The notes below the pieces were generated by a model. That model ran no database searches. It was not told the origin of the DNA and saw nothing but the letters and a program-made list of their open reading frames with translations. A stretch of DNA of 64,000 nucleotides. It comes from Acidobacteriota bacterium (GTDB lineage Bacteria > Acidobacteriota > UBA6911 > RPQK01 > JAJDTT01). A program made the translations under genes and the position numbers. Where the stretch lies: contig CBDCJH010000002.1 in assembly GCA_965217775.1 (NCBI GenBank), forward strand, positions 3,424,001 to 3,488,000. Reading direction: 5' to 3'. This document shows, piece by piece, positions 1 through 64,000 of this stretch. Every line of letters starts with the position of its first letter. Positions within the stretch are counted from its first letter, which is position 1.

Positions 1-53
1 CTGTGCCGGCGGAGGCGGCTTCCGCCACCGGCGGCCAAGGCTGCTAAGCTAAG

Positions 54-1883
54 GTGATGCATACGGAACAGCCTTCCATGGCTGGCCCGGGAGATTCGAA
101 CGGAGGCGCAAACGGCAAGACCGGAGCCGAAGGGGTGCATTGGGACTTGGACGCCCTCTATCCCGATCCGGACTCCCTGGAACGGGATCTGGAACGGACT
201 CAGGACCGGGCCGGCGGTTTCGAGGAACGTTACCGGGGTCGCGTGAGCCGTCTCGATGGCCGTGAGTTGGCTCAGGCCGTCCGCGAGTTCGAAGCTCTGC
301 AGATCGGCCTGGGACGGGCCGCCTCCTATGCCTACCTGCACTGGTGCACCGATACCCAGGATCCTCCCCGCGGCGCCCTCCTGCAGAAGACTCGAGAGGC
401 CTCTACGCAACTGGTTCGAAAAATCCTTTTCTTCGAACTGGAGTGGCTGCAGTTGGACGAGTCGCGAGCGGCCGAGTTACTTTCCACCCCGGAGCTACAG
501 CCCTTCCGACACTACCTGGAGGTGGAGCGGCGCCGGGCGCCCCACGTCCTGAGCGAGTCGGAAGAGAAGATCCTGGCCGAAAAACGGGTCACGGGACGGG
601 CCGCTTGGAACCGCCTGTTCGACCAGATGCACGGTGCTGCCCGCTATGCCTACCGGGACGGAAATCTGACCCGGGAGGAATTGCTTTCCCGCCTGTATCA
701 CTCGGACCGGGAGGTGAGACGGGAATCGGCGCTGGCCTTCAGCCGGGGTCTGGAGGAGCGGGTCAGCGAGATGGCCTTCATCTCCAACACCATGCTGGCC
801 GACAAGGCATGCGACGACCGGCTCAGGAAGTATCCCCACTGGTTGGCCAGCCGGAATCTGGACAACGAGATCGGCGACGAAGCCGTGCAGGTCCTGGTGC
901 AGGCGGTGACCGGACGCTACGACCTGGTGGCCCGCCACTACCGGCTCAAGCAGCGCCTGCTGAAACTGGACGTCTCTTGGGACTATGACCGCTACGCTCC
1001 CGTCGGCATGGCCCCCGCTCGATATTCCTGGGCCACCGCCCGGCGAACCGTGCTGGAGGCGTACGGGGCCTTCCACCCCACCATGGAATCCATCGCCACC
1101 CGTTTCTTCGACGGCCGCTGGATCGACGCTCCCACCAGTCCGGGAAAATCGGGGGGCGCCTTCAGTCACCAGACCGTCCCCCCGGCGCATCCCTACATCA
1201 TGATGAACTACACGGGGAACATTCGGGACGTTCAGACCCTGGCCCACGAATTGGGCCATGGCGTCCACCAGTACCTCTCCCGAACCCAGGGCTACCTCCA
1301 GTCCCGGCCTCCCTTGACCACTTCCGAGACCGCCTCCGTCTTCGGGGAGATGCTGGTCTTCGACCACCTGCTCCGGAACCAGCCGGAGCCCGGGGTCCGG
1401 CTGTCCATCCTGGTGGGCAACATCGATGACACCATGGCCACCGTCTTCCGGCAGATCGCCCTGCACTGCTTCGAGGAGCGGACGCACAACGCGCGGCGAA
1501 GCGAAGGTGAGCTTTCGGTCGAACGCTTCAACGAGCTTTGGATGGAAACTCAAGAGGAGATGTTCCAGGGAAGCGTTCGCCTGGGAGATCACTACGGCAC
1601 CTGGTGGAGCTACATTCCCCACTTCATCCACACCCCCGGCTACGTCTATGCGTACGCCTTCGGCAAGCTGCTGGTCCTGGCCCTCTATGGCCGTTACAAG
1701 CAGAATGCGGACGGATTCGCCGAGGAGTATCTGAGTCTGCTGGAGGCCGGAGGCTCGGACTGGCCACATGTCCAGTTCCAACGCATGGGCGTGGACCTGG
1801 CCGACCCCAATTTCTGGAGCACGGGACTCTCCATGACCGAGGACATGATCCGGCAGGCGGAAGAACTGAGTGAGACCACCTGA
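54..1883 (+). CDS. pepF: M3 family oligoendopeptidase F
   Basis: N-terminal WDLxxLY, zinc motif HELGH with downstream ETAS, C-terminal WSYIPHF..PGYVYAYAFG; ~600 aa. Confidence 0.9.
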   Translation: MMHTEQPSMAGPGDSNGGANGKTGAEGVHWDLDALYPDPDSLERDLERTQDRAGGFEERYRGRVSRLDGRELAQAVREFEALQIGLGRAASYAYLHWCTDTQDPPRGALLQKTREASTQLVRKILFFELEWLQLDESRAAELLSTPELQPFRHYLEVERRRAPHVLSESEEKILAEKRVTGRAAWNRLFDQMHGAARYAYRDGNLTREELLSRLYHSDREVRRESALAFSRGLEERVSEMAFISNTMLADKACDDRLRKYPHWLASRNLDNEIGDEAVQVLVQAVTGRYDLVARHYRLKQRLLKLDVSWDYDRYAPVGMAPARYSWATARRTVLEAYGAFHPTMESIATRFFDGRWIDAPTSPGKSGGAFSHQTVPPAHPYIMMNYTGNIRDVQTLAHELGHGVHQYLSRTQGYLQSRPPLTTSETASVFGEMLVFDHLLRNQPEPGVRLSILVGNIDDTMATVFRQIALHCFEERTHNARRSEGELSVERFNELWMETQEEMFQGSVRLGDHYGTWWSYIPHFIHTPGYVYAYAFGKLLVLALYGRYKQNADGFAEEYLSLLEAGGSDWPHVQFQRMGVDLADPNFWSTGLSMTEDMIRQAEELSETT

Positions 1884-1884
1884 A

Positions 1885-3309
1885 ATGTCCGCCACCCTCT
1901 ACCAGCCCGTGGCAAAAGTCGTCACGGCATTCGACCGTCCCTGCATCCCGGCGGACTGCGTTGCTATCGGCTCACATACTCCCGGTATGCACCCGAATCG
2001 CGCCTTGTCCGGCGGGCGCAGGAACGGTCTCGGTGCTCGCGCGACTTTCACCACGGACTGCTACCGCCGGCGCAAAGGATTGCCGTTCCTCCCAGGCATC
2101 GGTCTCATAGTCATGCTGGCACTCTGTCTCACGGGGCTTCGGGCCGGCGACTGGCCCCAGTTTCTGGGACCGACGCGGGACGGTGTCTACGCGGGGGAGG
2201 ACCTGGCCCGCCAGTGGCCCCCGTCGGGACCTCGCGTGCTCTGGAAACGGGACGTCGGGCAAGGGTTCGCCAACCCCATCGTGGCGGGGGACACCCTGAT
2301 CCTCTTTCACCGGGTGGACGACCGGGACGTGGTGGACGCCCTGGCAGCGGACGACGGCCGGGAGCTGTGGACCTTCTCCTATCCGACCGACTACCGGGAT
2401 GACTTCGGGTTCGACGAGGGACCCCGGGCCAGTCCGGCGGCGGCCGGGGACCGGGTCTATACCTTCGGCGCCCAGGGAATCCTCCAATGCCTGGGCCTGG
2501 GCTCGGGCACCCGGATCTGGCAGGTGGACACCCGGTCCCAATTCCGACCGCGCAAGGGCTTCTTCGGCGCGGCCTGCTCCCCGCTGGTCCGGGACGGCGC
2601 CGTCTACGTCCATGTCGGCGCCAAAGGTGCAGGGGTCGTGGCCTTCGACGCCGACACGGGACGCACCCTCTGGAAGGCCACCGACGACGAGGCGGGCTAC
2701 TCTTCGCCCGTGCACGCGTCCATCGGCGGAGTGCCCCGGATCATCTCCTTCACCCGGAGCGGCGTCGTCTCCATCGATCCGGCCACGGGACGAGTGGGCT
2801 TCCGAGTGCGCTGGCGGTCGCGAAGCCGGGCTTCGGTCAATGCGGCCACGCCCCTCATCGTCGGGGATCAGATCTTCGTGTCGGCCAGCTACAGCACCGG
2901 CGCCCTGCTGCTGGATGCCGCCGGAGAGTCGCCCGAGAAGATCTGGACCTCGAACGACGCTCTCAGCAACCACTACGCCACCAGCGTCTACCGGGACGGG
3001 TATCTCTACGGCTTTCACGGCCGTCAGGAATACGGTCCCAGCCTGCGTTGCGTCGAGTGGCGGACGGGACGGGTCGAGTGGAATCAGGACGGGCTGCGCG
3101 CCGGAACCGTCACTCTGGCGGGAGACCGGCTCCTGATCCTGAACGAGCGGGGAGAGTTGATTCTGGCCGCGGCCGATCCCGAGGGGTTTCAGGTGATCTC
3201 GCGCGCCCAGGTTCTGGAGGGCACGGTGCGTGCCTATCCGGCCCTGGCCCGGGGCCGCCTCTATGCCCGGACCGAGACGGCGCTGGTCTGCATCGACTTG
3301 CGAAAATGA
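1885..3309 (+). CDS. Exported PQQ-like/BamB-type beta-propeller protein with an in-frame MITE in its signal peptide
   Basis: DWPQFLGPTRDG start of mature domain; repeated A.D..TG...W blades; ATG 1885 lies 1 nt after the pepF stop; removing the MITE restores MSATLYRRRKGLPFLPGIGLIVMLALCLTGLRA. Confidence 0.8.
   Translation: MSATLYQPVAKVVTAFDRPCIPADCVAIGSHTPGMHPNRALSGGRRNGLGARATFTTDCYRRRKGLPFLPGIGLIVMLALCLTGLRAGDWPQFLGPTRDGVYAGEDLARQWPPSGPRVLWKRDVGQGFANPIVAGDTLILFHRVDDRDVVDALAADDGRELWTFSYPTDYRDDFGFDEGPRASPAAAGDRVYTFGAQGILQCLGLGSGTRIWQVDTRSQFRPRKGFFGAACSPLVRDGAVYVHVGAKGAGVVAFDADTGRTLWKATDDEAGYSSPVHASIGGVPRIISFTRSGVVSIDPATGRVGFRVRWRSRSRASVNAATPLIVGDQIFVSASYSTGALLLDAAGESPEKIWTSNDALSNHYATSVYRDGYLYGFHGRQEYGPSLRCVEWRTGRVEWNQDGLRAGTVTLAGDRLLILNERGELILAAADPEGFQVISRAQVLEGTVRAYPALARGRLYARTETALVCIDLRK
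1903..2060 (+). mobile_element. 158-bp palindromic MITE, copy 1
   Basis: Imperfect TIRs CAGCCCGTGGCAAAAGTCG / CGACTTTCACCACGGACTG; 4-bp direct repeat CTAC at 1899-1902 and 2061-2064; near-identical copies at 38528 and 38910. Confidence 0.92.
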
Positions 3310-3396
3310 AACGAAACACCGTCGGCTGCTGGAATGCCGTCGGCGGAAAGAGTAGCCTGACGACAGCCCCTTTCGATTCAAACGGAGGATAAAACC

Positions 3397-4722
3397 ATGG
3401 TGAAGCCGATCGAGCGAAGAAGTTTTCTGAAGAGTTCCGCCGGTGTGGTGGCTACGGCCGCCGTGACCAGCGGTTCCGCCGCGAGTCTCCTGTCCCGGGC
3501 CGATGCCAACGACACCATCCGGGCGGGGGTGGTCGGACTCCGAGGCCGGGGAAAGTCTCACCTCAGGGGTTTCACCGGACTGCCCAAAGTGGAAGTCGTG
3601 GCGTTGTGCGACGTGGACGAGAGCATCATGGCCCAGCGCGCCTCCGACCTGGAGAAGCTGACGGGGCGGAAGGCCCGCACCTACACCGACATGCGCCGGT
3701 TGCTGGAGGCCAAGGACATCGACGTGGTGGGATTCGCCACGCCCAACCACTGGCACGCCCTGGGCGGAATCTGGGCCTGCCAGGCGGGCAAGGACGCGTA
3801 CGTGGAGAAGCCCTGCTCCCACAACATCTTCGAAGGCCGGAAGCTGGTGGAAGCCGCCCGCCGCTACGGCCGCATCGTCCAGCACGGGACCCAGTCCCGT
3901 TCCAGCGTCGGCGTTCGCGACGGAATCCAGAAGCTCCGGGAAGGGGTGATCGGAGACGTCTACATGGCCAAGGGACTCTGCTACAAGTGGAGAAACACCA
4001 TCGGCCACACCCCGGAAGAGCCGGTCCCCAACGGTGTCCACTACGATCTGTGGTTGGGACCCGCGCGCCAGCGCCCGTACAGCCGCAACCGGTTCCACTA
4101 CAACTGGCACTGGCACTGGGATTACGGCAACGGGGACATCGGGAACCAGGGCGTGCACGAGATGGACATGGCCCGTTGGGGGCTGGGAGTGGGATTGCCC
4201 ACCAGGGTCCAATCCTCCGGCGGCCACTACCTGTTCGACGACGACCAGGAGACCCCCAACTGCCAGTTGGCCACCTTCGAATACCCGGACCAGAAGAAAC
4301 AACTGGTCTTCGAGGTGCGCCACTGGATCACCAACCATGAAGCCGGCCTCGGCCAGGGGGAGTCCAATGAGGTGGGCGTCCTCTTTTTCGGCTCCGACGG
4401 CTACATGGTCATGCAGGGCGGTAAAGGTTACCGGACCTACCTGGGACGGAAGCGGGAGCCGGGACCGGCCCGCATGGAAACGGGCAACAATTTCGCCAAC
4501 TTCATCCAGGCCGTCCGTTCTCGCCGGCGCGAGGACCTGAACGCAGAGATCGAAGAGGGTCACCTCTCTTCGGCGCTCTGTCACCTGGCGAACATGGCCT
4601 ATCGCACCGGCCGGACGCTGGACTTCGATCCCGCGACCGAGACTGTCCAAGGCGACGGCGAGGCCAGCGCGCTGTTGACCCGCGACTACCGGGCTCCCTT
4701 CGTAGTCCCCGAAGTGGTCTGA
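3397..4722 (+). CDS. Tat-exported Gfo/Idh/MocA family oxidoreductase
   Basis: ERRSFLK Tat motif, GVVGLRGRG, ATPNHWH, YVEKP; SD GGAGG upstream. Confidence 0.9.
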   Translation: MVKPIERRSFLKSSAGVVATAAVTSGSAASLLSRADANDTIRAGVVGLRGRGKSHLRGFTGLPKVEVVALCDVDESIMAQRASDLEKLTGRKARTYTDMRRLLEAKDIDVVGFATPNHWHALGGIWACQAGKDAYVEKPCSHNIFEGRKLVEAARRYGRIVQHGTQSRSSVGVRDGIQKLREGVIGDVYMAKGLCYKWRNTIGHTPEEPVPNGVHYDLWLGPARQRPYSRNRFHYNWHWHWDYGNGDIGNQGVHEMDMARWGLGVGLPTRVQSSGGHYLFDDDQETPNCQLATFEYPDQKKQLVFEVRHWITNHEAGLGQGESNEVGVLFFGSDGYMVMQGGKGYRTYLGRKREPGPARMETGNNFANFIQAVRSRRREDLNAEIEEGHLSSALCHLANMAYRTGRTLDFDPATETVQGDGEASALLTRDYRAPFVVPEVV

Positions 4723-6218
4723 GTCCGCCAGACGGTGAGAGCCTCTGCCGGAGCCCACGCCGGCGGACGCAGAATCCGGCTGCACAAGTAGGCCGCCAGG
4801 AGGCAACTGCCTGCCGACACCGGTCCGTACAGGAGCCAGTGCACCTGAGTGTGGTTCTGCACGTAGTAGGACAGAGGCAGAACCAGGACCAAGGTCGCTG
4901 CCAGCCAGCCTCGAAAGTGCCCCCGCTGGGTCAGTAGCCCCAGCAGGAACAGAGCCGTCACCGGGGCACCCACGTAGCCGGTGACCTGATGCACGGCCTT
5001 GACGATGCCTTCGATGTTGGAAAACAGCAGTGCCGTCAGCGTGGCGGCGGCACCCAGCCCCACCGTGATTCCCCGCGCCATCATGAGAGACTGCCGATCC
5101 GTGAGCCGGAACGGGGCCAGGGGTTTCACCAGGTCCACGACGATCATGGTGCTTATGGAGTGGATGCCCGAATCCAGCGTGGACATGGACGCCGCGAAGA
5201 CGCCGGCGATCAGGAGTCCTGTGGCGCCCACCGGTAGGGCGTGGACGATATAGAAGGGCAGGATCCGGTCCCCCGCCACTCCTTCGGCAAGACGTTCCGG
5301 AAAACTCTGGAAATAGGCGTATAGTCCGAGCCCGATGAAGAAGAGGAGGCCGACCACCACAAGCTGCATGAAAACGTCCAGGAACACGGCCTTGGTCATC
5401 TGCCGAACGTTTCTCACCGCCAGCAGGCGCTGAACGGTGACCTGCGAGGTCCCATACTGGCCGAAAGCGACCACGAAATTACAGATGGCGACCGTGATCA
5501 AGTTGGCCTGATCCAACCGGAACCCGAACTCGAGGCGGGGAAGCTTGTCGGCCGCGAGCGCTGTCTCCAGGATCTGTTCCACGCCGCCGGGAAGGCTCGA
5601 ACTCAGAGAGACCACCACGAGCAGGGCGCCCGAACTCAGGACCAGGAACTGGATCACGTCGGTCCAGATGACTGCGGCCAATCCTCCCAGGGCCGTGTAG
5701 AGGGTGGCCACCGCGCCCATGACCAGGATGCACCCGACCAGGTCCATACCGGTGACGGTCGAGAGCGCCAGCGCGGGCGCATAGAGCGCCAGTCCCATCC
5801 AGCCCTGGATCTGAAGGATCGCGAACACCGAGGTGGCATAGCGGGCGGGCGGGCCGAAGCGCCGGTTGACGTACTCGTAGATCGAGGTGACGTCGAGCCG
5901 CCGGTAGATGGGGAAAAAGAGGAGGATGACCAGAGGGGCCGTCATCAGGAGGATGACCGGACCCAGCACAAAGGAGGCGTTTTCCTCGTAGGCCAACGCC
6001 GGAGCCCCCAGGTAGGAGAGGGCGCTCAGCAGGCTGGCGGACAGGCTCAGCGAGACTGCCAGCCAGGGCATGCGGCCGCCGGCCAGAAAGTAGGAGCGGG
6101 TGTCCTTCTGCCGTCCCGCAAGGACCACTGCCAGGAGGGTGACCAGCAGCAGGTAGGCCACCAGGACCGAAGTGTTGACGGCGCCGAAGGAAGGCTGTTC
6201 CACGCTGATCCGGGACAC
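4686..6218 (-). CDS. Sodium:solute symporter (SSS) family transporter
   Basis: YFLAGGRMPW, YTALGGLAAVIWTD, QRLLA, AASMSTLDS motifs; many hydrophobic helices. Confidence 0.9.
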   Translation of the reverse strand: MSRISVEQPSFGAVNTSVLVAYLLLVTLLAVVLAGRQKDTRSYFLAGGRMPWLAVSLSLSASLLSALSYLGAPALAYEENASFVLGPVILLMTAPLVILLFFPIYRRLDVTSIYEYVNRRFGPPARYATSVFAILQIQGWMGLALYAPALALSTVTGMDLVGCILVMGAVATLYTALGGLAAVIWTDVIQFLVLSSGALLVVVSLSSSLPGGVEQILETALAADKLPRLEFGFRLDQANLITVAICNFVVAFGQYGTSQVTVQRLLAVRNVRQMTKAVFLDVFMQLVVVGLLFFIGLGLYAYFQSFPERLAEGVAGDRILPFYIVHALPVGATGLLIAGVFAASMSTLDSGIHSISTMIVVDLVKPLAPFRLTDRQSLMMARGITVGLGAAATLTALLFSNIEGIVKAVHQVTGYVGAPVTALFLLGLLTQRGHFRGWLAATLVLVLPLSYYVQNHTQVHWLLYGPVSAGSCLLAAYLCSRILRPPAWAPAEALTVWRTQTTSGTTKGAR

Positions 6219-6247
6219 TCCTTCCTTTGGGGTCCCCGTCCACGCAC

Positions 6248-6256
6248 TGCTATACT
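6248..6256 (+). promoter_or_regulatory. Extended -10 promoter (TGcTATACT) upstream of tRNA-Val
   Basis: TGnTATACT about 46 nt upstream of the tRNA. Confidence 0.45.
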
Positions 6257-6302
6257 GATTTGGCCTTAGAGACCCGTCTTCGAGTCCGCCGGACTCGGTT
6301 GT

Positions 6303-6378
6303 GGGCGGTTAGCTCAGCTGGGAGAGCGCCTCCCTTACAAGGAGGAGGTCGGCAGTTCGAACCTGCCACCGCCCACCA
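6303..6378 (+). tRNA. tRNA-Val(TAC)
   Basis: Acceptor stem GGGCGGT/ACCGCCC, D-arm AGCTCAGCTGGGAGAGC, anticodon stem CCTCC-CTTACAA-GGAGG, T-loop GTTCGAAC, encoded CCA. Confidence 0.97.
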
Positions 6379-6391
6379 GATCCCGCCTCGC

Positions 6392-7216
6392 TCACGATTC
6401 TTCAGTCTTCCGGTTCAACTCTCTCGATCGGGCCGTCGCCGCTGCTACTGCGCTCATGAGCGCGGCGCGCAGGCCCCGATCTTCCAGCTCCCTCAATGCT
6501 GCCGCGGTGGTGCCGCCGGGCGTCGTCACCCGATCCCGCAGCACCGCCGGATGGTCGCCGCTTTCCTGCACCTGCCTGGCCGCCCCCAGCACGGTCTGAG
6601 CGGCCAGCTTCATGGCCACGTCCCGGGGCAGCCCCATATGGACCCCGCCGTCGCAGAGGGCCTCGATGACGGTGTAGACGTAAGCCGGACCGCTGCCGCT
6701 GAGCCCGGTGACGGCGTCCAGGAGCTTCTCCTCCACCCGGACCACTTCTCCCACCGCCCCGAAGAGGGACTCGGCCACCTGGTAGTGCTCTTCGCTTGCC
6801 GGATCGCAGCCCGCCAGAGCGCTGGCCGCGGCATCCACGGTGGCCGCGATGTTGGGCATGACGCGGACCACCGGGTTGTTCTTTCCCAGAAGGTCCCGAA
6901 TGCGGGTGCTCTCGACCCCGGCCAGGATGGAGATGACGAGTTGACTGGGGCGCACGGAATCGCGAATGTCAGCGGCCACTTTGGGAAGGATCTGAGGCTT
7001 GACCGCGAGGATGATGACATCGGCTGCGGCGACGTGGGGAACCGGATCGACGTCGACATTCACGCCATGGCGGGACCGGAGTGTTTCCAGCAGGCCGGGC
7101 AGGATGTCGATCACAGTGACCCTTCTGGCCGGGGCCAGTCCGGACTGGATGATCCCCCGGAGCAGGGCCGATCCCATGTTTCCCCCACCGATCAGGAGAA
7201 CGTTTTTTTCATTCAT
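6392..7216 (-). CDS. proC: Pyrroline-5-carboxylate reductase
   Basis: IGGGNMG, LAVKPQ, RVMPN, TGLSGSGPAY, VTTPGGTT. Confidence 0.95.
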   Translation of the reverse strand: MNEKNVLLIGGGNMGSALLRGIIQSGLAPARRVTVIDILPGLLETLRSRHGVNVDVDPVPHVAAADVIILAVKPQILPKVAADIRDSVRPSQLVISILAGVESTRIRDLLGKNNPVVRVMPNIAATVDAAASALAGCDPASEEHYQVAESLFGAVGEVVRVEEKLLDAVTGLSGSGPAYVYTVIEALCDGGVHMGLPRDVAMKLAAQTVLGAARQVQESGDHPAVLRDRVTTPGGTTAAALRELEDRGLRAALMSAVAAATARSRELNRKTEES

Positions 7217-7488
7217 GAGACTCCCTGAACTAACAGTCGGACAAAGTTTAGCAGTCCATGGAAAACGCCGCCGCCGAGTTCGACCGAACGATCGTCAGCA
7301 AGCATCCTCATCTTCCTCCCAAAGCTCAGGTAAGACCGGATCGGGACCGTCCGGGACGAGGGAGCATGCAGACGTGGGAAAGTTCGTCTTCGGAGGATAT
7401 CATGGGCGTCTCATGGCGTATTCGGATCCTTGGAAGCGGTGCATCACGGCGGCATAGTAGACTGGGGCGAACAGGCGCGGAACGAGAT

Positions 7489-8553
7489 ATGGAGAATCGA
7501 TACGAACGCTGGTCCGAGATCTCTCTGAGCGGAGAATTCTTCCCCCGTGAAGACGCGTTGGAGGTGCTGACCGATCCCACCGTCGACATCCTCCGCCTGG
7601 TGGCGGCCGCCGGCGACGTGCGGATGGCCCGCTTTGGGCGCAAGGTCAAGGTCCACCAGATCAACAACATCAAGAACGGGCTCTGTCCCGAGGACTGCGG
7701 TTACTGCGCCCAGTCCAAGATCGCCCAGGCCCCGCTGCGCAAGTACGCCATGAAGGACGAGGAGGCCATCGTCCAGGAGGCCCGGGAGGCCAAGGAACAG
7801 GGGGTCTACCGCTACTGCATGGTGGCCAGCGGGCGCGGTCCCACGCCCCACGAAGCGGCCAAGCTGGCCCGGATCATCCGCCGCATCGACCAGGAGGTAG
7901 GGATCCGGACCTGCCTTTCGGCGGGCCTGGTGGACTTGGAGAAGGCGAGCCTGTTCAAACGGGCCGGCCTGGACCGGCTCAATCACAATCTGAACACCAG
8001 CCGCCGCCACACCGGCAGGATCGTGGGCACCCACACCTACCAGGACCGGATCGACACCCTGGAAGCGGCCACTCAGGCGGGACTGGAAAGCTGCAGCGGC
8101 ATGATCACCGGAATGGGCGAGACGGACGAGGACATTCTGGACGTGGCCTACGAGCTCCGTTCGCTGGACGTCCCCTCCATCCCGGTCAACTTCCTCATCC
8201 CCATCGAGGGGAACCCCGTGTTCGACTTCGATCAGCTCTCGCCACGCCGCTGCCTCCGGATCCTCTGCGCCTTCCGATTCGTCAACCCCCGGGCGGAGAT
8301 TCGGGTCGCCGCCGGGCGGGAAGGCCACCTCCGCCAACTGCAGGTCCTTTCCCTCTATCCTGCGAACTCCCTCTTTGTGGACGGTTACCTGGCTACTCGA
8401 GGGGACCCCAAGCAGCCCGTGTACCGCATGATCCGGGACGCCGGTTTCGAAATCGAAGGGGAAACGCTCCCGGGCACGCCCCGGACCTCGGCTCAGAATT
8501 ACGCCATCGACGACAATCCCAGCATCCTGAATCCCAAGACGGCGCGGGTGTAG
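7489..8553 (+). CDS. bioB: Biotin synthase (radical SAM)
   Basis: CPEDCGYC, NHNLNTS, CSGMITGMGE, SIPVNFL, IRVAAGRE; start chosen at ATG 7489. Confidence 0.92.
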   Translation: MENRYERWSEISLSGEFFPREDALEVLTDPTVDILRLVAAAGDVRMARFGRKVKVHQINNIKNGLCPEDCGYCAQSKIAQAPLRKYAMKDEEAIVQEAREAKEQGVYRYCMVASGRGPTPHEAAKLARIIRRIDQEVGIRTCLSAGLVDLEKASLFKRAGLDRLNHNLNTSRRHTGRIVGTHTYQDRIDTLEAATQAGLESCSGMITGMGETDEDILDVAYELRSLDVPSIPVNFLIPIEGNPVFDFDQLSPRRCLRILCAFRFVNPRAEIRVAAGREGHLRQLQVLSLYPANSLFVDGYLATRGDPKQPVYRMIRDAGFEIEGETLPGTPRTSAQNYAIDDNPSILNPKTARV

Positions 8554-8560
8554 GGGCAGG

Positions 8561-9517
8561 ATGAGGAGGGAGGAACCAGAGATGAGTTCCCGATCCGGCC
8601 CGCCGCCACTCCAACGGGGCATCATCTCCGTCATCCAGACTCCCTTCGATTCCCAGGGCGCCGTGGACCAGTCCTCGCTGGACAACCTGGTGGAGGACGC
8701 CATCGCAGGGGGCGTGAACGGCTTCATGGTTCCGGCGGTGGCCAGCGAGGTCGCCTGCCTCACCTCTGATGAGCGCTCCGGCATCGTCCGCCGTGTCACC
8801 GAGATCGTGGCCGGGCGTGTCCCCATCATCGTGGGAGCCTCCGAAACCCGGCCTCGCGTCTGTATCGAGCAGGCCCATCTGGCCCGGGAGGTCGGGGCCG
8901 CCGCTTACATGGTGGCGGTGCCCACCGAGCTGTATCAAGAACCGGAAAAGGTGGAACCGTTCTTTCGGGAGGTGGTCGAGGGCGCGGGGGACTTTCCCCT
9001 GATGCTGCAGGATCTGGACTTCACCGGCGCGGGTCTGGAACCTGGAATGATCCGCCGGCTCACCCAGGTGCTTCCCAGCCTGTCTTCGCTCAAGATCGAG
9101 TCGAACCCGGCCGGTCCCAAGTACACGGACATCCGGGAAATCTGCGGGAGCGAGATGTTCCTGGCCGGAGGATGGGCCATCGCCCAGATGATCGAGGCGC
9201 TGGATCGCGGAGTGGACGCCATGATTCCCGAATGTTCCATGGTTCGGGTCTGGTCAGCCGTCGACCGCTGTTATCGCAATGGACGACGGCAGGAAGCGAT
9301 CCGAATCTTCAATCGTGTCCAGCCCGTCGTGGGTTTTACCCACCAGGACCTGTTGGTGGCCATCGCTTTCGGAAAACGGCTGCTGGTGCGAAAAGGCATC
9401 TTCGCCACCGACCGCATGCGGCTCGGAGATTTCCGGTGGGATCGGTACAACGGCCGTGTCGCCGACGAGCTCATCGACGACTACTTGGAACTGGAGGCAT
9501 CCGTCTCCTCTGCCTGA
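8561..9517 (+). CDS. DapA/NanA-like (DHDPS family) lyase or dehydratase
   Basis: TPF...G.VD, GRVPIIVG, Schiff-base Lys in LKIE; PAVASE replaces GxxGE. Confidence 0.8.
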   Translation: MRREEPEMSSRSGPPPLQRGIISVIQTPFDSQGAVDQSSLDNLVEDAIAGGVNGFMVPAVASEVACLTSDERSGIVRRVTEIVAGRVPIIVGASETRPRVCIEQAHLAREVGAAAYMVAVPTELYQEPEKVEPFFREVVEGAGDFPLMLQDLDFTGAGLEPGMIRRLTQVLPSLSSLKIESNPAGPKYTDIREICGSEMFLAGGWAIAQMIEALDRGVDAMIPECSMVRVWSAVDRCYRNGRRQEAIRIFNRVQPVVGFTHQDLLVAIAFGKRLLVRKGIFATDRMRLGDFRWDRYNGRVADELIDDYLELEASVSSA

Positions 9518-9526
9518 GCCCCAGGA

Positions 9527-11923
9527 ATGGAGAGTCTCATGAATGGAACCGGAACGGCTCGTGGTCTGGACCGATGGGTCCCAGTTCCGCTTGGCCTGCT
9601 TTTGGTCTTTGCCGGGCTCAGTGCCGGCCCTGTAGAGGCCTCCACCCCCGCCCCGGCAGGCGCCCCGAGCTGCGCCATCGTTCTGGGATCCCAGGCGCCG
9701 GAATTGGAGCGCTACGCCGCCCGCGAACTGCGCCGCTACCTGAGCGACCTGTACGGCATCCAGGCGGTCCCTCTCACTACCATTTCCCCTGAGGCGGACG
9801 TCAACCTGATCCTGGGCAGCCCGGGGACGAACCGGTCCGTCTCCCTGCTGATGGGCGAGCAGGGATGGCCCCAGGTCAGCGATCAGGGATTCGTCTTGAA
9901 GACCGTCTCCTGGAACGGCAAGCCGGCGGTGGTCGTGGGGGGAGGCAGCCCGGCGGCCACGCTCTGGGCCGTTTACGACTTGCTGGAGAACCTGGGCGTG
10001 CGGTTCCTCCTGGAAAAGGACGTGCTTCCCGCGAGTCCGGCCCAGTTCCCCCCCCGGGGCCTGGACCAGGTCCGGGAGCCACGCTTTCGTTTCCGCTCCT
10101 ACCGGGCCATCAACAACTTGGCGACGTCGCTCATCTTCTACGGAATGGACGACTACCGGCACCTCATCGATCAGTTGGCCAAGTTGAAGTTCAACGTCCT
10201 GTACTGTCAGATCTATCCCCACCAGCCCTTCGTCCATTTTCAATTTCGGGATCAGCCCAAGACGACCGGCGTGTTCCACTACGGATGGAAGGTGCCGATT
10301 CATGGCGAGACCATCGGGCGCGAGCTCTTCGGGGGGCGCAACGAGCTGGTGAACCCCGACATGGTCGGGGCCGAGACCTACGAGGAACGGGTTCGCGCCG
10401 CCCAGAAGCTCCTGCACGACCTGTTGGCCTACGCCAAGAGCCGGGGGATGAAGACCGGCATCAACTTCCGGATCAACCAGTTCACCAACGAGTTCAACTG
10501 GCGGCTCCCCGAATGGTCCGACCGGGAGTACGTCCCACGGGATTTGATGAAGGGCACGCACAACGGCCGGCTGGGCATCTCCGAGTACGGCGTCGACCCC
10601 ACGGCCTTCCCCTACATGACGCCGGACAACCCGGTGGTCACCGGTCTGAACAAGGCCATCATCCGGGCTCACATCAACACCTATCCGGAGGCGGACTTCT
10701 ACGGCCTGACCCAGCCCGAGAATCCGGGAGGCGGCGAGTATTACAAGGCCATGTGGAAGCGGCTGGACCGCAAATACAAGCTGGAGCCCCGATTCAGTCT
10801 GGAACGGATGGAGGAGTCGGCCCGAACCCATACCCTGCCCGTGGGCGTCCGCAGCCCAGGCCGGCCCCTGTATGAACTCAAGGGGGCCATCGCCAACGCC
10901 GACACTCTGGACAAGCTTCTCAACGAGGAGCGGATCCTGGAAGGGACTGCCAATCCGGACGCCACCGTCGTGGTCGCCACCTTCAGCGACGAGTTCTACC
11001 CGGTCATGCTCAAGATCTTCCCGGAACGTTCGCTGCTTCTGGTCCGGATGGACTACCTGACCTCGCTGGCGGCCCGCCGCACGGAGATGCTGTCCTTTGC
11101 CGGCGAGCATCCGGGACAGGTGGCCACTCTGGCGACTCTGGCGGACGACAACGTCGGCATCCTGCCCCAGCTCCCCACGCAGCCGCTCCACCGCATTATG
11201 CAGGCCATGGAACGGTACGGCGTTCACGGCTTCTTCGGCCGGCAGTTCCTGGTGACCAAGCTGGAAGCGGGAACGGCTTATCTGGCCCAGGCCTCCTGGT
11301 CCTCCGAGGTGACTCCCGAATCGGTCTATCGGGACCAGGTGGAACAGGTCTGCGGTGCGGATGCCGTCCCCGAGATGATGGAGTTCTACCGGACCCTGGA
11401 AAGGGCCACGGCCCGGGGGGACGAGATCGCCATGGGGTTCCTCTTTCCGGTCACCCGGATGATGCGCAAGCATTGGCACAGCCTGCAGGGTCCGGTCCCG
11501 GAATGGAACGAACTGAAGGCCTTCTACGTGGAGGCCGTCCCCCTGCTGGAGTCCGCTCTGGAGAAGACGCGGCCCGAGGGACGGAGCTATCTGGAGCAGC
11601 TCCTGGGGCAGGTCCGTTTCGGCGTCGACTACATCGAAGCCGTGCAGACGGTTCGCCGGGCCCGGGTCGAATACGACCTCTCCCAGCAGGCCTTCGTCGA
11701 GAAAGACGCCCGCAGCTTCGAGAAGCGGATCCGGGGAGCCCACGGGAGATTGGAGAGGGCGGTGGAGCTCCTCGGTTCGGGGATCCGGTCCTGGGCCGGC
11801 GCCGTCCGCGATCCTTCCGATCTGGGGGCCCTGGGCGTCCTCAACTACTTCTGCCGCGACTACCTCAAGGGGGTCGCCCTGGACGTCTACCTGGAAGCGG
11901 AAAACTGGAGAATGAAATTCTAA
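9527..11923 (+). CDS. Large exported protein with GH20/GH67-type N-terminal domain; putative glycoside hydrolase
   Basis: Signal peptide; ERYAARELRRYL, QGFVLK, ATLWAVYDLLE.LGVRF, P.FRFR, LAKLKFN pattern. Confidence 0.6.
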   Translation: MESLMNGTGTARGLDRWVPVPLGLLLVFAGLSAGPVEASTPAPAGAPSCAIVLGSQAPELERYAARELRRYLSDLYGIQAVPLTTISPEADVNLILGSPGTNRSVSLLMGEQGWPQVSDQGFVLKTVSWNGKPAVVVGGGSPAATLWAVYDLLENLGVRFLLEKDVLPASPAQFPPRGLDQVREPRFRFRSYRAINNLATSLIFYGMDDYRHLIDQLAKLKFNVLYCQIYPHQPFVHFQFRDQPKTTGVFHYGWKVPIHGETIGRELFGGRNELVNPDMVGAETYEERVRAAQKLLHDLLAYAKSRGMKTGINFRINQFTNEFNWRLPEWSDREYVPRDLMKGTHNGRLGISEYGVDPTAFPYMTPDNPVVTGLNKAIIRAHINTYPEADFYGLTQPENPGGGEYYKAMWKRLDRKYKLEPRFSLERMEESARTHTLPVGVRSPGRPLYELKGAIANADTLDKLLNEERILEGTANPDATVVVATFSDEFYPVMLKIFPERSLLLVRMDYLTSLAARRTEMLSFAGEHPGQVATLATLADDNVGILPQLPTQPLHRIMQAMERYGVHGFFGRQFLVTKLEAGTAYLAQASWSSEVTPESVYRDQVEQVCGADAVPEMMEFYRTLERATARGDEIAMGFLFPVTRMMRKHWHSLQGPVPEWNELKAFYVEAVPLLESALEKTRPEGRSYLEQLLGQVRFGVDYIEAVQTVRRARVEYDLSQQAFVEKDARSFEKRIRGAHGRLERAVELLGSGIRSWAGAVRDPSDLGALGVLNYFCRDYLKGVALDVYLEAENWRMKF

Positions 11924-11938
11924 CGGGATAGGGAATCG

Positions 11939-12997
11939 ATGAAATCGAGAATCTTTTCGGCCGACGAGTTGAGGGATCTGGCCCGGCGCATCTTCGCCGC
12001 CGCCGGCTCCAGTGAGCGGGAGGCGCTCAAAATTGCCACCCGCCTGGTGAAAAGCAACCTGGTGGGACACGACTCCCACGGGGTCATCCGAATCCCGCGC
12101 TACTGGGAGTGGATCAAGAAGGGCCTGGTCCTGCCCAACCGGAAAGTGACGTTCGTGTTGGACCGGGGTCCGATCGTGGTGCTCGACGGGAACAGCGGCT
12201 TCGGACAGTCGACCGGAGAGCAGACCATGGAGATCGCCATCGACCGGGCCCGGCGCCACGGTTGCAGCCTGGTGGGACTCCGAAACACGGGACACCTGGG
12301 GCGGATCGGCGATTGGCCCGAGATGGCGACTGCCGCCGGGATGCTCAGCCTGCACTTCGTGAACACCAGCGGAATGGGTAATCTGGTGGCGCCCTACGGC
12401 GGCAAGGACCGGCGCCTCTCCGCCAATCCCATCGCCTTCGGCGTTCCTCAGCGAGCGGGCCCTCCCCTGATCATGGACATGTCCGCCTGCATGATCGCCG
12501 AAGGGAAGGTCCGGGTGGCTCTCCACAAGGGCGTGCGAGTCCCCGACGGGTGCCTCATCGACTCGGAGGGCCGTCCCACCAACGATCCCGAACTCTTCTA
12601 CCGGCATCCTCCCGGTTCCATACTCCCCATTGCGGGACACAAGGGCTACATCCTGAGCTTCATGATCGAAATCCTGGCGGGAGCCCTCACCGGCGGATCG
12701 TGCACCAATCCCGCCTACGCCCACCAACTGGCCAACGGCATGTTCATCATCGTCATCGACCGGAGCTGGTTCGCGGACCGTGACGAGTTCTTCGACGAGG
12801 TCGACCGGTACGTCCGGTACGTGAAGAGTTCCCGCACCATCGATCCCGACGGTGAGATCCTCGTCCCCGGCGAGTTGGAGGTGCGCACGTCGGAGCGGCG
12901 GACGCGGGAGGGAGTTCCGCTGGCCGGGACCACCATCGGGCAGATCCTTCAAGTCTGCGAAGAGCTGAATATCGACTCGGGTTGGGAAACCGGCTGA
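11939..12997 (+). CDS. Ldh_2 (malate/L-lactate/ureidoglycolate dehydrogenase) family oxidoreductase
   Basis: GHDSHG, LDGNSGFGQ, HLGRIG, NPIAFG, GHKGY, ILVPGE. Confidence 0.9.
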   Translation: MKSRIFSADELRDLARRIFAAAGSSEREALKIATRLVKSNLVGHDSHGVIRIPRYWEWIKKGLVLPNRKVTFVLDRGPIVVLDGNSGFGQSTGEQTMEIAIDRARRHGCSLVGLRNTGHLGRIGDWPEMATAAGMLSLHFVNTSGMGNLVAPYGGKDRRLSANPIAFGVPQRAGPPLIMDMSACMIAEGKVRVALHKGVRVPDGCLIDSEGRPTNDPELFYRHPPGSILPIAGHKGYILSFMIEILAGALTGGSCTNPAYAHQLANGMFIIVIDRSWFADRDEFFDEVDRYVRYVKSSRTIDPDGEILVPGELEVRTSERRTREGVPLAGTTIGQILQVCEELNIDSGWETG

Positions 12998-13036
12998 CCG
13001 GACCGGTTCCTTCCCGTCCTCTCCGATAGATTCGCC

Positions 13037-13957
13037 ATGGGCCTGATGGATTGGATCAAGGCAGCCGACTATGACGCGGCCCTGCCCACCATCTCGAAGC
13101 TGCCCCGCGCTCTGGCCTACGACTTGGCCGATCTCCGGGGAAAATTGCTGACCTACTCGCGCCGGGACTCCTTTGCCTGGGCCTCGCGCAACGTCGAGTC
13201 GGTGTTTCCCCACCTCGATGCGGGTGAGCGCCGGCGGATCGTCAGCGGCCACTACCAGGTCGAATCCCGCGACGCGATGGAGGCGTTCTGGTACTCCAAG
13301 CCGCTGAGCCATCTCCAATCCTTCGTCCGTTGCAGCGGGCTGGACACCCTCCGGGAAGCCGCATCCTCCGGGGACGGTGTTCTCCTTTTTTCCAGCCACA
13401 TGGGGAGTACCGGCCTCTTCCTCGTCTTCGCCGGCAAGAGCGGAGTCCCCATGAACATCGTCGCGCGGTCCATCGAGCCCGAAGACAATCCCCTGCACCC
13501 CGCGGTGCTCCGCTACAGCAGGAAGCGGGTCCGTTGGATCGAAACGGCCATCGGGCATCCCCTTCTCGTAACCGGACGCGGGAACTACTCCCGGCTGGTG
13601 GAGAAACTTCGAGCCGGCGGGGTCGTCATGATGCTGATCGATGTCCTACCCACCCTGGCCAACCCGAAATACACGACGAAAGTCACCTTCTTCGGCCGGC
13701 GGGCCTGGTTCCCCAACGGCATCGCCAGCCTCTTCTTCACCACCGGATCCCGCCTTTTTCACTGGAGGATCCACAGAAACCAGGAGACGGGATACCAGGA
13801 GATCGAGATCTCCGAAGTGACCGACACTTTTCGCCCGGCCGCCGACCGGGCGCAATTCATGCAAAAGCTGGTGGGACTGCTGGAACAGGACATTCGCCGA
13901 TATCCCGATCACTGGCTGAGCTGGGACTCGCTGGGTCACTACTACCGGAAACCGTAA
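13037..13957 (+). CDS. Lysophospholipid/lipid A acyltransferase family (LpxL-like)
   Basis: SHMG, MLID, VTFFG, LEQDIRRYPDHW C-terminus. Confidence 0.75.
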   Translation: MGLMDWIKAADYDAALPTISKLPRALAYDLADLRGKLLTYSRRDSFAWASRNVESVFPHLDAGERRRIVSGHYQVESRDAMEAFWYSKPLSHLQSFVRCSGLDTLREAASSGDGVLLFSSHMGSTGLFLVFAGKSGVPMNIVARSIEPEDNPLHPAVLRYSRKRVRWIETAIGHPLLVTGRGNYSRLVEKLRAGGVVMMLIDVLPTLANPKYTTKVTFFGRRAWFPNGIASLFFTTGSRLFHWRIHRNQETGYQEIEISEVTDTFRPAADRAQFMQKLVGLLEQDIRRYPDHWLSWDSLGHYYRKP

Positions 13958-14092
13958 CGATAGGAGTCCAATGCGCCGTCCCCGATTCCAATTCGGGTGT
14001 CCCCTTCGACCCGTCTACCGCGCTTGCCGGAACGAATCGATCGACCGATCCGTATACCCTGAGAGACCGGTTCATTGGCAAATAGCGGCACC

Positions 14093-14524
14093 ATGACCCG
14101 ATGGATGGCCTTGGACGTGGGGTCCAAGCGATGCGGGGTTGCCGTGACCGACCCTCTGAAGCTGACGTCGCGTCCCTTGCTCACCTTTGAACGAGAAAGC
14201 TTGGAGAGGGATGTCGAAATGCTCACCGGGCTCATGCGCAAATACCAGGTGGAGAGGCTGATCGTGGGGCAGCCCCGGCACCTGAGCGGCCGGCCCAGCC
14301 CCATCGAACAAGCCGCCATCCCCCTGGTGGCCCGTTTGCGCAGGCAGGGGACGGTTCCGGTCGAGTGGATGGACGAACGCCTCTCGACCAAGGAGGCGGA
14401 ATCGATCATGCGGGAACTGCGGATCCCGCCCCACCGGCGGCGACAGAAGAAGGACGAGTTCTCGGCGGCAGTGATTCTGAAATGGTATCTGGAGGAGAGG
14501 GCGTCTCCCGGATTCCCCGGGTGA
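14093..14524 (+). CDS. ruvX: Pre-16S rRNA nuclease YqgF / Holliday junction resolvase-like
   Basis: ALDVGSKRCGVAVTD, DERLST, D..SAAVIL. Confidence 0.92.
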   Translation: MTRWMALDVGSKRCGVAVTDPLKLTSRPLLTFERESLERDVEMLTGLMRKYQVERLIVGQPRHLSGRPSPIEQAAIPLVARLRRQGTVPVEWMDERLSTKEAESIMRELRIPPHRRRQKKDEFSAAVILKWYLEERASPGFPG

Positions 14525-15519
14525 TTCGCGGACTGACGATCGCGATCCTGATTCTGGCCGGGACCGTTCTGGCCGCGGTCAACTGGTGGGAGTCTCGCGT
14601 CAGCGAACCTTATCTGGGACGTTCGACGGAAAACCGGCTTCTGACGGTCCCCTTCGGATCTTCGGTGAGAAGCATCGGCCAACTGCTCCAGGGCTCGGAC
14701 ATCATTCGTTCCGACCTCATTTTTGCAGCCTATGTCCGAATGAGCGGTCCCGACCCGCTCCAGGCGGGGGAATACCTTTTCGAGAATCCCATCAGCCTGA
14801 CCCAAGTGGTGCGGATGCTGAGGGAGGGACGGGTTCACCATTATCGCATCACGATCCCCGAAGGATTGACCATGGACGAGATCATCGACCGTTTCGTCCG
14901 GGAGGGATTGGGACAACGGCCCGAGTTGGAGCCTCTCATCGGGCGGACCGACCTTCTGGGCGGCCTGGATCCCGAGGCCACGGACCTGGAGGGATACCTC
15001 TTCCCCGACACCTATCACTTCACGCGTGCGCACCAGGAACCGGCGCTGGTCTCGGCGCTGGTGACCCGCTTCATGGAGGTCTGGACCCCCCTGCGACAGA
15101 AGCGCGCCGATGAACTGGGCCTCACCATTCGGGAAGTGATCACTCTGGCCTCCCTCATCGAGAAGGAGACGGCGCTCCCTGCCGAGCGGCCCCTGGTGTC
15201 CGCCGTGTTTCACAACCGGCTCCGGCGGAACCTCAAGCTGGATTGCGACCCCACCGTCATTTACGCCATCCGCAAAACCGGCGAATACGACGGAGTGCTT
15301 CACCAGAGCGATCTGGCCCTGGACTCTCCGTACAACACCTATCTCTACCCGGGCCTCCCTCCCGGCCCCATCGCCAACCCCGGGACCGCTTCCATCGATG
15401 CGGCACTGAATCCGGCGCCGGTCAGGCACCTCTACTTCGTCTCCAAGAACGACGGCAGCCACGTCTTCTCCACCAGCTACCGGGAACACCGGCGGGCCGT
15501 GCGCCGGTACCAGCGCTGA
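14521..15519 (+). CDS. mltG: Endolytic transglycosylase MltG
   Basis: LQAGEY, TIPEG, LEGYLFPDTY, ASLIEKE, SPYNTY..GLPPGPIANPG; GTGA overlap with ruvX. Confidence 0.93.
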   Translation: MIRGLTIAILILAGTVLAAVNWWESRVSEPYLGRSTENRLLTVPFGSSVRSIGQLLQGSDIIRSDLIFAAYVRMSGPDPLQAGEYLFENPISLTQVVRMLREGRVHHYRITIPEGLTMDEIIDRFVREGLGQRPELEPLIGRTDLLGGLDPEATDLEGYLFPDTYHFTRAHQEPALVSALVTRFMEVWTPLRQKRADELGLTIREVITLASLIEKETALPAERPLVSAVFHNRLRRNLKLDCDPTVIYAIRKTGEYDGVLHQSDLALDSPYNTYLYPGLPPGPIANPGTASIDAALNPAPVRHLYFVSKNDGSHVFSTSYREHRRAVRRYQR

Positions 15520-15608
15520 CTCGCAACTCGGAAGCGGCGAATCCCCGCCTCCAATTGGTTCAGCAGTCCGCCCCGGGCTGATAGACTGTCAACCAGGGAA
15601 CAGCCGGT

Positions 15609-16175
15609 ATGGGACACAAGCTGGTCTGGACGTCATTGACCCTCCTGGCTCTGGCCGCGACGCAGGTCGACGCGCAGAAGAGATTCGAACCTCCGATGCG
15701 CCTGGGCGTCCCGTTTCCGGCGGCGTGGAAGGCCATGCTGGAAGTCCTGCAAAGCCAGAAATGGAACCTGGTCAAGAAGGACAGGGGAAGGGGCGAGATC
15801 CTGACCGGCTACCGGGATTACATGTCGGGCCCCTTGACGGCCGGACATCTCGACAAGATCGGAGTCCGTCCCCGGCTGCCCGACGGGGAGTGGGTTCGGG
15901 TCCGCTATCGTTACGATCTGTCGGTCAGTCTGATCCGGGAGCGTCAGACCACGGTCACCGTCGACAGCGACATCCAGGCACTCAAACGCGATTTTCTGGG
16001 CCGTGAGGAGTGGGTGGAAATCGATTCCACCGGCCGGGTGGAGAAGCAGTTGCTGACTGCTTTCGGACAAGCCCTGTACGGCGCCGACTTCTCCCTGGAC
16101 AAGCGTCGCAAGGGTATTCTGGGGCTGCCTCCAATCGGGGAAGGGCCCACCCCCGCGAAGCCACCCGGAAATTGA
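15609..16175 (+). CDS. Hypothetical exported protein
   Basis: Signal peptide ending VDA; coding-like composition. Confidence 0.6.
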   Translation: MGHKLVWTSLTLLALAATQVDAQKRFEPPMRLGVPFPAAWKAMLEVLQSQKWNLVKKDRGRGEILTGYRDYMSGPLTAGHLDKIGVRPRLPDGEWVRVRYRYDLSVSLIRERQTTVTVDSDIQALKRDFLGREEWVEIDSTGRVEKQLLTAFGQALYGADFSLDKRRKGILGLPPIGEGPTPAKPPGN

Positions 16176-16317
16176 GAGGACAAAGACGGGAGGCGCCGGG
16201 GTGATCTTGAGGACGCCCGGCGCGACCGGGACCAGGGCATCGGCGAGCAGAACTGCCGATCGCGATGCCGAGCCGGTCGAACGGTTCGAAAACCTCTTCC
16301 AAGACTGCTGAATTCCA

Positions 16318-16986
16318 ATGGATCATCCCGTCCTTCGAATCGTGGACTTTCCCCTCTGGGTTGCCCTCTGGGTTTTTCTCGTCTCTTTTCTGGTATTCCT
16401 GCTGGTGGTCCGGGCTCGAATGCGAGCCCGGAAGTTCAGCCTCAAGGATTACTTCAGGGAGGAGTTCGATCGATACTACCGGGAGAAACTCGAGAAGACC
16501 TCCAGCAAGACGCGCCAAAAAGAATCCTGGACCGCCACCCGGAGCGAGTACCGCATCGTCTTCCAGGTCATGCTGCTTTCCATTCTGTTGGCGGTCGGCT
16601 CCTTCGTGGGCGTGAGTTTCGTGCCCATCCCCTATCTCAGGAATTGGACGGGGGTCGAGTCGATCGAGACCGAGCCCCTGAGACTGGTCTCCCTCTCCTA
16701 CGATCGATTCTATACGGGATTCTCCCTCAAGGGGGAGATCTGGAATCAGGGGCAGATTCCTCTGCAGGGACTCTCGGCGCGCGTCAGGATCTGGGGACGG
16801 GATGACGTGCTGCTGCAAGAAATCCTGGCCAAGGTCAAGCCGGACGTGCTGGACCCCGAGTCTTCGGGCGCCTTCGGTTTGAAGTACTCGGAGAAGTCCC
16901 CTTCCCTGCTCTACGGCTACGAAGTGGCCTTCATCGATTCCGACGGGGTCGAGACGCCGTACATCCGGGGATTCGATGCCCCCTGA
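16318..16986 (+). CDS. Hypothetical membrane protein with C-terminal FxLYD-like Ig domain
   Basis: Two TM segments; GEIWN...V.IWGRDD..L..PES..F pattern. Confidence 0.6.
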   Translation: MDHPVLRIVDFPLWVALWVFLVSFLVFLLVVRARMRARKFSLKDYFREEFDRYYREKLEKTSSKTRQKESWTATRSEYRIVFQVMLLSILLAVGSFVGVSFVPIPYLRNWTGVESIETEPLRLVSLSYDRFYTGFSLKGEIWNQGQIPLQGLSARVRIWGRDDVLLQEILAKVKPDVLDPESSGAFGLKYSEKSPSLLYGYEVAFIDSDGVETPYIRGFDAP

Positions 16987-18739
16987 GCCAGCCGGAACCG
17001 ATCGAGAGTGGGCCCTGACCACCTTGATCCCCTACCTGAGGCAGTACCGCGCCCGCATCGCTATCGGTGTGGCGATGGTCCTCATGACCAACGTGGCGGT
17101 GGTCATCACGCCCCAGATCCTCGGATCGGCCGTCGACGATCTCTCCGGCGGAGCCGACGCCGGTCTCCTTCTCCGCTACGCCGGACTGCTGCTGGCTCTG
17201 AGCTGCGCCGAGGGCCTTTTTCGATACCTGATGCGGTGGATCCTCATCGGCGTCTCGCGCCGGATCGAATTCGACCTGCGCAACGACCTCTTCCGGCACC
17301 TGCAGCGGCTCACGCCCTCCTTCTACCAGCGGCATTCCACGGGAGACGTGATGGCCCGGTCCACCAACGACCTGAGCGCCGTTCGAATGGTGCTGGGACC
17401 GGGCATCATGTACTCGGTCAACACCCTGTTCATGGTCATCCTTACCGTCACCATACTGATTCGGACCGATGCCGGCTTGGCTCTTCTCACCTTGGCGCCC
17501 CTCCTGCTCGTCTCCTGGTGCGTCAAGTTCTTCGGCAGGAAGATCCACCAGAGATTCGAGAAGATCCAGGAACAGTTCTCGATGCTCACGACCCTGGTTC
17601 AAGAGAACGTCTCGGGGATTCGAGTCGTCAAGGCCTACAATCAGGAATCCGCCTTCGTGGGCCGGTTTCGGGACGCCAACCGGGAATACATGAAGCGGAG
17701 CATGGCCCTGGTCAGAGTCTGGGGGGTCTTCTATCCGCTGTTGGCCTTTCTCCTGGGCCTGTCGGCCGTCTTTCTCCTCTGGTACGGCGGACGACAGGTC
17801 ATGGACGGGGCTCTGTCACTCGGCGACCTGGTCTCGTTCATCTTCTACCTGGCCCGGCTGACCTGGCCCACCATCGCCCTGGGATGGGTCATCAACACCT
17901 TCGAGCGGGGGTCCGCTTCGATGGGCAGGATCAACCGGATTCTGACGACTCAGCCGGACGTGACGGATGCGGGAACCCTTCCGGTCGAGGCCATCGAGGG
18001 TCGGGTGGAGGTCAATAGTCTCACCTTTTCCTACGACGGAATGCCGGTCTTGAAGGAGCTGGAATTCGAACTGCCCCCCGGAAACACCCTCGCCATCGTG
18101 GGCAGCACCGGCAGCGGGAAATCCACCTTGGTGCATCTTCTCTGCCGCCTCTATCCGGTGCCTCGGGGCCGGATTCTCATCGATGGGACGGACGTCAACG
18201 ACATTCCGCTGACCACTCTGCGACGGAGCATCGGCTGCGTTCCCCAGGACACGTTCCTCTTTTCCGAATCGATCCGGAACAACCTGACCTTCGGAGTCCC
18301 GGACGCCTCCGGCCAATCCATCCGGGAGGCTGCGCACACCAGCAACATCCTGAGAGAGATCCAAGGCTTCCCCGACCAGATGTCCACCTTCGTCGGTGAG
18401 AGAGGGCTGACGCTGTCAGGTGGTCAGAAACAACGGATGACCATTGCCAGAGCGCTCCTGACGGACCCCAAAATCCTGATCCTGGACGACTCGCTGTCCA
18501 GTGTGGACACCTACACGGAGGAGGAGATCCTGAAACGGCTCGCTCCCGTCATCGCCAGCAGGACCACCATCCTCATCTCCCATCGCATTTCGACGGTCAA
18601 GGGGGCAGACCAGATCCTGGTGATGGATCGAGGCCGAATCGTTCAGCGAGGCCGCCACCGCGAGTTGCTCCCGGCCGCCGGTCCCTACGCCGAAATGCAC
18701 CGGAAGCAGTTGCTGGAACAGGAGTTGGGAATCGCATGA
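16976..18739 (+). CDS. ABC exporter half-transporter (TMD-NBD), heterodimer subunit 1
   Basis: GSTGSGKS, LSGGQ, degenerate Walker B ILILDD. Confidence 0.92.
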   Translation: MPPEPAGTDREWALTTLIPYLRQYRARIAIGVAMVLMTNVAVVITPQILGSAVDDLSGGADAGLLLRYAGLLLALSCAEGLFRYLMRWILIGVSRRIEFDLRNDLFRHLQRLTPSFYQRHSTGDVMARSTNDLSAVRMVLGPGIMYSVNTLFMVILTVTILIRTDAGLALLTLAPLLLVSWCVKFFGRKIHQRFEKIQEQFSMLTTLVQENVSGIRVVKAYNQESAFVGRFRDANREYMKRSMALVRVWGVFYPLLAFLLGLSAVFLLWYGGRQVMDGALSLGDLVSFIFYLARLTWPTIALGWVINTFERGSASMGRINRILTTQPDVTDAGTLPVEAIEGRVEVNSLTFSYDGMPVLKELEFELPPGNTLAIVGSTGSGKSTLVHLLCRLYPVPRGRILIDGTDVNDIPLTTLRRSIGCVPQDTFLFSESIRNNLTFGVPDASGQSIREAAHTSNILREIQGFPDQMSTFVGERGLTLSGGQKQRMTIARALLTDPKILILDDSLSSVDTYTEEEILKRLAPVIASRTTILISHRISTVKGADQILVMDRGRIVQRGRHRELLPAAGPYAEMHRKQLLEQELGIA

Positions 18740-20523
18740 TCGAGTACGACCAGGAAGAGATCCTGGGTCGAGTCTACGACGGGCGATTGGCCCGGAGGAT
18801 GCTGGGATATCTCTCCCCCTACCGCGGGGTCGTGGCCGCATCGGTCACTCTGCTTCTCCTGGTGTCGGCCCTGCAACTGGCGGGTCCGCTCCTGACCCAG
18901 ATCGCCATCGACCAGCACATCAGCAGCGGCGACCGGACCGGTCTCACGCTTCTGGCACTGCTCTACCTCGGGCTCCTGATGCTGCAATTCGGGTGCTCGT
19001 TCGCACAGACCTGGCTGATGAACTGGACCGGACAGCGGGTCATGAACGATCTGAGGGTCCAGATCTTCAGTCACGTCCAGACCCTGCACGTCGGCTACTT
19101 CGACAGGAATCCCGTGGGCCGGCTGATCACCCGCATGACCAACGACGTGGACGTCCTCAACGAGCTCTTCACGGCCGGCGTCGTGAGCATCTTCGGGGAC
19201 ATCTTCCTGTTGGGCGGCATCGTGACGATCATGCTCTGGAGGGATTGGCAACTGGCCCTGGTCAGCTTCTCGGTCCTGCCCCTCATTTTCGTGGCCACCA
19301 TGATCTTCAAGCTCAAGGTTCGCGGCTCATATCGATGGGTCCGGGCCTGTGTGGTCAAGATCAACGCCTTCCTTCAGGAGAACATCACCGGCATGCCGGT
19401 GGTCCAGATCTTCGTCCAGGAGGACCGCAAGTTCGACCAGTTCCGGGAACGGAACCGGGAACACCTGCAGGCCAATATTCAATCCATCTTCTACTACGCG
19501 GTCTTCTATCCCGTGATCAATCTGGTGGGAGCTCTGGCCATCGCCCTGATTCTCTGGTACGGAGGGGGACGCGTGCTGGACGGCGTCCTGACCCTGGGCA
19601 CACTGGTGGCCTTCCTTCAGTATTCGGAACGCTTCTTCAAGCCCATCAGCGACCTGAGCGAAAAATTCAACATCCTTCAGAGCGCCATGGCCAGTTCGGA
19701 GCGGATCTTCATGCTCCTGGATACCCGTGCCGAGGTTCGGCCTCCGTCGGAACCCACACCGTTGCCGCCGGGCGGCGGCGCCATCGAGTTTCGCAACGTA
19801 TCGTTCGCCTACAAGGAGGACACGCCGGTCCTGCGGAAACTGAGTTTGCGGATCGCCCCCGGCGAACGCGTGGCTATCGTGGGGCCCACTGGTTCAGGCA
19901 AGACCACCTTGATCAACCTGATCTGCAGGTTCTACGACATCCGGGACGGAGGCATTCTCATCGATGGGATCCCCATCGCCAACCTGGACCCGGGAGAACT
20001 GAGGCGAACGATGGCGGTGGTGCTCCAGGACGTCTTTCTCTTCAGCGGCACCATCGAAGAGAACGTCCGGCTGTGGAGGGCTCCCATCAATCGGCCGCAA
20101 GTGACGGAGGCGGTACGCCACGTCAACGCCCTGGATTTCATCCGGGAAAAGCCCAAGGGACTCGACTCGCCGGTGACGGAAAGGGGCACGTCGTTGTCCG
20201 TGGGACAGAGACAGTTGCTGGCCTTCGCCCGGGCCCTGGCTCACGACCCCAGAATCCTGATCCTGGACGAGGCCACCTCGTCGGTCGACACCGAGACCGA
20301 GATTCTCATCCAGGACGCCCTGGGCACGCTCATGGAGGGGAGAACCTCCATCGTCATCGCCCACCGCCTTTCCACCATCCGGAACTGTGACCGTATCGTC
20401 GTTCTCCGCCAGGGAAGAATCGAGGAAGAAGGCACCCATCAGGAACTGCTCAGGCTGCGGGGCCTCTACTACAAGCTCTACCAATTGCAGTACGCGGGAG
20501 AGGAAATAGGAGTGAGGAAATAG
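18736..20523 (+). CDS. ABC exporter half-transporter (TMD-NBD), heterodimer subunit 2
   Basis: GPTGSGKT, degenerate signature LSVGQ, ILILDEAT, IAHRLST; ATGA overlap. Confidence 0.92.
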   Translation: MIEYDQEEILGRVYDGRLARRMLGYLSPYRGVVAASVTLLLLVSALQLAGPLLTQIAIDQHISSGDRTGLTLLALLYLGLLMLQFGCSFAQTWLMNWTGQRVMNDLRVQIFSHVQTLHVGYFDRNPVGRLITRMTNDVDVLNELFTAGVVSIFGDIFLLGGIVTIMLWRDWQLALVSFSVLPLIFVATMIFKLKVRGSYRWVRACVVKINAFLQENITGMPVVQIFVQEDRKFDQFRERNREHLQANIQSIFYYAVFYPVINLVGALAIALILWYGGGRVLDGVLTLGTLVAFLQYSERFFKPISDLSEKFNILQSAMASSERIFMLLDTRAEVRPPSEPTPLPPGGGAIEFRNVSFAYKEDTPVLRKLSLRIAPGERVAIVGPTGSGKTTLINLICRFYDIRDGGILIDGIPIANLDPGELRRTMAVVLQDVFLFSGTIEENVRLWRAPINRPQVTEAVRHVNALDFIREKPKGLDSPVTERGTSLSVGQRQLLAFARALAHDPRILILDEATSSVDTETEILIQDALGTLMEGRTSIVIAHRLSTIRNCDRIVVLRQGRIEEEGTHQELLRLRGLYYKLYQLQYAGEEIGVRK

Positions 20524-20695
20524 AAAAGAGTGGGAGGCTGAGGTGTCGAGCGACTCCTGTAGTCGTTCGATCTCACCCGATGGTCGTTTCCGGGTATGGA
20601 ACGGAATCAAGAGAAACCAGCGGGACCACGGATGAGGACATTGCCTATGAGCATCCGCCTAACGCGAAACCGGCTCTTCTCTCTTTCCTCTTTCC

Positions 20696-22135
20696 TCAAC
20701 TCGCGCCGCGGCCCCAGACGACGGCCGGAATGGTCTTGAGCAGAATCCAGAGATCGAGCTTCAAGGACCACTGGTCGATGTACTGGAGATCCAGCTTCAT
20801 CCATTTCTGGAAGTCCAGCTCGTTGCGGCCGGAGATCTGCCAGAGACAGGTGATGCCCGGCTTGACGCTCAGTCGCCGCCGCTGGCTCCGGGAATAGTGC
20901 CGGACCTCCTCGGGTAGAGGCGCCCGGGGGCCGACCAGGCTCATCTCGCCTCTCAGCACGTTTGCCAACTGCGGCAGCTCGTCGATGCTGTACCTGCGCA
21001 GAATGCGTCCCAGGGGCGTCACCCGGGGATCGTTGCGCATCTTGAACACCGGGCCGTCCATCTCGTTGAGATGCCGGATTGCCCGGAGCTGGTCCTCGGC
21101 CCCTTCGACCATGGTGCGAAACTTGACCAGCCGGAACTCCCGCCCGTAGAGCCCACGCCGAACCTGACGATAGAAGACCGATCCGCGTGAGGTGAACTTG
21201 ATCAGAGCCATGATCAGGAGCAGGAAGGGGGCCGCCAGCGCCAGCAGAGCCGACGCCAGGACACAATCCATGATCCGCTTGACCACCAGTGCGATGCTCT
21301 GGTCCGGAGCTGTGGAAAACGTGATGAGCGGAAGCTCCTCCAGGAAATCGAGCGATAGCCTGGAGGTGGATGTAGGGAAGAAGTCGGCGGCGATCCGGGT
21401 CCGGATTCCGAGTTCCTCACACAGTCTCAGCACCTTCTGAAACTGGCGGTTGTCCTCCGGCTGGGCGCCCACGAATATGATCTCGTCCACGACCAGCCGG
21501 TCCGTGAGCAGGCCGGGAAGATCCTTGAGCGATCCCACAATCCGTATCCCGGGGTCCTCGCTCCAGGTTTCTCCAGGCGCCAGATGTCCGACGACGTGGT
21601 AGCCCCACTTTCGGTATCGGCCCAGCAACTGGCTGACATTCTTGGCCCGGGAGTCGATTCCGGCGATCAGGATCCTGACCTGATTGTGCTCGTTGACGTT
21701 CCGCGTCCTCAGGATCCAATTCAGGACCATACGGTTCAGGCCCAGGAAGAGACCGGATAGTCCTATGAATACGAAAAACACGGGCCGGCTCACATCCAGG
21801 TTGAAGACAAAGATGATGAAACCTACGGTGAGACCGGAGGCGCAGACGAAGCGGCCGATGCGGAAAAGGTGCTGGGAGGCGGAGACCTGGTAGAAGTGGG
21901 AGTATTGTTGGGTGATCCGGAGGGTGGGAATCCAAATCGGCAACACGGCCAGCAGATAGAGCAGATACCGGGAATAGGGCAGCAAAACCGGATGGAATGC
22001 GGGCGCGATCGAGGCCGGCACCCATTCCAGCAGCAGGGATCGGGAGAAATAGGCCAGGGTCAAGGCCAGGAAGGCGACGGCGATGTCCGCCGCCTGGAGG
22101 AGGTTGCCGTAGACTTGAGACTGGCGATCGAACAT
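20696..22135 (-). CDS. Polyprenyl-phosphate sugar-1-phosphate transferase (WcaJ/WbaP-like)
   Basis: KRIMD, KFRTM, DPRVTPLG, SIDELPQL, SLVGPR, KPGITCLWQ. Confidence 0.92.
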   Translation of the reverse strand: MFDRQSQVYGNLLQAADIAVAFLALTLAYFSRSLLLEWVPASIAPAFHPVLLPYSRYLLYLLAVLPIWIPTLRITQQYSHFYQVSASQHLFRIGRFVCASGLTVGFIIFVFNLDVSRPVFFVFIGLSGLFLGLNRMVLNWILRTRNVNEHNQVRILIAGIDSRAKNVSQLLGRYRKWGYHVVGHLAPGETWSEDPGIRIVGSLKDLPGLLTDRLVVDEIIFVGAQPEDNRQFQKVLRLCEELGIRTRIAADFFPTSTSRLSLDFLEELPLITFSTAPDQSIALVVKRIMDCVLASALLALAAPFLLLIMALIKFTSRGSVFYRQVRRGLYGREFRLVKFRTMVEGAEDQLRAIRHLNEMDGPVFKMRNDPRVTPLGRILRRYSIDELPQLANVLRGEMSLVGPRAPLPEEVRHYSRSQRRRLSVKPGITCLWQISGRNELDFQKWMKLDLQYIDQWSLKLDLWILLKTIPAVVWGRGAS

Positions 22136-22194
22136 CTCGGTGTCGTCCCCGAAGCGGCCCGCCGGACTTGGCCGGGAGCCGGGGGGCGTTCAAT

Positions 22195-22899
22195 TCAGCA
22201 ATCGGTCAGGTCCCCGATCCGGGGGGGCCGGGACATGAGGAAACCCTCCGCCAAGGAGCATCCTACTAGACTCCCCAGGTGCGTGTGGAAACTCCGGATC
22301 CGTTCCAGGAACCGGGGATCGCTGAGATAGGTGGCAGGCTCGCTCGAGTCCGAGCGATACAACTGGGACGCATAGGCCTCCAAAGCGCGCCCCTTCTGCT
22401 CGTAGTGGTCCGAAATGTCCACTCCGACGTGGGGTAAGACCGGCTGATCGAAATGGGTCCAATAGGCGATCCGCCGCGGACGGAAACGCTGTTGAGACGT
22501 ATCGATGGCCGCCAGGCCGGCATGGTGAACCGCTTCCTCCACTAGAATGGTTGCCTTGCCGTGGTCCGGATGGCCCCATCCGGAGTGAGTCAGGACCAGC
22601 TTGGGCCGGTACTGCCGGATCACCCGGATCAATTCCAAACGGCTCTCTTCATCGAGACTCAGGTTCCCGTCCCTCAACCCCAGGTTCAGCCGGAAGTCCA
22701 GACCCAGGAGAGCAGCCGCGCGACGGGCTTCGCGGGCCCGGGTCTCGATCGTACCGCGGGTTCCCAACTCGCCCCGTGTCAGGTCCACGGCGCCGGTGCG
22801 GCGGCCCAGGGACTTCAGGCGAAGCAGCGTCCCGCCGCAACCCAGCTCGACGTCGTCGGGATGCGCCCCCACGGCGAGAACGTCGACTTGTTCACACAT
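22195..22899 (-). CDS. bshB1: Bacillithiol biosynthesis deacetylase (PIG-L family)
   Basis: AHPDDVELGCGG, LTRGELGTRG, HPDH; directly downstream of bshC. Confidence 0.88.
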   Translation of the reverse strand: MCEQVDVLAVGAHPDDVELGCGGTLLRLKSLGRRTGAVDLTRGELGTRGTIETRAREARRAAALLGLDFRLNLGLRDGNLSLDEESRLELIRVIRQYRPKLVLTHSGWGHPDHGKATILVEEAVHHAGLAAIDTSQQRFRPRRIAYWTHFDQPVLPHVGVDISDHYEQKGRALEAYASQLYRSDSSEPATYLSDPRFLERIRSFHTHLGSLVGCSLAEGFLMSRPPRIGDLTDC

Positions 22900-24532
22900 G
22901 GATCACCTGGTGACCCATACAGAAGGGGTCGATGGTTTCCAACAGTCCATCGATGAACCCGGGTCCCTCTTCCATCAGGAACTGGTTGAAGTTGACGACC
23001 CGTTCCTGCAGCTTCTCCTCGGGATGAAGACGGGTATGAAGATAGTCCAGATGACGGCCGGCGACGCGGTCGCGGTTTCGATAGTTTTCCAGAAATCGGT
23101 TCTCCACCCGGTCCATCTGATAAAAGACTCGCTTCCAAGCCCTGGGAACCATCCTGTCGAGACTCGGATCGACGCGGACAATGTCCCCCTGGAGCCGGGT
23201 CAGGCTCTCCCGGACCACCTCCGAGATCCGGTCGAACTCGTCCAGAACGTGCTTTGAAGCTCCCGTCCTGGCGACACGTTGGGTGATTCGGGAGGCGCCC
23301 AGGGTGAGCAGCTCGAGCAGATCCAGCGAGTGCCTTTTCAGCAGCCGCTGGGACTTCCGGTCCACTACCGTAACCCCGACCCTGGGGAACACGCAGCACT
23401 GAATCTTCCAGTAGGGGCTGATGGCGCCGATCTGGCTGAAGTAGGCGACCTCCGCCGGCCCTCCCACGTAAGCTACGGTAGGGAAAAGATGGTCCTGAAT
23501 GATGGGCCGCAACAAAACGTTGGGACCGAACTCACCGGCTCCGGTTCGTATCCGTTCCAGCAGCTCTTCCGGCCGCAGCCGGAGAGAGCGGCTTCCGCGG
23601 CTCCAATAGGCTCCGGATCGGTACTCCAACTTGTAACGCCGTCTCTCCTCGAGCCAGAAGAGGAGTGACTCGGAGCTGTCCACGGGCACCTGTACCCGGT
23701 GCCCATCCGCCTCCAGCTTCCGTCCGCGGTTCTGCAGGGAGCGAATCAGGCGTTTTCGCTCCAGGACCGCCGTCTCGAAGACCGGTCTCAATGCGCCCTT
23801 GTATCCGGGTTGGAGCGCGTCGAAGAGAATGAGCCCCTGGTTTCGAAAGAGCCGGGCGAGCCAACGGGCCTGGGCATCGGTAAAAGGGGTGCCGGGCTCG
23901 AAGGCCGATTCGAGGGTTCGAAGGATCGCTTCCTGAAACTCGGAAGTGGGCGCGCCGTCCTGGAGCCTCTTCAGGGGATCACCCACCGATTCCAACGAAA
24001 CCGTGCCCACCATGGTTGCCGAAGGGGGGGAGGGACCGGAATAGCCCAGACGAAGCAGCGATCCCTGCGGATCGAAGAAGGTGGTGGAGCGGGACTCCAG
24101 AAAATCGGAGTCATCGGAAGGAAGCCAGAAGACGGGAACCGCCGGGCACCCTTGCGCCTCCAGGGTCCGGGCCAGGCTCACGGCGGTCAGCGCCTTGTAG
24201 ACGGAGAGGGCCGGTCCGCCGAAGAGGCCCAACTGTTGGCCCGTGACCACGGCCACGGTCCCCGAATCCCGCAGCTTCTCGATATTCTCGCCGGTGGAGG
24301 GCCCCGAGCCCACCCGGGCATTGAAATCGCGGAGCATCCGGACGAGAGTCCCGCGGGGCAACCGGGAGTCCCGTCCCCGCGCGGCCTCGGCTCTTTGGCC
24401 CAGGGCCTCCGGGCTGGTGTGCGCCGGTCCGGCCGGGTAGAGCGGTGCGACCTGGTCGAAATCGTACAGATACTGGAGAAAAAGTCGACTCTGCCCCGGC
24501 AACCGGCGGCGGTCGAGACGTTCGACTCTCAT
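22892..24532 (-). CDS. bshC: Bacillithiol cysteine-adding enzyme
   Basis: VVTGQQLGLFGGP, PVFW...DSDF.E, PNVLLRP, YVGGPAEVAY, LQERV. Confidence 0.93.
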   Translation of the reverse strand: MRVERLDRRRLPGQSRLFLQYLYDFDQVAPLYPAGPAHTSPEALGQRAEAARGRDSRLPRGTLVRMLRDFNARVGSGPSTGENIEKLRDSGTVAVVTGQQLGLFGGPALSVYKALTAVSLARTLEAQGCPAVPVFWLPSDDSDFLESRSTTFFDPQGSLLRLGYSGPSPPSATMVGTVSLESVGDPLKRLQDGAPTSEFQEAILRTLESAFEPGTPFTDAQARWLARLFRNQGLILFDALQPGYKGALRPVFETAVLERKRLIRSLQNRGRKLEADGHRVQVPVDSSESLLFWLEERRRYKLEYRSGAYWSRGSRSLRLRPEELLERIRTGAGEFGPNVLLRPIIQDHLFPTVAYVGGPAEVAYFSQIGAISPYWKIQCCVFPRVGVTVVDRKSQRLLKRHSLDLLELLTLGASRITQRVARTGASKHVLDEFDRISEVVRESLTRLQGDIVRVDPSLDRMVPRAWKRVFYQMDRVENRFLENYRNRDRVAGRHLDYLHTRLHPEEKLQERVVNFNQFLMEEGPGFIDGLLETIDPFCMGHQVIHV

Positions 24533-24699
24533 GCGGCCGCCAGTTTAACCGAAAGTCCCCCGCGGCACCGGGACCGATGCCGCGAGGGACTTCCATCTGG
24601 GACCGCCGAGGCCAGCGTCCGCCGGACTCCACGCCTCAAGAAGACGGGCGGCAGCCGCCCCCCCTCCAAGAGACGCCCGGGGCGTTGCGGCCCAGTCTG

Positions 24700-25008
24700 C
24701 TACGGGCGCTTCGCCTTTTCCTTGGAAGGGGAGGAAGGGGCCTTGACCCTGATCCGGTCCCTGAGCCTCAGAAAGGTCTTCTCTCCGATGCCCCGGACGT
24801 TCATCAGATCTTCAATCCGCTTGAAGGCTCCGTTTTTCTCCCGGAACGCCACGATGCGTCTGGCGATTGCCGGTCCGACGCCGGGGAGGGTGTCCAACTC
24901 TTCCACGGTCGCCTGATTCAGGTCCAGCGTGTCCGCAGCCGTGACCTCCGGAGACCAGAGCCAAGGCATGGCCATCATCAAGGTCGAGAACAACAAAATC
25001 TTTCGCAT
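24700..25008 (-). CDS. comEA: ComEA family helix-hairpin-helix DNA-binding protein
   Basis: LNQATVEELDTLPGVGP...L.NVRGIG; signal peptide; SD AAGGAGG. Confidence 0.88.
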   Translation of the reverse strand: MRKILLFSTLMMAMPWLWSPEVTAADTLDLNQATVEELDTLPGVGPAIARRIVAFREKNGAFKRIEDLMNVRGIGEKTFLRLRDRIRVKAPSSPSKEKAKRP

Positions 25009-25084
25009 GTACACCTCCTTTGGTTTGGGTTTTCTATCTGAGCCTAACGCTCCGGATGGAAAAAACGCGAAGCGGAGCGGCAGC

Positions 25085-26338
25085 TCACCCGCCAACTGGT
25101 GCTTGGACGCCGTTGCAGAGGTAGTCGAAAATTTCGTAGTTCCGGGCTCCGTCGGCCGCCCGGGCCTCGTACTCGTCGCTCAAAGGCTCGGAGAGCAGCA
25201 TGGGGACCATCTCTTCATGGCGTCCGCCGTGGGACCTCAGAGGTTCGTTCAGGACGCTGAGATCATGGTCGGCAGGGGTCCTCCCGATGACGGCGCCGGC
25301 GTCCGCCATCACCACCAGATCGCCGATGCGGTCGGCCGGCAGGTCCAGCTCTCTCGACGCCGCAGTGCGATCGTAGACTTCGTCGATGCCGGGCAGCCGG
25401 CGGATCCAACCGGCCACGGCAGTGGTCTCCAGGGGTTCGGTCACGTGCACCATGACCGCCGAACCCAGAGAGCCGTGGTGAACGACGTAGGGGTCCGTGA
25501 TGGGACAGACCACTCGGCTCCCCTCTCCGAAACGATCTCTCAACAGTGATTCGAGATAGACGACGTTGGGGCTCCCGTCGGGCCGGGTCTTGGCATTCAT
25601 TCCATGGTCAGCGGTCACTCCAACCCGGGCGCCGGTCACCAGCAGCGCGCCGATCTCCCGGTCCAGCGCCTGATGGAAATCCAGTGACCGGGAAGACTCG
25701 GGAGGGTACTTGTGCTGCATGTAGTCAGTCAGGGAGAGGAAGAGAAAATCGGCCAGATCCCTCCGGATGAGTCGGGCCCCGGCCGCCAGCACGAAGAGGC
25801 TGGCGTCGGCGCTGTAGATCTCCGGCTGCGGCCTGCCCACCAGGTCCTCCAGGTTCGCGATGCCGTGGGTCTCGACGGAGGCGGCGGCGGCCCGCTCGGA
25901 AGAAAAGGCGATTCCGTCAAGCCCCTTCGTGAGCAGGTCCCGGAGTTTCTCCTTGGCCGTCACCATAGCCACCATTCTGCCGGCACGGGACGCCGCCGCC
26001 AGAATGGTTTCGCACCGGAGGTAGCGGGACGAGTTCATCATCAGTTGCCGGCCGGTCCGGGGATCGAGAAAGAAGTTGCCGCTGATACCGGTCACGGACG
26101 GGGGGACCCCGGAGACGATGGCCGCATTGTTCACGTTGGTGAAGGAGGGGAGGGCGCCCCGGACCACGGACTCGAATCCACCTGCGGCCAGACCCTCCAG
26201 GTGAGGCATGCGGCCCCGACGCCTGGAGACCTCCAGGTACTCGGGGCCGCATCCATCGATGCAGACCACCGCCAGCGGCTTGGCCGGAGGCCGGTATTCC
26301 CGCCCGTTGACCCGGAAAGGCGTGGTGCTGATCCGCAT
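25085..26338 (-). CDS. phnA: Phosphonoacetate hydrolase
   Basis: VNGREY, VVCIDGC, PSFTNVNN, TDYMQHK, TADHGMN, DPYVVHHG, LRSHGG. Confidence 0.9.
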   Translation of the reverse strand: MRISTTPFRVNGREYRPPAKPLAVVCIDGCGPEYLEVSRRRGRMPHLEGLAAGGFESVVRGALPSFTNVNNAAIVSGVPPSVTGISGNFFLDPRTGRQLMMNSSRYLRCETILAAASRAGRMVAMVTAKEKLRDLLTKGLDGIAFSSERAAAASVETHGIANLEDLVGRPQPEIYSADASLFVLAAGARLIRRDLADFLFLSLTDYMQHKYPPESSRSLDFHQALDREIGALLVTGARVGVTADHGMNAKTRPDGSPNVVYLESLLRDRFGEGSRVVCPITDPYVVHHGSLGSAVMVHVTEPLETTAVAGWIRRLPGIDEVYDRTAASRELDLPADRIGDLVVMADAGAVIGRTPADHDLSVLNEPLRSHGGRHEEMVPMLLSEPLSDEYEARAADGARNYEIFDYLCNGVQAPVGG

Positions 26339-26348
26339 CGAGCGTCCC

Positions 26349-27164
26349 TCAGGAAGGCGGACTGGAGAAATACCAGCGTAGAATCCCGGGCCCCCAAAAG
26401 GCCGACGCAGCCGCAGCGACACCCAGAAAGGTGCCGAATGGCAACGGATAGGTCCTTCCCTTGGAGCGGGCCCGCATATAGATGGCGCCGGCGACGGCCC
26501 CCGCCACCGAACCCAGGAAGACGCTCAGCCAGGCACACTTCCAGCCCAGGAAGGCGCCCAGCATGGCGGTCATCTTGACGTCGCCGAATCCCATCCCGTC
26601 GACACCCGAATAACGCCGGTAGAGGGCGGCGATCAGCCACAGGAAGCCGCCTCCCAGCCCGGCTCCCAGGAGAGAAAATCCCAGGTGGTCCCAGGCCGGG
26701 AGCGACGCCGGCCCCGTCTCCCAATGGAAGAAATCAGGATCCTGAAGAGGAGACAGGAGGACGCCGGCCGCCAAGCCACCGAGCGTCAGGACGTCAGGCA
26801 GAATTCGATGGTAAAGGTCGATGACCGAGAGGGTCAGGATCAACGCCAGGAACAGGCAGGTGACCACAAAGGTGGAGGACCAACCGAACCGCATCCAGGC
26901 GGCGACGAAAAGAGCTGCGGTCGCGGCCTCCACCAACGGGTACTGGAGAGAGATGCGCTGATGGCAGGCGCGGCAGCGACCCTTGAGGAGCAAGAAGCTC
27001 AAGACCGGAATGTTGTCCCCGGCCGATATCGGTTGCGAGCAATTGGGGCAGCGGGAACGGGGCCGAATGACCGACTCCCGGCGCGGGAGACGGTGAATGC
27101 AGACATTGAGAAAACTGCCGATCACCAATCCGGCCAGGGCCGGCACGACTGCGGTCCAATCCAT
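26349..27164 (-). CDS. pilD: Prepilin peptidase/N-methyltransferase
   Basis: GSFLNVCIHRLP, CPNC..CRAC, ID...ILPD, GMGFGDVK, PFG.FL; TATAAT 8 nt upstream of the ATG. Confidence 0.92.
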   Translation of the reverse strand: MDWTAVVPALAGLVIGSFLNVCIHRLPRRESVIRPRSRCPNCSQPISAGDNIPVLSFLLLKGRCRACHQRISLQYPLVEAATAALFVAAWMRFGWSSTFVVTCLFLALILTLSVIDLYHRILPDVLTLGGLAAGVLLSPLQDPDFFHWETGPASLPAWDHLGFSLLGAGLGGGFLWLIAALYRRYSGVDGMGFGDVKMTAMLGAFLGWKCAWLSVFLGSVAGAVAGAIYMRARSKGRTYPLPFGTFLGVAAAASAFWGPGILRWYFSSPPS

Positions 27165-27243
27165 CTCCCGCAATTATACGCGCGGCTCGGAAGGATCCGG
27201 GTTTCCCAGGACCGACGGGAGATGGCGCGGTTGGAACAGCGGA

Positions 27244-28929
27244 CTAATCACGGCGGGCCAGTACGATGTCGTTGTTGTCGACGATGGTGTACATGGCCTT
27301 CTCCAGGTCGGTCACGGCCTGCTGATAGTCCACCCGCGCCCGCAGCTCCTGCACCTGCGCCTGGCTCAGGTCCCTCTGATACCGGAGCACTTCGAAGTTG
27401 GTGGACAGGCCGGCCTGGAAACGCTTGTTCTCGCCCTCCAACTGCGCCTCCGAGAGCTGGCGCGCAACCCCGGCCGCTTCCAGGCGCTTCCTCTGGGTGG
27501 CGATGCTCTCGTAGGCATTGCGCACTTCCACGATGACCATCTGCTGCTGGTTCTTCAGTTGGCTGGCCAGCCGGCGATCCCGGATCAAGATTCTCGCTCG
27601 CTCCGCGTCGTTGGCCCGGTTCTTCAGGGGAATCTCCACGCTGACGCCCAGAGTGTAGTTGATGTAGTCGAATCCGAAGACCTGACCCCACGAATTGCCG
27701 AAACTGCCGGAGAAAGGATTCGACGGCTGGGACACGTTCTCCAATCGCGTGTCGGGAACGCCGTCTCCATCGCTATCCACGAATTCGCTCCCGAAGATCT
27801 CCCCGGCACGTCCCGTGTTGGTCAGGCTCGCCACCAGGTCCACGCTGGGTCTTCCTTCCCGCTGGTAGTATTCCCGGTCCACCTCGACCTGTTCCCGGAG
27901 CAGCCGGTTCTGTTCCAATTCGGGGCGCCGCTCCATGGCCCTGGCAATAGCCTCGTCCAGGGTGATGGCCAGATCCCGGACCCGGGGAAGCTGGGTCGGG
28001 ATCAGGGTCAGATTCCAGATGGCCGCCGTCGGATCCGGCGCCAGGTACCGCTTGAGTCCGTTCTGGGAGGTGATGATCTGAACCTCCGACTGGATCATCT
28101 CCTGCTCGCGCGTGGCCACCTCGGCCCGGGAGGCAGTGATCTCGATGGGCGCCATGACGCCGATCCGGACCCGTTTCTGGTTGTTCTCGTGCTGGATGAT
28201 GGCCAGCTCCATGGACTTGCGAATGGCCTCGTAGCTCTCGATGGCGAACACCAGCTCCCAGTACTGGTTCTGCACCTGCTGGACGATCTCCGACACCTTC
28301 TGTTGAAACTGGCTGTCGTTGATCTCGGTCTCCAGGTTGTAGAGCTTGAGCTGACGTCTGGTCTGAGTCTGTCGAAATCCCCTCATCAGCGGCTGGCGCA
28401 GGGACACGGCGAAGTTGGATCCGAAAGAGGGGTTCATGAAGGAGAATGCGCTGTTGGTGCTGAAGCGGTTGTTGTTGAAGTTCAAGGTGACGCTGCTTCC
28501 GTTGGGCAGATTCTGCACCAGCGACGTGTCGAAGTAGATCCGATCCGTGGTGTTCACCGGAATTCCCCGGCCCGCGTCCAAAATGGACCGAGCCGGATTC
28601 TCGGTGGCCGCCCAGCCGACCTCGAACCGGAGCCTGGGATCGTAGAAGCCCCTGGTTCCGAAGATCCACTGGCGGTTCAGATCCTCGTTGTAGTCCTCGA
28701 TGGCGATCTCCAGGTTGTTGATCAGCGCCAGCCGAATGGCGTCCTTGACGCTCAACTCCCGGACCGGCCTCTCACGGCGCATCCGATCCGCCCATGACTC
28801 GGGCCGGTCGATCTTCGGCATCTTGGGAGCGGTCTGATCAGGGGTCGATTTTTCCTGGGGAACAGCCCGCAAGAAGGGCACCGTAATAACGAAAAAGATC
28901 GGAAGAATAATTCCCTTGACGCTCTTCAT
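27244..28929 (-). CDS. TolC family outer-membrane protein
   Basis: Signal peptide, L.QPL..G, V.NAY, RF.AGLST.FEVL..Q repeats. Confidence 0.85.
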   Translation of the reverse strand: MKSVKGIILPIFFVITVPFLRAVPQEKSTPDQTAPKMPKIDRPESWADRMRRERPVRELSVKDAIRLALINNLEIAIEDYNEDLNRQWIFGTRGFYDPRLRFEVGWAATENPARSILDAGRGIPVNTTDRIYFDTSLVQNLPNGSSVTLNFNNNRFSTNSAFSFMNPSFGSNFAVSLRQPLMRGFRQTQTRRQLKLYNLETEINDSQFQQKVSEIVQQVQNQYWELVFAIESYEAIRKSMELAIIQHENNQKRVRIGVMAPIEITASRAEVATREQEMIQSEVQIITSQNGLKRYLAPDPTAAIWNLTLIPTQLPRVRDLAITLDEAIARAMERRPELEQNRLLREQVEVDREYYQREGRPSVDLVASLTNTGRAGEIFGSEFVDSDGDGVPDTRLENVSQPSNPFSGSFGNSWGQVFGFDYINYTLGVSVEIPLKNRANDAERARILIRDRRLASQLKNQQQMVIVEVRNAYESIATQRKRLEAAGVARQLSEAQLEGENKRFQAGLSTNFEVLRYQRDLSQAQVQELRARVDYQQAVTDLEKAMYTIVDNNDIVLARRD

Positions 28930-29186
28930 GGCATCTCCTGGAAAGGCTCTAAACTAGACGGACCGTGGCAAAGTCCCCCGCACAATCAGCACGGACTGTA
29001 CCACGCACGAGGGCTCATCCCTATGGTGTACGAACGACACGGGAAGATTGTTTCAACAACCTGGGGTAAGGGCTCGAAGCGCCGGCCACCGGGGGAGGAC
29101 CGTCCCAGGAGCCGGCGCTGAAGGTGGTCGCGCGGCATTTAACCGGCGCTACGCAGGACCTGCCGGATACGCCGGAATGCGTGCCG

Positions 29187-30248
29187 TCAATTCTCGGACT
29201 CAGGATCGGACTCGGACTCGCTCGGGCGCTTCCTCTTCAGAGAGGGCCGCTTCAACGTCGGACGATCGCCCTTCAAGGTGGGCTCTTCCCGATCGTCCCG
29301 GTCGTTGGTCCGACGCTTCAACGTGGGTCGGGAAGCGCCGCTCTTGGTTCCGCCCTGCCCAGGACGGATCTCCGCACGATCCATCTGAATCAAGCGCGCC
29401 TTCACCCGGTCGAACTCGGACGTGCTGACCACGTACTCGTCCTTGGGGGGCAGATAGGAGATCTCCTCGTTCACCTTGGTGATCCGGTTCTCGAAGGAGG
29501 GGTGAGTCCGGAAGAAGCTGGCGAACTTGCCGGGACGGCTCTTGTTCTTGGCCTGCATCTTCTCGAAAAAGGAGATGAATCCCTGGGGATCGTATCCCGT
29601 GTTCCAGAGATACTGGGTGCCCAGCTGATCGGCTTCGGCCTCCGATTTTCGGGTAATGCCCAGAACCGCCAGGTTCATCCCCAGCCCCAGCCCCTGATAG
29701 AGCGCATACTGAGTCCAGCCCCCGGTGAGGATCAGGGCCGGCAGGGCCGCAAACTGCATGAGGTTGCCCTTGGTCATCCTCTCGGTGGCATGCCGAGCCG
29801 TCACGTGGGCGATCTCGTGGGCCATGACTCCGGCCAGCTCGGCCTCGTCCTCCGCCTCCAGGATCAGCCCCTTGTTCACGAAGAAGTAACCGCCGGGAAG
29901 GGCGAAGGCGTTTACCTCCTCGGAATCGAGCACGCGGATCACGAAGGGAACTTTCGCGTCCGAGTTCTTCACGATAAGTTGGCCCAGCCCGTCGACGTAC
30001 TCGTTCACGACGGGATCTTCCACCAACCGGGCGGTCTGCTCGATCTGCTGGGCGTACTGGGCGCCAATTTGGATCTCCTTCTCCAGCGATATGAAGTTGG
30101 GGAAGATCAGGGCCACCTTCCCGTTGATATCCCGGTTGCCGATATTATCCACATCCTCGTGTTTACGTCCGGAACGCGTCGGCACGTTCAGCAGAAGCAC
30201 CAGGACGATCGTCAAGAAACTCATTGGGATTCTGGTTCTTTTGGTCAT
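29187..30248 (-). CDS. M48 family zinc metallopeptidase (BepA/LoiP-like)
   Basis: VNAFALPGG, HEIAH, EAEAD, THP; basic RPTLK-repeat tail. Confidence 0.88.
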   Translation of the reverse strand: MTKRTRIPMSFLTIVLVLLLNVPTRSGRKHEDVDNIGNRDINGKVALIFPNFISLEKEIQIGAQYAQQIEQTARLVEDPVVNEYVDGLGQLIVKNSDAKVPFVIRVLDSEEVNAFALPGGYFFVNKGLILEAEDEAELAGVMAHEIAHVTARHATERMTKGNLMQFAALPALILTGGWTQYALYQGLGLGMNLAVLGITRKSEAEADQLGTQYLWNTGYDPQGFISFFEKMQAKNKSRPGKFASFFRTHPSFENRITKVNEEISYLPPKDEYVVSTSEFDRVKARLIQMDRAEIRPGQGGTKSGASRPTLKRRTNDRDDREEPTLKGDRPTLKRPSLKRKRPSESESDPESEN

Positions 30249-30383
30249 GTTAGCGCCCTCATGAGAGTTAGGTACTGACATTCAGTATATCCATAGCCAG
30301 GCAGATCTGCCAAGAACGCGCCGGAACCGTCACAACCTTTCCATGTGCGCCGCATCTCTGCTAACTTCCTTCACCATATTCCG

Positions 30384-32075
30384 ATGCTTCCACCAGCTTC
30401 CGGGTTCAATACCTCAGGGCCGCCCGTCTTCCTCGGCGGAGAGATCCGCTCCTGGGCCAAGATACTGACCGCGTCCCAGATGGGGACCGTGGATCGACTC
30501 ACCACCCGGGACTGCGGCCTCCCCAGCCTGCTGTTGATGGAAAATGCGGGGCTGAACCTGTACCAGGTTCTGAAATCCCACTTCGGCGAACGGCTTGCCA
30601 ACCGCTCCACCGTGATTCTCTGCGGCAAGGGGAACAACGGCGGAGACGGTCTGGTCCTGGCGCGCCAATTGGCCCGCCGCGAATCTCCTTCTACGGTGAT
30701 CCTGCTCTGCCGCCCCGGGCAGATGCGGGGAGACGCCGCCGTCCAGCTGAAAGCCTACCGGAAATCCGGTGGAGAGGTGGTGTCCGTGACCTCACGGGAG
30801 GAGTGGGCGGAACTTGCGCCCATCCTCGGCAACTGCACGATCCTGGTGGACGCCCTCCTGGGAACCGGGCTCGGCCGTCCCGTAACCGGACTGCTGGCGC
30901 AAGTGGTTCGGGACGTCAACGGCAGCGGCGCCTTCGTGCTGGCCGTGGACATCCCCACGGGGACGCCCTCCGACGGCATCCGGTCCATCGGACCATCGGT
31001 CCGGGCTCACGCCACCGTCACCTTCACGGCCCCCAAGATCGCCCACATTCTTCACCGGGAGCCGGAGGCGTTCGGGCAGATCTACGTCACTCCTATCGGG
31101 ACCCCGCCCCAGGTGCTGGATACACCGGACCACTTCCTGAACCTGATGATGCCGGACCGGATTCGGGCGGTCCTGCCGGCCCGGAAGACCTTCTCTCACA
31201 AGGGCACATTCGGGCATGTGGCGGTCATTGCGGGAAGCCGGGGCAAGACCGGGGCCGGCGCCTTGGCCTCCCGGGCCGCGTTGAGATCCGGGTCCGGCCT
31301 GGTGACGGGTCTGGCCCCCGACGCCGTCCAACCCCTGATGGCCTCCTTCCTGCCTGAGATCATGACCGAAGGGGTCCCGTCCACGCCCGCTGGAACCTTG
31401 GCCACGTCCGGAATCGATCGCATTCTGGAACTATTGGAGGGCAAGGACGCCGCCGGCCTGGGACCGGGCCTGACCACGGAGCAGGAAACCGTCGACGTGG
31501 TCCGCCGGCTGACCCGCGAGGCCGAGGTTCCCCTGGTCCTGGATGCCGACGCCTTGAACGCCTATGCCGGCCAAGCCCGCGAGTTGGTCAACCTGAAGGG
31601 TCAACCCCTGGTCGTCACTCCCCACCCGGGTGAGTTTGCCCGCCTGACAGACCATTCCATTCCGCAAATTACCGAGAACGGGATCTCCATCGCCCGCGAA
31701 TTCGCCCGGGACCGGATCCTCTGGCTCGTGCTCAAGGGGTTCCGGACCCTGGTGGCGTCGCCCGACGGCCAAGTCTTTGCCTGTCCGCTGGGAAACCCTG
31801 GAATGGCGACCGCAGGAAGCGGCGACGTCCTCACCGGCGTGATCACCTCTTTCCTGGGCCAGTACCGGGCTCAGGCCCGCGTCTCTCCGTCGCAGACCAC
31901 CGACGCCGTCGTCTCCGCCGTCTACCTCCATTCCCTGGCCGGCGACCTGGCGGCCCAACGGCGGGGGATGGAGTCGCTGGCGGCCGGCGACATCATCGAT
32001 CATCTGGGACCGGCCTTCCTCCATCTGCGCGGCCATGGAGGGCGGCGCAACGGCCCGGTGGGAAATGCGGGATAG
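30384..32075 (+). CDS. nnr: Bifunctional NAD(P)H-hydrate epimerase/dehydratase
   Basis: LMENAG, CGKGNNGGDG, DALLGTG, HKGTFG, VLDADAL, TPHPGE, MATAGSGDVL; start uncertain. Confidence 0.9.
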   Translation: MLPPASGFNTSGPPVFLGGEIRSWAKILTASQMGTVDRLTTRDCGLPSLLLMENAGLNLYQVLKSHFGERLANRSTVILCGKGNNGGDGLVLARQLARRESPSTVILLCRPGQMRGDAAVQLKAYRKSGGEVVSVTSREEWAELAPILGNCTILVDALLGTGLGRPVTGLLAQVVRDVNGSGAFVLAVDIPTGTPSDGIRSIGPSVRAHATVTFTAPKIAHILHREPEAFGQIYVTPIGTPPQVLDTPDHFLNLMMPDRIRAVLPARKTFSHKGTFGHVAVIAGSRGKTGAGALASRAALRSGSGLVTGLAPDAVQPLMASFLPEIMTEGVPSTPAGTLATSGIDRILELLEGKDAAGLGPGLTTEQETVDVVRRLTREAEVPLVLDADALNAYAGQARELVNLKGQPLVVTPHPGEFARLTDHSIPQITENGISIAREFARDRILWLVLKGFRTLVASPDGQVFACPLGNPGMATAGSGDVLTGVITSFLGQYRAQARVSPSQTTDAVVSAVYLHSLAGDLAAQRRGMESLAAGDIIDHLGPAFLHLRGHGGRRNGPVGNAG

Positions 32076-32529
32076 CCAGGTCCTTCGCTCCGGCAGCGAA
32101 GAGGAGACACGGCGCATCGGCCTCAGTTTGGGTGAGACGCTGCACGCTCCGCGGGTGGTCCTCCTCTCGGGAGAGCTGGGCGCCGGCAAGACGGTGTTCA
32201 CCCAGGCCTTGGCAGCCGGTTTGGAGGTCGAAGATCTCTCCCTGGTCCGAAGCCCCTCCTTCACCCTGATCAACGAGTACCCGTCGGCTCGCGGTCGCAT
32301 CTACCACGTCGACCTGTACCGCCTGGAGGGAGCGGACGACTTCCATTCCATCGGTCTCGAAGAAATCCTGGAGCAGGAAGCCGTCGTCATCATCGAATGG
32401 GGCGAAAAGCTCGACTTGCCCGTGGACGACCCCCTCCGTATCCGCATCCTGGTGGACCCGGCGAGCGACGACCGCCTGCTGGAAATCGACTTCGGAGAGG
32501 AAAGAGAAGAGCGATTGATGGATCGGTAG
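32065..32529 (+). CDS. tsaE: tRNA threonylcarbamoyladenosine biosynthesis ATPase
   Basis: GELGAGKT, SPSFTL, HVDLYRL, IEW. Confidence 0.93.
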   Translation: MRDSQVLRSGSEEETRRIGLSLGETLHAPRVVLLSGELGAGKTVFTQALAAGLEVEDLSLVRSPSFTLINEYPSARGRIYHVDLYRLEGADDFHSIGLEEILEQEAVVIIEWGEKLDLPVDDPLRIRILVDPASDDRLLEIDFGEEREERLMDR

Positions 32530-32615
32530 TCATCGAACCTGGGGGAGAGTGAGAATCGGCAAAGAGGACCGGAGGCGGGTTCGCAGTTTTCTGAACCGCG
32601 GCGTTTGGTGGGAGT

Positions 32616-33194
32616 GTGAAACCAACACAGGAAACGAGGGAGACCATCGCTGCCGACGACGCTGTTCCGCTGACTCGTTTGTCAGAGTTTTCCGCAATCC
32701 TGCCACCATCTCAATTCTCGGGGTCGACCGCCAGAAACCGATCCGGCCGATCACGGCCCCCCGCATGGGGAAACGCATTCGGCTATCAGCTCCTGGAAGT
32801 CACCTTGACCTGCCTGCTCATCGGCTTCCTGGCCTCGCTGGCCTGGCCGGCCTATCAGCAGGTGCGGGATCATTGGAGACTGTCGCAGGGGTCTCATCTC
32901 TTTCTCTCCCTCCTGGAGCAGGGGCGTGCCGCGGCCATCGGGCGGAATCTGACGGTACAGATCCGAGTCTCAGACGAGGGGGGACGAGCCACGATCGCAC
33001 CGGTAGGGGAAGAGACCGGACATTGGCTGACCCTCCCCAGGGGAGTTCTGGTCGTCCGGAAACCAAACCGCGAAATATCCTTCTATTCCCGAGGGACCGC
33101 CGCTCCGGGCGGGACGTTTGTCCTGGGCAACTCTGCCGGCGAGATCCGCATCGTGATCTCGCCGGCCGGGAGGATTCGATGGCAGAGAGGATAG
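32616..33194 (+). CDS. FimT/GspH-like minor pilin
   Basis: Class III signal G|YQLLE plus hydrophobic helix; C-terminal F..RG.A...ISPAGRIR. Confidence 0.75.
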   Translation: MKPTQETRETIAADDAVPLTRLSEFSAILPPSQFSGSTARNRSGRSRPPAWGNAFGYQLLEVTLTCLLIGFLASLAWPAYQQVRDHWRLSQGSHLFLSLLEQGRAAAIGRNLTVQIRVSDEGGRATIAPVGEETGHWLTLPRGVLVVRKPNREISFYSRGTAAPGGTFVLGNSAGEIRIVISPAGRIRWQRG

Positions 33195-33499
33195 CCGGGG
33201 ACAGCGCCCAGGAGGGGTTCGCCCTGCTGGAGCACCTGATGGCCACAACGATTTTGACCGTCGCCGTCCTTTCCCTGATCCAGACCTTGGCTCTGAACCT
33301 GGGCAACTACGCCGTCATGGAAAAACGGCGCCAGGAAGTTCTTCAACGGTGGAACCGGAGCGAAGAGGCCCGCTCCCGGGAGCCGGAAGGGGAGAGGATC
33401 ATCCTGGTGCCGGACGGACCCTCGTTGTGGCGCCTGAACGTCTCCGGCGCCGAGGACGAGAACGCCTCGAGCTGGGAGGTGCTCCGATCACTACCCTGA
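33179..33499 (+). CDS. PilV-like minor pilin
   Basis: G|FALLE prepilin motif (C-terminal part of ORF 32549..33499). Confidence 0.7.
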   Translation: MAERIAGDSAQEGFALLEHLMATTILTVAVLSLIQTLALNLGNYAVMEKRRQEVLQRWNRSEEARSREPEGERIILVPDGPSLWRLNVSGAEDENASSWEVLRSLP

Positions 33500-33513
33500 A
33501 AGGAGGCGTCCGA

Positions 33514-34116
33514 ATGAGCCCGATTGATTCGCTGGCGGGACCCCGCGGGGTCGAGACGAAAGAGGGGGAATGGGGATTCAGCCTGATCGAGATGCTTCTG
33601 GCCACCGCCGCCTCTGCGCTCCTTTTCTCTCTGTTTCTGGGAGTGTTCGACCAGGCTCAGACCACCGTCACCAATCTCACACGTTTGATGGAGCGGGACC
33701 GGAACCTGATCCTGGCCCCGGTCCTGCTGGGTGGGTGGATCCTGGGAGCGGGCAACCGGGAGTGGGACCGGGCCGGGGACGGAATCCTGATCCAGTCCGG
33801 AATCCTCCGGATCGAGTCCGACCTGGACGGGAAAGACGGGTTTCCCGACGGGCGAGTGGACGGCAATTTCGAGAGCCTGTCGCTCCGCTGCCGGACGGAC
33901 CATTTGCAGCTCAAAAGCGGAGGGGGGAGCTTTCAAGCCGTCCTGAAACACATCCGGCAGTGGGAAATTCTGATGGAAGGACGGTTGCTGACCCTTCGCC
34001 TCACCGGCGCCGTCAGCCCAAACCTGATGCATTGGAAAGGGGACGGAGAGACCGTTGAAACGATCCGATACACGCTTCGGAACTACCGGCCCAACCTCTT
34101 CCCTCCCCGGGATTGA
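33514..34116 (+). CDS. PilW-like minor pilin
   Basis: G|FSLIE prepilin motif; SD AAGGAGG. Confidence 0.72.
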   Translation: MSPIDSLAGPRGVETKEGEWGFSLIEMLLATAASALLFSLFLGVFDQAQTTVTNLTRLMERDRNLILAPVLLGGWILGAGNREWDRAGDGILIQSGILRIESDLDGKDGFPDGRVDGNFESLSLRCRTDHLQLKSGGGSFQAVLKHIRQWEILMEGRLLTLRLTGAVSPNLMHWKGDGETVETIRYTLRNYRPNLFPPRD

Positions 34117-35350
34117 TGAACTCCGGAAAGCGGAATCGGAGGCAGGACTTGCCCTGCTGGCCGCCCTGCTCACGACGGCTCTGGTCGCGACCCTGGTCTG
34201 GGCCCTGAGTGTGCAGAACCTGATCCAGTGGAGGATGCTCCAAGGGGTCGAGGCGCGACTCTACAGCCTGGTCCTGGCCCAGAACGGAATCGAATTCGCG
34301 CGCGGTCTTCTTCCTCTGGTCGATGTCGACGAACTCCTTGCCGGTCCCGACGGTTCCTTCTCCGGAACCGATCTTCCCGAATGGAGAAATCCTCTCCCCT
34401 TTTCGGAGGCTCGCCGTATGGACCCGGAAAGTTGGACACCCGACCGCGACGACGGACTTCCGGCTCGTGACCGGGACCAACTGCTGCCAAACGGTTACTC
34501 GGACCCCGGAGGGGGCCATTTCTACTTGAGGTTTTCCAACAACCCCGAGGAGCCGGCCCACCAGGACCGGGACGGAGTGGTCCTGGTCCGGAGCATGGGG
34601 GTCGCTCCTCTCAAACTGCAGAACCCATTCCTGGCTTCGACCCGCAACAGCGTGACTCTGATCGAATCCCGCCTTCTGCAGGAGACTGCATTTCGACTCC
34701 GGAGCGCGCTCACCCTGGCGGGAGACGACGGAGACTTCCATTGGGCGGGAAGCCAATTTCTCCTGGACGGCGGACACCGGGAGCCGGCCGTTCGGCTCCT
34801 TTCCCTGGGAGGCGATGGACTCGGCACCGAGTTTCTGCGGAACCTCAGTCCGGCCCAAGCCGGCCGGATCCGGGGTGCCGGACCGGAACCTTCTCTCCGG
34901 GACTCGACAGACGCATACCGTGAGGACCCTCGTCATCGTTCCCTTTTCCAAGCTGTCTTCTGGAGACATTTCCAGGATCACCTGCCAGCCCTTTCGGCGG
35001 ACACCGGAATAGTCCATCTACCGGAGGGAGGAACCCTGTCGGGAGCGGTGTCGGGCGTCGTCATCGCCCGAGGGAACCTGATCCTGCAGGGAGACGTCCG
35101 GTTCCGGGGGATCCTGCTTCATCTGGGTGGGGGAGGCGTCATTCTGAAAGACCGTGCCCAGATCGTAGGGGGACTCTGGCTTTCCAACCTGAGTGTGGAC
35201 GGAGAAACGATCCGCGGCGGCTCCTTGAGCCTTCATTTATCGGACATGGCCAGCGTCCGATACGACGCGGATGCCATCCGGTTGGGACTGCGCAGCTTTC
35301 CGCCGACTCAACTGGGCTGGCGGCTCCTCTTTCCGGAGATGAAACTGTGA
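34055..35350 (+). CDS. PilX-like minor pilin
   Basis: G|LALLAAL without Glu5 (PilX/GspK trait), LAQNGIE; last gene of the minor-pilin cluster. Confidence 0.65.
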   Translation: MKRSDTRFGTTGPTSSLPGIDELRKAESEAGLALLAALLTTALVATLVWALSVQNLIQWRMLQGVEARLYSLVLAQNGIEFARGLLPLVDVDELLAGPDGSFSGTDLPEWRNPLPFSEARRMDPESWTPDRDDGLPARDRDQLLPNGYSDPGGGHFYLRFSNNPEEPAHQDRDGVVLVRSMGVAPLKLQNPFLASTRNSVTLIESRLLQETAFRLRSALTLAGDDGDFHWAGSQFLLDGGHREPAVRLLSLGGDGLGTEFLRNLSPAQAGRIRGAGPEPSLRDSTDAYREDPRHRSLFQAVFWRHFQDHLPALSADTGIVHLPEGGTLSGAVSGVVIARGNLILQGDVRFRGILLHLGGGGVILKDRAQIVGGLWLSNLSVDGETIRGGSLSLHLSDMASVRYDADAIRLGLRSFPPTQLGWRLLFPEMKL

Positions 35351-35360
35351 CGGACCGTCT

Positions 35361-36080
35361 TTACCGGCAACTGCCCGAACTCGGTTTTCGGCCCAGGTGA
35401 AGACACGCGATTCCGGCCGAGAGGTTTCGGTGGTGGATCTCCTGGAACCCCGCCCTCTCCAGCAACCGGTCCAGATCCTCGGGCGCGAGGAACTGTCGCA
35501 CCGACCGGGAGAGATAATCGTAGGCTTGACCGTGCCCCGAGATCCAACCGCCCAGTCGAGGCAGCATCCGCACGAAATAGAACAGGTACAGCGACCTGAA
35601 CAGCGGCAAAGTGGGGAGCGTAAACTCCAGGATAGCCAATACGCCCCGGGGCCGGAGGACCCGATGCATTTCGGCCAGACCCCGGCGATAGCTCTCCAGA
35701 TTCCTCAATCCGAAGGCGATGCTGACGGCGTCGAAGGACCGGTCCGGAAAGGGGAGTCTCAGCGCGTCCCCTTCGGTGAATGCAATGCGGCGGCCGCTGG
35801 CGGAACGGGACGCTTTCTGCTTGCCCAAAACCAGCATGGGATGAGAGAAGTCACACGCCACCACCGAACCCACGCCGGAGAGCTCCAGGGCCAGGTCCCC
35901 GGTTCCCGTGCACAGGTCCAATATCCGGGGACCCGAAGGCAGCCGGCCTTCCAGCTCGCGCCTCGTCACCCGCCTCCAACGCCGGTCCACGGACAGGGAG
36001 AGGAGACGGTTCGCCCGGTCGTATCGGGGGGCAATCCGGCCGAACATCCGGCGGATCCGCCCCGATTCCTTGTCCTCCAT
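35361..36080 (-). CDS. ubiE: Menaquinone/ubiquinone C-methyltransferase
   Basis: MF..IAPRYD..N..LS, LDLCTGTGD, AFGLRN, AYDYL..S. Confidence 0.9.
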   Translation of the reverse strand: MEDKESGRIRRMFGRIAPRYDRANRLLSLSVDRRWRRVTRRELEGRLPSGPRILDLCTGTGDLALELSGVGSVVACDFSHPMLVLGKQKASRSASGRRIAFTEGDALRLPFPDRSFDAVSIAFGLRNLESYRRGLAEMHRVLRPRGVLAILEFTLPTLPLFRSLYLFYFVRMLPRLGGWISGHGQAYDYLSRSVRQFLAPEDLDRLLERAGFQEIHHRNLSAGIACLHLGRKPSSGSCR

Positions 36081-36120
36081 CTGTATCCCTGGAACCCCCG
36101 ACGGCAATCCCCGGCGACCG

Positions 36121-37212
36121 CTATTTCACTTGCTTCACTTGGTCCCAGGCCCGCGCCAGGTCCTGGTCTGGAATGTCGTCCCGGATCCGGGTGATCCCGA
36201 TCGCCGCCAGCAACACCACGACCGTGCGTTGATTCCGGCGTTTCTTGTCCCGCTTCATGGCCTCCACGACGCGGCTCGTGGGCACCGTATCGATCGTTGG
36301 CAGAGGCCCGATCTCCCGGATCGACTGCACTGCCCGGTCCCGTGACGCCCGGGACAGGCCGGTGCGCCAATGCGAGAGATGGGCGGCAGCCATCATTCCG
36401 TAGGCCACCGCTTCCCCGTGGGTCACCCCCCGGAATCGGACGGCAGATTCCAGTCCGTGACCGAAGGTGTGTCCCAGGTTCAATATTCGCCGCAGATCGG
36501 ATTCGCGTTCGTCCTGAGCGGTGACCTCAGCCTTGATCCGGCAGCAACGCCGGATCAACTGCTGCATCACCGGGGCCTTCCGGGCTTGAATCTCTTCCAG
36601 CGACGCGTTCAGCCAATCGAAGAATTCGGCGTCCCGGATGAGGCCGTACTTGAACACTTCATAGAGTCCGGACTGATACTCCCGTTGAGGCAAGGAGAGG
36701 AGGGTTTCCGGATCGATGCAGACCAGGCTCGGCTGCCAGAAGGAACCGACCATGTTCTTGGACAGACCGTGATTGACTCCGGTCTTGCCTCCGACTGAAC
36801 TGTCTACCTGAGCCACCACCGTCGTCGGGATCTGGATATGCGGAATTCCCCGCATGAAGGTGGCGGCGGCAAATCCCGCGATGTCCCCGGTCACGCCGCC
36901 GCCCAGGGCCAACAAGGCCGACGAGCGATCCGCGCCCCCGCTCACGAGCTGTCCGTAGATCTGTTCGACGGTTCGAAGCGTCTTGTGGGATTCTCCGTCC
37001 GGTATCAGAATCTCCGACACCCGGAACCCGGAGTCCGCGAGACCCTGCATCAGCCTCTCGCCGTAGAGTTCGTGGACCGTGGGATTGGAGACCAGGAAAA
37101 GCCTCCGGGTCGTCTTGCGGGCGCTCAGCAGCCTGGGGACCTCGGCCAGGAGACCGGGACCGATCAGGATGTCATAGCTGCGGCCGGGAAGGCTGACCTG
37201 AACCGTGTTCAC
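36121..37212 (-). CDS. aroB: 3-dehydroquinate synthase
   Basis: DGE..K, ALGGGVTGD, PTT..AQVDSSVGGKTG, LNLGHT.GH. Confidence 0.95.
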   Translation of the reverse strand: MNTVQVSLPGRSYDILIGPGLLAEVPRLLSARKTTRRLFLVSNPTVHELYGERLMQGLADSGFRVSEILIPDGESHKTLRTVEQIYGQLVSGGADRSSALLALGGGVTGDIAGFAAATFMRGIPHIQIPTTVVAQVDSSVGGKTGVNHGLSKNMVGSFWQPSLVCIDPETLLSLPQREYQSGLYEVFKYGLIRDAEFFDWLNASLEEIQARKAPVMQQLIRRCCRIKAEVTAQDERESDLRRILNLGHTFGHGLESAVRFRGVTHGEAVAYGMMAAAHLSHWRTGLSRASRDRAVQSIREIGPLPTIDTVPTSRVVEAMKRDKKRRNQRTVVVLLAAIGITRIRDDIPDQDLARAWDQVKQVK

Positions 37213-37297
37213 CGGATTCCATTCCTGGTATACGCCGCTTTGGAAAATCGAGCGGGCGTCAAATCGGCTGGTGAGATCTTGGAAAATTGGTCGCGAT

Positions 37298-38281
37298 CTA
37301 ACTCAGCACGCCTTCCAGAGGACTGCTGGCCGTGGCGTAGAGCTTGCGGGGAATCCGCCCCGCTTTGTAGGCCAGACGACCCGACTCCACGGCCAGCTTC
37401 ATGCTCCTGGCCATGGACACCGGATCCTTGGCGCCGGCAATGCCGGTGTTCATGAGGACTCCGTCGATCCCCAGCTCCATGGCCAGAGTGGCGTCGGAAG
37501 CGGTCCCGACGCCGGCATCGACGATGACCGGAACCGAGGCGAACTCCAGGATGATGCGGATATTGTTGGGGTTCTGGATGCCGAGGCCCGAACCGATGGG
37601 GGCTCCCAGCGGCATCACGGCGGCGGCTCCCGCATCCTCCAGCCGCTTGCAGACGATGGGGTCGTCGTTGGTGTAGGGGAGCACCACGAATCCTTCCTTG
37701 ACCAGCACGTGCGTGGCTTCCAGCAAGGCTTCGTTGTCGGGGAAAAGCGTGCGCTCGTCTCCGATCACCTCCAGCTTGACCAGATTCGACAGGCCCGCCT
37801 CCCGGCCCAACCGGGCGTATCGGATTGCTTCGGCCGCCGTGTAGCAGCCGGCCGTGTTGGGCAACAGCCGGTAGCGGTTGGGGTCGATGTAGTCCAGGAG
37901 GGATTCCCGGCTTCGGTCGGATATATTGACGCGCCGCACGGCCACCGTCACCAACTCGGCTCCACTGGCCTCCAGCGCCTGCTCCATCTGGCCGAAGGTC
38001 GCGTATTTTCCCGTTCCCACCAGCAAACGGGAGCGATACTCACGTCCGGCTATGGTCAACGTGTCTTCCACGGCCCCTCCTCCCACGAAATGGACGATTT
38101 CGATCCGATCGCCGCTTTGAATCTCGTGCCCGGCCCACCGGGTCCGGCGGACGATCTGCTCGTTGATTTCGACCGCGACCCGACCCCCGTCCAGCTCCAG
38201 GTCCTGAACCAGATCATGCACGCTTCGGCCCCCGTCCAGCTGGTGCCGGCGGCCATTCAGAACGACGTGGATCTTACTCAT
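37298..38281 (-). CDS. thiG: Fused sulfur carrier ThiS / thiazole synthase ThiG
   Basis: N-terminal ThiS fold ending [10 protein letters not shown], continuing without a stop into [26 protein letters not shown]. Confidence 0.92.
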
Positions 38282-38527
38282 TTGCCCGTCGATTTCGCTC
38301 CCAGTCTACTACGACGCCGCGCCCATCTGCCAGCCGGACGGAGCCACCGGCGGCAGGAGATCGGCAACTGCGGGAACCACCGTTCGGCTTCGATGCAACC
38401 GCTATCGGTGCCGCTCATTTGCCAGTCGATGTCCACAGCGGATCTTGCCGACTGCCGTTAACTTCGAAGGTAGTCTGTACGACTTGTCTGATTGTTGAAG
38501 ACCTCTTCTCGTTTGAAGAGTTCGTAT

Positions 38528-38685
38528 CAGTCCGTGGTGAAAGTCGCGCGAGCACCGAGACCGTTCCTGCGCCCGCCGGACAAGGCGCGATGAGGGAGCA
38601 TACCGGGAGTATGTGACCGAGTCGCAACGCAGTCCGCCGGGATGCAGGGACGGTCGAATGCCGTGACGACTTTTGCCACGGGCTG
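38528..38685 (-). mobile_element. 158-bp palindromic MITE, copy 2
   Basis: Same TIRs as copy 1; TSD GTAT at 38524-38527 and 38686-38689. Confidence 0.92.
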
Positions 38686-38909
38686 GTATGCTTCGGGGAG
38701 GAAAATCCGGGCGGATATGATCTCCGCCATGGGGATTACAACTCGAAAATCCTCATACGCCAATCCGGATGACCCTTCAAGGGATTTCCAGATCACAGGA
38801 GCATACGTGGTGGTGATTTCCAACTCCTGCTTGTCTTTATCGCGAAAGCCGCCAGCCATTGGTACGAGTTCGATGTCACCCTCACCCTGGCTTCCGATTC
38901 CGCTCTTGA

Positions 38910-39067
38910 CAGTCCGTGGTGAAAGTCCCGCGAGCACCGAGACCGTTCCTGCGCCCGCCGGACAAGGCGCGATTCGGGTGCATACCGGGAGTATGTGCCC
39001 GAATCGCAACGCCGTCCGCCGGGATGCAGGGACGGTCGAATGCCGTGATGACTTTTGCCACGGGCTG
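38910..39067 (-). mobile_element. 158-bp palindromic MITE, copy 3
   Basis: Same TIRs; TSD TTGA at 38906-38909 and 39068-39071. Confidence 0.92.
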
Positions 39068-39515
39068 TTGAGGGCAAAGCCAATGTAGACCTTCCTGCTA
39101 TTCAGGGCGATCTCAACCAGCTTCTGATCCTCGATAGATTCCGCGACCAGTAGCTCGATGAGGTCTCCATCTCTTTCCGCTGCACGTCGAGCCGCCTTTT
39201 CTTCGTTGTAGAAACGGTTGCCGGCAAACGGTAGCGCGATTCCTAAAAAGGCACTCAGAAAAATGGCCGTAGAAGAGTAAGGGATTGAATCGTACGACTT
39301 CCACGCCAAGTCTATCCAGGGCAGAAAGTAGTTCAGAGGAAGAACGACCAAGTGTGCAATAGCCGCCAGGATGCCGCCGGAAACCGTGGCCCGGAAGAAG
39401 ACATGGTAACCGGAATCACGCAGAGCGTCGTAACGTGTGAAGTGGAGATGGGTCAGAAACCAGTATCCACCAAGAGTCGAGATGAGAAACAGGCCAAGAC
39501 CCAAGGGAAACAGTT

Positions 39516-40759
39516 GGGGATTATATACGTAAGTGCCGAGAATTCAGGCTGATGGGTTACAATTCCGACCATGAAAGGCCACGCAACTATCCAGTGCAGA
39601 GCCAAGCTGTCCAAGGGTGGAATCCGGCGGTTGGACGGGGTGAGGTCCATCCTGAATCGGCTGTACAACGCTGCGCTGGAGGAACGCAGGACGGCCTGGG
39701 AATCCGAGCAACGCGGCGTGACCCTGTACGATCAGATGAAGGGGTTGACCTCCCGGAGGAAGGACGATCCGGAGGGGCTCGGGTCGGTGGCGGTCAAGGC
39801 GGAGCGTGGGATGTTGATGCGGTTGGACCGGGCCTTCAAGGCGTTCTTCCGTCGCTGCAAGGTGGGGGAGAAGCCGGGGTATCCTCGATTCCGGCCCATT
39901 GCGAGGATGGAGACCATCGACGTCGTCGACCCCAAAGCGACCCTGGTGAAGAAGCGCGCTCGGGGCTACGCCATCCGGCCCAAGGGCTTCCCGACGATCC
40001 GGATCTTTCCGTCCCGGCCGTTGCCGGACGGATGCCCGTTGAAAGCGTTGCGGATTGTCCGCAAGCCGAACCGGGTGTATGTGGACCTGACCTACGAGGT
40101 GGAGAAGCCGCCGCTACCGAAATGCGAGTCTTCGGTAGGGATCGACCTGGGCGTCCGCAAGCGAGCGGTGCTGTCCACGGGTGAGAGGATCGAACGGAAT
40201 AGACGGGACTGGGCGGGGATCCGAAAGCAGCAGAGAAAGGTCTCCAGGTGCAAGAAGATTTCCAAGACCAGACGGAAGCGGATCGTACAGCTATCTCGGC
40301 TCCGTCACCGGGAATCGGTCCGAAACCGTAATGCCTGCCATCGTCTCTCCAGCAGGATCATTCGTGAGCATGGTCTGATCGCTGTGGAGAAGCTGAACAT
40401 CCAAGGGATGGTAACGAAGGGCTCGAAGAAGAAGGGGCTGAATCGAGAAATAATGACGCAATCCTGGGGGCTTCTGCGGAATCAACTCCAGTACAAGGCA
40501 GAATGGGCCGGTCGGGAGTTCGTAGAAGTGAATCCCGCATATACATCGCAGGACTGCCACCGGTGCGGCGCCCGCCACGATCCAGGGCGGAGCGAAACCT
40601 TCCGGTGCAGGGCCTGCGGACTTGGAATGGACAGGGACCACAATGCCGCCCTGAACATTCTCAGGGCTGGGGTTCTTGCCCTGGGCACCGGAACGTATCT
40701 CGTTGGGGAAAGCGTGGTGCCAGAACTGTATGCCAAGGGCACTTAGGTATATAAGCCCC
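39516..40759 (+). mobile_element. Non-autonomous TIR element (IS1595-like ends) carrying only tnpB
   Basis: TIR-L GGGGATTATATACGTAAGTGCC (39516-39537) and TIR-R GGCACTTAGGTATATAAGCCCC (40738-40759) match 20/22; TSD AAACAGTT at 39508-39515 and 40760-40767. Confidence 0.9.
39571..40746 (+). CDS. tnpB: RNA-guided endonuclease TnpB
   Basis: LYNAALEER, GYPRF, RuvC-I GIDLG, RuvC-II AVEKL, YTSQ-CxxC..CxxC zinc finger, RuvC-III DRDHNAALNI; TACAAT 7 nt upstream of the ATG. Confidence 0.93.
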   Translation: MKGHATIQCRAKLSKGGIRRLDGVRSILNRLYNAALEERRTAWESEQRGVTLYDQMKGLTSRRKDDPEGLGSVAVKAERGMLMRLDRAFKAFFRRCKVGEKPGYPRFRPIARMETIDVVDPKATLVKKRARGYAIRPKGFPTIRIFPSRPLPDGCPLKALRIVRKPNRVYVDLTYEVEKPPLPKCESSVGIDLGVRKRAVLSTGERIERNRRDWAGIRKQQRKVSRCKKISKTRRKRIVQLSRLRHRESVRNRNACHRLSSRIIREHGLIAVEKLNIQGMVTKGSKKKGLNREIMTQSWGLLRNQLQYKAEWAGREFVEVNPAYTSQDCHRCGARHDPGRSETFRCRACGLGMDRDHNAALNILRAGVLALGTGTYLVGESVVPELYAKGT

Positions 40760-40791
40760 AAACAGTTCCTGACGGGTGAACCCGCCGATCC

Positions 40792-40989
40792 TTACGGACG
40801 TTTTTTCGGAGGTCGGCCAGACGATTTTATTCCAAAGTCGAGTTTCGCCATCTGTTCGATGACTGCGCGCGCCCTTTTACTGCGGAGCAACTCATCTGCC
40901 TTGACGTACAGCCGGCCTTTTGGCGTCACGTACACGGGGGGACGCTCCCGCTCAGTTGACGGACGTTTTTTCGGCGACACATTCTTCAT
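40792..40989 (-). CDS. Small basic hypothetical protein, probably once co-transcribed with 38458..39504
   Basis: SD AAGGAG before ATG; stop lies ~35 nt upstream of the membrane-protein start in the reconstructed empty site. Confidence 0.55.
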   Translation of the reverse strand: MKNVSPKKRPSTERERPPVYVTPKGRLYVKADELLRSKRARAVIEQMAKLDFGIKSSGRPPKKRP

Positions 40990-41172
40990 GGTGTCTCCTT
41001 TACTTGTAACGCGTGGAACTCAGCATACACGACTATGTCGCTTCCGCATTTGGGGCGGACCATGCGCATCCGAGAGAAAAACGGGCAACAGAGGGAGGGC
41101 TCCGACATCACCAGGCGTCGAAGAGAGTGCATCCCCGGACCCGGTACGATACGGGATCTTGGCCCCGAACCG

Positions 41173-42099
41173 TCACCGTAACAGATAGGCCATGGCCAAG
41201 CCGACCTGGGCCATCACGGTCAGGAGATACATCTGCCGCCAACTGGGATGGTTCTCCCAGTCCATTGTCCCTTCCCGCTCCCGAGAGGACCGGACGAGCA
41301 GGAGGATGATGCGGCCGCCCCAACCGGCGAGAAACAGCCCCAGGCCGACCAGCAGCGACGGTTGTCCGGACAGGAGGCCGAAGACTGCGCCGGGGACGAT
41401 GGCCAGAAAGGGCAGGACGAAGAAAGGCGCAATGATCCGGATCGACCGGTGCACGCCATAGATGACGGGAAGCGTCCGGCAGCCGCCCCGGCGGTCCCCC
41501 TCCACGTCGGAGAAGTCCTTGGTGGTGACGGCCCCCAGGAAATAGACTCCCAGGATCGCACCGAGAACCCAGGGCTCCGGCTGCAGCACATGTTTCACGG
41601 TGGACCAACCGGCCACCGGGAGCAGCGTTCCCCGGACCACGGCGATGGTGAGATTGGCCCAGATGCCGCGGGACTTGGTCCGAATCGGAGGCACCGAGTA
41701 AAGAAAGGTTCCCAGGGTGCCTCCCAGAACGACGAGAAAGCACTGAAAATTGATCCAGACGGCCAGCAGCAGGGCGATGACCAGGAAGGCCAGACTGAGG
41801 CACCAGGCTTCCGGCTTGGAGATGCGGCCCGACGGCAGCAGGCGGCGAGGCTTGTTGATCCGGTCGATCTCCAGGTCGAAGATCTGGTTGAGTCCGTTGG
41901 AAAAGGCGTTCAGCGCGGCCGCCAGAACGGCTCCGGCCAAGATCCGCAGAAAGATTCCCTCGCTCCCCGGACTCCAGTCGGAAACCCCTTTCGGATCTGC
42001 AGAGAGTCCCATGAGGGCGCCGCAGACCATTCCCAGCGCCGGCACCAGCAGGGTGAAGGGACGAATGAACCGGAAGTAACGGACGATAGGTTCAGGCAT
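41173..42099 (-). CDS. UbiA-superfamily prenyltransferase (DGGGP/chlorophyll-synthase-like)
   Basis: IRPFT, NQIFDLEIDRINKP.R.LPSG, YSVPP, KDFSDVEGD. Confidence 0.85.
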   Translation of the reverse strand: MPEPIVRYFRFIRPFTLLVPALGMVCGALMGLSADPKGVSDWSPGSEGIFLRILAGAVLAAALNAFSNGLNQIFDLEIDRINKPRRLLPSGRISKPEAWCLSLAFLVIALLLAVWINFQCFLVVLGGTLGTFLYSVPPIRTKSRGIWANLTIAVVRGTLLPVAGWSTVKHVLQPEPWVLGAILGVYFLGAVTTKDFSDVEGDRRGGCRTLPVIYGVHRSIRIIAPFFVLPFLAIVPGAVFGLLSGQPSLLVGLGLFLAGWGGRIILLLVRSSREREGTMDWENHPSWRQMYLLTVMAQVGLAMAYLLR

Positions 42100-42192
42100 G
42101 ACGCGGCGGGTGCTCTACTTCGAAGCCCGGATGGCACGGGCAACCGGCAGCGATTCCGTGCCGTCGTGAGTCCATCCGCGCCGATCCATTTC

Positions 42193-43524
42193 TCAAGGAG
42201 TCGCCGGGGAACACAAAACGATCCAGATTCCGCCGCTGGCGCAGGCTCCCGCCAACGTATTGTACAAGTTGAGCACCTGGTGCCGGCCCGGGGCGTCCCG
42301 CCCGGCGCCGGCCAGCCAGGACTCGACTCCATTCCCCGCAATGGCTCCGGCCGCCAACGCCGGCAGTGCCGACGCGGGGATCCAGCTCCACAGGACCGGA
42401 ACCGACGAGACCGCCAGGGCCGCAACCGATCCGGCCAGCGTGCCCGCAAGTGAAACGGCGCCGGGAGTCCCCACCGGAACCGGATTGAAGGAGCGGAGAT
42501 CCCTGGGAGCCTTTCCCAACCACTGCCCGATCTCGGTGGCGACCGTGTCCAGGGTGGCGGCGGCCAGGGCGCCGGTGTAGGCCACCCGCGCCACCGTGCT
42601 GTCGGTCCAGAAAAACAGCAGCGCCAGGATGCCCGCGACCAGTCCCTTGGACAGAACATTGGCCACGCCTCTCCGTCCGAGATTCTCTTCCGCGACTCCC
42701 AGAGCCTCCTTCCGTCCCTTCCCCAACCAGGTGCTGAACCCGCCCAGGAAGAAAAAGAGGCAGAGGACGGCATAGCCCGCGGGTCCCGCCGACAGATAGA
42801 CGCCGATCCCCAGGACCAGGCCGGCGGCGGCGCCGCGCCAGGAGATCCAACCCACCATCACGCTGAGGCCGGCCAGGAGGAAGTTGATTCCAACCGCGTG
42901 GGACCAGGGCCCGGCCAGCTCGGGAATCAGATCGGGCGCGCCCATTAGCAGCGGGAAGATCCCGGCGCCGACCACCACGATGACCAGATTGTCGTCCACC
43001 AGGTTCGGCAGCGACTCGGCCAAGGCGCAGACCAGAGCACCCAAAAGACAGCAGGCTGCCAGCTTGAGATTGGAACTTCCGTCCGATTCCGGCAGGTTCC
43101 AGACCAGGAGTGCCCAGGACCCCACGGCCGCCGCCAGGAAGAAGCCGATGGAGCCGCCCAGGCTCTTCTCACGATTGTAGGGGAGTGGGACCCAGGGCCA
43201 CCGCCGTCCCGCCAAGTTGGAAACCGAGTCTCCCACCGCCAGTACGGCCCAGACCGCCGCCGCGACGTGAAGGCGCTCGCGAAACAGGAGCAGCAGCAGC
43301 ATGATTCCGAAGGCGTAGTAGAGCTTGCCGGGGGAGAATCCCGCTTCCCGTTCCGAATCCCGCGTCGTCACCCGGATCCAACGAGGGGAGATGAACGCAG
43401 CGTAGAAAAACGAAAAGAGACTCAGGAGAAGGATCAGCCCGTAGTCCACGTAGGGAAGGAGAAAGGCGAAGGACAGGGGCAGCACATGTTCCAGTTGCCT
43501 CAGGTCCTCACTTCTTTCCCTCAT
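42193..43524 (-). CDS. Phytol/dolichol kinase-like CTP-transferase domain fused to DUF92
   Basis: R...H, GDSVSNLAG, KS..GS, AES...DDN (kinase); GRRG..NV, DTVATEIG, VPVGTPGAVS..GT (DUF92); ATGA overlap with upstream gene. Confidence 0.8.
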   Translation of the reverse strand: MRERSEDLRQLEHVLPLSFAFLLPYVDYGLILLLSLFSFFYAAFISPRWIRVTTRDSEREAGFSPGKLYYAFGIMLLLLLFRERLHVAAAVWAVLAVGDSVSNLAGRRWPWVPLPYNREKSLGGSIGFFLAAAVGSWALLVWNLPESDGSSNLKLAACCLLGALVCALAESLPNLVDDNLVIVVVGAGIFPLLMGAPDLIPELAGPWSHAVGINFLLAGLSVMVGWISWRGAAAGLVLGIGVYLSAGPAGYAVLCLFFFLGGFSTWLGKGRKEALGVAEENLGRRGVANVLSKGLVAGILALLFFWTDSTVARVAYTGALAAATLDTVATEIGQWLGKAPRDLRSFNPVPVGTPGAVSLAGTLAGSVAALAVSSVPVLWSWIPASALPALAAGAIAGNGVESWLAGAGRDAPGRHQVLNLYNTLAGACASGGIWIVLCSPATP

Positions 43525-44444
43525 GACCCCAGCCACCGGTTCGTGCGGCTCAGGCCCTCCTCCAGGGAGCGGGCCGAGTAGCCCAGATGGGTGCGGGCCT
43601 TGCCCGAGGAGAACCGCCAGTTCCGGAGAAAGAACTCGGCGGTCGAGGGGACCAGCAACGGCGACGTCCCCCGCAGTCGCGCGCTCCAATCCTCCAAGCG
43701 GGCACCGGCGCGAAACAGCCGATCCGGGAGACCCAGGGGAACGATCGGTACGTCTGCGACCCTCCGGAAGGTCGCATATAGATCCCGGAGCGTCCGGTTT
43801 TCGCCTCCCAGGACGAAGTCCTCTCCGGGGTCGGCACCCAGACATCGAACCAGGCCCTCGGCGACGTCGTCCACGTAGACGAAGTTCCAGCAGGGGGCCC
43901 CGCGACCGGGCAGTGCCGCCACGCGCAGTTTCTTCCACCGCCGAAGGAGACGCACCAGCAGGTTTCCTTCCGTCATCGGCCCGGGGCCGTACACGACGGT
44001 GGGAAAGACCGTGTTCATGGGAAGCCGTTCCTTCCACCGGCTGGCCAGTCGAAAAGCCTCGTATTTGCTCTGGTCGTACCCGTGGAAGAATCGGGTCCTG
44101 TCCGGTATCCGTTCCTCGGTATGGGGCCCGTCGCCGCTGGGGCCGAAAATGGTGAACGAGGAGACATGGACCATCCTGGCAACCCGGTGGCGCCGAGCCA
44201 GCTCCAGGACGTTTCTCAACCCGTCCACGTTGACCCGAAGGAAGGGGCCGGGCCGGGACTGGACCAGGGCGGCCAGATGGAATACGGCCTCAGCGTCCCG
44301 GAAGCTGGGTTCCAAGGTCCGGATGCGGGTCACGTCCTGGCCCCGGGAGCGCGAAGCGACGGTGACATCGTGCCCTCGCTCCCGGAGCCGGCGCACCAGG
44401 ACACTCCCCAGGAAGCCTGTCCCGCCCGTGACCAGGCATCTCAT
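43521..44444 (-). CDS. Extended SDR NAD-dependent epimerase/reductase (HpnA/farnesol-dehydrogenase-like)
   Basis: TGGTGFLG, FHLAA, YDQSK, VYGPG, YVDDVA. Confidence 0.85.
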   Translation of the reverse strand: MRCLVTGGTGFLGSVLVRRLRERGHDVTVASRSRGQDVTRIRTLEPSFRDAEAVFHLAALVQSRPGPFLRVNVDGLRNVLELARRHRVARMVHVSSFTIFGPSGDGPHTEERIPDRTRFFHGYDQSKYEAFRLASRWKERLPMNTVFPTVVYGPGPMTEGNLLVRLLRRWKKLRVAALPGRGAPCWNFVYVDDVAEGLVRCLGADPGEDFVLGGENRTLRDLYATFRRVADVPIVPLGLPDRLFRAGARLEDWSARLRGTSPLLVPSTAEFFLRNWRFSSGKARTHLGYSARSLEEGLSRTNRWLGS

Positions 44445-46423
44445 GGCGATTCGAATGACCAGGCCCGGCCGTCCAGGGGCTCAGGATCTTCGACCTGAAA
44501 CAACCGGTACAGCGTCGGCGCCACGTCCATGATGTGCGGATTCTCCGTAACGATAGTGCGATTTGAGACCGCGAAACCCGCGGTGTCCGAAAAATCGGAA
44601 GCACAGTGGTCGCCGCTCCATTTCCTGAGGTTGGCGACGAGGACGTGTTCCGGCACCGCACCCAGGGCCGTCTGCCACGAAGTCCGGTAACCGGAGCGGA
44701 AGCTGAGCTGGATGTCTCCGGCATGCTCGATTTCTTCACCCGAGTAGATCTCGTCCCTGAAATAAGCGTTCTGCAGCACCGGTTCTCCGGTTTCAGGGTC
44801 CCGATACTCGAGAATATCCCGAGAGATTTCCCGTACCAGATCCATATAATCGCGGCCGGGTTCGACGATTCCCTGACCCTCCCGCCCCTTCAGGTTCACG
44901 TAGATATGGCCGAGACCCAGGGCATATGCTTGGGTCCGGTTCCAGTCCACGTTGGGGAAGAAGCTCCCGCCGCGATAGACCTGCTCCATCCGCTTGAGAT
45001 CAGTGTCGGCCCGCACGCCTTTGAGAACCAGGAAACCATTCTCCAGGAGCCAGGTGTTGGTATTGAATTCCTTGCGCCAGGAGTGAAACCCATGATCGGA
45101 AACGACCAGCAGCAGATCCTGGGGATCCAGGTGCTTCAAGACTCGGGAGAGGATGGAGTCCATTTTCCGGTAGACATTCAACAGGGATCTGCCGTAGCCC
45201 TGAGCGGCCTCCGGGTCGTAACGGGGATGATGGGGGTCGATGAAGCGGTAGAACATGTGGGCGGCGCTGTCGGTGGCCGTGAAGACGGCCGTGAACAGGG
45301 ACGCCTTACCGCGTTCCAGCTCGTGCATCAGGAGCCGCTCCAAATGGTTCATGTTGCGGAAGAGGTCCTCCAGAAAGACCTGCTCGTTGATCTGCTCCTC
45401 GTTGAGGCCCCAGGTTTCATGGATCCAACCCAGGGTCTTGAACGGGGCGAGCCGGGCAACCAGGTCTTCCGAGTAATCGGCCGGACTCGATAGCGGCAGG
45501 ATCGGACCGGCCGGATCGAGGCCGATGGGCATCAGGTAGAGCCTCACTTCGGGAAACGTCTCCAGCACGTAGAAGCGGCTGATTCCGCGGATCTTGACCA
45601 GGGGCCCCGCGGAGAAGACGAAGCGGAACCAGTCGCTCCACTGTCCCTCGTCGATCTCCTCTTCCTGATCCTGGAGCCTGAGCGTCACGGTAGTCGACTG
45701 GGGGTCCAACTCCACGGACAGCGGGATCGTCAGCCGAACCAGTTCTTCCTCTCTGGGGTCGCCGGGTCCGTCGATCTGCGCTTGAAAACGGCCGTCTTCC
45801 CCTTCCAGGCGGATCACCCGGCCGCCGAACTCCGTATCCTGCAGATCCCAGCGGCTGACGTCCGTGGAAAAATAGAAGTAGGTGCCCCAGGTTCCCCGAA
45901 CGTCGGGCACACCCAGCCCCGAAAGTGTGGTCCCGTGAACCAGAGGACGCGCCGGGAACTCCAGGGGAAGCCGGAGATTGGCGGTGACGATGCCGGCCCG
46001 GTCCAGTTGCTCCCAGAAGGGGACGCCCTTGCGGTTGTTGGTCAATCGGGGCCCGCGGATGGGGATGGTCTTGAACAGGAAACGAGGTTTTTCCACCTTC
46101 ACCAGTCCGATGTCGGGCATGTAGGTGGCGGGGTCACGCCGGAGGAAGTCGAAGATTCCGTGCCGTCCCGGATTGAGTCCGGTGGCGAAGCTGGCCCAGG
46201 CCACGGGGGATTCCGGGGGGTTGGTGGTGCCCAGGGTCGATCGGGTCCCCTGTTCTCCGAGGCGGCGGATGGTGGGAAGCTCTTCGATCCATCGATCCAC
46301 CAGATCGGGGTCCACGCCGTCGAAGCCCAAGACCACGACCTTGAAGCCGGGACGCCTGGGGGCGGGCGCACAAAAGGAGCCCAGCAGGACGATCAGAGTG
46401 AGTACCAGCCGAGGTAAGATCAC
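44441..46423 (-). CDS. Exported AlkP-superfamily phosphodiesterase/nucleotide pyrophosphatase
   Basis: LGFDG, SPVAWASFATG.NPG.HGIFDF, VSDHGF, SGDH; GTGA overlap with upstream gene. Confidence 0.85.
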   Translation of the reverse strand: MILPRLVLTLIVLLGSFCAPAPRRPGFKVVVLGFDGVDPDLVDRWIEELPTIRRLGEQGTRSTLGTTNPPESPVAWASFATGLNPGRHGIFDFLRRDPATYMPDIGLVKVEKPRFLFKTIPIRGPRLTNNRKGVPFWEQLDRAGIVTANLRLPLEFPARPLVHGTTLSGLGVPDVRGTWGTYFYFSTDVSRWDLQDTEFGGRVIRLEGEDGRFQAQIDGPGDPREEELVRLTIPLSVELDPQSTTVTLRLQDQEEEIDEGQWSDWFRFVFSAGPLVKIRGISRFYVLETFPEVRLYLMPIGLDPAGPILPLSSPADYSEDLVARLAPFKTLGWIHETWGLNEEQINEQVFLEDLFRNMNHLERLLMHELERGKASLFTAVFTATDSAAHMFYRFIDPHHPRYDPEAAQGYGRSLLNVYRKMDSILSRVLKHLDPQDLLLVVSDHGFHSWRKEFNTNTWLLENGFLVLKGVRADTDLKRMEQVYRGGSFFPNVDWNRTQAYALGLGHIYVNLKGREGQGIVEPGRDYMDLVREISRDILEYRDPETGEPVLQNAYFRDEIYSGEEIEHAGDIQLSFRSGYRTSWQTALGAVPEHVLVANLRKWSGDHCASDFSDTAGFAVSNRTIVTENPHIMDVAPTLYRLFQVEDPEPLDGRAWSFESP

Positions 46424-46746
46424 TCCCGATTCTCCAGACTGCCGTGGATGACCCCCAAGTCTCGTTTCAGATCGTCGAGGTCGTATTGGGCCGATACCTT
46501 CCTGGCACGGGCATACTCGATCATTTCCCACAACGAGACTCCGGCATCCCGAGCAGCTCGTGCCAGCGTGACCCTCCCCTCACCGTACTGACGGACGTAG
46601 TGCTCCAGCTTCCAGTGCCGGATGCCTCTCGACAGCAGCCGGCGCACTGTCGTCGAGCGATCAGACTGTTCGACGTCTTCGATGATTTCCAGTTCGCGGA
46701 CCAACTCCGAGGGAAGTCGGGCACCCACCATGTATTCCTTTCTCAT
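46420..46746 (-). CDS. UPF0175-like antitoxin with N-terminal RHH-type domain
   Basis: RL...L..E..DRST.VR.LL then Y..G.VTL.RAA..AGVS. Confidence 0.75.
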   Translation of the reverse strand: MRKEYMVGARLPSELVRELEIIEDVEQSDRSTTVRRLLSRGIRHWKLEHYVRQYGEGRVTLARAARDAGVSLWEMIEYARARKVSAQYDLDDLKRDLGVIHGSLENRE

Positions 46747-47288
46747 CTCGTCGCCTCCCGGTGGCGTCGCGCAAGCACCAGCAACTCCGCTACAACGGCT
46801 GGGGAAAGCCAAATAATCTGGCTGAGATCCCGCAGCATGGACTCCAATTCATCCAGATCGACCAGGTTTTGCAAGTACGCTTCCAACAAAACGGCGGCCG
46901 TGCCCAAGTGTTCCACCCCGGCAGTCGCTGCGACGCCGCGAGCCGCCTTGTCGTCCACGATCAGTCGTACGCACCGGACACTCGCCAGAGCGATGGACTC
47001 AGCCTCGCCCGAGTCCAGCCGAGATCGTTCCGTAAGGCGTTGCATCAGGTCACGCTCTTGACCCGTCAACTGAACCACCTGCAAAAAACCGTTTTCCAAG
47101 GCGGCCTCAAGCTGTTCCACACCCGACGCACGAATCGCTATGCCCGCATCGACTGTTTCCTCCTTCACGACAGGCCCGATCAGCACCTTAACGTAGAGGC
47201 GGTTCAGAAGCCTCAATTGCCGCAGTTTGGCGAAAGCAATCAACGGAGACGCATCCGCGATGATTGACCGGTCCCCCTCAGTCACCAT
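46743..47288 (-). CDS. PIN-domain toxin (DUF3368 family)
   Basis: IIADASPLI, LDSGEAESIALA, LIVDD..AR..A, GT..VL. Confidence 0.85.
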   Translation of the reverse strand: MVTEGDRSIIADASPLIAFAKLRQLRLLNRLYVKVLIGPVVKEETVDAGIAIRASGVEQLEAALENGFLQVVQLTGQERDLMQRLTERSRLDSGEAESIALASVRCVRLIVDDKAARGVAATAGVEHLGTAAVLLEAYLQNLVDLDELESMLRDLSQIIWLSPAVVAELLVLARRHREATR

Positions 47289-47304
47289 TCGATCACCTCT
47301 ACGT

Positions 47305-47325
47305 TAACAAAATATTCTATTGTTA
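47305..47325 (-). promoter_or_regulatory. Palindromic operator TAACAA-N9-TTGTTA enclosing a minus-strand -10 (TAGAAT) upstream of the TA pair
   Basis: AT-rich inverted repeat 16 nt upstream of the toxin start. Confidence 0.5.
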
Positions 47326-47442
47326 TCAGTATGATCTCGAACACTGGAGGCATCACCCAAACGGGAGCCGGGACGCGATTTTCCGCTGCTCTTCAAGAGG
47401 AAAATGAGGAACTCGCCATGGCCCCGATATCGGGTCCGTTCG

Positions 47443-47471
47443 TTGACACCATTCGGGCCCTTCACTAAGAT
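47443..47471 (+). promoter_or_regulatory. Sigma70 promoter for nuoJ-N
   Basis: TTGACA-17 nt-TAAGAT. Confidence 0.65.
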
Positions 47472-47499
47472 TCATTCTCCGCAAACGGGGGAGCCAAGT

Positions 47500-47997
47500 G
47501 TGGAGCAGATCGTCTTTTACGTTTTTGCAGCCGTAGCCGTCGGCTCCGCTCTCCTGGTGGTTCTCCAGCAGCGCGCCGTGTACAGCGCATTCTCCCTGAT
47601 CGTCTGCTTCGGTGCATTGGCCGTCCTCTACTTTCAGTTGGGAGCCGCCCTCGTCGCCGCTCTGCAGGTCATCGTCTACGCCGGCGCCATCATGGTCCTG
47701 TTCCTGTTCGTGATCATGCTTCTGGACCCGAAGTCGGAGAGGTTCGGTCCCGACCGGTTCAAGAAGACGGCCTTGGCCGCGTTGCCCGCGGCCGCCTTTC
47801 TGGCGTTTGTTCTGCTTCGCGTCTTCCCGGCGTGGACTCCCCGCGGATCAGGCGACCCGCTCGGATCAGGCGATGGTCCGAAGAGGATCGCCCAGATTCT
47901 CTTCCAGGACTATCTGCTGCCCTTCGAGGTCACGTCCATCCTGATTCTGGTGGCCATTCTGGGCGCCGTCGTCCTGGTCAAGCATCGCCCCGAATGA
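47500..47997 (+). CDS. nuoJ: NADH-quinone oxidoreductase subunit J
   Basis: QVIVYAGAIMVLFLFVIM, PFE..S. Confidence 0.93.
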   Translation: MEQIVFYVFAAVAVGSALLVVLQQRAVYSAFSLIVCFGALAVLYFQLGAALVAALQVIVYAGAIMVLFLFVIMLLDPKSERFGPDRFKKTALAALPAAAFLAFVLLRVFPAWTPRGSGDPLGSGDGPKRIAQILFQDYLLPFEVTSILILVAILGAVVLVKHRPE

Positions 47998-48305
47998 TGG
48001 GTATGGTCCCTGCCACTCACTACCTGGCGCTGGGCGCGGTTCTCTTCGTCATCGGCGTCGCCGGCTTCATCGTCAGACGCAACGTCATCACCATGTTCAT
48101 GTCGGTGGAACTGATGCTCAACGCCGTCAACCTCACGTTTCTGGCCTACGCGCGGACCTGGAGCCAAGTGGACGCCCACATCTTCGTCTTCTTCGTCATG
48201 ACCGTGGCCGCGGCGGAGGCGGCGGTGGGTCTGGCGCTGATCCTGGGTCTCGACCGGCACTCCCAGACCCTGGACATCGACTCCGTCAACAGGCTTCAGG
48301 GCTGA
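47997..48305 (+). CDS. nuoK: NADH-quinone oxidoreductase subunit K
   Basis: RRN, ELMLNAVN, VAAAEAAVGLA. Confidence 0.93.
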   Translation: MGMVPATHYLALGAVLFVIGVAGFIVRRNVITMFMSVELMLNAVNLTFLAYARTWSQVDAHIFVFFVMTVAAAEAAVGLALILGLDRHSQTLDIDSVNRLQG

Positions 48306-48307
48306 CC

Positions 48308-50251
48308 ATGATCGAGTATTTCTGGCTGGCCCTGGTCCCACCCCTCGCCGGATTCCTGTTCAACGGCCTGGTGGGGAAGCGGCTGCCGGCTCGCATCGTC
48401 TCCGGCCTCGGCTGCGCGGCCACTGGTGCCAGCTTCCTGTTTCTGCTGTCCGTCTTCGCCGAGTTCATCCGGCTGCCGGCACAGGAGCAGCAGATCGTCC
48501 ACCGTCTCTTCACCTGGATTCAGGCGGGGACCTTCACCGCCGAGTGCAGCTTCCTGCTGGACCCCCTCTCCATGATCATGCTCCTGGTCATCACGGGAGT
48601 CGGATTCCTGATTCACGTCTACTCCACGGCCTACATGAAGGGCGAGGCGGGTCTCTACCGCTATTTCTCCTATCTCAACCTCTTCGTGTTCATGATGTCC
48701 CTGCTGGTGATGGCGGGGAACTACCTGTTGCTGTTCGTGGGCTGGGAGGGGGTGGGCCTCTGCTCCTATCTCCTGATCGGCTACTACATTGAACGGAAGA
48801 GCGCCGGCGATGCGGCCAAGAAGGCCTTCGTGGTGAATCGGGTGGGGGACGCCTGTTTTCTCCTGGGCGTCTTTCTCATCTTCAAGACCTTCGGGACCCT
48901 GGAGTTCGGACCCCTCTTCGAAACCGTGAGCCGGACCCATCCCCAACCCGAGAGCGGCTTCACCGTTCTGGCGGCAATCACTCTGCTCCTGTTTCTGGGG
49001 GCGACGGGCAAGAGCGCCCAGATCCCGCTTCAGGTCTGGCTGCCGGACGCCATGGAGGGACCCACTCCGGTGAGCGCCCTGATCCACGCCGCCACCATGG
49101 TGACCGCCGGCGTCTACCTGGTGGTGCGTTCGGCTGCGCTCTACAGCCGGGCGCCCGACGTACTTCTGCTGGTGGCCGTCGTCGGAGTCTTGACGGCGCT
49201 CCTGGCGGCCCTGACGGCGCTGGTCCAGCGGGACATCAAGAAGGTCCTGGCCTACTCCACCATCAGCCAACTGGGCTACATGTTCATGGCGCTGGGCGTG
49301 GGCGCCTTCAGCACCGGGATCTTTCATCTGTTCACCCACGCCTTCTTCAAGGCCCTGCTCTTCCTGGGGGCGGGCAGCGTCCTGCTCCGGCTTCATCACG
49401 AGTTGGACCTGTTCCGCATGGGAGGGCTGAAGAACTCCCTGAGGGTGACTTGTTGGACCATGTGGGTGGGGACCGCGGCCCTGGCCGGAATTTTTCCCCT
49501 GTCCGGGTTCTTCTCCAAAGACGAGATTCTGTGGAGAGCGCTCGACAGTCCCTTGGGGCATCCGGTCTTCTGGGTAGCGGGCCTGGTGGTGGCCGGGCTC
49601 ACCGCCTTCTACATGTGCCGGCTCATGTTCCTGGCCTTCTACGGTTCGCCCTCCCACGGCCACGGTGAATCCGGCGCGGAAGCGGGAACCTCCGTCACTG
49701 CGCCCCTGGCCATCCTGGCCGGAGCGGCGGCGGTCGCCGGAGTCGCCGGTCTGCCGGCCTACCTGAACCTGGGCGATCACTGGTTGGACCACTTTCTGGC
49801 GCCTGTGTTCCGGTTCTCCTACGACCACGGCGTCTCGGCGGGCCACGGGGCCTCCCACAGCCTGGAGATGCTGGCGGGTGGCGCGGCCCTGGCCGTCAGT
49901 CTGTTGGGCGCCGCCTTGGCCTACCGTCTCTACGCGGGAGACCGGTCTCTCCCCCGGCGGCTGGCGGACCGGTTGCCGGGACTCCACGGCACGCTCCTGC
50001 AGCAGTTCCGGATCGATCAGGCCTATTCCCTGTTCGTGGTCGGCGGCCTCAAGGCACTGTCCAGGCGGGTGTTGTGGAGAGTCGTCGACGTGGGCGTCGT
50101 GGACGGGGCGGTCAACGGCACCGCCTCCCTGTTCCGGCGATGGAGCGGCGTGGCGAGCCGGATGCAGAGTGGGAACACCCGCACCTACGCGGCCTGGATC
50201 GTGACCGGAGCCGCACTCGTCTTCCTCTATCTCTATAGCGTGATCGGCTGA
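48308..50251 (+). CDS. nuoL: NADH-quinone oxidoreductase subunit L
   Basis: GWEGVG, GKSAQ.PL..WLPDAMEGPTPVSALIHAATMV, HAFFKALLF. Confidence 0.95.
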   Translation: MIEYFWLALVPPLAGFLFNGLVGKRLPARIVSGLGCAATGASFLFLLSVFAEFIRLPAQEQQIVHRLFTWIQAGTFTAECSFLLDPLSMIMLLVITGVGFLIHVYSTAYMKGEAGLYRYFSYLNLFVFMMSLLVMAGNYLLLFVGWEGVGLCSYLLIGYYIERKSAGDAAKKAFVVNRVGDACFLLGVFLIFKTFGTLEFGPLFETVSRTHPQPESGFTVLAAITLLLFLGATGKSAQIPLQVWLPDAMEGPTPVSALIHAATMVTAGVYLVVRSAALYSRAPDVLLLVAVVGVLTALLAALTALVQRDIKKVLAYSTISQLGYMFMALGVGAFSTGIFHLFTHAFFKALLFLGAGSVLLRLHHELDLFRMGGLKNSLRVTCWTMWVGTAALAGIFPLSGFFSKDEILWRALDSPLGHPVFWVAGLVVAGLTAFYMCRLMFLAFYGSPSHGHGESGAEAGTSVTAPLAILAGAAAVAGVAGLPAYLNLGDHWLDHFLAPVFRFSYDHGVSAGHGASHSLEMLAGGAALAVSLLGAALAYRLYAGDRSLPRRLADRLPGLHGTLLQQFRIDQAYSLFVVGGLKALSRRVLWRVVDVGVVDGAVNGTASLFRRWSGVASRMQSGNTRTYAAWIVTGAALVFLYLYSVIG

Positions 50252-51783
50252 TGCCCTTAGCTGCGTATCCTCTGAGTCTGTTGCTGCTGATTCCCGCGAT
50301 CGGAGCGGCCGTGGTCTGCCTGCTCCCGTCCGGACGGGAACGACTCCTGAAATGGGCCGCGCTGATCGCATCCCTGGCGACGTTTCTCTGGTCGGCCGTT
50401 CTCTTCAGCGATTTCGACGACCAGACCGGATCCTTCCAGATGGTGGAGCAGGCCGACTGGTTCCATGCTGCCGGTTTTCGAGTCCAGTACCACCTGGGTC
50501 TGGACGGGATCAGCCTGCTCCTGGTGCTCCTGACCACGGTCCTGATCCCCTTGGCGCTGTTGTCGAGCTGGAATCTCAAGGACAAGCTCAAGCTCTACCT
50601 GGCCTCCATCCTGCTGCTGGAGGTGGGGATCCTGGGCGTCTTCCTGGCTCTGGACCTGATCCTCTTCTACGTCTTCTGGGAGGTCTCCCTGATTCCCATG
50701 TACTTCCTGATCGGAATCTGGGGGTCGAGCCGGCGGATCTACGCCGCGGTGAAGTTCTTCATCTACACCATGGGCGGTTCGCTGCTGATGTTGGCGGGGA
50801 TCGTAATTCTCTATTTCCTGCTGGGAACCGGCAACTTCGATCTGGTGGAAATGATCGGGATCCTGAAAGGGGGCGAGGCGGTTCTTTCCCCGGGAGTCGA
50901 GTACCTTCTCTTTGGTCTGTTCTTCGTGGCGTTCGCCGTCAAGGTGCCCGTCTTTCCCCTGCACACCTGGCTGCCGGACGCCCACACCGAAGCTCCCACG
51001 GCGGCTTCCGTGATCCTGGCCGGAGTCCTGCTCAAGATGGGAGCCTACGGGCTCCTCCGCTTCTGCCTGCCCCTCTTCCCTTGGGCGTCGGCACAGTTGG
51101 CGCCGGCGATCTGCATCCTGGCGCTGATCGGAATCATCTACGGCGCCCTGGTGGCCATGGTGCAGCCCGACCTGAAGCGGCTCGTGGCCTACTCTTCCGT
51201 CAGCCATCTGGGCTTCGTAGTGCTGGGAATTTTCTCTTTCAGCTTTCAGTCCATGGAGGGTGCGGCCTACCAGATGCTCAATCATGGAGTCTCCACCGGA
51301 GCCCTTTTTCTGCTGGTAGGCATCCTTTACGATCGCCGCCACACCCGCCGGATCGACGAGTTCGGAGGGCTGGCTCATTCCATGCCGCGCTACTCGGCCT
51401 GCTTCTTCATCGTCCTGCTGGGAAGCATCGGGCTGCCCGGCCTCGGCGGGTTCGTAGGCGAGTTTCTCATTCTCCAGGGGACCTTTCTCACCAGTGTCCC
51501 GTCCGCCGCCGTCGCGGTCTGCGGAGTGGTCCTTTCGGCGGCCTACATGCTCTGGATGTACCAGCGGGTCTTCCTGGGACGGGTTGAGAAGGAAGCGAAC
51601 CGCCGGCTCCCGGACCTGAGCTTCCGCGAGGGGGCGATGCTGATTCCGGCTATCGCGCTTTCGCTCTGGATGGGGATCGGCTCCGGCACCTTTCTGAGAA
51701 CCATGGACGGCAGCATTCAACTGCTGGTGGACCGGCTGGACCAGGTACAGCACGCACAGGTAGTCCGAAGCGATGTCCCTTAA
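50251..51783 (+). CDS. nuoM: NADH-quinone oxidoreductase subunit M
   Basis: FWE..LIPMY, PLHTWLPDAH, LLKMGAYG, AYSSVSH. Confidence 0.95.
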   Translation: MPLAAYPLSLLLLIPAIGAAVVCLLPSGRERLLKWAALIASLATFLWSAVLFSDFDDQTGSFQMVEQADWFHAAGFRVQYHLGLDGISLLLVLLTTVLIPLALLSSWNLKDKLKLYLASILLLEVGILGVFLALDLILFYVFWEVSLIPMYFLIGIWGSSRRIYAAVKFFIYTMGGSLLMLAGIVILYFLLGTGNFDLVEMIGILKGGEAVLSPGVEYLLFGLFFVAFAVKVPVFPLHTWLPDAHTEAPTAASVILAGVLLKMGAYGLLRFCLPLFPWASAQLAPAICILALIGIIYGALVAMVQPDLKRLVAYSSVSHLGFVVLGIFSFSFQSMEGAAYQMLNHGVSTGALFLLVGILYDRRHTRRIDEFGGLAHSMPRYSACFFIVLLGSIGLPGLGGFVGEFLILQGTFLTSVPSAAVAVCGVVLSAAYMLWMYQRVFLGRVEKEANRRLPDLSFREGAMLIPAIALSLWMGIGSGTFLRTMDGSIQLLVDRLDQVQHAQVVRSDVP

Positions 51784-53203
51784 CACCTCCGCCCTGCTCC
51801 CGGAGATCCTTCTGGCCGTGGCCGGCATTCTGCTCATGTTGGCTATCCCCGTCCTTCCGTCTCGCCACCAGGTTCGACTGGGATACGCCGCCTCGTCGAT
51901 CCTGGCGGTAGCGCTGGGGGTCGTCCTGCTCCAGTGGGGCAACCATGGTCCCGCCTTCTTCGGCATGGTGTCCATGGACCCGTTGGGAGGGGCCGCCAGG
52001 ATCCTGTTTCTGGTCTCCAGCGCAACGGTCGCCCTGATTTCGGTCTCCTACCTGAAGCGGGAGCAGTTGCGGCACGGCGAATACTTTCCCCTCCTGCTGA
52101 TGGCGACGGTGGGGATGTCGCTCATGGCCGTGAGCGCCAACCTCATCATGACCTTCCTGGGACTGGAGATCCTGTCCATCTCCGGCTACGTCCTGGCCGG
52201 TTATCGCCGGGGCGACCCCAGGTCGAACGAGTCGGCGCTCAAGTACTTCCTACTGGGGGCGTTCTCCACGGCGTTCATGCTCTACGGGATCGCCCTCCTT
52301 TACGGCGCGACGGGGTCCACGCAATATTCCAGGATCGCCGAGTCGGCGACTCAGGGACAGGCGGACCAGGCTACTTTCCTCGTGGGGCTCGGACTGCTTC
52401 TGGTGGGATTCGGCTTCAAGGCGGCCCTGGCGCCTTTGCACGTCTGGACTCCGGACGTCTATCAAGGGGCCCCCGTGCCCATCACCGCCCACTTGGCGGT
52501 GGGCTCCAAAGCGGCGGTCCTGATCACGCTGTTGCGCCTGCTGCACCAGGTCTTCCCGGAGAGTGCGGACCAATGGCAGACTCTCCTCTGGATCGCCAGC
52601 GCCGCGACCATGATCATCGGCAACCTGGCGGCCCTGACCCAGACCGACGTCAAACGGCTCCTGGCCTATTCCTCCATCGCCCACGCCGGCTACATCCTGC
52701 TCGGTGTCATCGCCAACAGTCCTCGAGGCGCCCAGGGGGTGCTCTTCTATCTGGCAGCCTACTCTCTTATGACGCTGGGAGCGTTCGCCGTGGTGCAGGT
52801 CTTCTCCCGCCGGGACGAGCAGTTCACCTCGCTCGAGGACTACCGGGGGATCGGCTACCGCCATCCGCTCCTGAGCGTCTCCCTGACCATCTTTCTCCTC
52901 TCCCTGATCGGCATCCCGCTGACGGCGGGATTCTATGGAAAGCTCTTCCTCTTCTCGGCCGCCGTCGAGGCGGACATGGTCGCCCTGGTGATTCTGGCGG
53001 TGCTGGCCTCGGCCGTGGGCCTTTACTACTACCTGCAGCTCATCGTCCTGATGTTCATGAAGGAGGCATCCTCGCCGCCCGAGCCCGTTCCGATACCCTT
53101 GGCGGCACGGATCGTGATACTACTAATGGCCGCCGGCACCCTCTACCTGGGAGTTTATCCGGCGCAGGTTCTCTCGATTGCCGGGGAGGCGGCAGGGTTG
53201 TGA
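51773..53203 (+). CDS. nuoN: NADH-quinone oxidoreductase subunit N
   Basis: ESALKYF, FK...P.H.WTPDVYQGAP, KRLLAYSSIAH. Confidence 0.95.
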   Translation: MSLNTSALLPEILLAVAGILLMLAIPVLPSRHQVRLGYAASSILAVALGVVLLQWGNHGPAFFGMVSMDPLGGAARILFLVSSATVALISVSYLKREQLRHGEYFPLLLMATVGMSLMAVSANLIMTFLGLEILSISGYVLAGYRRGDPRSNESALKYFLLGAFSTAFMLYGIALLYGATGSTQYSRIAESATQGQADQATFLVGLGLLLVGFGFKAALAPLHVWTPDVYQGAPVPITAHLAVGSKAAVLITLLRLLHQVFPESADQWQTLLWIASAATMIIGNLAALTQTDVKRLLAYSSIAHAGYILLGVIANSPRGAQGVLFYLAAYSLMTLGAFAVVQVFSRRDEQFTSLEDYRGIGYRHPLLSVSLTIFLLSLIGIPLTAGFYGKLFLFSAAVEADMVALVILAVLASAVGLYYYLQLIVLMFMKEASSPPEPVPIPLAARIVILLMAAGTLYLGVYPAQVLSIAGEAAGL

Positions 53204-53664
53204 AGCAGGCCAAGGCCAAGCTGGAAGCAGAGGTCCGGAAGCTGGAGCGGGAGTTGCGGGAGGAACTGCCGGCGGCGCTCAAGAAAGCGTTGCAGATGGG
53301 CGATCTCCGGGAGAACGCCGAGTACCAGACCGCCAAGGAGCGGCAATCCTACGTTCAAGCTCAACTGTCCCATCTGCAACACAGACTGGCCAAACTCTCC
53401 CTCATCAATTTAAGCAAGATCCCCACAGACCGCATCTCATACGGCTCCACCGTGGTCCTGTTCGACCTGGACACCAAAGTCGAGGTGACCTACCGACTGG
53501 TCACCAGCGAGGAGTCGGACGTCAAGGCCGGCAAGATCTCCACCACCTCTCCCATCGGGCGTAGCCTGATGAATCGTGAAGAGGGGGACGAGGTTCAGAT
53601 CCGGACCCCCGGCGGGACCAAGAACTACGAGATCATGGAACTGACCACCATCCACGACAGGTAG
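53200..53664 (+). CDS. greA: Transcription elongation factor GreA
   Basis: GDLRENAEY, IS..SPIGR.L; GTGA overlap with nuoN. Confidence 0.92.
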   Translation: MKQAKAKLEAEVRKLERELREELPAALKKALQMGDLRENAEYQTAKERQSYVQAQLSHLQHRLAKLSLINLSKIPTDRISYGSTVVLFDLDTKVEVTYRLVTSEESDVKAGKISTTSPIGRSLMNREEGDEVQIRTPGGTKNYEIMELTTIHDR

Positions 53665-53717
53665 TTCCGAGAAAGCGGCATGCGCAGTGATTGCGCCGTA
53701 CCCGCTGGCCCGGTCTT

Positions 53718-55277
53718 TCAGGTCATCATGACCCGTTCGTGGATCGCGGTCATTGCAGCCTGGGCCGCCAGGGCAGCCCCTTCTTGCCAACCGGGCAAGG
53801 CGCTCAATTGGTCGCCGGCGAAATAGATCCTCCCATCGGGCTCTCGTAGTTGCTCCGGCGGCTCGTAGCTCTCCGGCCAGCCCCCCCGCTGGAACCGGAC
53901 CTTGGGCCAGGCGCGGCTCACGCCGGATTCCAGCTCTGTGGCATAGCCAGGGTGGATGAGCTCGCCCTCGGCGATGGCGGCCTGCAAGCGATCGGACGGC
54001 GCCATGTCCGAGTACCGCAGCCCGGGATCGGGATCCCAGATATAGGCCCCGACGATGATCCCCTTTTCACGATGATAGCCGTAGGCCGGATACCAGATCT
54101 GCGTAATGTCCTGGCCGGTCCACGAGATGCCGCCATAGATGGCGTGGTCTTCCTCCCAGAAACGGCGCTGAGCCTGGAATCCGATTTTGACCGCCTTGGA
54201 GAACTCGATCGACTCGATCGCCGTTTGCGTCTCAGGCGAGAAGTCGTTGCGGATATCCCTCAGGACCGGAGCCGGTATGGTGCAGATTGCGAAATCCGCC
54301 TCCAGTACTCTTCTTCTGCCGCGTCGACGCCGGTAGACGATACGAACGCCGTCAGACGTTTTCCGAATCGACGTGACGATGCACCGATATGCGATGAGAG
54401 GCTCCACCCGCTCCTCGAAGGCGGCCACAATGGCGTCCATCCCGCCGACAGGCTGCAACAAGGTAGGGTTCTGATCGAGGAACTGGCTGAAATGGAGCTT
54501 GTACTGCCAGAAGTCCGACCTGAGCAGTTGACTCAGATCGAGGGGGTCGTTCACCTCCCCCGGCGCCAGACCGGCATGGACGTGCGGCCCCAGATGGCCG
54601 CCGCGGCTCGAGCCCACGTAGAGATCATCCGGGTCCAAGTCGCCAAAGCTCCGGAGCAGGTCAAGGATCAGTTCCTTGTCCTCTCCTTTCAGCTCACTGT
54701 CCAGGGCGTTGCGGTTCACCGCCTTGGCCAGGAGTTCGGCAATATACCCGCGAGTATCCGTCATCACCTGCCGGGCAACGACCGGCCCATCGAAACGATC
54801 CTGGTTGTGGAAGAAAGCCGCCCGGTTGTCGTTCGTGAAGACCTCGAGGTCGACTCCGAATTCCCGGCAATACCCGAGAATGGTGGTGTGGTGGTAGGGG
54901 AGGCGGGCCGGACCGAGGTTCACGTAGAGATGGTCTTCGGCGTCGAAGTCCACCCATTGCCGGCTGTCCTCCTCTCGGATCACGTCCCCGCTCCGAGCCG
55001 TGAGGTTGCGCCCGCCGGCGCGGCCGGTGGCCTCCAGGACCGTGCAGTCGTAACCCGCCTTCGACAATTCGTAGGCGGCGACAAGACCGGAGACGCCGGC
55101 CCCCAGGATGACGACTCTCGTCCCATATCCCGACGCCGGCCTCAACTGGAACTGCGTTGTCTGAGCCGTAACGGGACTCGCCATGCCCAGCGCGTTCATG
55201 CTCCGATACATGGCGGCAACCCCGGAAACGGCGCCGATGGATTGCAGGAATTTGCGTTTGGTCATTTTGGCTTGCAC
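53718..55277 (-). CDS. Flavin monoamine / L-amino-acid oxidase family protein
   Basis: GAGVSGL, LEA..RAGGR, GGMD, FWE...IYGG, FAGD, WQEGA; Tat-like KRKFL leader. Confidence 0.88.
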   Translation of the reverse strand: MQAKMTKRKFLQSIGAVSGVAAMYRSMNALGMASPVTAQTTQFQLRPASGYGTRVVILGAGVSGLVAAYELSKAGYDCTVLEATGRAGGRNLTARSGDVIREEDSRQWVDFDAEDHLYVNLGPARLPYHHTTILGYCREFGVDLEVFTNDNRAAFFHNQDRFDGPVVARQVMTDTRGYIAELLAKAVNRNALDSELKGEDKELILDLLRSFGDLDPDDLYVGSSRGGHLGPHVHAGLAPGEVNDPLDLSQLLRSDFWQYKLHFSQFLDQNPTLLQPVGGMDAIVAAFEERVEPLIAYRCIVTSIRKTSDGVRIVYRRRRGRRRVLEADFAICTIPAPVLRDIRNDFSPETQTAIESIEFSKAVKIGFQAQRRFWEEDHAIYGGISWTGQDITQIWYPAYGYHREKGIIVGAYIWDPDPGLRYSDMAPSDRLQAAIAEGELIHPGYATELESGVSRAWPKVRFQRGGWPESYEPPEQLREPDGRIYFAGDQLSALPGWQEGAALAAQAAMTAIHERVMMT

Positions 55278-55472
55278 GGTTTCACCTCCGTCGAGTCTCT
55301 GAAAAACGAGGGCGCACCCACCACATTCCGGGCCGGGGGAGAAGGATGATAAGAGAACGTGTCAATACCTGAATTTTATCGATTTCGCCTTACATTCGGC
55401 GCCCCGCAGAGAGATTTGGACCAATCCGGCGGCGGGGTCGGGTTCGTGACTTATCCTTTTGGAATCAGGGAG

Positions 55473-56027
55473 CTATCTTCTCTCCATGGCTGAAGCTTCA
55501 GCCTGGACCTCGCCGTAGACCTCCGCAAGAGCCTTGTTCTCGACCAGGATGCGGGTGCGGAGCGCCAGTAGGTTCAGCGCGGATGCGATCACTGCGAGTG
55601 TCCATGCGCCGAACATCAGCGGCACCACGGCGATCTCGCCGCAAACGATCAGGTAGTTCGGGTGGTCGACGTAGCGGTACGGCCCGCTCCGAATGCGTCT
55701 GGCGCCGGGCAGGACCATGATGCGAGTCGTCCATCGCGAACCCAGGGTCACGACCACCCACACACGCCCACATTCCAGCATGACGAAGACGGCCAGCAGC
55801 GGGATCGACACGGGCGTCTGCGGATCGATCGTGCCAAGCAGTGCCAGCAGCCAGCCGGCGTGCACCGCGACAAGCACCGGATAGTGCCGCCGGCCGAACT
55901 CGATCGCCCCCCTGGCCGCCAGCGCCCGATGGTTGCGCCGTGCGATGACCAGTTCCACGAGACGCTGAAGAACCAGAAAGCCGACGATCAGGTACAGCGG
56001 GCTCATGGGAAACAAGATAGGCATCAC
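55473..56027 (-). CDS. Isoprenylcysteine-carboxyl-methyltransferase family protein (SrsB/BpsB-like)
   Basis: QRLVEL, GAIEFG..HY, LG.RWTTRI, GPYR..HPNY; overlaps the type III PKS stop. Confidence 0.88.
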   Translation of the reverse strand: MMPILFPMSPLYLIVGFLVLQRLVELVIARRNHRALAARGAIEFGRRHYPVLVAVHAGWLLALLGTIDPQTPVSIPLLAVFVMLECGRVWVVVTLGSRWTTRIMVLPGARRIRSGPYRYVDHPNYLIVCGEIAVVPLMFGAWTLAVIASALNLLALRTRILVENKALAEVYGEVQAEASAMERR

Positions 56028-57079
56028 TTCGACTCGAGCAACAGGAACCCAGCCGAAAATCCCGGGCCCAGGCTGGTCAGCAAGTGGCGTTTCGCCGTGT
56101 GGTCCCTGAGGATGCGGTCGAGTACGAACAGCACGGTCGCGGCCGACATGTTGCCGTAGTCACGCAAGACCGCCCGCGACTCTTCGAGATCCCCGGCCGG
56201 GAGACCGAATACCTCTTCGAGGGCGTCCAGCACCTTGGCGCCGCCGGGGTGGCAGACGAAGCTGTCGATATCGCGAACGCCCAGGCTCTGGGAGGAAAGA
56301 AATTCCTCGGTTGCGCTCCGCATGTGCGAGCGCACGAGGTCGGGAATGCTGCGCGAGAACACGACCCCGAACCCGTCATCGGCCACGTCCCAGCCCATGA
56401 CGTCGAGCGAATCGGGCCACGTGTACTCGCCCCACGAAGAGATCGCCGGTCCCGGCCCGTCATCCGTCAGCAATACCGCCGCGGCACCGTCACGGAACAG
56501 CGCCGTGGCGACCAGGTTCCGCACGGATCGATCACGGCCACGGAAAGTGAGCGTGCAGAGTTCTACGACCAGGAACAGAACCCGGCTGCCGCGAGAAGCA
56601 CGCGCGCATGCGGCGGCGCGAGCCAGTCCCAGCACGCCTCCCGCGCATCCCAGACCGAAGATGGGCAGTCTTTGCACGTCGCGGCGAAACGGCAGCTCGG
56701 TCATGAGCCTGGCGTCCAGACTGGGCGTAGCGATGCCGGTCGTCGACACGGTGACGATCAGGTCGATATCGCCCGGGTCGGTGTTGCCGGCGGCCAGGCA
56801 TTCGACGGCCGCGTCTTTCAGCAGGGCCACCGCATTTTCAAGGTAGAGACGGTTCTTCTCCTCGAAGCCATGCCCGGCCTCTCCGTACCAGCTTCTGGGC
56901 ATGCAGCAATATCCTTCTCCGATCGCTGCGTTCTCGTAAACGCCGAGCAGGCGATCCAGACCCGCAACATCGTCGGCAAAGAAGCGGGCACCGAAATCCC
57001 TGACCTCGTCCTGGGTGATTCGGTAGGGCGGAACCGCCGTAGCGATAGATCTGATTCGCGGACCCGATTCTGCCGTCAC
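56024..57079 (-). CDS. Type III polyketide synthase (SrsA/BpsA-like)
   Basis: Cys-His-Asn triad in GLGCAGG, HPGG, YGNMS; GPGF. Confidence 0.92.
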   Translation of the reverse strand: MTAESGPRIRSIATAVPPYRITQDEVRDFGARFFADDVAGLDRLLGVYENAAIGEGYCCMPRSWYGEAGHGFEEKNRLYLENAVALLKDAAVECLAAGNTDPGDIDLIVTVSTTGIATPSLDARLMTELPFRRDVQRLPIFGLGCAGGVLGLARAAACARASRGSRVLFLVVELCTLTFRGRDRSVRNLVATALFRDGAAAVLLTDDGPGPAISSWGEYTWPDSLDVMGWDVADDGFGVVFSRSIPDLVRSHMRSATEEFLSSQSLGVRDIDSFVCHPGGAKVLDALEEVFGLPAGDLEESRAVLRDYGNMSAATVLFVLDRILRDHTAKRHLLTSLGPGFSAGFLLLESK

Positions 57080-57244
57080 CGGAATTCCTCCTCTAGTCCA
57101 TTTCTCGTCGGGAAATCCACAAGTTATTGAGAAATAAGGAATAAGAAGGTGTTTAAAAGTCCCGATTCTGGCCCAGTCATAGGTTAGGCTATTGGCGACA
57201 GATTAAAGACAACAAACGACTTGCACAAGACCGAGGGTTTGTCC

Positions 57245-58185
57245 TTGCGTCACAACCGAGAAAACCAACTTCCACTCACCAGCGCCTGTCCCGATCACCA
57301 ATTCGCCCGGAGCAGATAGCTGTTTGCCAGGTCCAGGAGGACACCCTATCGATCTCGGATCCGTTCTGCCACGATCTATGTGACAGCATCAGCTCCGACC
57401 ACGGGGCGCGGGATCTCTCGGCAGAGCAGGTGCTGCGCTCGGCCGTTCTCGAGAACTGGCATCAGCTACCCTACACTCCGTTGGCGTCCCACTTGAGCGA
57501 CTCCCAGAGTTTTCGTCGGTTCGCCCATTTGTCCTTGCGCTGGCCCCCTAATGCCTCCTGCCTGCCGGAGAACGTCTGCCGCTCCCAAGCCACCCCCCTG
57601 GCTGCAGATCCACGTGCTCCTGCTCCGCTGGGCCGCCCGCCAAAGTTTGGAACGGGGGCGCAAGCGTCGAACCGATGGCATCGCCGTGGAAAGCCCTATC
57701 CGATTTCCGCTGGATTCCCAGTTGCAGTCCGACGCGATACGAGTCCTCATCCGGAGGAGTCTCCGGCTTGATGTTGGACCGCGAGATCGTGCAGCGGAAC
57801 CCGGCCGATGCCTCTCAAGAGCAGCCCCCGCTGAGAGCGCCAGTTTGACGTTTACGGTCGCTGGACCCGACACGCCAGCTTCGATGGTCGCTTTGCCTGC
57901 CACGCCAATCTGCAGTGGACCAAGGAGCAGAGCATCCAAGATGTCTCCTCCGCCGAGAAAAACGGGCTGATGGTTCACGAGATGGTGCGCTGCAGTTGAG
58001 TCTATCGGCAACTGCGACGCTTCCGGGCCGGTATCGAAGGCTCCATCATGATGCTGAAGCGAGTCTTCGGCGTCGGACGCTACACCTGGAAGAGCTGGCC
58101 TCACTTTCAGCAGTATGCGTAGCTCACGGTCACGAGCTTCAACTTGCTGGTTCTCGCCCGCTTGGCGCTGGGAGCGCGGCTTTGA
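57245..58185 (+). pseudogene. Degraded DDE transposase (ISNCY/IS5-like)
   Basis: Fragments in shifting frames: RENQLPL..DH, VLRSAVL..HLSDSQSFRRF, DGIAVESPIRFPLDS, FRAGIEG...LKRVFG..R.TW...FNLLVLAR; frameshifts, stops, internal deletion. Confidence 0.75.
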
Positions 58186-58456
58186 ATCCATTCCAAACGA
58201 GGACGGTCAGGGACCCGTATCTTACAGAATCAGCATCGGCTCCCAAAGGAGTTGATACTCCGGCTACCGGCCCCGGTCGGCCTTTTATTCTCGCACCTTC
58301 TACACCTTCCCTCACTCTATCCAACGCCAAGAACCCGACTCTCCGGGTGAGAACCAATTACAAATCATAGGAACGGGGGCCGCTACGGAAATCCCGGAGG
58401 GGGACTTCCAGGATACAGAGTAGCGGCGCCACGATGGAGTCTGGGAGGTGGCAGGT

Positions 58457-59797
58457 TTACCAGACAGACTCAGTGGAACGGCTGGCAATGTAGAGAGCTT
58501 CTTTGGTCAGGATATCCGTGACCCCGCCTCCCCAGTACGAGGGCTGCGTGTGCATCTTAGCGATACGGCATCGCCCCCACGGCGTTTCCCACCATTGGAA
58601 GTCCCATGTGCGGCTCCCTTTGTCTGCGCGATAGCTTTGCATCGTGCCATCCGGGGCTGCGCCTTTCTCACGAAGAAACTTTTGTACTCGATCGTAACAG
58701 CGTCCTCCGCCCATTTTGGAGGGGGGAGCTATGATTAATGCCGGGCGGCAGATTTCAATTGCTCGCCAGCAGTGTGTTTCCAAGTCCCAGAACTTGGTTC
58801 GTCGGACCGCTTCCGAGCGAGCGTGCTCCGTCGTAAGGTTAATCAAGCCCCAACAGGCAAAACGATCCTTTGAGCGGACACCCGGCAGGGAGACTTCGCT
58901 TAATCTGGCCCGCATGCCCTGCCACATTCCTCTCTTTTTCCGTTCGGAAAGAGGGTAATGGTGCTCGACATAGGATGGGAACTCTGCAAAGTGTCTTGAT
59001 GTTTTCCCAAGCCCTGGTGTCCAGTCGCAATGCTCTTCGGAGGGATCACCCTCCTCGCCTCCAGGACCGGGCAGTATCATCAGCCCCCACGCCGGAACAG
59101 CATAGGCGCAGTGAGGAAAAGACAGCTCTTCTTTGAGCCTTCTGTGGAGTCGGCTCTGGTCTCCATCTGACAACGAGGAGACGTGTTCACGAGTCTTGTC
59201 AAGGCGCTTACCAGGGTGCAGGTCAAAACATTCACTAGGGAGCAGGCTGTTCACTGTGCGTGCCTTTTTGATTCCCAGGGTTGATCCACTTGACCTCCAC
59301 CCGCAAGAATCAAGCTGCGGCGCAGTGACCGGAACGGCAGAGCCATCCACATTCTCCCGAGAATTCAGCAACGTGGTAGCGTTGTCCGAGGGTAGACGAT
59401 CCAGCCAATACGCACCCGCGTGATCGTAAAAGATCTGGTTCACTCCCGCCACAAACACTTCGGACTCGACTTCCGCCAGCCCAAGACACTTCAACTGCCA
59501 GTCATTCCCGGATTTGACAGTTCCCTTCCCCACAAGAAAGTGAAGATCTCCAACAATGTCCGCATCCTCCAGGAGATGCCAATTCGAAGCATCCAGAGGC
59601 TCTCCAAGCAGCTTGCACAGATTGAGGAAGGACCTCATCCGCATTGAGCGGGGATTCCTGCTGCGTTGAGAGCGAAAGAAACCCTTGGCGATTTCTCTCT
59701 CATCCTCGGTGAACTGAGTCTTCACCGGATTCCGAGATACGGGTTTCACATTCTGAGCACCGTAAGCCAATTCTCTCATCTTCGACAGTCCCAGCAT
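58457..59797 (-). CDS. Hypothetical low-GC protein, possibly with a UDG-like C-terminal domain
   Basis: 446-aa ORF with atypical codon usage; LINL, RPALII, QPSYW segments. Confidence 0.55.
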   Translation of the reverse strand: MLGLSKMRELAYGAQNVKPVSRNPVKTQFTEDEREIAKGFFRSQRSRNPRSMRMRSFLNLCKLLGEPLDASNWHLLEDADIVGDLHFLVGKGTVKSGNDWQLKCLGLAEVESEVFVAGVNQIFYDHAGAYWLDRLPSDNATTLLNSRENVDGSAVPVTAPQLDSCGWRSSGSTLGIKKARTVNSLLPSECFDLHPGKRLDKTREHVSSLSDGDQSRLHRRLKEELSFPHCAYAVPAWGLMILPGPGGEEGDPSEEHCDWTPGLGKTSRHFAEFPSYVEHHYPLSERKKRGMWQGMRARLSEVSLPGVRSKDRFACWGLINLTTEHARSEAVRRTKFWDLETHCWRAIEICRPALIIAPPSKMGGGRCYDRVQKFLREKGAAPDGTMQSYRADKGSRTWDFQWWETPWGRCRIAKMHTQPSYWGGGVTDILTKEALYIASRSTESVW

Positions 59798-60043
59798 CTG
59801 TTCTCTCCTTACTGTTTAGGAGACTATTATCCTGGCTACCACCTGGACAATAGCGAGGATACCGGCAACGGCGCCCACGATGCACCCACCGAGAAGCCAA
59901 AGATGATTTCGCTAACAGTATAGGGACCCACGCCAATCAGCCATTGGGTCCAGGCTGTTAGCGGAATTCAAACATGCTCCACCCCCTCCTGAGCGTCTCC
60001 CTGACCATCTTTCTCAAGGTTCGGGGGACGGGCAGTATGTCGC

Positions 60044-60467
60044 TCAAAGTCGTTCGATTCTTAGATTCTTGAATCGATCGAAATCCCGATCCTCGGTGAT
60101 CAGCCGAGAGATGCCCCCCTCGCGGCAAAGAGCTACGATCTGAGCATCGAATACAAGATTGCCAATCGCGTTTGACTCACGAAGCCCCTCCGAGAGGAGA
60201 ACGGGATACGCGGAACCGCGGCAAAGCACGACTAAGCTCGGTGAGGCTAGCACCCTTGCCAAGGCTTCACATGCATCTTCGGCCGCGTAGGGAGGTTCGA
60301 ATACTCTGGGGTGAGTGATGATACGGACAAATTCCCCGATACCGAAAACGGGGGTTCCCAGCGGGCAGGAGCCTCACCGAGGGCAACGGCGCGAGCGTGT
60401 GCAATGCGGTGTTAGGCCAGCCGTCGCGGTGCGCGTGGACGAGAACGTTGGTATCGATCACGATCAA
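60044..60467 (-). pseudogene. vapC: VapC PIN toxin, frameshifted
   Basis: IDTNVLV start; EF.RIITHPRVF, GNLVFDAQIVA, TEDRDF; two 1-nt frameshifts. Confidence 0.8.
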
Positions 60468-60706
60468 CTCGGTCCATCCATCCGCTTGTAGAGGGAGACC
60501 CGATCATCCAAATCTATTCCCGGCACGGGCCGTCCTCCCTTGGTCAACAGGCGGGCACGGAAGGTGCGATCCGGAAGACGTGCGGGTTGGAGGCAATTGC
60601 GTAGTGCGCACTCAATCAGGTGGGTGAGCGTTACACCCTCTCTGGCGGCTCGTTGTTTTGCCGTGCGTATCAGCCGACCATCGAAGTTGATTGTCATCTT
60701 CTTCAT
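60464..60706 (-). CDS. vapB: VapB-type antitoxin
   Basis: K.TINFD..L...AK..AA..G.TL..LIE.ALR...PGIDLDD; overlaps the vapC start. Confidence 0.78.
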   Translation of the reverse strand: MKKMTINFDGRLIRTAKQRAAREGVTLTHLIECALRNCLQPARLPDRTFRARLLTKGGRPVPGIDLDDRVSLYKRMDGPS

Positions 60707-60877
60707 ACAGATATCTTAATCATTGGCATCAGGTTGCCGTCAATGATGGACTCGCTCCGCCGTGATGATCCGATAGGGGGAGGTGGTTTCACCGCATCCG
60801 TAGCTCCGCCGCCCTGCGGGACGGCGCACGAAGTCCGTCATTTTCAATGACCATTGACAGTTGACGATGCCTGCATC

Positions 60878-62052
60878 CTACCCCGGCGGCGGGCTCCAAA
60901 TCGTCGCTCCGATGTAGCGCTCGCGGCCGAGGCCTCGTCGGTGAAGTAGTAGACCGCGACCACCTTTCCGTCCGGTCTCTGGACGGCCCGGACGTAGCCG
61001 ATGTCGCGGCTGGCACCGTCGTCTCGGAGCGTGATGTGGTCGCCCCAAGTCCGGCCGCCGTCGCTGGTGAGCACCGCGCGAATGCTGTAGGGCTCGGCCC
61101 GGTAGCCGTAGAGCAGGCAGATACGTCCGTCCCGCAACTGGATCATGGCTGGCGGGTTTCCGATACCCGCGTCGGGAACTGCGTCATTGAGGTATTCCCA
61201 CGACAAGCCGTTGTCGGTGGACAAGTACGTGGCGATCCACCGTCGAGGCCCTTCGTGATCGCGGACCGTCACCAGGATGTCCGTGTCGCTGAGCCGCAGG
61301 GACGCGGGCATGATGGAAAAACCCTCCCCCTGTTCGGGGGCGATCCAGGAAAGGAACATCCAGGTCTTTCCGCCGTCGGTTGTGCGGACGCAGAGGGGGC
61401 GGCCCTCCAGTCCGTTCGGCTTTGCCGCCGTGATGAACAGGGTGCACGTTTCTTGGCCGTCGACGATGTAGTCGGTCCGCGGGGCGATTCCGGGAGTATC
61501 GAAGTTGGGCAGCCGGAAGGGGCCGTCCCAGGAACGCCCCCGGTCATTGGAGTAGAACACCCGGCCGATTCCGGCGTGAATGCTGTTGGTGCGGACCGTC
61601 AACGCGAAGTCGGGATGGGTGAAGTCGATGCCGCCCTCGCTCTCCCGCAAGGGAGGGATGGTCACGCCCGGCCGCGTGACTCCGTGCAGATACCCCCCCT
61701 CGGTGAGCAGGTACCCGTTGGCTCCCGGATCCTCCAGCGACCAGGTCTCACCGCCGTCCAGGCTCCTGGCCAGCATGGGAATCTCGGGTTTTTCGCGGTC
61801 GATGTGGTGGCTCAGACCCTGATCCTTGTAGTAGCCCATGCCGAATCCGACGAGAATCTCCTCACCCCAACTCCAGATCCCGTGGTTGGCCGGCCACCCG
61901 CCGAACATCCCCTTCTCGAAATAGACCTTGACGTGGCGAGGCTCGTCCGCCGGATCCGCACCCTCACTGCTCGATCCCGAGTCGTCGGGGACTGTGCAGG
62001 CAACGGCCCCGATCGCCAGGACGCCTGCTGCGGCAAAGTTTCTCCAAGTCAT
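60878..62052 (-). CDS. Lipoprotein BNR/Asp-box sialidase-like protein with apparent 3' frameshift
   Basis: Lipobox AVAC; Asp-boxes SLDGGETW, SNDRGRSW, TTDGGKTW, STDNGLSW, SDGGRTW; C-terminus ERYIGATIW* in an alternate frame. Confidence 0.8.
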
Positions 62053-62262
62053 GGGATCCTCCATCTCTGCTTCACAATTCGCCCGAAGGCTATACCGGAA
62101 TACCCGCCGCCGAACATACGGATCGCGGTCCATGTTGACAAGGCGCGGCGGATTCCTGTGTTTGGGGCTGGCCTTAGAACATCCGGGATCAGAGCAGAGA
62201 AAAGGCCCTGATCAACGCTCCATACCCAAGCCCTGCAATCTGCTACATTCAACGGACCCGAC

Positions 62263-64000
62263 ATGAACCACAGCGAGATCACCAGCTTCATCTGGGGTGT
62301 GGCGGACCTGATCCGTGACACCTTCAAGCGCGGAAAGTACCAGGACGTGATCCTCCCGCTCACCGTGCTCCGCCGACTCGATTGCGTGCTGGCCCCTAAG
62401 AAAGCAAAGGTACTGGAGGTCCAGGCCAGGTACGCGGGCAGGATCGAAAACCCCGACGGGCTGCTTCAGGGCGCTTCCGGATTCGCCTTCTACAACACCT
62501 CCCGCTACGACTTCCCGAAGCTGCTCGCCGATGCGCCGCACATCGCTCAGAACCTGCGCAACTACATCGCCGGGTTCAGCCCCAACATGCGCGAGGTGCT
62601 GGAGAAGTTCGACTTCGACAACACCATCTCCAAGCTCGACGAGGGGGGCCTCCTCTTCCTGGTCATGCAGCGCTTCGGCAACCCCAAGAAGGTGAATCTC
62701 CACCCGGACGCCATCGACAACTTCACCATGGGCACGATCTTCGAGGAGCTCATCCGGAAGTTCAACGAGGCGCTGAACGAGAACCCCGGCGAGCACTTCA
62801 CCCCCCGCGACGTGGTCCATCTCATGGTGGACCTGATGCTGGCCGGTGACGGGGAAGAACTGCGCAGGAAGGGCGTTGCGCGGAGCGTCTACGACCCTTG
62901 CTGCGGCTCCGGCGGCATGCTCACCATCGCCAAGGAACACACGGTCCTCGGCGAGCTACGAGAGGGCAAGCGCCTGGGCGACCCCGTGAACCCGGACGCT
63001 GACATCCACCTTTTCGGCCAGGAGGTGAACCCGGAGACCTTCGCCATCTGCAAATCGGACCTCTTCATGAAGTCGAAAGACGGCCGCGACGCGAAGAGGG
63101 TCCTGTTCGGGAGCACGCTCTCGAACGACCGGCACTCCGGAACCGGCTTCGACTACATGATCGCCAATCCGCCCTACGGCAAGGACTGGAAGCGCGACCG
63201 GGACGCGGTTCGGACCGAGCACGACCGGGGCGCCGCCGGCCGTTTCGCACCGGGCCTGCCCCGGATCAGCGACGGCCAGCTCCTGTTCCTGCTGCACATG
63301 CTCGCGCACACGAAGGAGCCGGACCAGGGCGGATCGAGGGTGGCCATCATCATGAACGGCTCACCCCTCTTCACCGGCGATGCCGGCAGCGGCGAGAGCG
63401 AGATCCGGCGCTGGATCCTCGAAAACGACCTGCTCGAGGCGCTCATCGCACTGCCCGAGCAACTCTTCTACAACACCGGGATCGCCACCTACGTCTGGGT
63501 GCTGACGAACCGGAAGCGGCCCGAGCGGCGCGGCAAGGTCCAGCTCATCAACGCCACGTCGTTCTGGGTCCTGCTGCGAAAGAGCCTGGGCGCCAAGCGC
63601 CGCGAGGTCCCGTTCGACCGCAAGGAGGACATCCTGCGGCTACGGGAGGACTTCGAGGACGGTGCGACCCGCAAGGTGGACGATAACGGCGAGGAACGGG
63701 AGGTGGTCGTCAGCCGCATCTACCCCACCACCCACTTCGGCTTCCGCAAGATCACGGTCGAACGGCCGCTCCGGCTCGATTTCCAAGCCAGCCCCGAGCG
63801 GATCGCACGCCTCGACAACCAGCGCGCCTTCATCAACCTGGCCCGATCGCGCAAGCGGGGTGCGGCCAAGGCCAAGGACGAGGCGGCGGGCCGAGAGAAG
63901 CAAGCCGCGATCCGCGCCATCCTCCGTCGTCTGCCCGGCCGGCTCTTTCTGGATCGGGCAGTCTTCGAATCCGAACTCTCCCGTGCAACGCAAACTGCCG
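62263..64000 (+). CDS. hsdM: Type I restriction-modification methyltransferase subunit M (runs off the window)
   Basis: Not in ORF track; translates as MNHSEITSFIWGVADLIRD..., GEHFTPRDV, YDPCCGSGGML, GQEVN, ANPPYG, FYNTGIATY. Confidence 0.93.
   Translation, partial: MNHSEITSFIWGVADLIRDTFKRGKYQDVILPLTVLRRLDCVLAPKKAKVLEVQARYAGRIENPDGLLQGASGFAFYNTSRYDFPKLLADAPHIAQNLRNYIAGFSPNMREVLEKFDFDNTISKLDEGGLLFLVMQRFGNPKKVNLHPDAIDNFTMGTIFEELIRKFNEALNENPGEHFTPRDVVHLMVDLMLAGDGEELRRKGVARSVYDPCCGSGGMLTIAKEHTVLGELREGKRLGDPVNPDADIHLFGQEVNPETFAICKSDLFMKSKDGRDAKRVLFGSTLSNDRHSGTGFDYMIANPPYGKDWKRDRDAVRTEHDRGAAGRFAPGLPRISDGQLLFLLHMLAHTKEPDQGGSRVAIIMNGSPLFTGDAGSGESEIRRWILENDLLEALIALPEQLFYNTGIATYVWVLTNRKRPERRGKVQLINATSFWVLLRKSLGAKRREVPFDRKEDILRLREDFEDGATRKVDDNGEEREVVVSRIYPTTHFGFRKITVERPLRLDFQASPERIARLDNQRAFINLARSRKRGAAKAKDEAAGREKQAAIRAILRRLPGRLFLDRAVFESELSRATQTA

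Follow-up and report, generated by a model that had tools for sequence, protein, structure and literature searches.

Insertion of a palindromic element into a signal-peptide region

The window (the whole 64-kb stretch of DNA analysed) contains three copies of a short palindromic element, all located within genes and in the sense orientation relative to the host gene (Table 1). Copy 1 lies at the beginning of a gene whose product matches Pfam PQQ_2 (E 6.5e-27). The ATG of this gene is separated by a single base from the stop codon of the preceding oligoendopeptidase F gene, and this gap makes coupling between the two genes likely.

Table 1. Positions of the element copies, their duplications and the genes concerned, numbered from the first base of the window
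Feature	Position	Strand	Remarks
Oligoendopeptidase F gene, 5′ of the host gene of copy 1	54..1883	+	
Host gene of copy 1, predicted secreted PQQ-like/BamB-like beta-propeller	1885..3309	+	474 aa with insert
CTAC target site (4-bp duplication, left-hand copy)	1899..1902	+	near-cognate of the preferred CTAG
MITE copy 1	1903..2060	+	158 bp; forms a long, imperfect hairpin; encodes no transposase; sense strand open in all three frames
Left terminal inverted repeat, 18 bp	1903..1920	+	18/18 matches to one end of L048, L014 and L040
In-frame ATG within copy 1, possible alternative start	1987..1989	+	from sequence and frame translation
Right terminal inverted repeat	2043..2060	+	15/18 matches to the left one; mismatches give antisense TGA
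CTAC, right copy of the 4-bp duplication	2061..2064	+	
3′ part of the Sec-type signal peptide, with basic n-region, hydrophobic core and LRA	2065..2145	+	from orthologue leader alignment
Hypothetical membrane-protein gene with copies 2 and 3	38527..39504	-	no Pfam match
MITE copy 2	38528..38685	-	duplication ATAC at 38524-38527 and 38686-38689
MITE copy 3	38910..39067	-	duplication TCAA at 38906-38909 and 39068-39071; in frame, +54 aa, mid-gene

As had been read from the sequence alone, the 158 bp of copy 1 together with the 4-bp CTAC duplication add 162 bp, i.e. 54 codons, after codon 6, and the ORF is open from 1885 to 3309. Among the 120 listed homologues of the beta-propeller, the seven closest (86-93% identity) lack the 54 residues, being 419-420 aa long vs 474 aa here. 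Their 33-residue leaders correspond to codons 1-6 joined to the RRRK/hydrophobic/LRA stretch that follows the insert, which confirms that the gene without the element encodes a typical signal peptide, and places the start of the host gene 5′ of the element. An ancestral start downstream of the element is excluded by these leaders. The element-encoded peptide was present in none of the 120 best homologues, the sole pattern match being a chance tetrapeptide.

An artefact of assembly or gene calling is extremely improbable. All protein evidence is predicted, which would suit such an artefact; against it stand the perfect and distinct duplication at each site, the recurrence of identical copies in further genomes, and orthologues with an empty site that are shorter by exactly 54 residues.

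The peptide inserted by copy 1 is weakly basic and lacks any hydrophobic stretch: the maximal KD value of a 15-mer is 0.87 in the insert vs 2.59 in the signal core, and the best hydrophobic 15-mer of the protein (residues 68-82) is the core itself, located 3′ of the insert. Pairing of the start region in silico was not raised by the insert (probability of being unpaired 0.58 with the insert vs 0.46 without it). Decay of the host gene was not seen when the mature propeller was compared with the seven orthologues (two private changes at otherwise invariant columns vs two to ten), and a promoter and terminator scan at copy 1 found none.

Copy 1, as a putative survivor, would add 54 residues to the n-region of the signal peptide and leave the core and the cleavage site intact. 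In Sec-dependent export, an insert in the n-region leaves with the leader cleaved off by signal peptidase. The copy is probably tolerated because the predicted signal peptide is removed in this manner; signal peptidase would take off the insert with the leader, and the mature propeller would be unchanged, perhaps at a lower yield.

A different reading, possible but on balance doubtful, is that the allele keeps the frame, is weak or dead, and persists by drift. The approx. 80-bp stem could slow translation, the transcript could undergo cleavage of the RNase III type, or the 87-residue leader could be poorly exported; in a variant, translation restarts at ATG 1987 inside the element. The absence of the insert from the 120 best homologues and the strong overall depletion of in-gene copies (see below) are consistent with such an allele, as is the length of the leader: 88 residues precede the conserved motif, vs a median of 19 and a maximum of 77 in the homologues (101 of 120 measurable). 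In addition, the hairpins of Neisseria and Yersinia MITEs affect mRNA stability via RNase III or E (excerpts of PMC2229807). These points are countered by a start region that is not occluded in silico, by the lack of a hydrophobic stretch able to compete with the signal core, and by the undamaged mature region, the last being weak evidence since decay would not be expected so soon after a recent insertion.

Structure of the element and its partner insertion sequence

The gene carrying copies 2 and 3 is located in a patch of lower GC content (56.5% vs 63%) beside a TnpB gene. Copy 3 is identical to five GTDB copies. In copy 2 the last two bases of the element and the A of the duplication form a TGA codon which ends the host ORF, so that the last 21 host residues are replaced by 52 element residues. 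Homologues of this gene without inserts exist and their tails vary past the point of insertion of copy 2; the truncation therefore affects a poorly conserved end. Two predicted proteins (P0019 and P0021) have an identical ending, and thus this form is common to other strains. P0021 is an allele of the same gene in which only the last 20 codons of copy 3 are left, in frame and flanked by repeated host residues. The adjoining TnpB/IS605 OrfB gene (39571-40746, +) encodes a Cas12f1-like TNB domain; a ThiS-ThiG fusion gene (37298-38281, -) and a tRNA-Val(TAC) gene (6303-6378, +) are also present in the window.

In all three window copies the sense strand is free of TAA, TAG and TGA in any frame, as first proposed for copy 1. 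The accompanying claim that the antisense strand has several stops holds as far as the triplets are concerned (four in copy 1, three to four per window copy), yet one antisense frame of copy 1 is open, as are two in copy 3 (one to two open antisense frames in two of the copies). Stop-free sequences of this length constitute 8.4% of random 158-mers drawn from the window, and arise in 8.5% of dinucleotide and 1.7% of mononucleotide shuffles. The peptides encoded by the element include QPVAKVVTAFDRPC.

The sense-strand RNA of copy 1 has a minimum free energy of -84.4 kcal/mol (z -6.5; none of 200 shuffles was as stable); the fold of the antisense strand is stabler still (-103.6, z -10.1). The antisense fold is also the stabler one in 65 of 66 non-window elements, a bias partly built in by the definition of the left end. 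Across 17 relatives, 13 of the 48 hairpin pairs have changes on both sides, a value reached in none of 500 shuffles, and slid controls were all far lower. The hairpin looks constrained, with the relatedness of the copies as a caveat, and we infer that the length of approx. 158 bp was set by descent, or by what folding or transposition demands of the hairpin, rather than by the reading frame. An Rfam scan of the window revealed only a tRNA, with no meaningful match for the element.

When GTDB genomes were searched with the left 18-mer, at least 102 loci were obtained, 80 of them with full flanks. Among the matches listed, intact elements of 1471-1477 bp (L048/L049, L014 and L040) are bordered by 4-bp duplications and agree with the element in their ends; a similar one, L080 (1533 bp), has an imperfect duplication. 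The L048-, L014- and L040-type elements each contain one ORF, encoding a transposase of approx. 440 aa with DUF772 and DDE_Tnp_1_6 domains. The acidic motifs at residues ~152, 288 and 353 are presumably catalytic. The best NCBIfam model is IS1182, with a score of 178 bits vs a cut-off of 270, which is not reached, and IS5 models score lower; a plasmid homologue (47.5%) is annotated as IS5 family. The partner is therefore called IS1182-like here, a name that does not fix its family. The gene for this transposase was not found in the 64-kb window, and a search of plasmid and phage collections with the element gave no real match.

The palindromic element and the partner IS are alike only in their terminal 16-18 bp, and their interiors show no similarity, which is the usual relation between a MITE and its parent (excerpts of PMC3119063). 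The initial assignment as a MITE is borne out: the element is short, has terminal inverted repeats, a fixed 4-bp duplication and no transposase, occurs in dispersed copies, and can be compared at filled and empty sites. It is a non-autonomous MITE sharing its ends and duplication length with autonomous IS1182-like elements. The IS1182-like DDE transposase would move the selfish MITE in trans via the CAGCCCGTGGCAAAAG ends. Among the matches listed, the L048 genome contains seven MITE copies of the family, four of them identical to window copy 3, and the closest family copies were found in MAGs of Acidobacteriota and Aminicenantes, which points to a probable acidobacterial origin of the window.

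Target sites, gene interiors and stop codons

Among the matches listed, the left duplication conforms to YTAR in 40 of 65 elements (CTAG in 26); in the window, only 8 of the 49 YTAR sites lie within called genes. For a census we used 21 full-length copies of at least 83% identity from seven genomes (among the matches listed), with genes called by a self-trained simple codon model on empty sites rebuilt in silico. The set leaves aside partial or interrupted copies (L017 second match, L030, L033 first match, L036, L056 and L096), 15 relatives below 83% identity, loci with no recognised right end, and L023. In L056 (3001-5316) a family MITE is split by an element of approx. 2.1 kb whose 613-aa transposase resembles P0039, a protein with DruA-like and DDE_Tnp_1-associated domains; the nesting is mutual, as the MITE lies in frame inside P0039-type transposases (P0024, P0025, P0032 and P0039). 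The element or its relatives are arrayed head to tail in L010 (2883-3320), P0051, P0110, P0112 and P0130, the last with up to four units.

Twelve of the 21 family copies are intergenic, six lie on a host stop codon, which the duplication keeps intact, and three are inside genes. From the copies' own target tetramers 13.3 in-gene copies would be expected (binomial p 5e-6, the copies not being fully independent); when five copies with only 160-300 bp of flank are left out, the in-gene share is 3/16. One of the three (L007) is inserted sense and in frame directly behind the signal peptide of a phosphate-selective porin (1663-3177, -), another (L011) antisense and in frame within a transposase gene, and the third (L044, 156 bp) sense and frameshifting in the gene for a probable restriction methylase.

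The family comprises 14 copies of 158 bp, six of 160 bp (six loci in three genomes) and one of 156 bp, so that seven of 21 are off frame, and sense-strand stops are present in 7/21. The duplication is intact in 17 copies and differs at one base in the other four. Of the constancy originally expected, that of the duplication stands (4 bp wherever intact), while that of the length does not (156, 158 or 160 bp). The relatives of 66-81% identity, which occur also in MAGs of Gammaproteobacteria, share the modal length of the family (158 bp in 10/15); five of these 15 were provisionally placed inside genes, on calls with low scores, little flanking sequence or duplications that do not match.

The 29 other elements with the same ends and divergent interiors are never inside genes (0/29), and 12 of them lie on stop codons. 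This count omits L054, an expanded relative called in frame near a gene start, with which the in-gene figure becomes 1/30. The difference from the family (3/21 vs 0/29) gives a Fisher p of 0.07, or 0.17 when only the in-frame copies are counted (2/21). Most of the other same-ended elements have stops on both strands, and those of 158, 159 and 161 bp have one to eight sense stops; lengths of 149, 138 and 118 bp also occur. Same-ended families with different interiors were encountered in Planctomycetota, Thermoanaerobaculia, Bryobacterales and others (L005, L016, L021, L024, L039, L051, L059, L070 and L088). The same-ended lengths (118, 138, 149, 158-161 and 190 bp) are spaced by approximate multiples of 10-11 bp, a possible sign of helical phasing.

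The frequent location on stop codons (6/21 in the family, 12/29 in the other same-ended elements), with several copies lying between convergent genes, might indicate that the hairpin has been retained for a role in RNA at the ends of genes, as a terminator-like or stability element, its in-gene copies being incidental. We regard this as unlikely. The two-sided changes at 13/48 pairs (0/500 shuffles as high) and the better antisense fold in 65/66 elements would agree with such a role, but shared descent or repair of the palindrome could account for the covariation, neither a terminator-like nor a promoter-like site was found at copy 1, no Rfam family matches, and the stop-codon position follows from the target alone.

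Predicted proteins carrying the element peptide are common. It was present in 50 of 64 candidates for the QPV frame and in 11 of 18 for an antisense frame, and a search with the two window frames added 54 element-bearing proteins among its best 150. Public sets thus contain at least 115 such predicted proteins, many of them probably spurious or damaged. In-frame insertion as such is real, since 73 of the 80 predicted proteins with a full-length element peptide read through. In 34 of 46 proteins the residue ahead of the QPV frame is Tyr. TAG and TAA targets in that phase are stops, so that only TAC-type sites read through; the copy-1 target is likewise CTAC and not CTAG, which would itself be a stop, and the Tyr excess is thus explained.

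The 50:11 ratio of sense to antisense frames differs from that of open frames in the DNA copies, 13:21 (p 0.0009); limited to variants in which that antisense frame is open, it is 19-25 vs 11 (p 0.03-0.2). Sense frames are open in 56 and antisense frames in 26 of 63 DNA elements. The sense bias that had been anticipated inside CDSs is seen in predicted proteins (50 vs 11); the three in-gene copies of the census are one sense in-frame, one antisense in-frame and one frameshifting.

Of the 115 proteins, all of them gene-caller products, 79 were submitted to a Pfam scan and 26 gave a match. They comprise transposases, an integrase, porins, sulfatases, proteins of restriction and defence, and others that are for the most part exported. 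None of these 26 annotated hosts belongs to the core translation or replication machinery; one chorismate-binding enzyme bears the peptide behind its domain. The porin insert is common to L007 and P0016, whose hosts are 99% identical and whose duplication has diverged (CCAG/CAAG), which indicates that some inserts persist. This porin is the best candidate for a lasting insert. The variable middle of the element differs between the two porin genes, which hints at conversion between copies.

The sequence-only reading had gone further and described a family shaped to be tolerated inside genes. On the sample of 21 this is not supported: 3/21 copies are in genes vs 13.3 expected, and 7/21 lengths do not preserve the frame. 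Nor did we detect a deficit of stop-creating substitutions in the family (2/65 vs 4.1 expected, p 0.21) or with relatives included (10/140 vs 10.2 expected), and same-ended relatives of 158-161 bp carry stops.

That selection at the level of lineages gave the element its shape (a length of 3n with the duplication, and a stop-free sense strand) for life in proteins is quite unlikely. It could draw on the modal 158 bp of both family and relatives, on the sense excess among predicted proteins, on the three window copies being all intragenic and sense, and on the 0/29 intragenic share of other same-ended MITEs. Moreover, simulated sense insertions at NTAN sites of 11 window genes read through in 220/234 cases; but antisense insertions did so in 159/234 cases for copy 1 and 187/234 for copy 3 (0/234 for copy 2), and a stop-free 158-mer is found in approx. 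8% of random window stretches. The in-gene deficit, the 160-bp copies at six loci in three genomes, the absent deficit of stop-creating changes and the existence of stop-bearing elements of equal length likewise argue against it.

As the majority of family copies are intergenic or occupy stop codons, copy 1 appears to have survived by chance rather than to belong to an element made for life within proteins. In our assessment it is reasonably probable that the element is a selfish MITE mobilised in trans, with a YTAR target that avoids genes, an incidental keeping of the frame, and copy 1 as a tolerated survivor. The transposase would duplicate 4 bp at a YTAR-type site (CTAG, TTAA); in GC-rich genomes such sites would lie mostly between genes or on stop codons, which the duplication spares, and this choice of target would be the main harmless route. 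Since the 158-bp form amounts to 54 codons and is stop-free on one strand, an in-gene copy often keeps the frame. This would be a by-product, letting a minority of in-gene insertions survive where 54 residues do little harm, and most in-gene copies would still be purged, the survivors remaining in leaders, linkers, tails and dispensable genes.

Relation to known repeats and significance of the family

Bacterial MITEs such as Correia/NEMIS, ERIC, YPAL (168 bp), Anabaena MITEs and BOX are, according to excerpts of PMC2229807 and PMC3184786, similarly 100-200 bp long, with terminal inverted repeats, target duplication and a long stem-loop, and are mostly intergenic with some copies fused in frame to ORFs. 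About 90% of bacterial MITEs are given as intergenic in part of bioRxiv 10.1101/2024.01.18.576219, to which the 18/21 copies outside gene interiors found here come close. In contrast to these MITEs, whose duplication is TA, the present family has a 4-bp YTAR-type duplication and an IS1182-like partner found by identical ends, and is spread over Acidobacteriota MAGs.

The partner resembles the IS1182 family (ISPse1, IS1272) and IS5-like DDE elements in having approx. 1.5 kb, one ORF and DUF772 and DDE domains, together with ends of 16-18 bp and a 4-bp duplication (background on IS1182 in excerpts of PMC3281130 and PMC5678879); ISPse1, for instance, is listed with 1653 bp, 16/16 IR and a 4-bp DR (excerpt of PMC3281130). 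It differs in that its transposase scores below the NCBIfam IS1182 cut-off.

The analogy with Rickettsia palindromic elements (RPE) holds for the way single loci work, and fails for the share in ORFs and for conserved hosts. In both cases a hairpin repeat of similar size adds a peptide of approx. 50 residues in frame to unrelated proteins (excerpts of PMC10969869, PMC2229807 and PMC1779305), and the RPE pattern of a ~100-150-bp palindrome with an open frame is matched by the 158-bp hairpin with three open sense frames. As far as the excerpts go, nearly half of RPE lie in ORFs, many in conserved genes, whereas among the matches listed here 3/21 copies are in ORFs and 2/21 in frame, the hosts being accessory or mobile. 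One RPE-bearing protein is described there as translated and active, and the RPE target duplication is listed as unknown; the proteins considered here are predicted, and both duplication and transposase are identified. No rickettsial record was among the at least 102 loci. As the share in ORFs and the conservation of hosts both fail, the element is not classed as an RPE. Coding palindromes of Wolbachia and Methanocaldococcus can be likened to it on the titles of the respective papers.

In-frame fusions to ORFs are already known for RPE, ERIC, YPAL, the 107-bp Correia form, BOX and BRE (excerpts of PMC10969869, PMC2229807, PMC3184786, PMC1779305 and PMC3110155). What is new is the MITE family, of which no description was found in a search of openly accessible literature; the supplement of bioRxiv 10.1101/2024.01.18.576219 may include it.

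A bolder proposal, to which we assign a low probability, is that the 158-bp lineage outcompeted stop-bearing sisters of 159-161 bp because its 3n length and stop-free strand let some in-gene insertions survive; it would then be a coding palindrome of the Rickettsia type that is still active. If so, an active coding palindrome with a known transposase and target would still be adding 54-residue loops to exported proteins, in their leaders and linkers, and some of these loops would persist, e.g. the porin insert of L007/P0016.

For annotation the family carries a warning, since at least 115 predicted proteins contain its peptide. The duplication of a stop codon offers a plain route to harmless insertion. 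With transposase, ends and target identified and identical recent copies at hand, the family is a tractable RPE-like insert, and the same-ended sister families, with other lengths and stop content, are natural controls. Whether coding palindromes are selected or merely filtered thereby becomes testable by census.

Follow-up and report, generated by a model that had tools for sequence, protein, structure and literature searches.

The window analyzed here, a stretch of 64,000 nucleotides from an Acidobacteriota genome, contains at positions 39516–40759 an element of 1,244 bp (target site duplications excluded) that is bounded by terminal inverted repeats (TIRs) matching at 20 of 22 positions and by a perfect 8-bp target site duplication (TSD). 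The left TIR (39516–39537, + strand) starts GGGGATTAT and the right TIR occupies 40738–40759 on the − strand; the two copies of the TSD, AAACAGTT, lie at 39508–39515 and 40760–40767, and neither is assigned a strand. Within the 1.7-kb region, a repeat search ranks the TIR pair first by length among inverted repeats, at 24 nt (92%) instead of 22 because 2 nt of the TSD are taken in, and the runner-up is a pair of 21 nt at 71%. The sole long + strand open reading frame of the element is tnpB (39571–40746, + strand), which leaves 55 bp of non-coding DNA toward the 5′ terminus, including the + strand stretch 39538–39570 read from the sequence, and 13 bp toward the 3′ terminus, with its stop codon TAG (40744–40746) placed within the right TIR. 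The unit, its repeats, and the location of the stop codon had all been described in the original prediction, and each was reproduced at the same coordinates. A −10-like TACAAT at 39558–39563 stands 7 nt upstream of the tnpB ATG, and the tnpB mRNA might conceivably be leaderless; a scan for consensus promoters and terminators gave no match on the + strand of the element.

The 391-aa product has the three RuvC acidic residues (D/E/D) and the zinc-finger cysteines that had been attributed to it. It contains an OrfB_IS605 domain (64.8 bits, Pfam cut-off 30.5) and a Cas12f1-like_TNB domain (91.2 bits, Pfam cut-off 26.3), and its best natural relative of solved structure is ISDra2 TnpB (E 1e-31, residues 31–375). 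The catalytic residues D192, E273, and D356 are invariant across an alignment of eight sequences. In the host genome (G000), tnpB is intact in 10 of the 12 close copies of the element, and the RuvC motifs are kept in 11 of these 12 and in one diverged copy, the third motif being missing from one disrupted copy. The dN/dS ratio between tnpB subfamilies is 0.14–0.26, and within ends of this type the gene has remained under purifying selection in several phyla.

The 12 close copies share 94–100% identity, and the diverged copy is at about 85%. Perfect and mutually different 8-bp TSDs flank 11 of the 13, with one other copy matching at 7/8 and one having none, and for this reason the TIR/TSD unit is not a chance arrangement: at least a dozen transpositions of the tnpB element have taken place in its host genome. 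At the window locus itself the insertion made an 8-bp duplication. In two genomes of the same genus (G002 and G006), the flanks of this locus are joined across a single copy of the 8-mer, and a contig from an RNA library (Logan, public run) that joins 39510 to 40763 has the same empty-site form. Further tnpB copies with different TSDs and an empty site in relatives were thus both found where the original prediction had suggested looking for them.

The element encodes no transposase, and a survey of up to 129 tnpB loci with about 1.5 kb of flank revealed none in cis next to tnpB. The host genome, however, gives eight PF12762 matches above 100 bits and contains five copies of a 1,762-bp insertion sequence (IS), also present in G006, that has perfect 26-bp TIRs and different 8-bp TSDs, carries no tnpB, and has a TIR identical to the left end of the tnpB element at 23 of 24 positions. 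Its 316-aa protein matches DDE_Tnp_IS1595 with 132.6 bits (cut-off 27), and a Zn_ribbon_IS1595 match at the N-terminus scores 24.6 bits, just below the cut-off of 25.4. In a tblastn comparison with the tnpB loci, this transposase matched only L019 and L020, which are the IS's own TIR-hit loci. Of the 38 TIR-like matches in the host genome, 37 were assigned to tnpB elements or to IS1595 elements, and no miniature element (MITE) or other tnpB-less element with these TIRs was present among the 38. The ends of the tnpB element, GGGGATTAT, may belong to the ISNwi1 group, whose end consensus is taken to be ggnnatTAT. Siguier et al. 2009 is reportedly the source paper for IS1595 family insertion sequences. 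Both the tnpB element and its partner IS have an 8-bp TSD and TIRs that begin with GG. These are traits of the IS1595 family, according to the excerpted text of PMC8101967. We infer with considerable confidence that the shared TIRs are bound by an IS1595 transposase whose gene lies elsewhere in the genome, and that this enzyme mobilizes the tnpB element in trans. The autonomous IS with nearly the same ends had been anticipated, and together with the genomic copies and the empty sites it supports the idea of an IS1595-type non-autonomous DDE element mobilized in this way. In all, the element is probably derived from an IS1595-family DDE transposon, non-autonomous, and equipped with no other cargo than a working tnpB and its guide-RNA scaffold.

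The scaffold is suggested by a conserved RNA structure at 40662–40759 (+ strand), for which RNAalifold gives two hairpins, a GAAC-N-GT motif that is conserved, and a terminal helix involving pairing to the TATAT of the right TIR. It corresponds to helices 10–13 of a 63-pair structure, which as a whole is 97.1% paired, has 16 pairs with double changes, and shows a covariation matched by 0–1 of 500 shuffles. A covariance model recovers this structure in three other lineages, where it likewise lies at the right ends of the elements, and an Rfam scan of 38500–42000 at E ≤ 1 returned no family. Extending over the 3′ end of tnpB as well as the right TIR, the structure resembles an omegaRNA scaffold. 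Logan RNA-library contigs extend from tnpB across the right end and on into sequence that flanks other copies; these libraries may contain DNA, and the contigs say nothing on RNA ends, strand, or level, and the parts left uncovered carry no meaning. There are good reasons, provided by the fold and its conservation, to expect an omegaRNA that derives from the final ~100 or more nt of the element and runs on into the right TSD copy and the flank, which would supply the guide; the right TSD copy at 40760–40767 would then hold the first guide bases.

Such a guide directs attention to the sequence that precedes its match in an unoccupied allele, namely the left flank. At the window locus, the base directly 5′ of the left TSD copy (39507, + strand, position −1) is a target-derived G and the candidate TAM position; G002 and G006 already have G there in their empty sites. 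Among 40 tnpB elements with a TSD of ≥7/8 and TIRs of ≥13/20, the base at −1 is G in 39, versus 6/17 or 5/17 in the autonomous IS copies and, on the tnpB elements themselves, 12/40 at the mirror position (Fisher p of 7e-7, 7e-10, and 9e-11, values that overstate independence because the elements are related, though sites within one genome are separate events). These thresholds leave out 4 of 27 sites of the genus with a TSD below 7/8 (L033, for which no pair was found, is not among the 27), 13 of 30 loci of other phyla, and, among the 35 loci of the IS control, the 18 that lack a clean TIR/TSD pair. The first TSD position is A in 35/40 tnpB elements versus 9/17 IS copies, and of the upstream positions only −1 is conserved, with −2, −3, and −6 to −4 being variable. 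The G at −1, new in this analysis, is a candidate minimal TAM, and causes other than TAM recognition could also account for it. For TnpB, a TAM of one base would be unusual. The enzyme probably uses a very short TAM, G or perhaps GA, as proposed from the G that in 39 of 40 elements would precede the guide-matching sequence of the unoccupied allele. For Fanzors of DDE transposons, the 5′ TSD forms part of the TAM, as stated in an excerpt of PMC13565253.

Alternatively, G (and A) may be a target preference of the transposition machinery, for instance of an asymmetric transpososome acting on unequal subterminal sequences, with TnpB being a passenger that is passive or acts otherwise. It is true that IS1595-family elements favor A/T-rich 8-mers (TSD AT fraction of 0.81–0.84), as is likewise reported for ISApl4 in part of PMC12561309, and that the bases flanking the autonomous copies are mostly G or C. 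However, those autonomous copies, which have the same terminal bases, show the low counts of G just given, and in 8 of the 17 the base at −1 is not G and the base following the TSD is not C. Moreover, the G bias tracks the orientation of tnpB, and in the subfamilies of Caldilineaceae and of genome G005 both TIRs agree over their first 10 or more terminal bases, so that terminal asymmetry is an unlikely cause of the G. On balance, we judge a pure target preference to be improbable.

Returning to TAM recognition, the effect of the nuclease on element persistence may be pictured as follows. TnpB may cut sites that are empty or from which the element was precisely excised, recombination with an occupied copy may then restore or spread the element, and insertions may persist only where they landed beside the motif. 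A circular form has been reported for ISApl4 (PMC12561309, in part). If IS1595 elements are copied out through such a circle, donor sites are not emptied, and the benefit would have to come from converting unoccupied sister copies. We tentatively suggest, while granting that the odds are somewhat against it, that this TnpB clade accommodated a DDE transposon whose targets are not selected for adjacency to a TAM, by shrinkage of its own TAM to a single G (perhaps GA) at the 5′ edge of the duplicated 8-mer, its conversion of unoccupied or excised sites leaving nearly all surviving insertions (39/40) beside G.

The pairing itself is less new than had been assumed, since a 2023 study had already described both TnpB within DDE/TIR elements and solo TnpB mobilized in trans. 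In the excerpted text of that study (Altae-Tran et al. 2023 PNAS, PMC10691335), DDE-transposase-associated TnpBs form branches DDE-1 to DDE-6, accompanied by solo TnpBs with matching ends. The excerpted main text names only IS630 as a partner family and a 2026 review (PMC13565253, likewise in excerpt) lists ISL2, IS630, and IS1031; IS1595 is named in neither excerpt. As in those branches, the present TnpB lies between inverted terminal repeats, its solo gene is proposed to be moved in trans, and the tnpB 3′ end is less than 250 bp from the element end (13 bp here). What sets it apart from the published description is that there the transposase adjoins tnpB, whereas here the partner belongs to the IS1595 family, is without tnpB, and occurs in cis at none of the examined tnpB loci.

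With the IS1341 group of IS200/IS605 and with ISDra2, the element shares an OrfB_IS605 plus TNB protein, with a full-length match to ISDra2 TnpB, and its putative guide-RNA scaffold would likewise overlap the tnpB 3′ end. IS200/IS605 elements have neither TIRs nor TSDs and insert 3′ of a 4–5-nt motif (PMC13565253, in excerpt), unlike the present element with its TIRs, 8-bp TSDs, and flank motif of at most 1–2 nt. It resembles the IS1595 family in TSD length, GG-starting TIRs, A/T-rich targets, and a partner encoding DDE_Tnp_IS1595, but differs from an IS1595 IS in lacking a transposase and in a right TIR that doubles as part of the putative RNA scaffold. Fanzor1, which DDE transposons of eukaryotes carry (Bao and Jurka 2013, PMC3627910, and the review PMC13565253, both in excerpt), is likewise a TnpB-type nuclease within TIR/TSD elements, and its 5′ junction motif is the TAM where ours is a candidate TAM. 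Fanzor1 elements belong to eukaryotes or viruses, mostly encode their own transposase, and duplicate a short, fixed target (TA, TTAA), in contrast to the prokaryotic, tnpB-only element with a variable 8-bp TSD.

According to the excerpted 2026 review, DDE transposons gain little from TnpB, and the rarity of the pairing in prokaryotes may be due to rigid TAMs (PMC13565253). The IS1595-type tnpB family offers material to test the role of TnpB for transposons beyond IS605/IS607, as it combines many intact copies, a partner transposase in the same genome, empty sites in relatives, and a putative scaffold fused to the transposon end, along with a one-base, orientation-specific insertion-site signature that is not produced by the transposase alone. 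If TAM shrinkage and site conversion hold true, this signature would be a natural read-out of TnpB homing on a cut-and-paste-type element, and the compact nuclease of about 390 aa would have an almost unrestricted targeting range. If the G is indeed the TAM, the small size and minimal TAM of the nuclease would make it of interest to genome editing.

The architecture extends beyond the host genome. Of 8 same-genus genomes, 5 contain related subfamilies whose ends read GGG(G)[AC]TTATA and whose TSDs are 8 bp long, and TnpB relatives at 42–54% aa identity in Bryobacterales, Binatia, and Chloroflexota have mostly the same ends, with clear TIR pairs and TSDs of ≥7/8 in 17 of 30 distant loci and TIR pairs with no longer matching TSDs in further ones. 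IS605-type ends, which close homologues might have been expected to show had the original prediction been wrong, were present in none of these 30 loci. In a quick IQ-TREE tree, a single branch (SH-aLRT 100) divides 22 TIR-clade rows from 12 TIR-less rows, three rows being labeled as TIR by clade (L086 with a right end only, L092 with no TIR shown, and L115 with TIRs and no TSD), and a TIR pair was found in 0 of 15 distant loci of TIR-less relatives. TIR sharing with a found autonomous IS beyond about 13 nt is confined to subfamily A.

The tnpB elements might instead have a different mover, whether an unrecognized transposase or TnpB itself in the role of an RNase-H-fold recombinase. In favor of this, G041 and G005 have several similar copies with TSDs, and their assemblies lack an intact PF12762 gene. 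In G041, a Caldilineaceae genome, there are 87 TIR matches and a transposase remnant of only 24.7 bits; in G005, with four tnpB element copies at 96–98% identity, the single PF12762 match has an internal stop. Trans-mobilization is for this reason not demonstrable in these two genomes. Against another mover stand the near-identical TIR of the IS1595-family IS in G000 and G006, the family traits of TSD and termini, plasmids that MAG chromosomes may miss, the 2–3.6% divergence of the G005 copies, which is consistent with past activity, and a report that transposition does not need TnpB (PMC13565253, in excerpt). All considered, a mover other than an IS1595 transposase seems very unlikely. A 2.13-kb TIR pair of G041, considered as an autonomous element, was rejected, as it is a sulfatase gene between the ends of separate elements.

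The last alternative, that a standard IS605/IS1341-type tnpB unit entered a pre-existing MITE once and the composite spread with TIRs and tnpB functionally unconnected, can draw on the general abundance of solo tnpB of the IS1341 group (PMC13565253, in excerpt) but is close to refuted by the absence of tnpB-less elements among the TIR-like matches of the host genome, the minimal non-coding DNA with the stop inside the TIR, an RNA structure that pairs with the TIR itself, and an architecture that is kept across phyla and forms one side of a tree branch. Among the distant relatives, the 1,445-bp Caldilineaceae variants contain an internal TIR-like site.

The element lies at positions 39516–40759 of the window (1,244 bp) between identical 8-mers, AAACAGTT, at 39508–39515 on the left and 40760–40767 on the right, and its left end, GGGGATTATATACGTAAGTGCC, agrees with the reverse complement of GGCACTTAGGTATATAAGCCCC at 20 of 22 positions. 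Its sole long ORF, tnpB (39571–40746, plus strand), codes for a 391-aa protein with OrfB_IS605 and Cas12f1-like_TNB matches, both above the Pfam cut-offs; among natural proteins of solved structure, ISDra2 TnpB is the closest, and the TAG stop falls within the right terminal inverted repeat (TIR). The original prediction had described this unit, with its TIRs, perfect 8-bp target-site duplication (TSD), gene and stop position, and the observation is confirmed in each respect. Both the D/E/D motifs and the full 391-aa frame are retained in 10 of the 12 close copies, dN/dS between subfamilies is 0.14–0.26, and tnpB is, judging from these sequences, maintained as a working gene.

In the window's own genome (G000; 6.43 Mb, two contigs), there are 12 copies at 94–100% identity and one at ∼85%, plus some fragments. 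The different TSDs predicted for further copies were found: 11 of the 13 full-length copies have perfect 8-bp TSDs, every one distinct, one has 7/8, and the last lacks a TSD, probably because copies recombined with each other. The copy at G000 C2:1186780–1188023 has unrelated end 8-mers, AATGGATT and AAACATAT, which suggests recombination of two copies and hence a rearrangement or deletion. Two copies have a disrupted tnpB, one being 1,406 bp long instead of the usual 1,244 with the surplus DNA near the 3′ end (C2:4647309–4648714), the other 1,265 bp with its longest ORF shortened to 297 aa (C2:2358592–2359856). The proposed search for empty sites was also productive, as in two genomes of the same genus, G002 and G006, the window flanks are joined over a single 8-mer copy (CCCAAGGG-AAATAGTT-CCTGAC and CCCAAGGG-CAACAGTT-CCTGAC, respectively). 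A contig from a public RNA library likewise joins 39510 to 40763, so the empty form, whatever its origin, occurs in nature. This is a mobile element, truly inserted at the window site.

An autonomous IS1595-family element with nearly the same ends, whose existence the original prediction had implied, is present in this genome. A search with PF12762 (DDE_Tnp_IS1595) gave nine matches above the cut-off. Five of them come from copies of a single 1,762-bp element, which has perfect 26-bp TIRs, GGGGATTATATACGAAAGTGCCGAAA, and a different 8-bp TSD at each copy; this TIR agrees with the left end of the tnpB element at 23 of 24 positions. The encoded protein (316 aa) matches DDE_Tnp_IS1595 at 132.6 bits, and its score for the IS1595 zinc ribbon is 24.6 bits, below the 25.4 cut-off. 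The copy at G000 C2:445385–447146 (L023) contains, in addition to the transposase gene, ∼700 bp with a 110-aa ORF fragment matching Mrr_cat/NA-iREase1, a passenger remnant of an Mrr-like nuclease gene. An earlier MITE as the landing site of tnpB is all but ruled out, because a TIR scan of the whole genome, tolerating up to 5 mismatches, found no miniature element that has these ends and lacks tnpB: of its 38 matches, 23 are tnpB-element ends, 14 are ends of IS1595-family elements (three kinds), and the remaining one is weak and isolated. No partner transposase was found beside tnpB in the ∼1.5-kb flanks of up to 129 tnpB loci. These results support the interpretation of an IS1595-ended tnpB element moved in trans, as originally proposed, namely a well-preserved variant in which a tnpB-only cargo parasitises a tnpB-less IS1595 element.

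DNA matches occur in 6 of 41 genomes (own, genus, family, and order), all within the genus, where 5 of 8 relatives have them. The relatives' elements form at least five subfamilies (72–97% protein identity) that differ in inner TIR sequence, all ending in GGG(G)[AC]TTATA with mostly intact 8-bp TSDs; only subfamily A, that of the window element, is matched by an autonomous IS over more than ∼13 terminal bases. A protein-pattern scan, taking one genome per species and hence a sample rather than a census, found TnpB relatives at 42–54% identity in Bryobacterales, Binatia, Dehalococcoidia, SAR202, and Caldilineaceae, one genome of the last having more than 25 copies. At 17 of 30 loci examined in this tier the TSD is at least 7/8 and there are clear TIRs of the same type; none of the 15 loci at 28–31% identity has such ends or an exact inverted repeat of at least 11 nt. 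Placed in a phylogeny, as had been suggested, the two kinds fall on either side of one long branch (IQ-TREE quick tree, SH-aLRT 100), 22 TIR-group rows being split from 12 TIR-less rows, with three of the 22 (L086, L092, L115) labelled by clade and lacking complete ends. No intact IS1595 transposase was found in the assemblies of the same-genus genome G005 and the Caldilineaceae genome (G041), whose copies may have been left stranded or may depend on replicons outside the assembly. G041 also has TIR pairs spaced 706 bp (e.g., C1:1488158–1488863 and 1688892–1689597) and 372 bp (e.g., C1:2632336–2632707), which may be tnpB-less deletion derivatives, 1,445-bp variants with an additional internal TIR-like copy ∼170 bp from one end, and some tnpB copies whose zinc finger is missing its first CxxC.

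The last 260 nt of 13 genus elements, aligned and folded with RNAalifold, give a consensus of 63 pairs, with 97.1% of cells paired and both-side changes at 16 pairs over the whole structure; 0–1 of 500 shuffles reach these values, and sliding the partner columns by 1–3 lowers pairing to 37–48%. The best-supported stretch, window 40662–40752, comprises two hairpins in which several compensatory pair types occur, followed downstream by a conserved GAAC-N-GT motif and a short helix in which GTATG pairs with the TATAT in the right TIR. With a covariance model built on the last 112 nt, this arrangement is found in other lineages, terminating exactly at the final base of the element, with E values of 9e-11 in Binatia, 2e-6 in Dehalococcoidia, and 1e-5 to 5e-3 in Caldilineaceae; the value of 7e-30 in Bryobacterales is not an independent test, since locus L087 was in the model. 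Seven TIR-less loci gave no match at E ≤ 1. We read this conserved structure as a putative omegaRNA scaffold, and because it includes the right TIR, the latter would serve transposase and RNA alike.

Among elements with clean ends, G directly precedes the left TSD copy (in the tnpB direction) in 39 of 40, i.e., 22/23 in the genus and 17/17 in other phyla, versus 12/40 for C at the mirror position after the right TSD copy (Fisher p = 9e-11). Autonomous IS1595 copies in the same genomes have this G in 6/17 cases in the transposase orientation (p = 7e-7) and 5/17 in the opposite one (p = 7e-10, both orientations pooled), and the TSD begins with A in 35/40 tnpB elements versus 9/17 IS copies. The G belongs to the target, because the empty sites contain it, and its bias is not produced by the transposase alone. 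Terminal asymmetry is an unlikely cause, as in two lineages at least the outermost 10 bases are the same in both TIRs. Two independent targets, window 39502–39515 (CAAGGG-AAACAGTT) and G000 C2:1514775–1514788 (AAAGGG-AAACCGTT), share 12 of 14 positions, and GG-AAA occurs at many target sites in the genus, which hints at a preferred target longer than G-A alone.

If an RNA were to run out past the right end, its guide would consist of the 8-mer and right flank. In the unoccupied allele, G would then lie directly 5′ of the guide-matching sequence, exactly the position required of a TnpB recognition motif (TAM), and since the final base of the right end is C, the occupied site would escape cutting. 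For Fanzors of DDE transposons, the TAM is described as partly formed by the 5′ TSD (PMC13565253), and the likeness lies in a motif at the 5′ junction or TSD acting as TAM, here a candidate only. On these grounds, the best reading, albeit a tentative one, is that a minimal TAM (G, perhaps GA) and TnpB homing may select TAM-adjacent insertions. The text of PMC12561309 reports a circular form for ISApl4; if donors are not emptied, the benefit of TnpB must come from conversion of unoccupied sister copies. The tnpB element carries a new, testable insertion-site signature.

The IS200/IS605 and IS607 elements are described as having neither TIRs nor TSDs (PMC13565253), whereas the window element has TIRs and 8-bp TSDs. 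The kind, TnpB in a DDE element, is already known in outline: Altae-Tran et al. 2023 report six DDE-associated branches of TnpB that have inverted terminal repeats, as well as solo TnpBs whose ends match and which are probably moved in trans, with IS630 named in the text (PMC10691335), and a 2026 review names ISL2, IS630, and IS1031 (PMC13565253). A search of article full texts, supplements aside, found no paper on TnpB in IS1595-type ends.

Just left of the element are two copies, 95% alike, of a 158-nt repeat (38528–38685 and 38910–39067), both spanned by a 325-aa ORF (38527–39504) that is probably not a real gene along its entire length. On the minus strand, the insertion is just past the stop (40792–40794) of a 65-aa ORF, and it separates a Shine-Dalgarno-like AGGA from the downstream ORF, which starts with TTG at 39504 (flanking stretches 39504–39515 and 40768–40775), probably uncoupling this downstream gene from its translation signals. 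Right of the element, an exact 16-nt direct repeat, ACGGACGTTTTTTCGG, at 40794–40809 and 40959–40974, flanks the 65-aa ORF.
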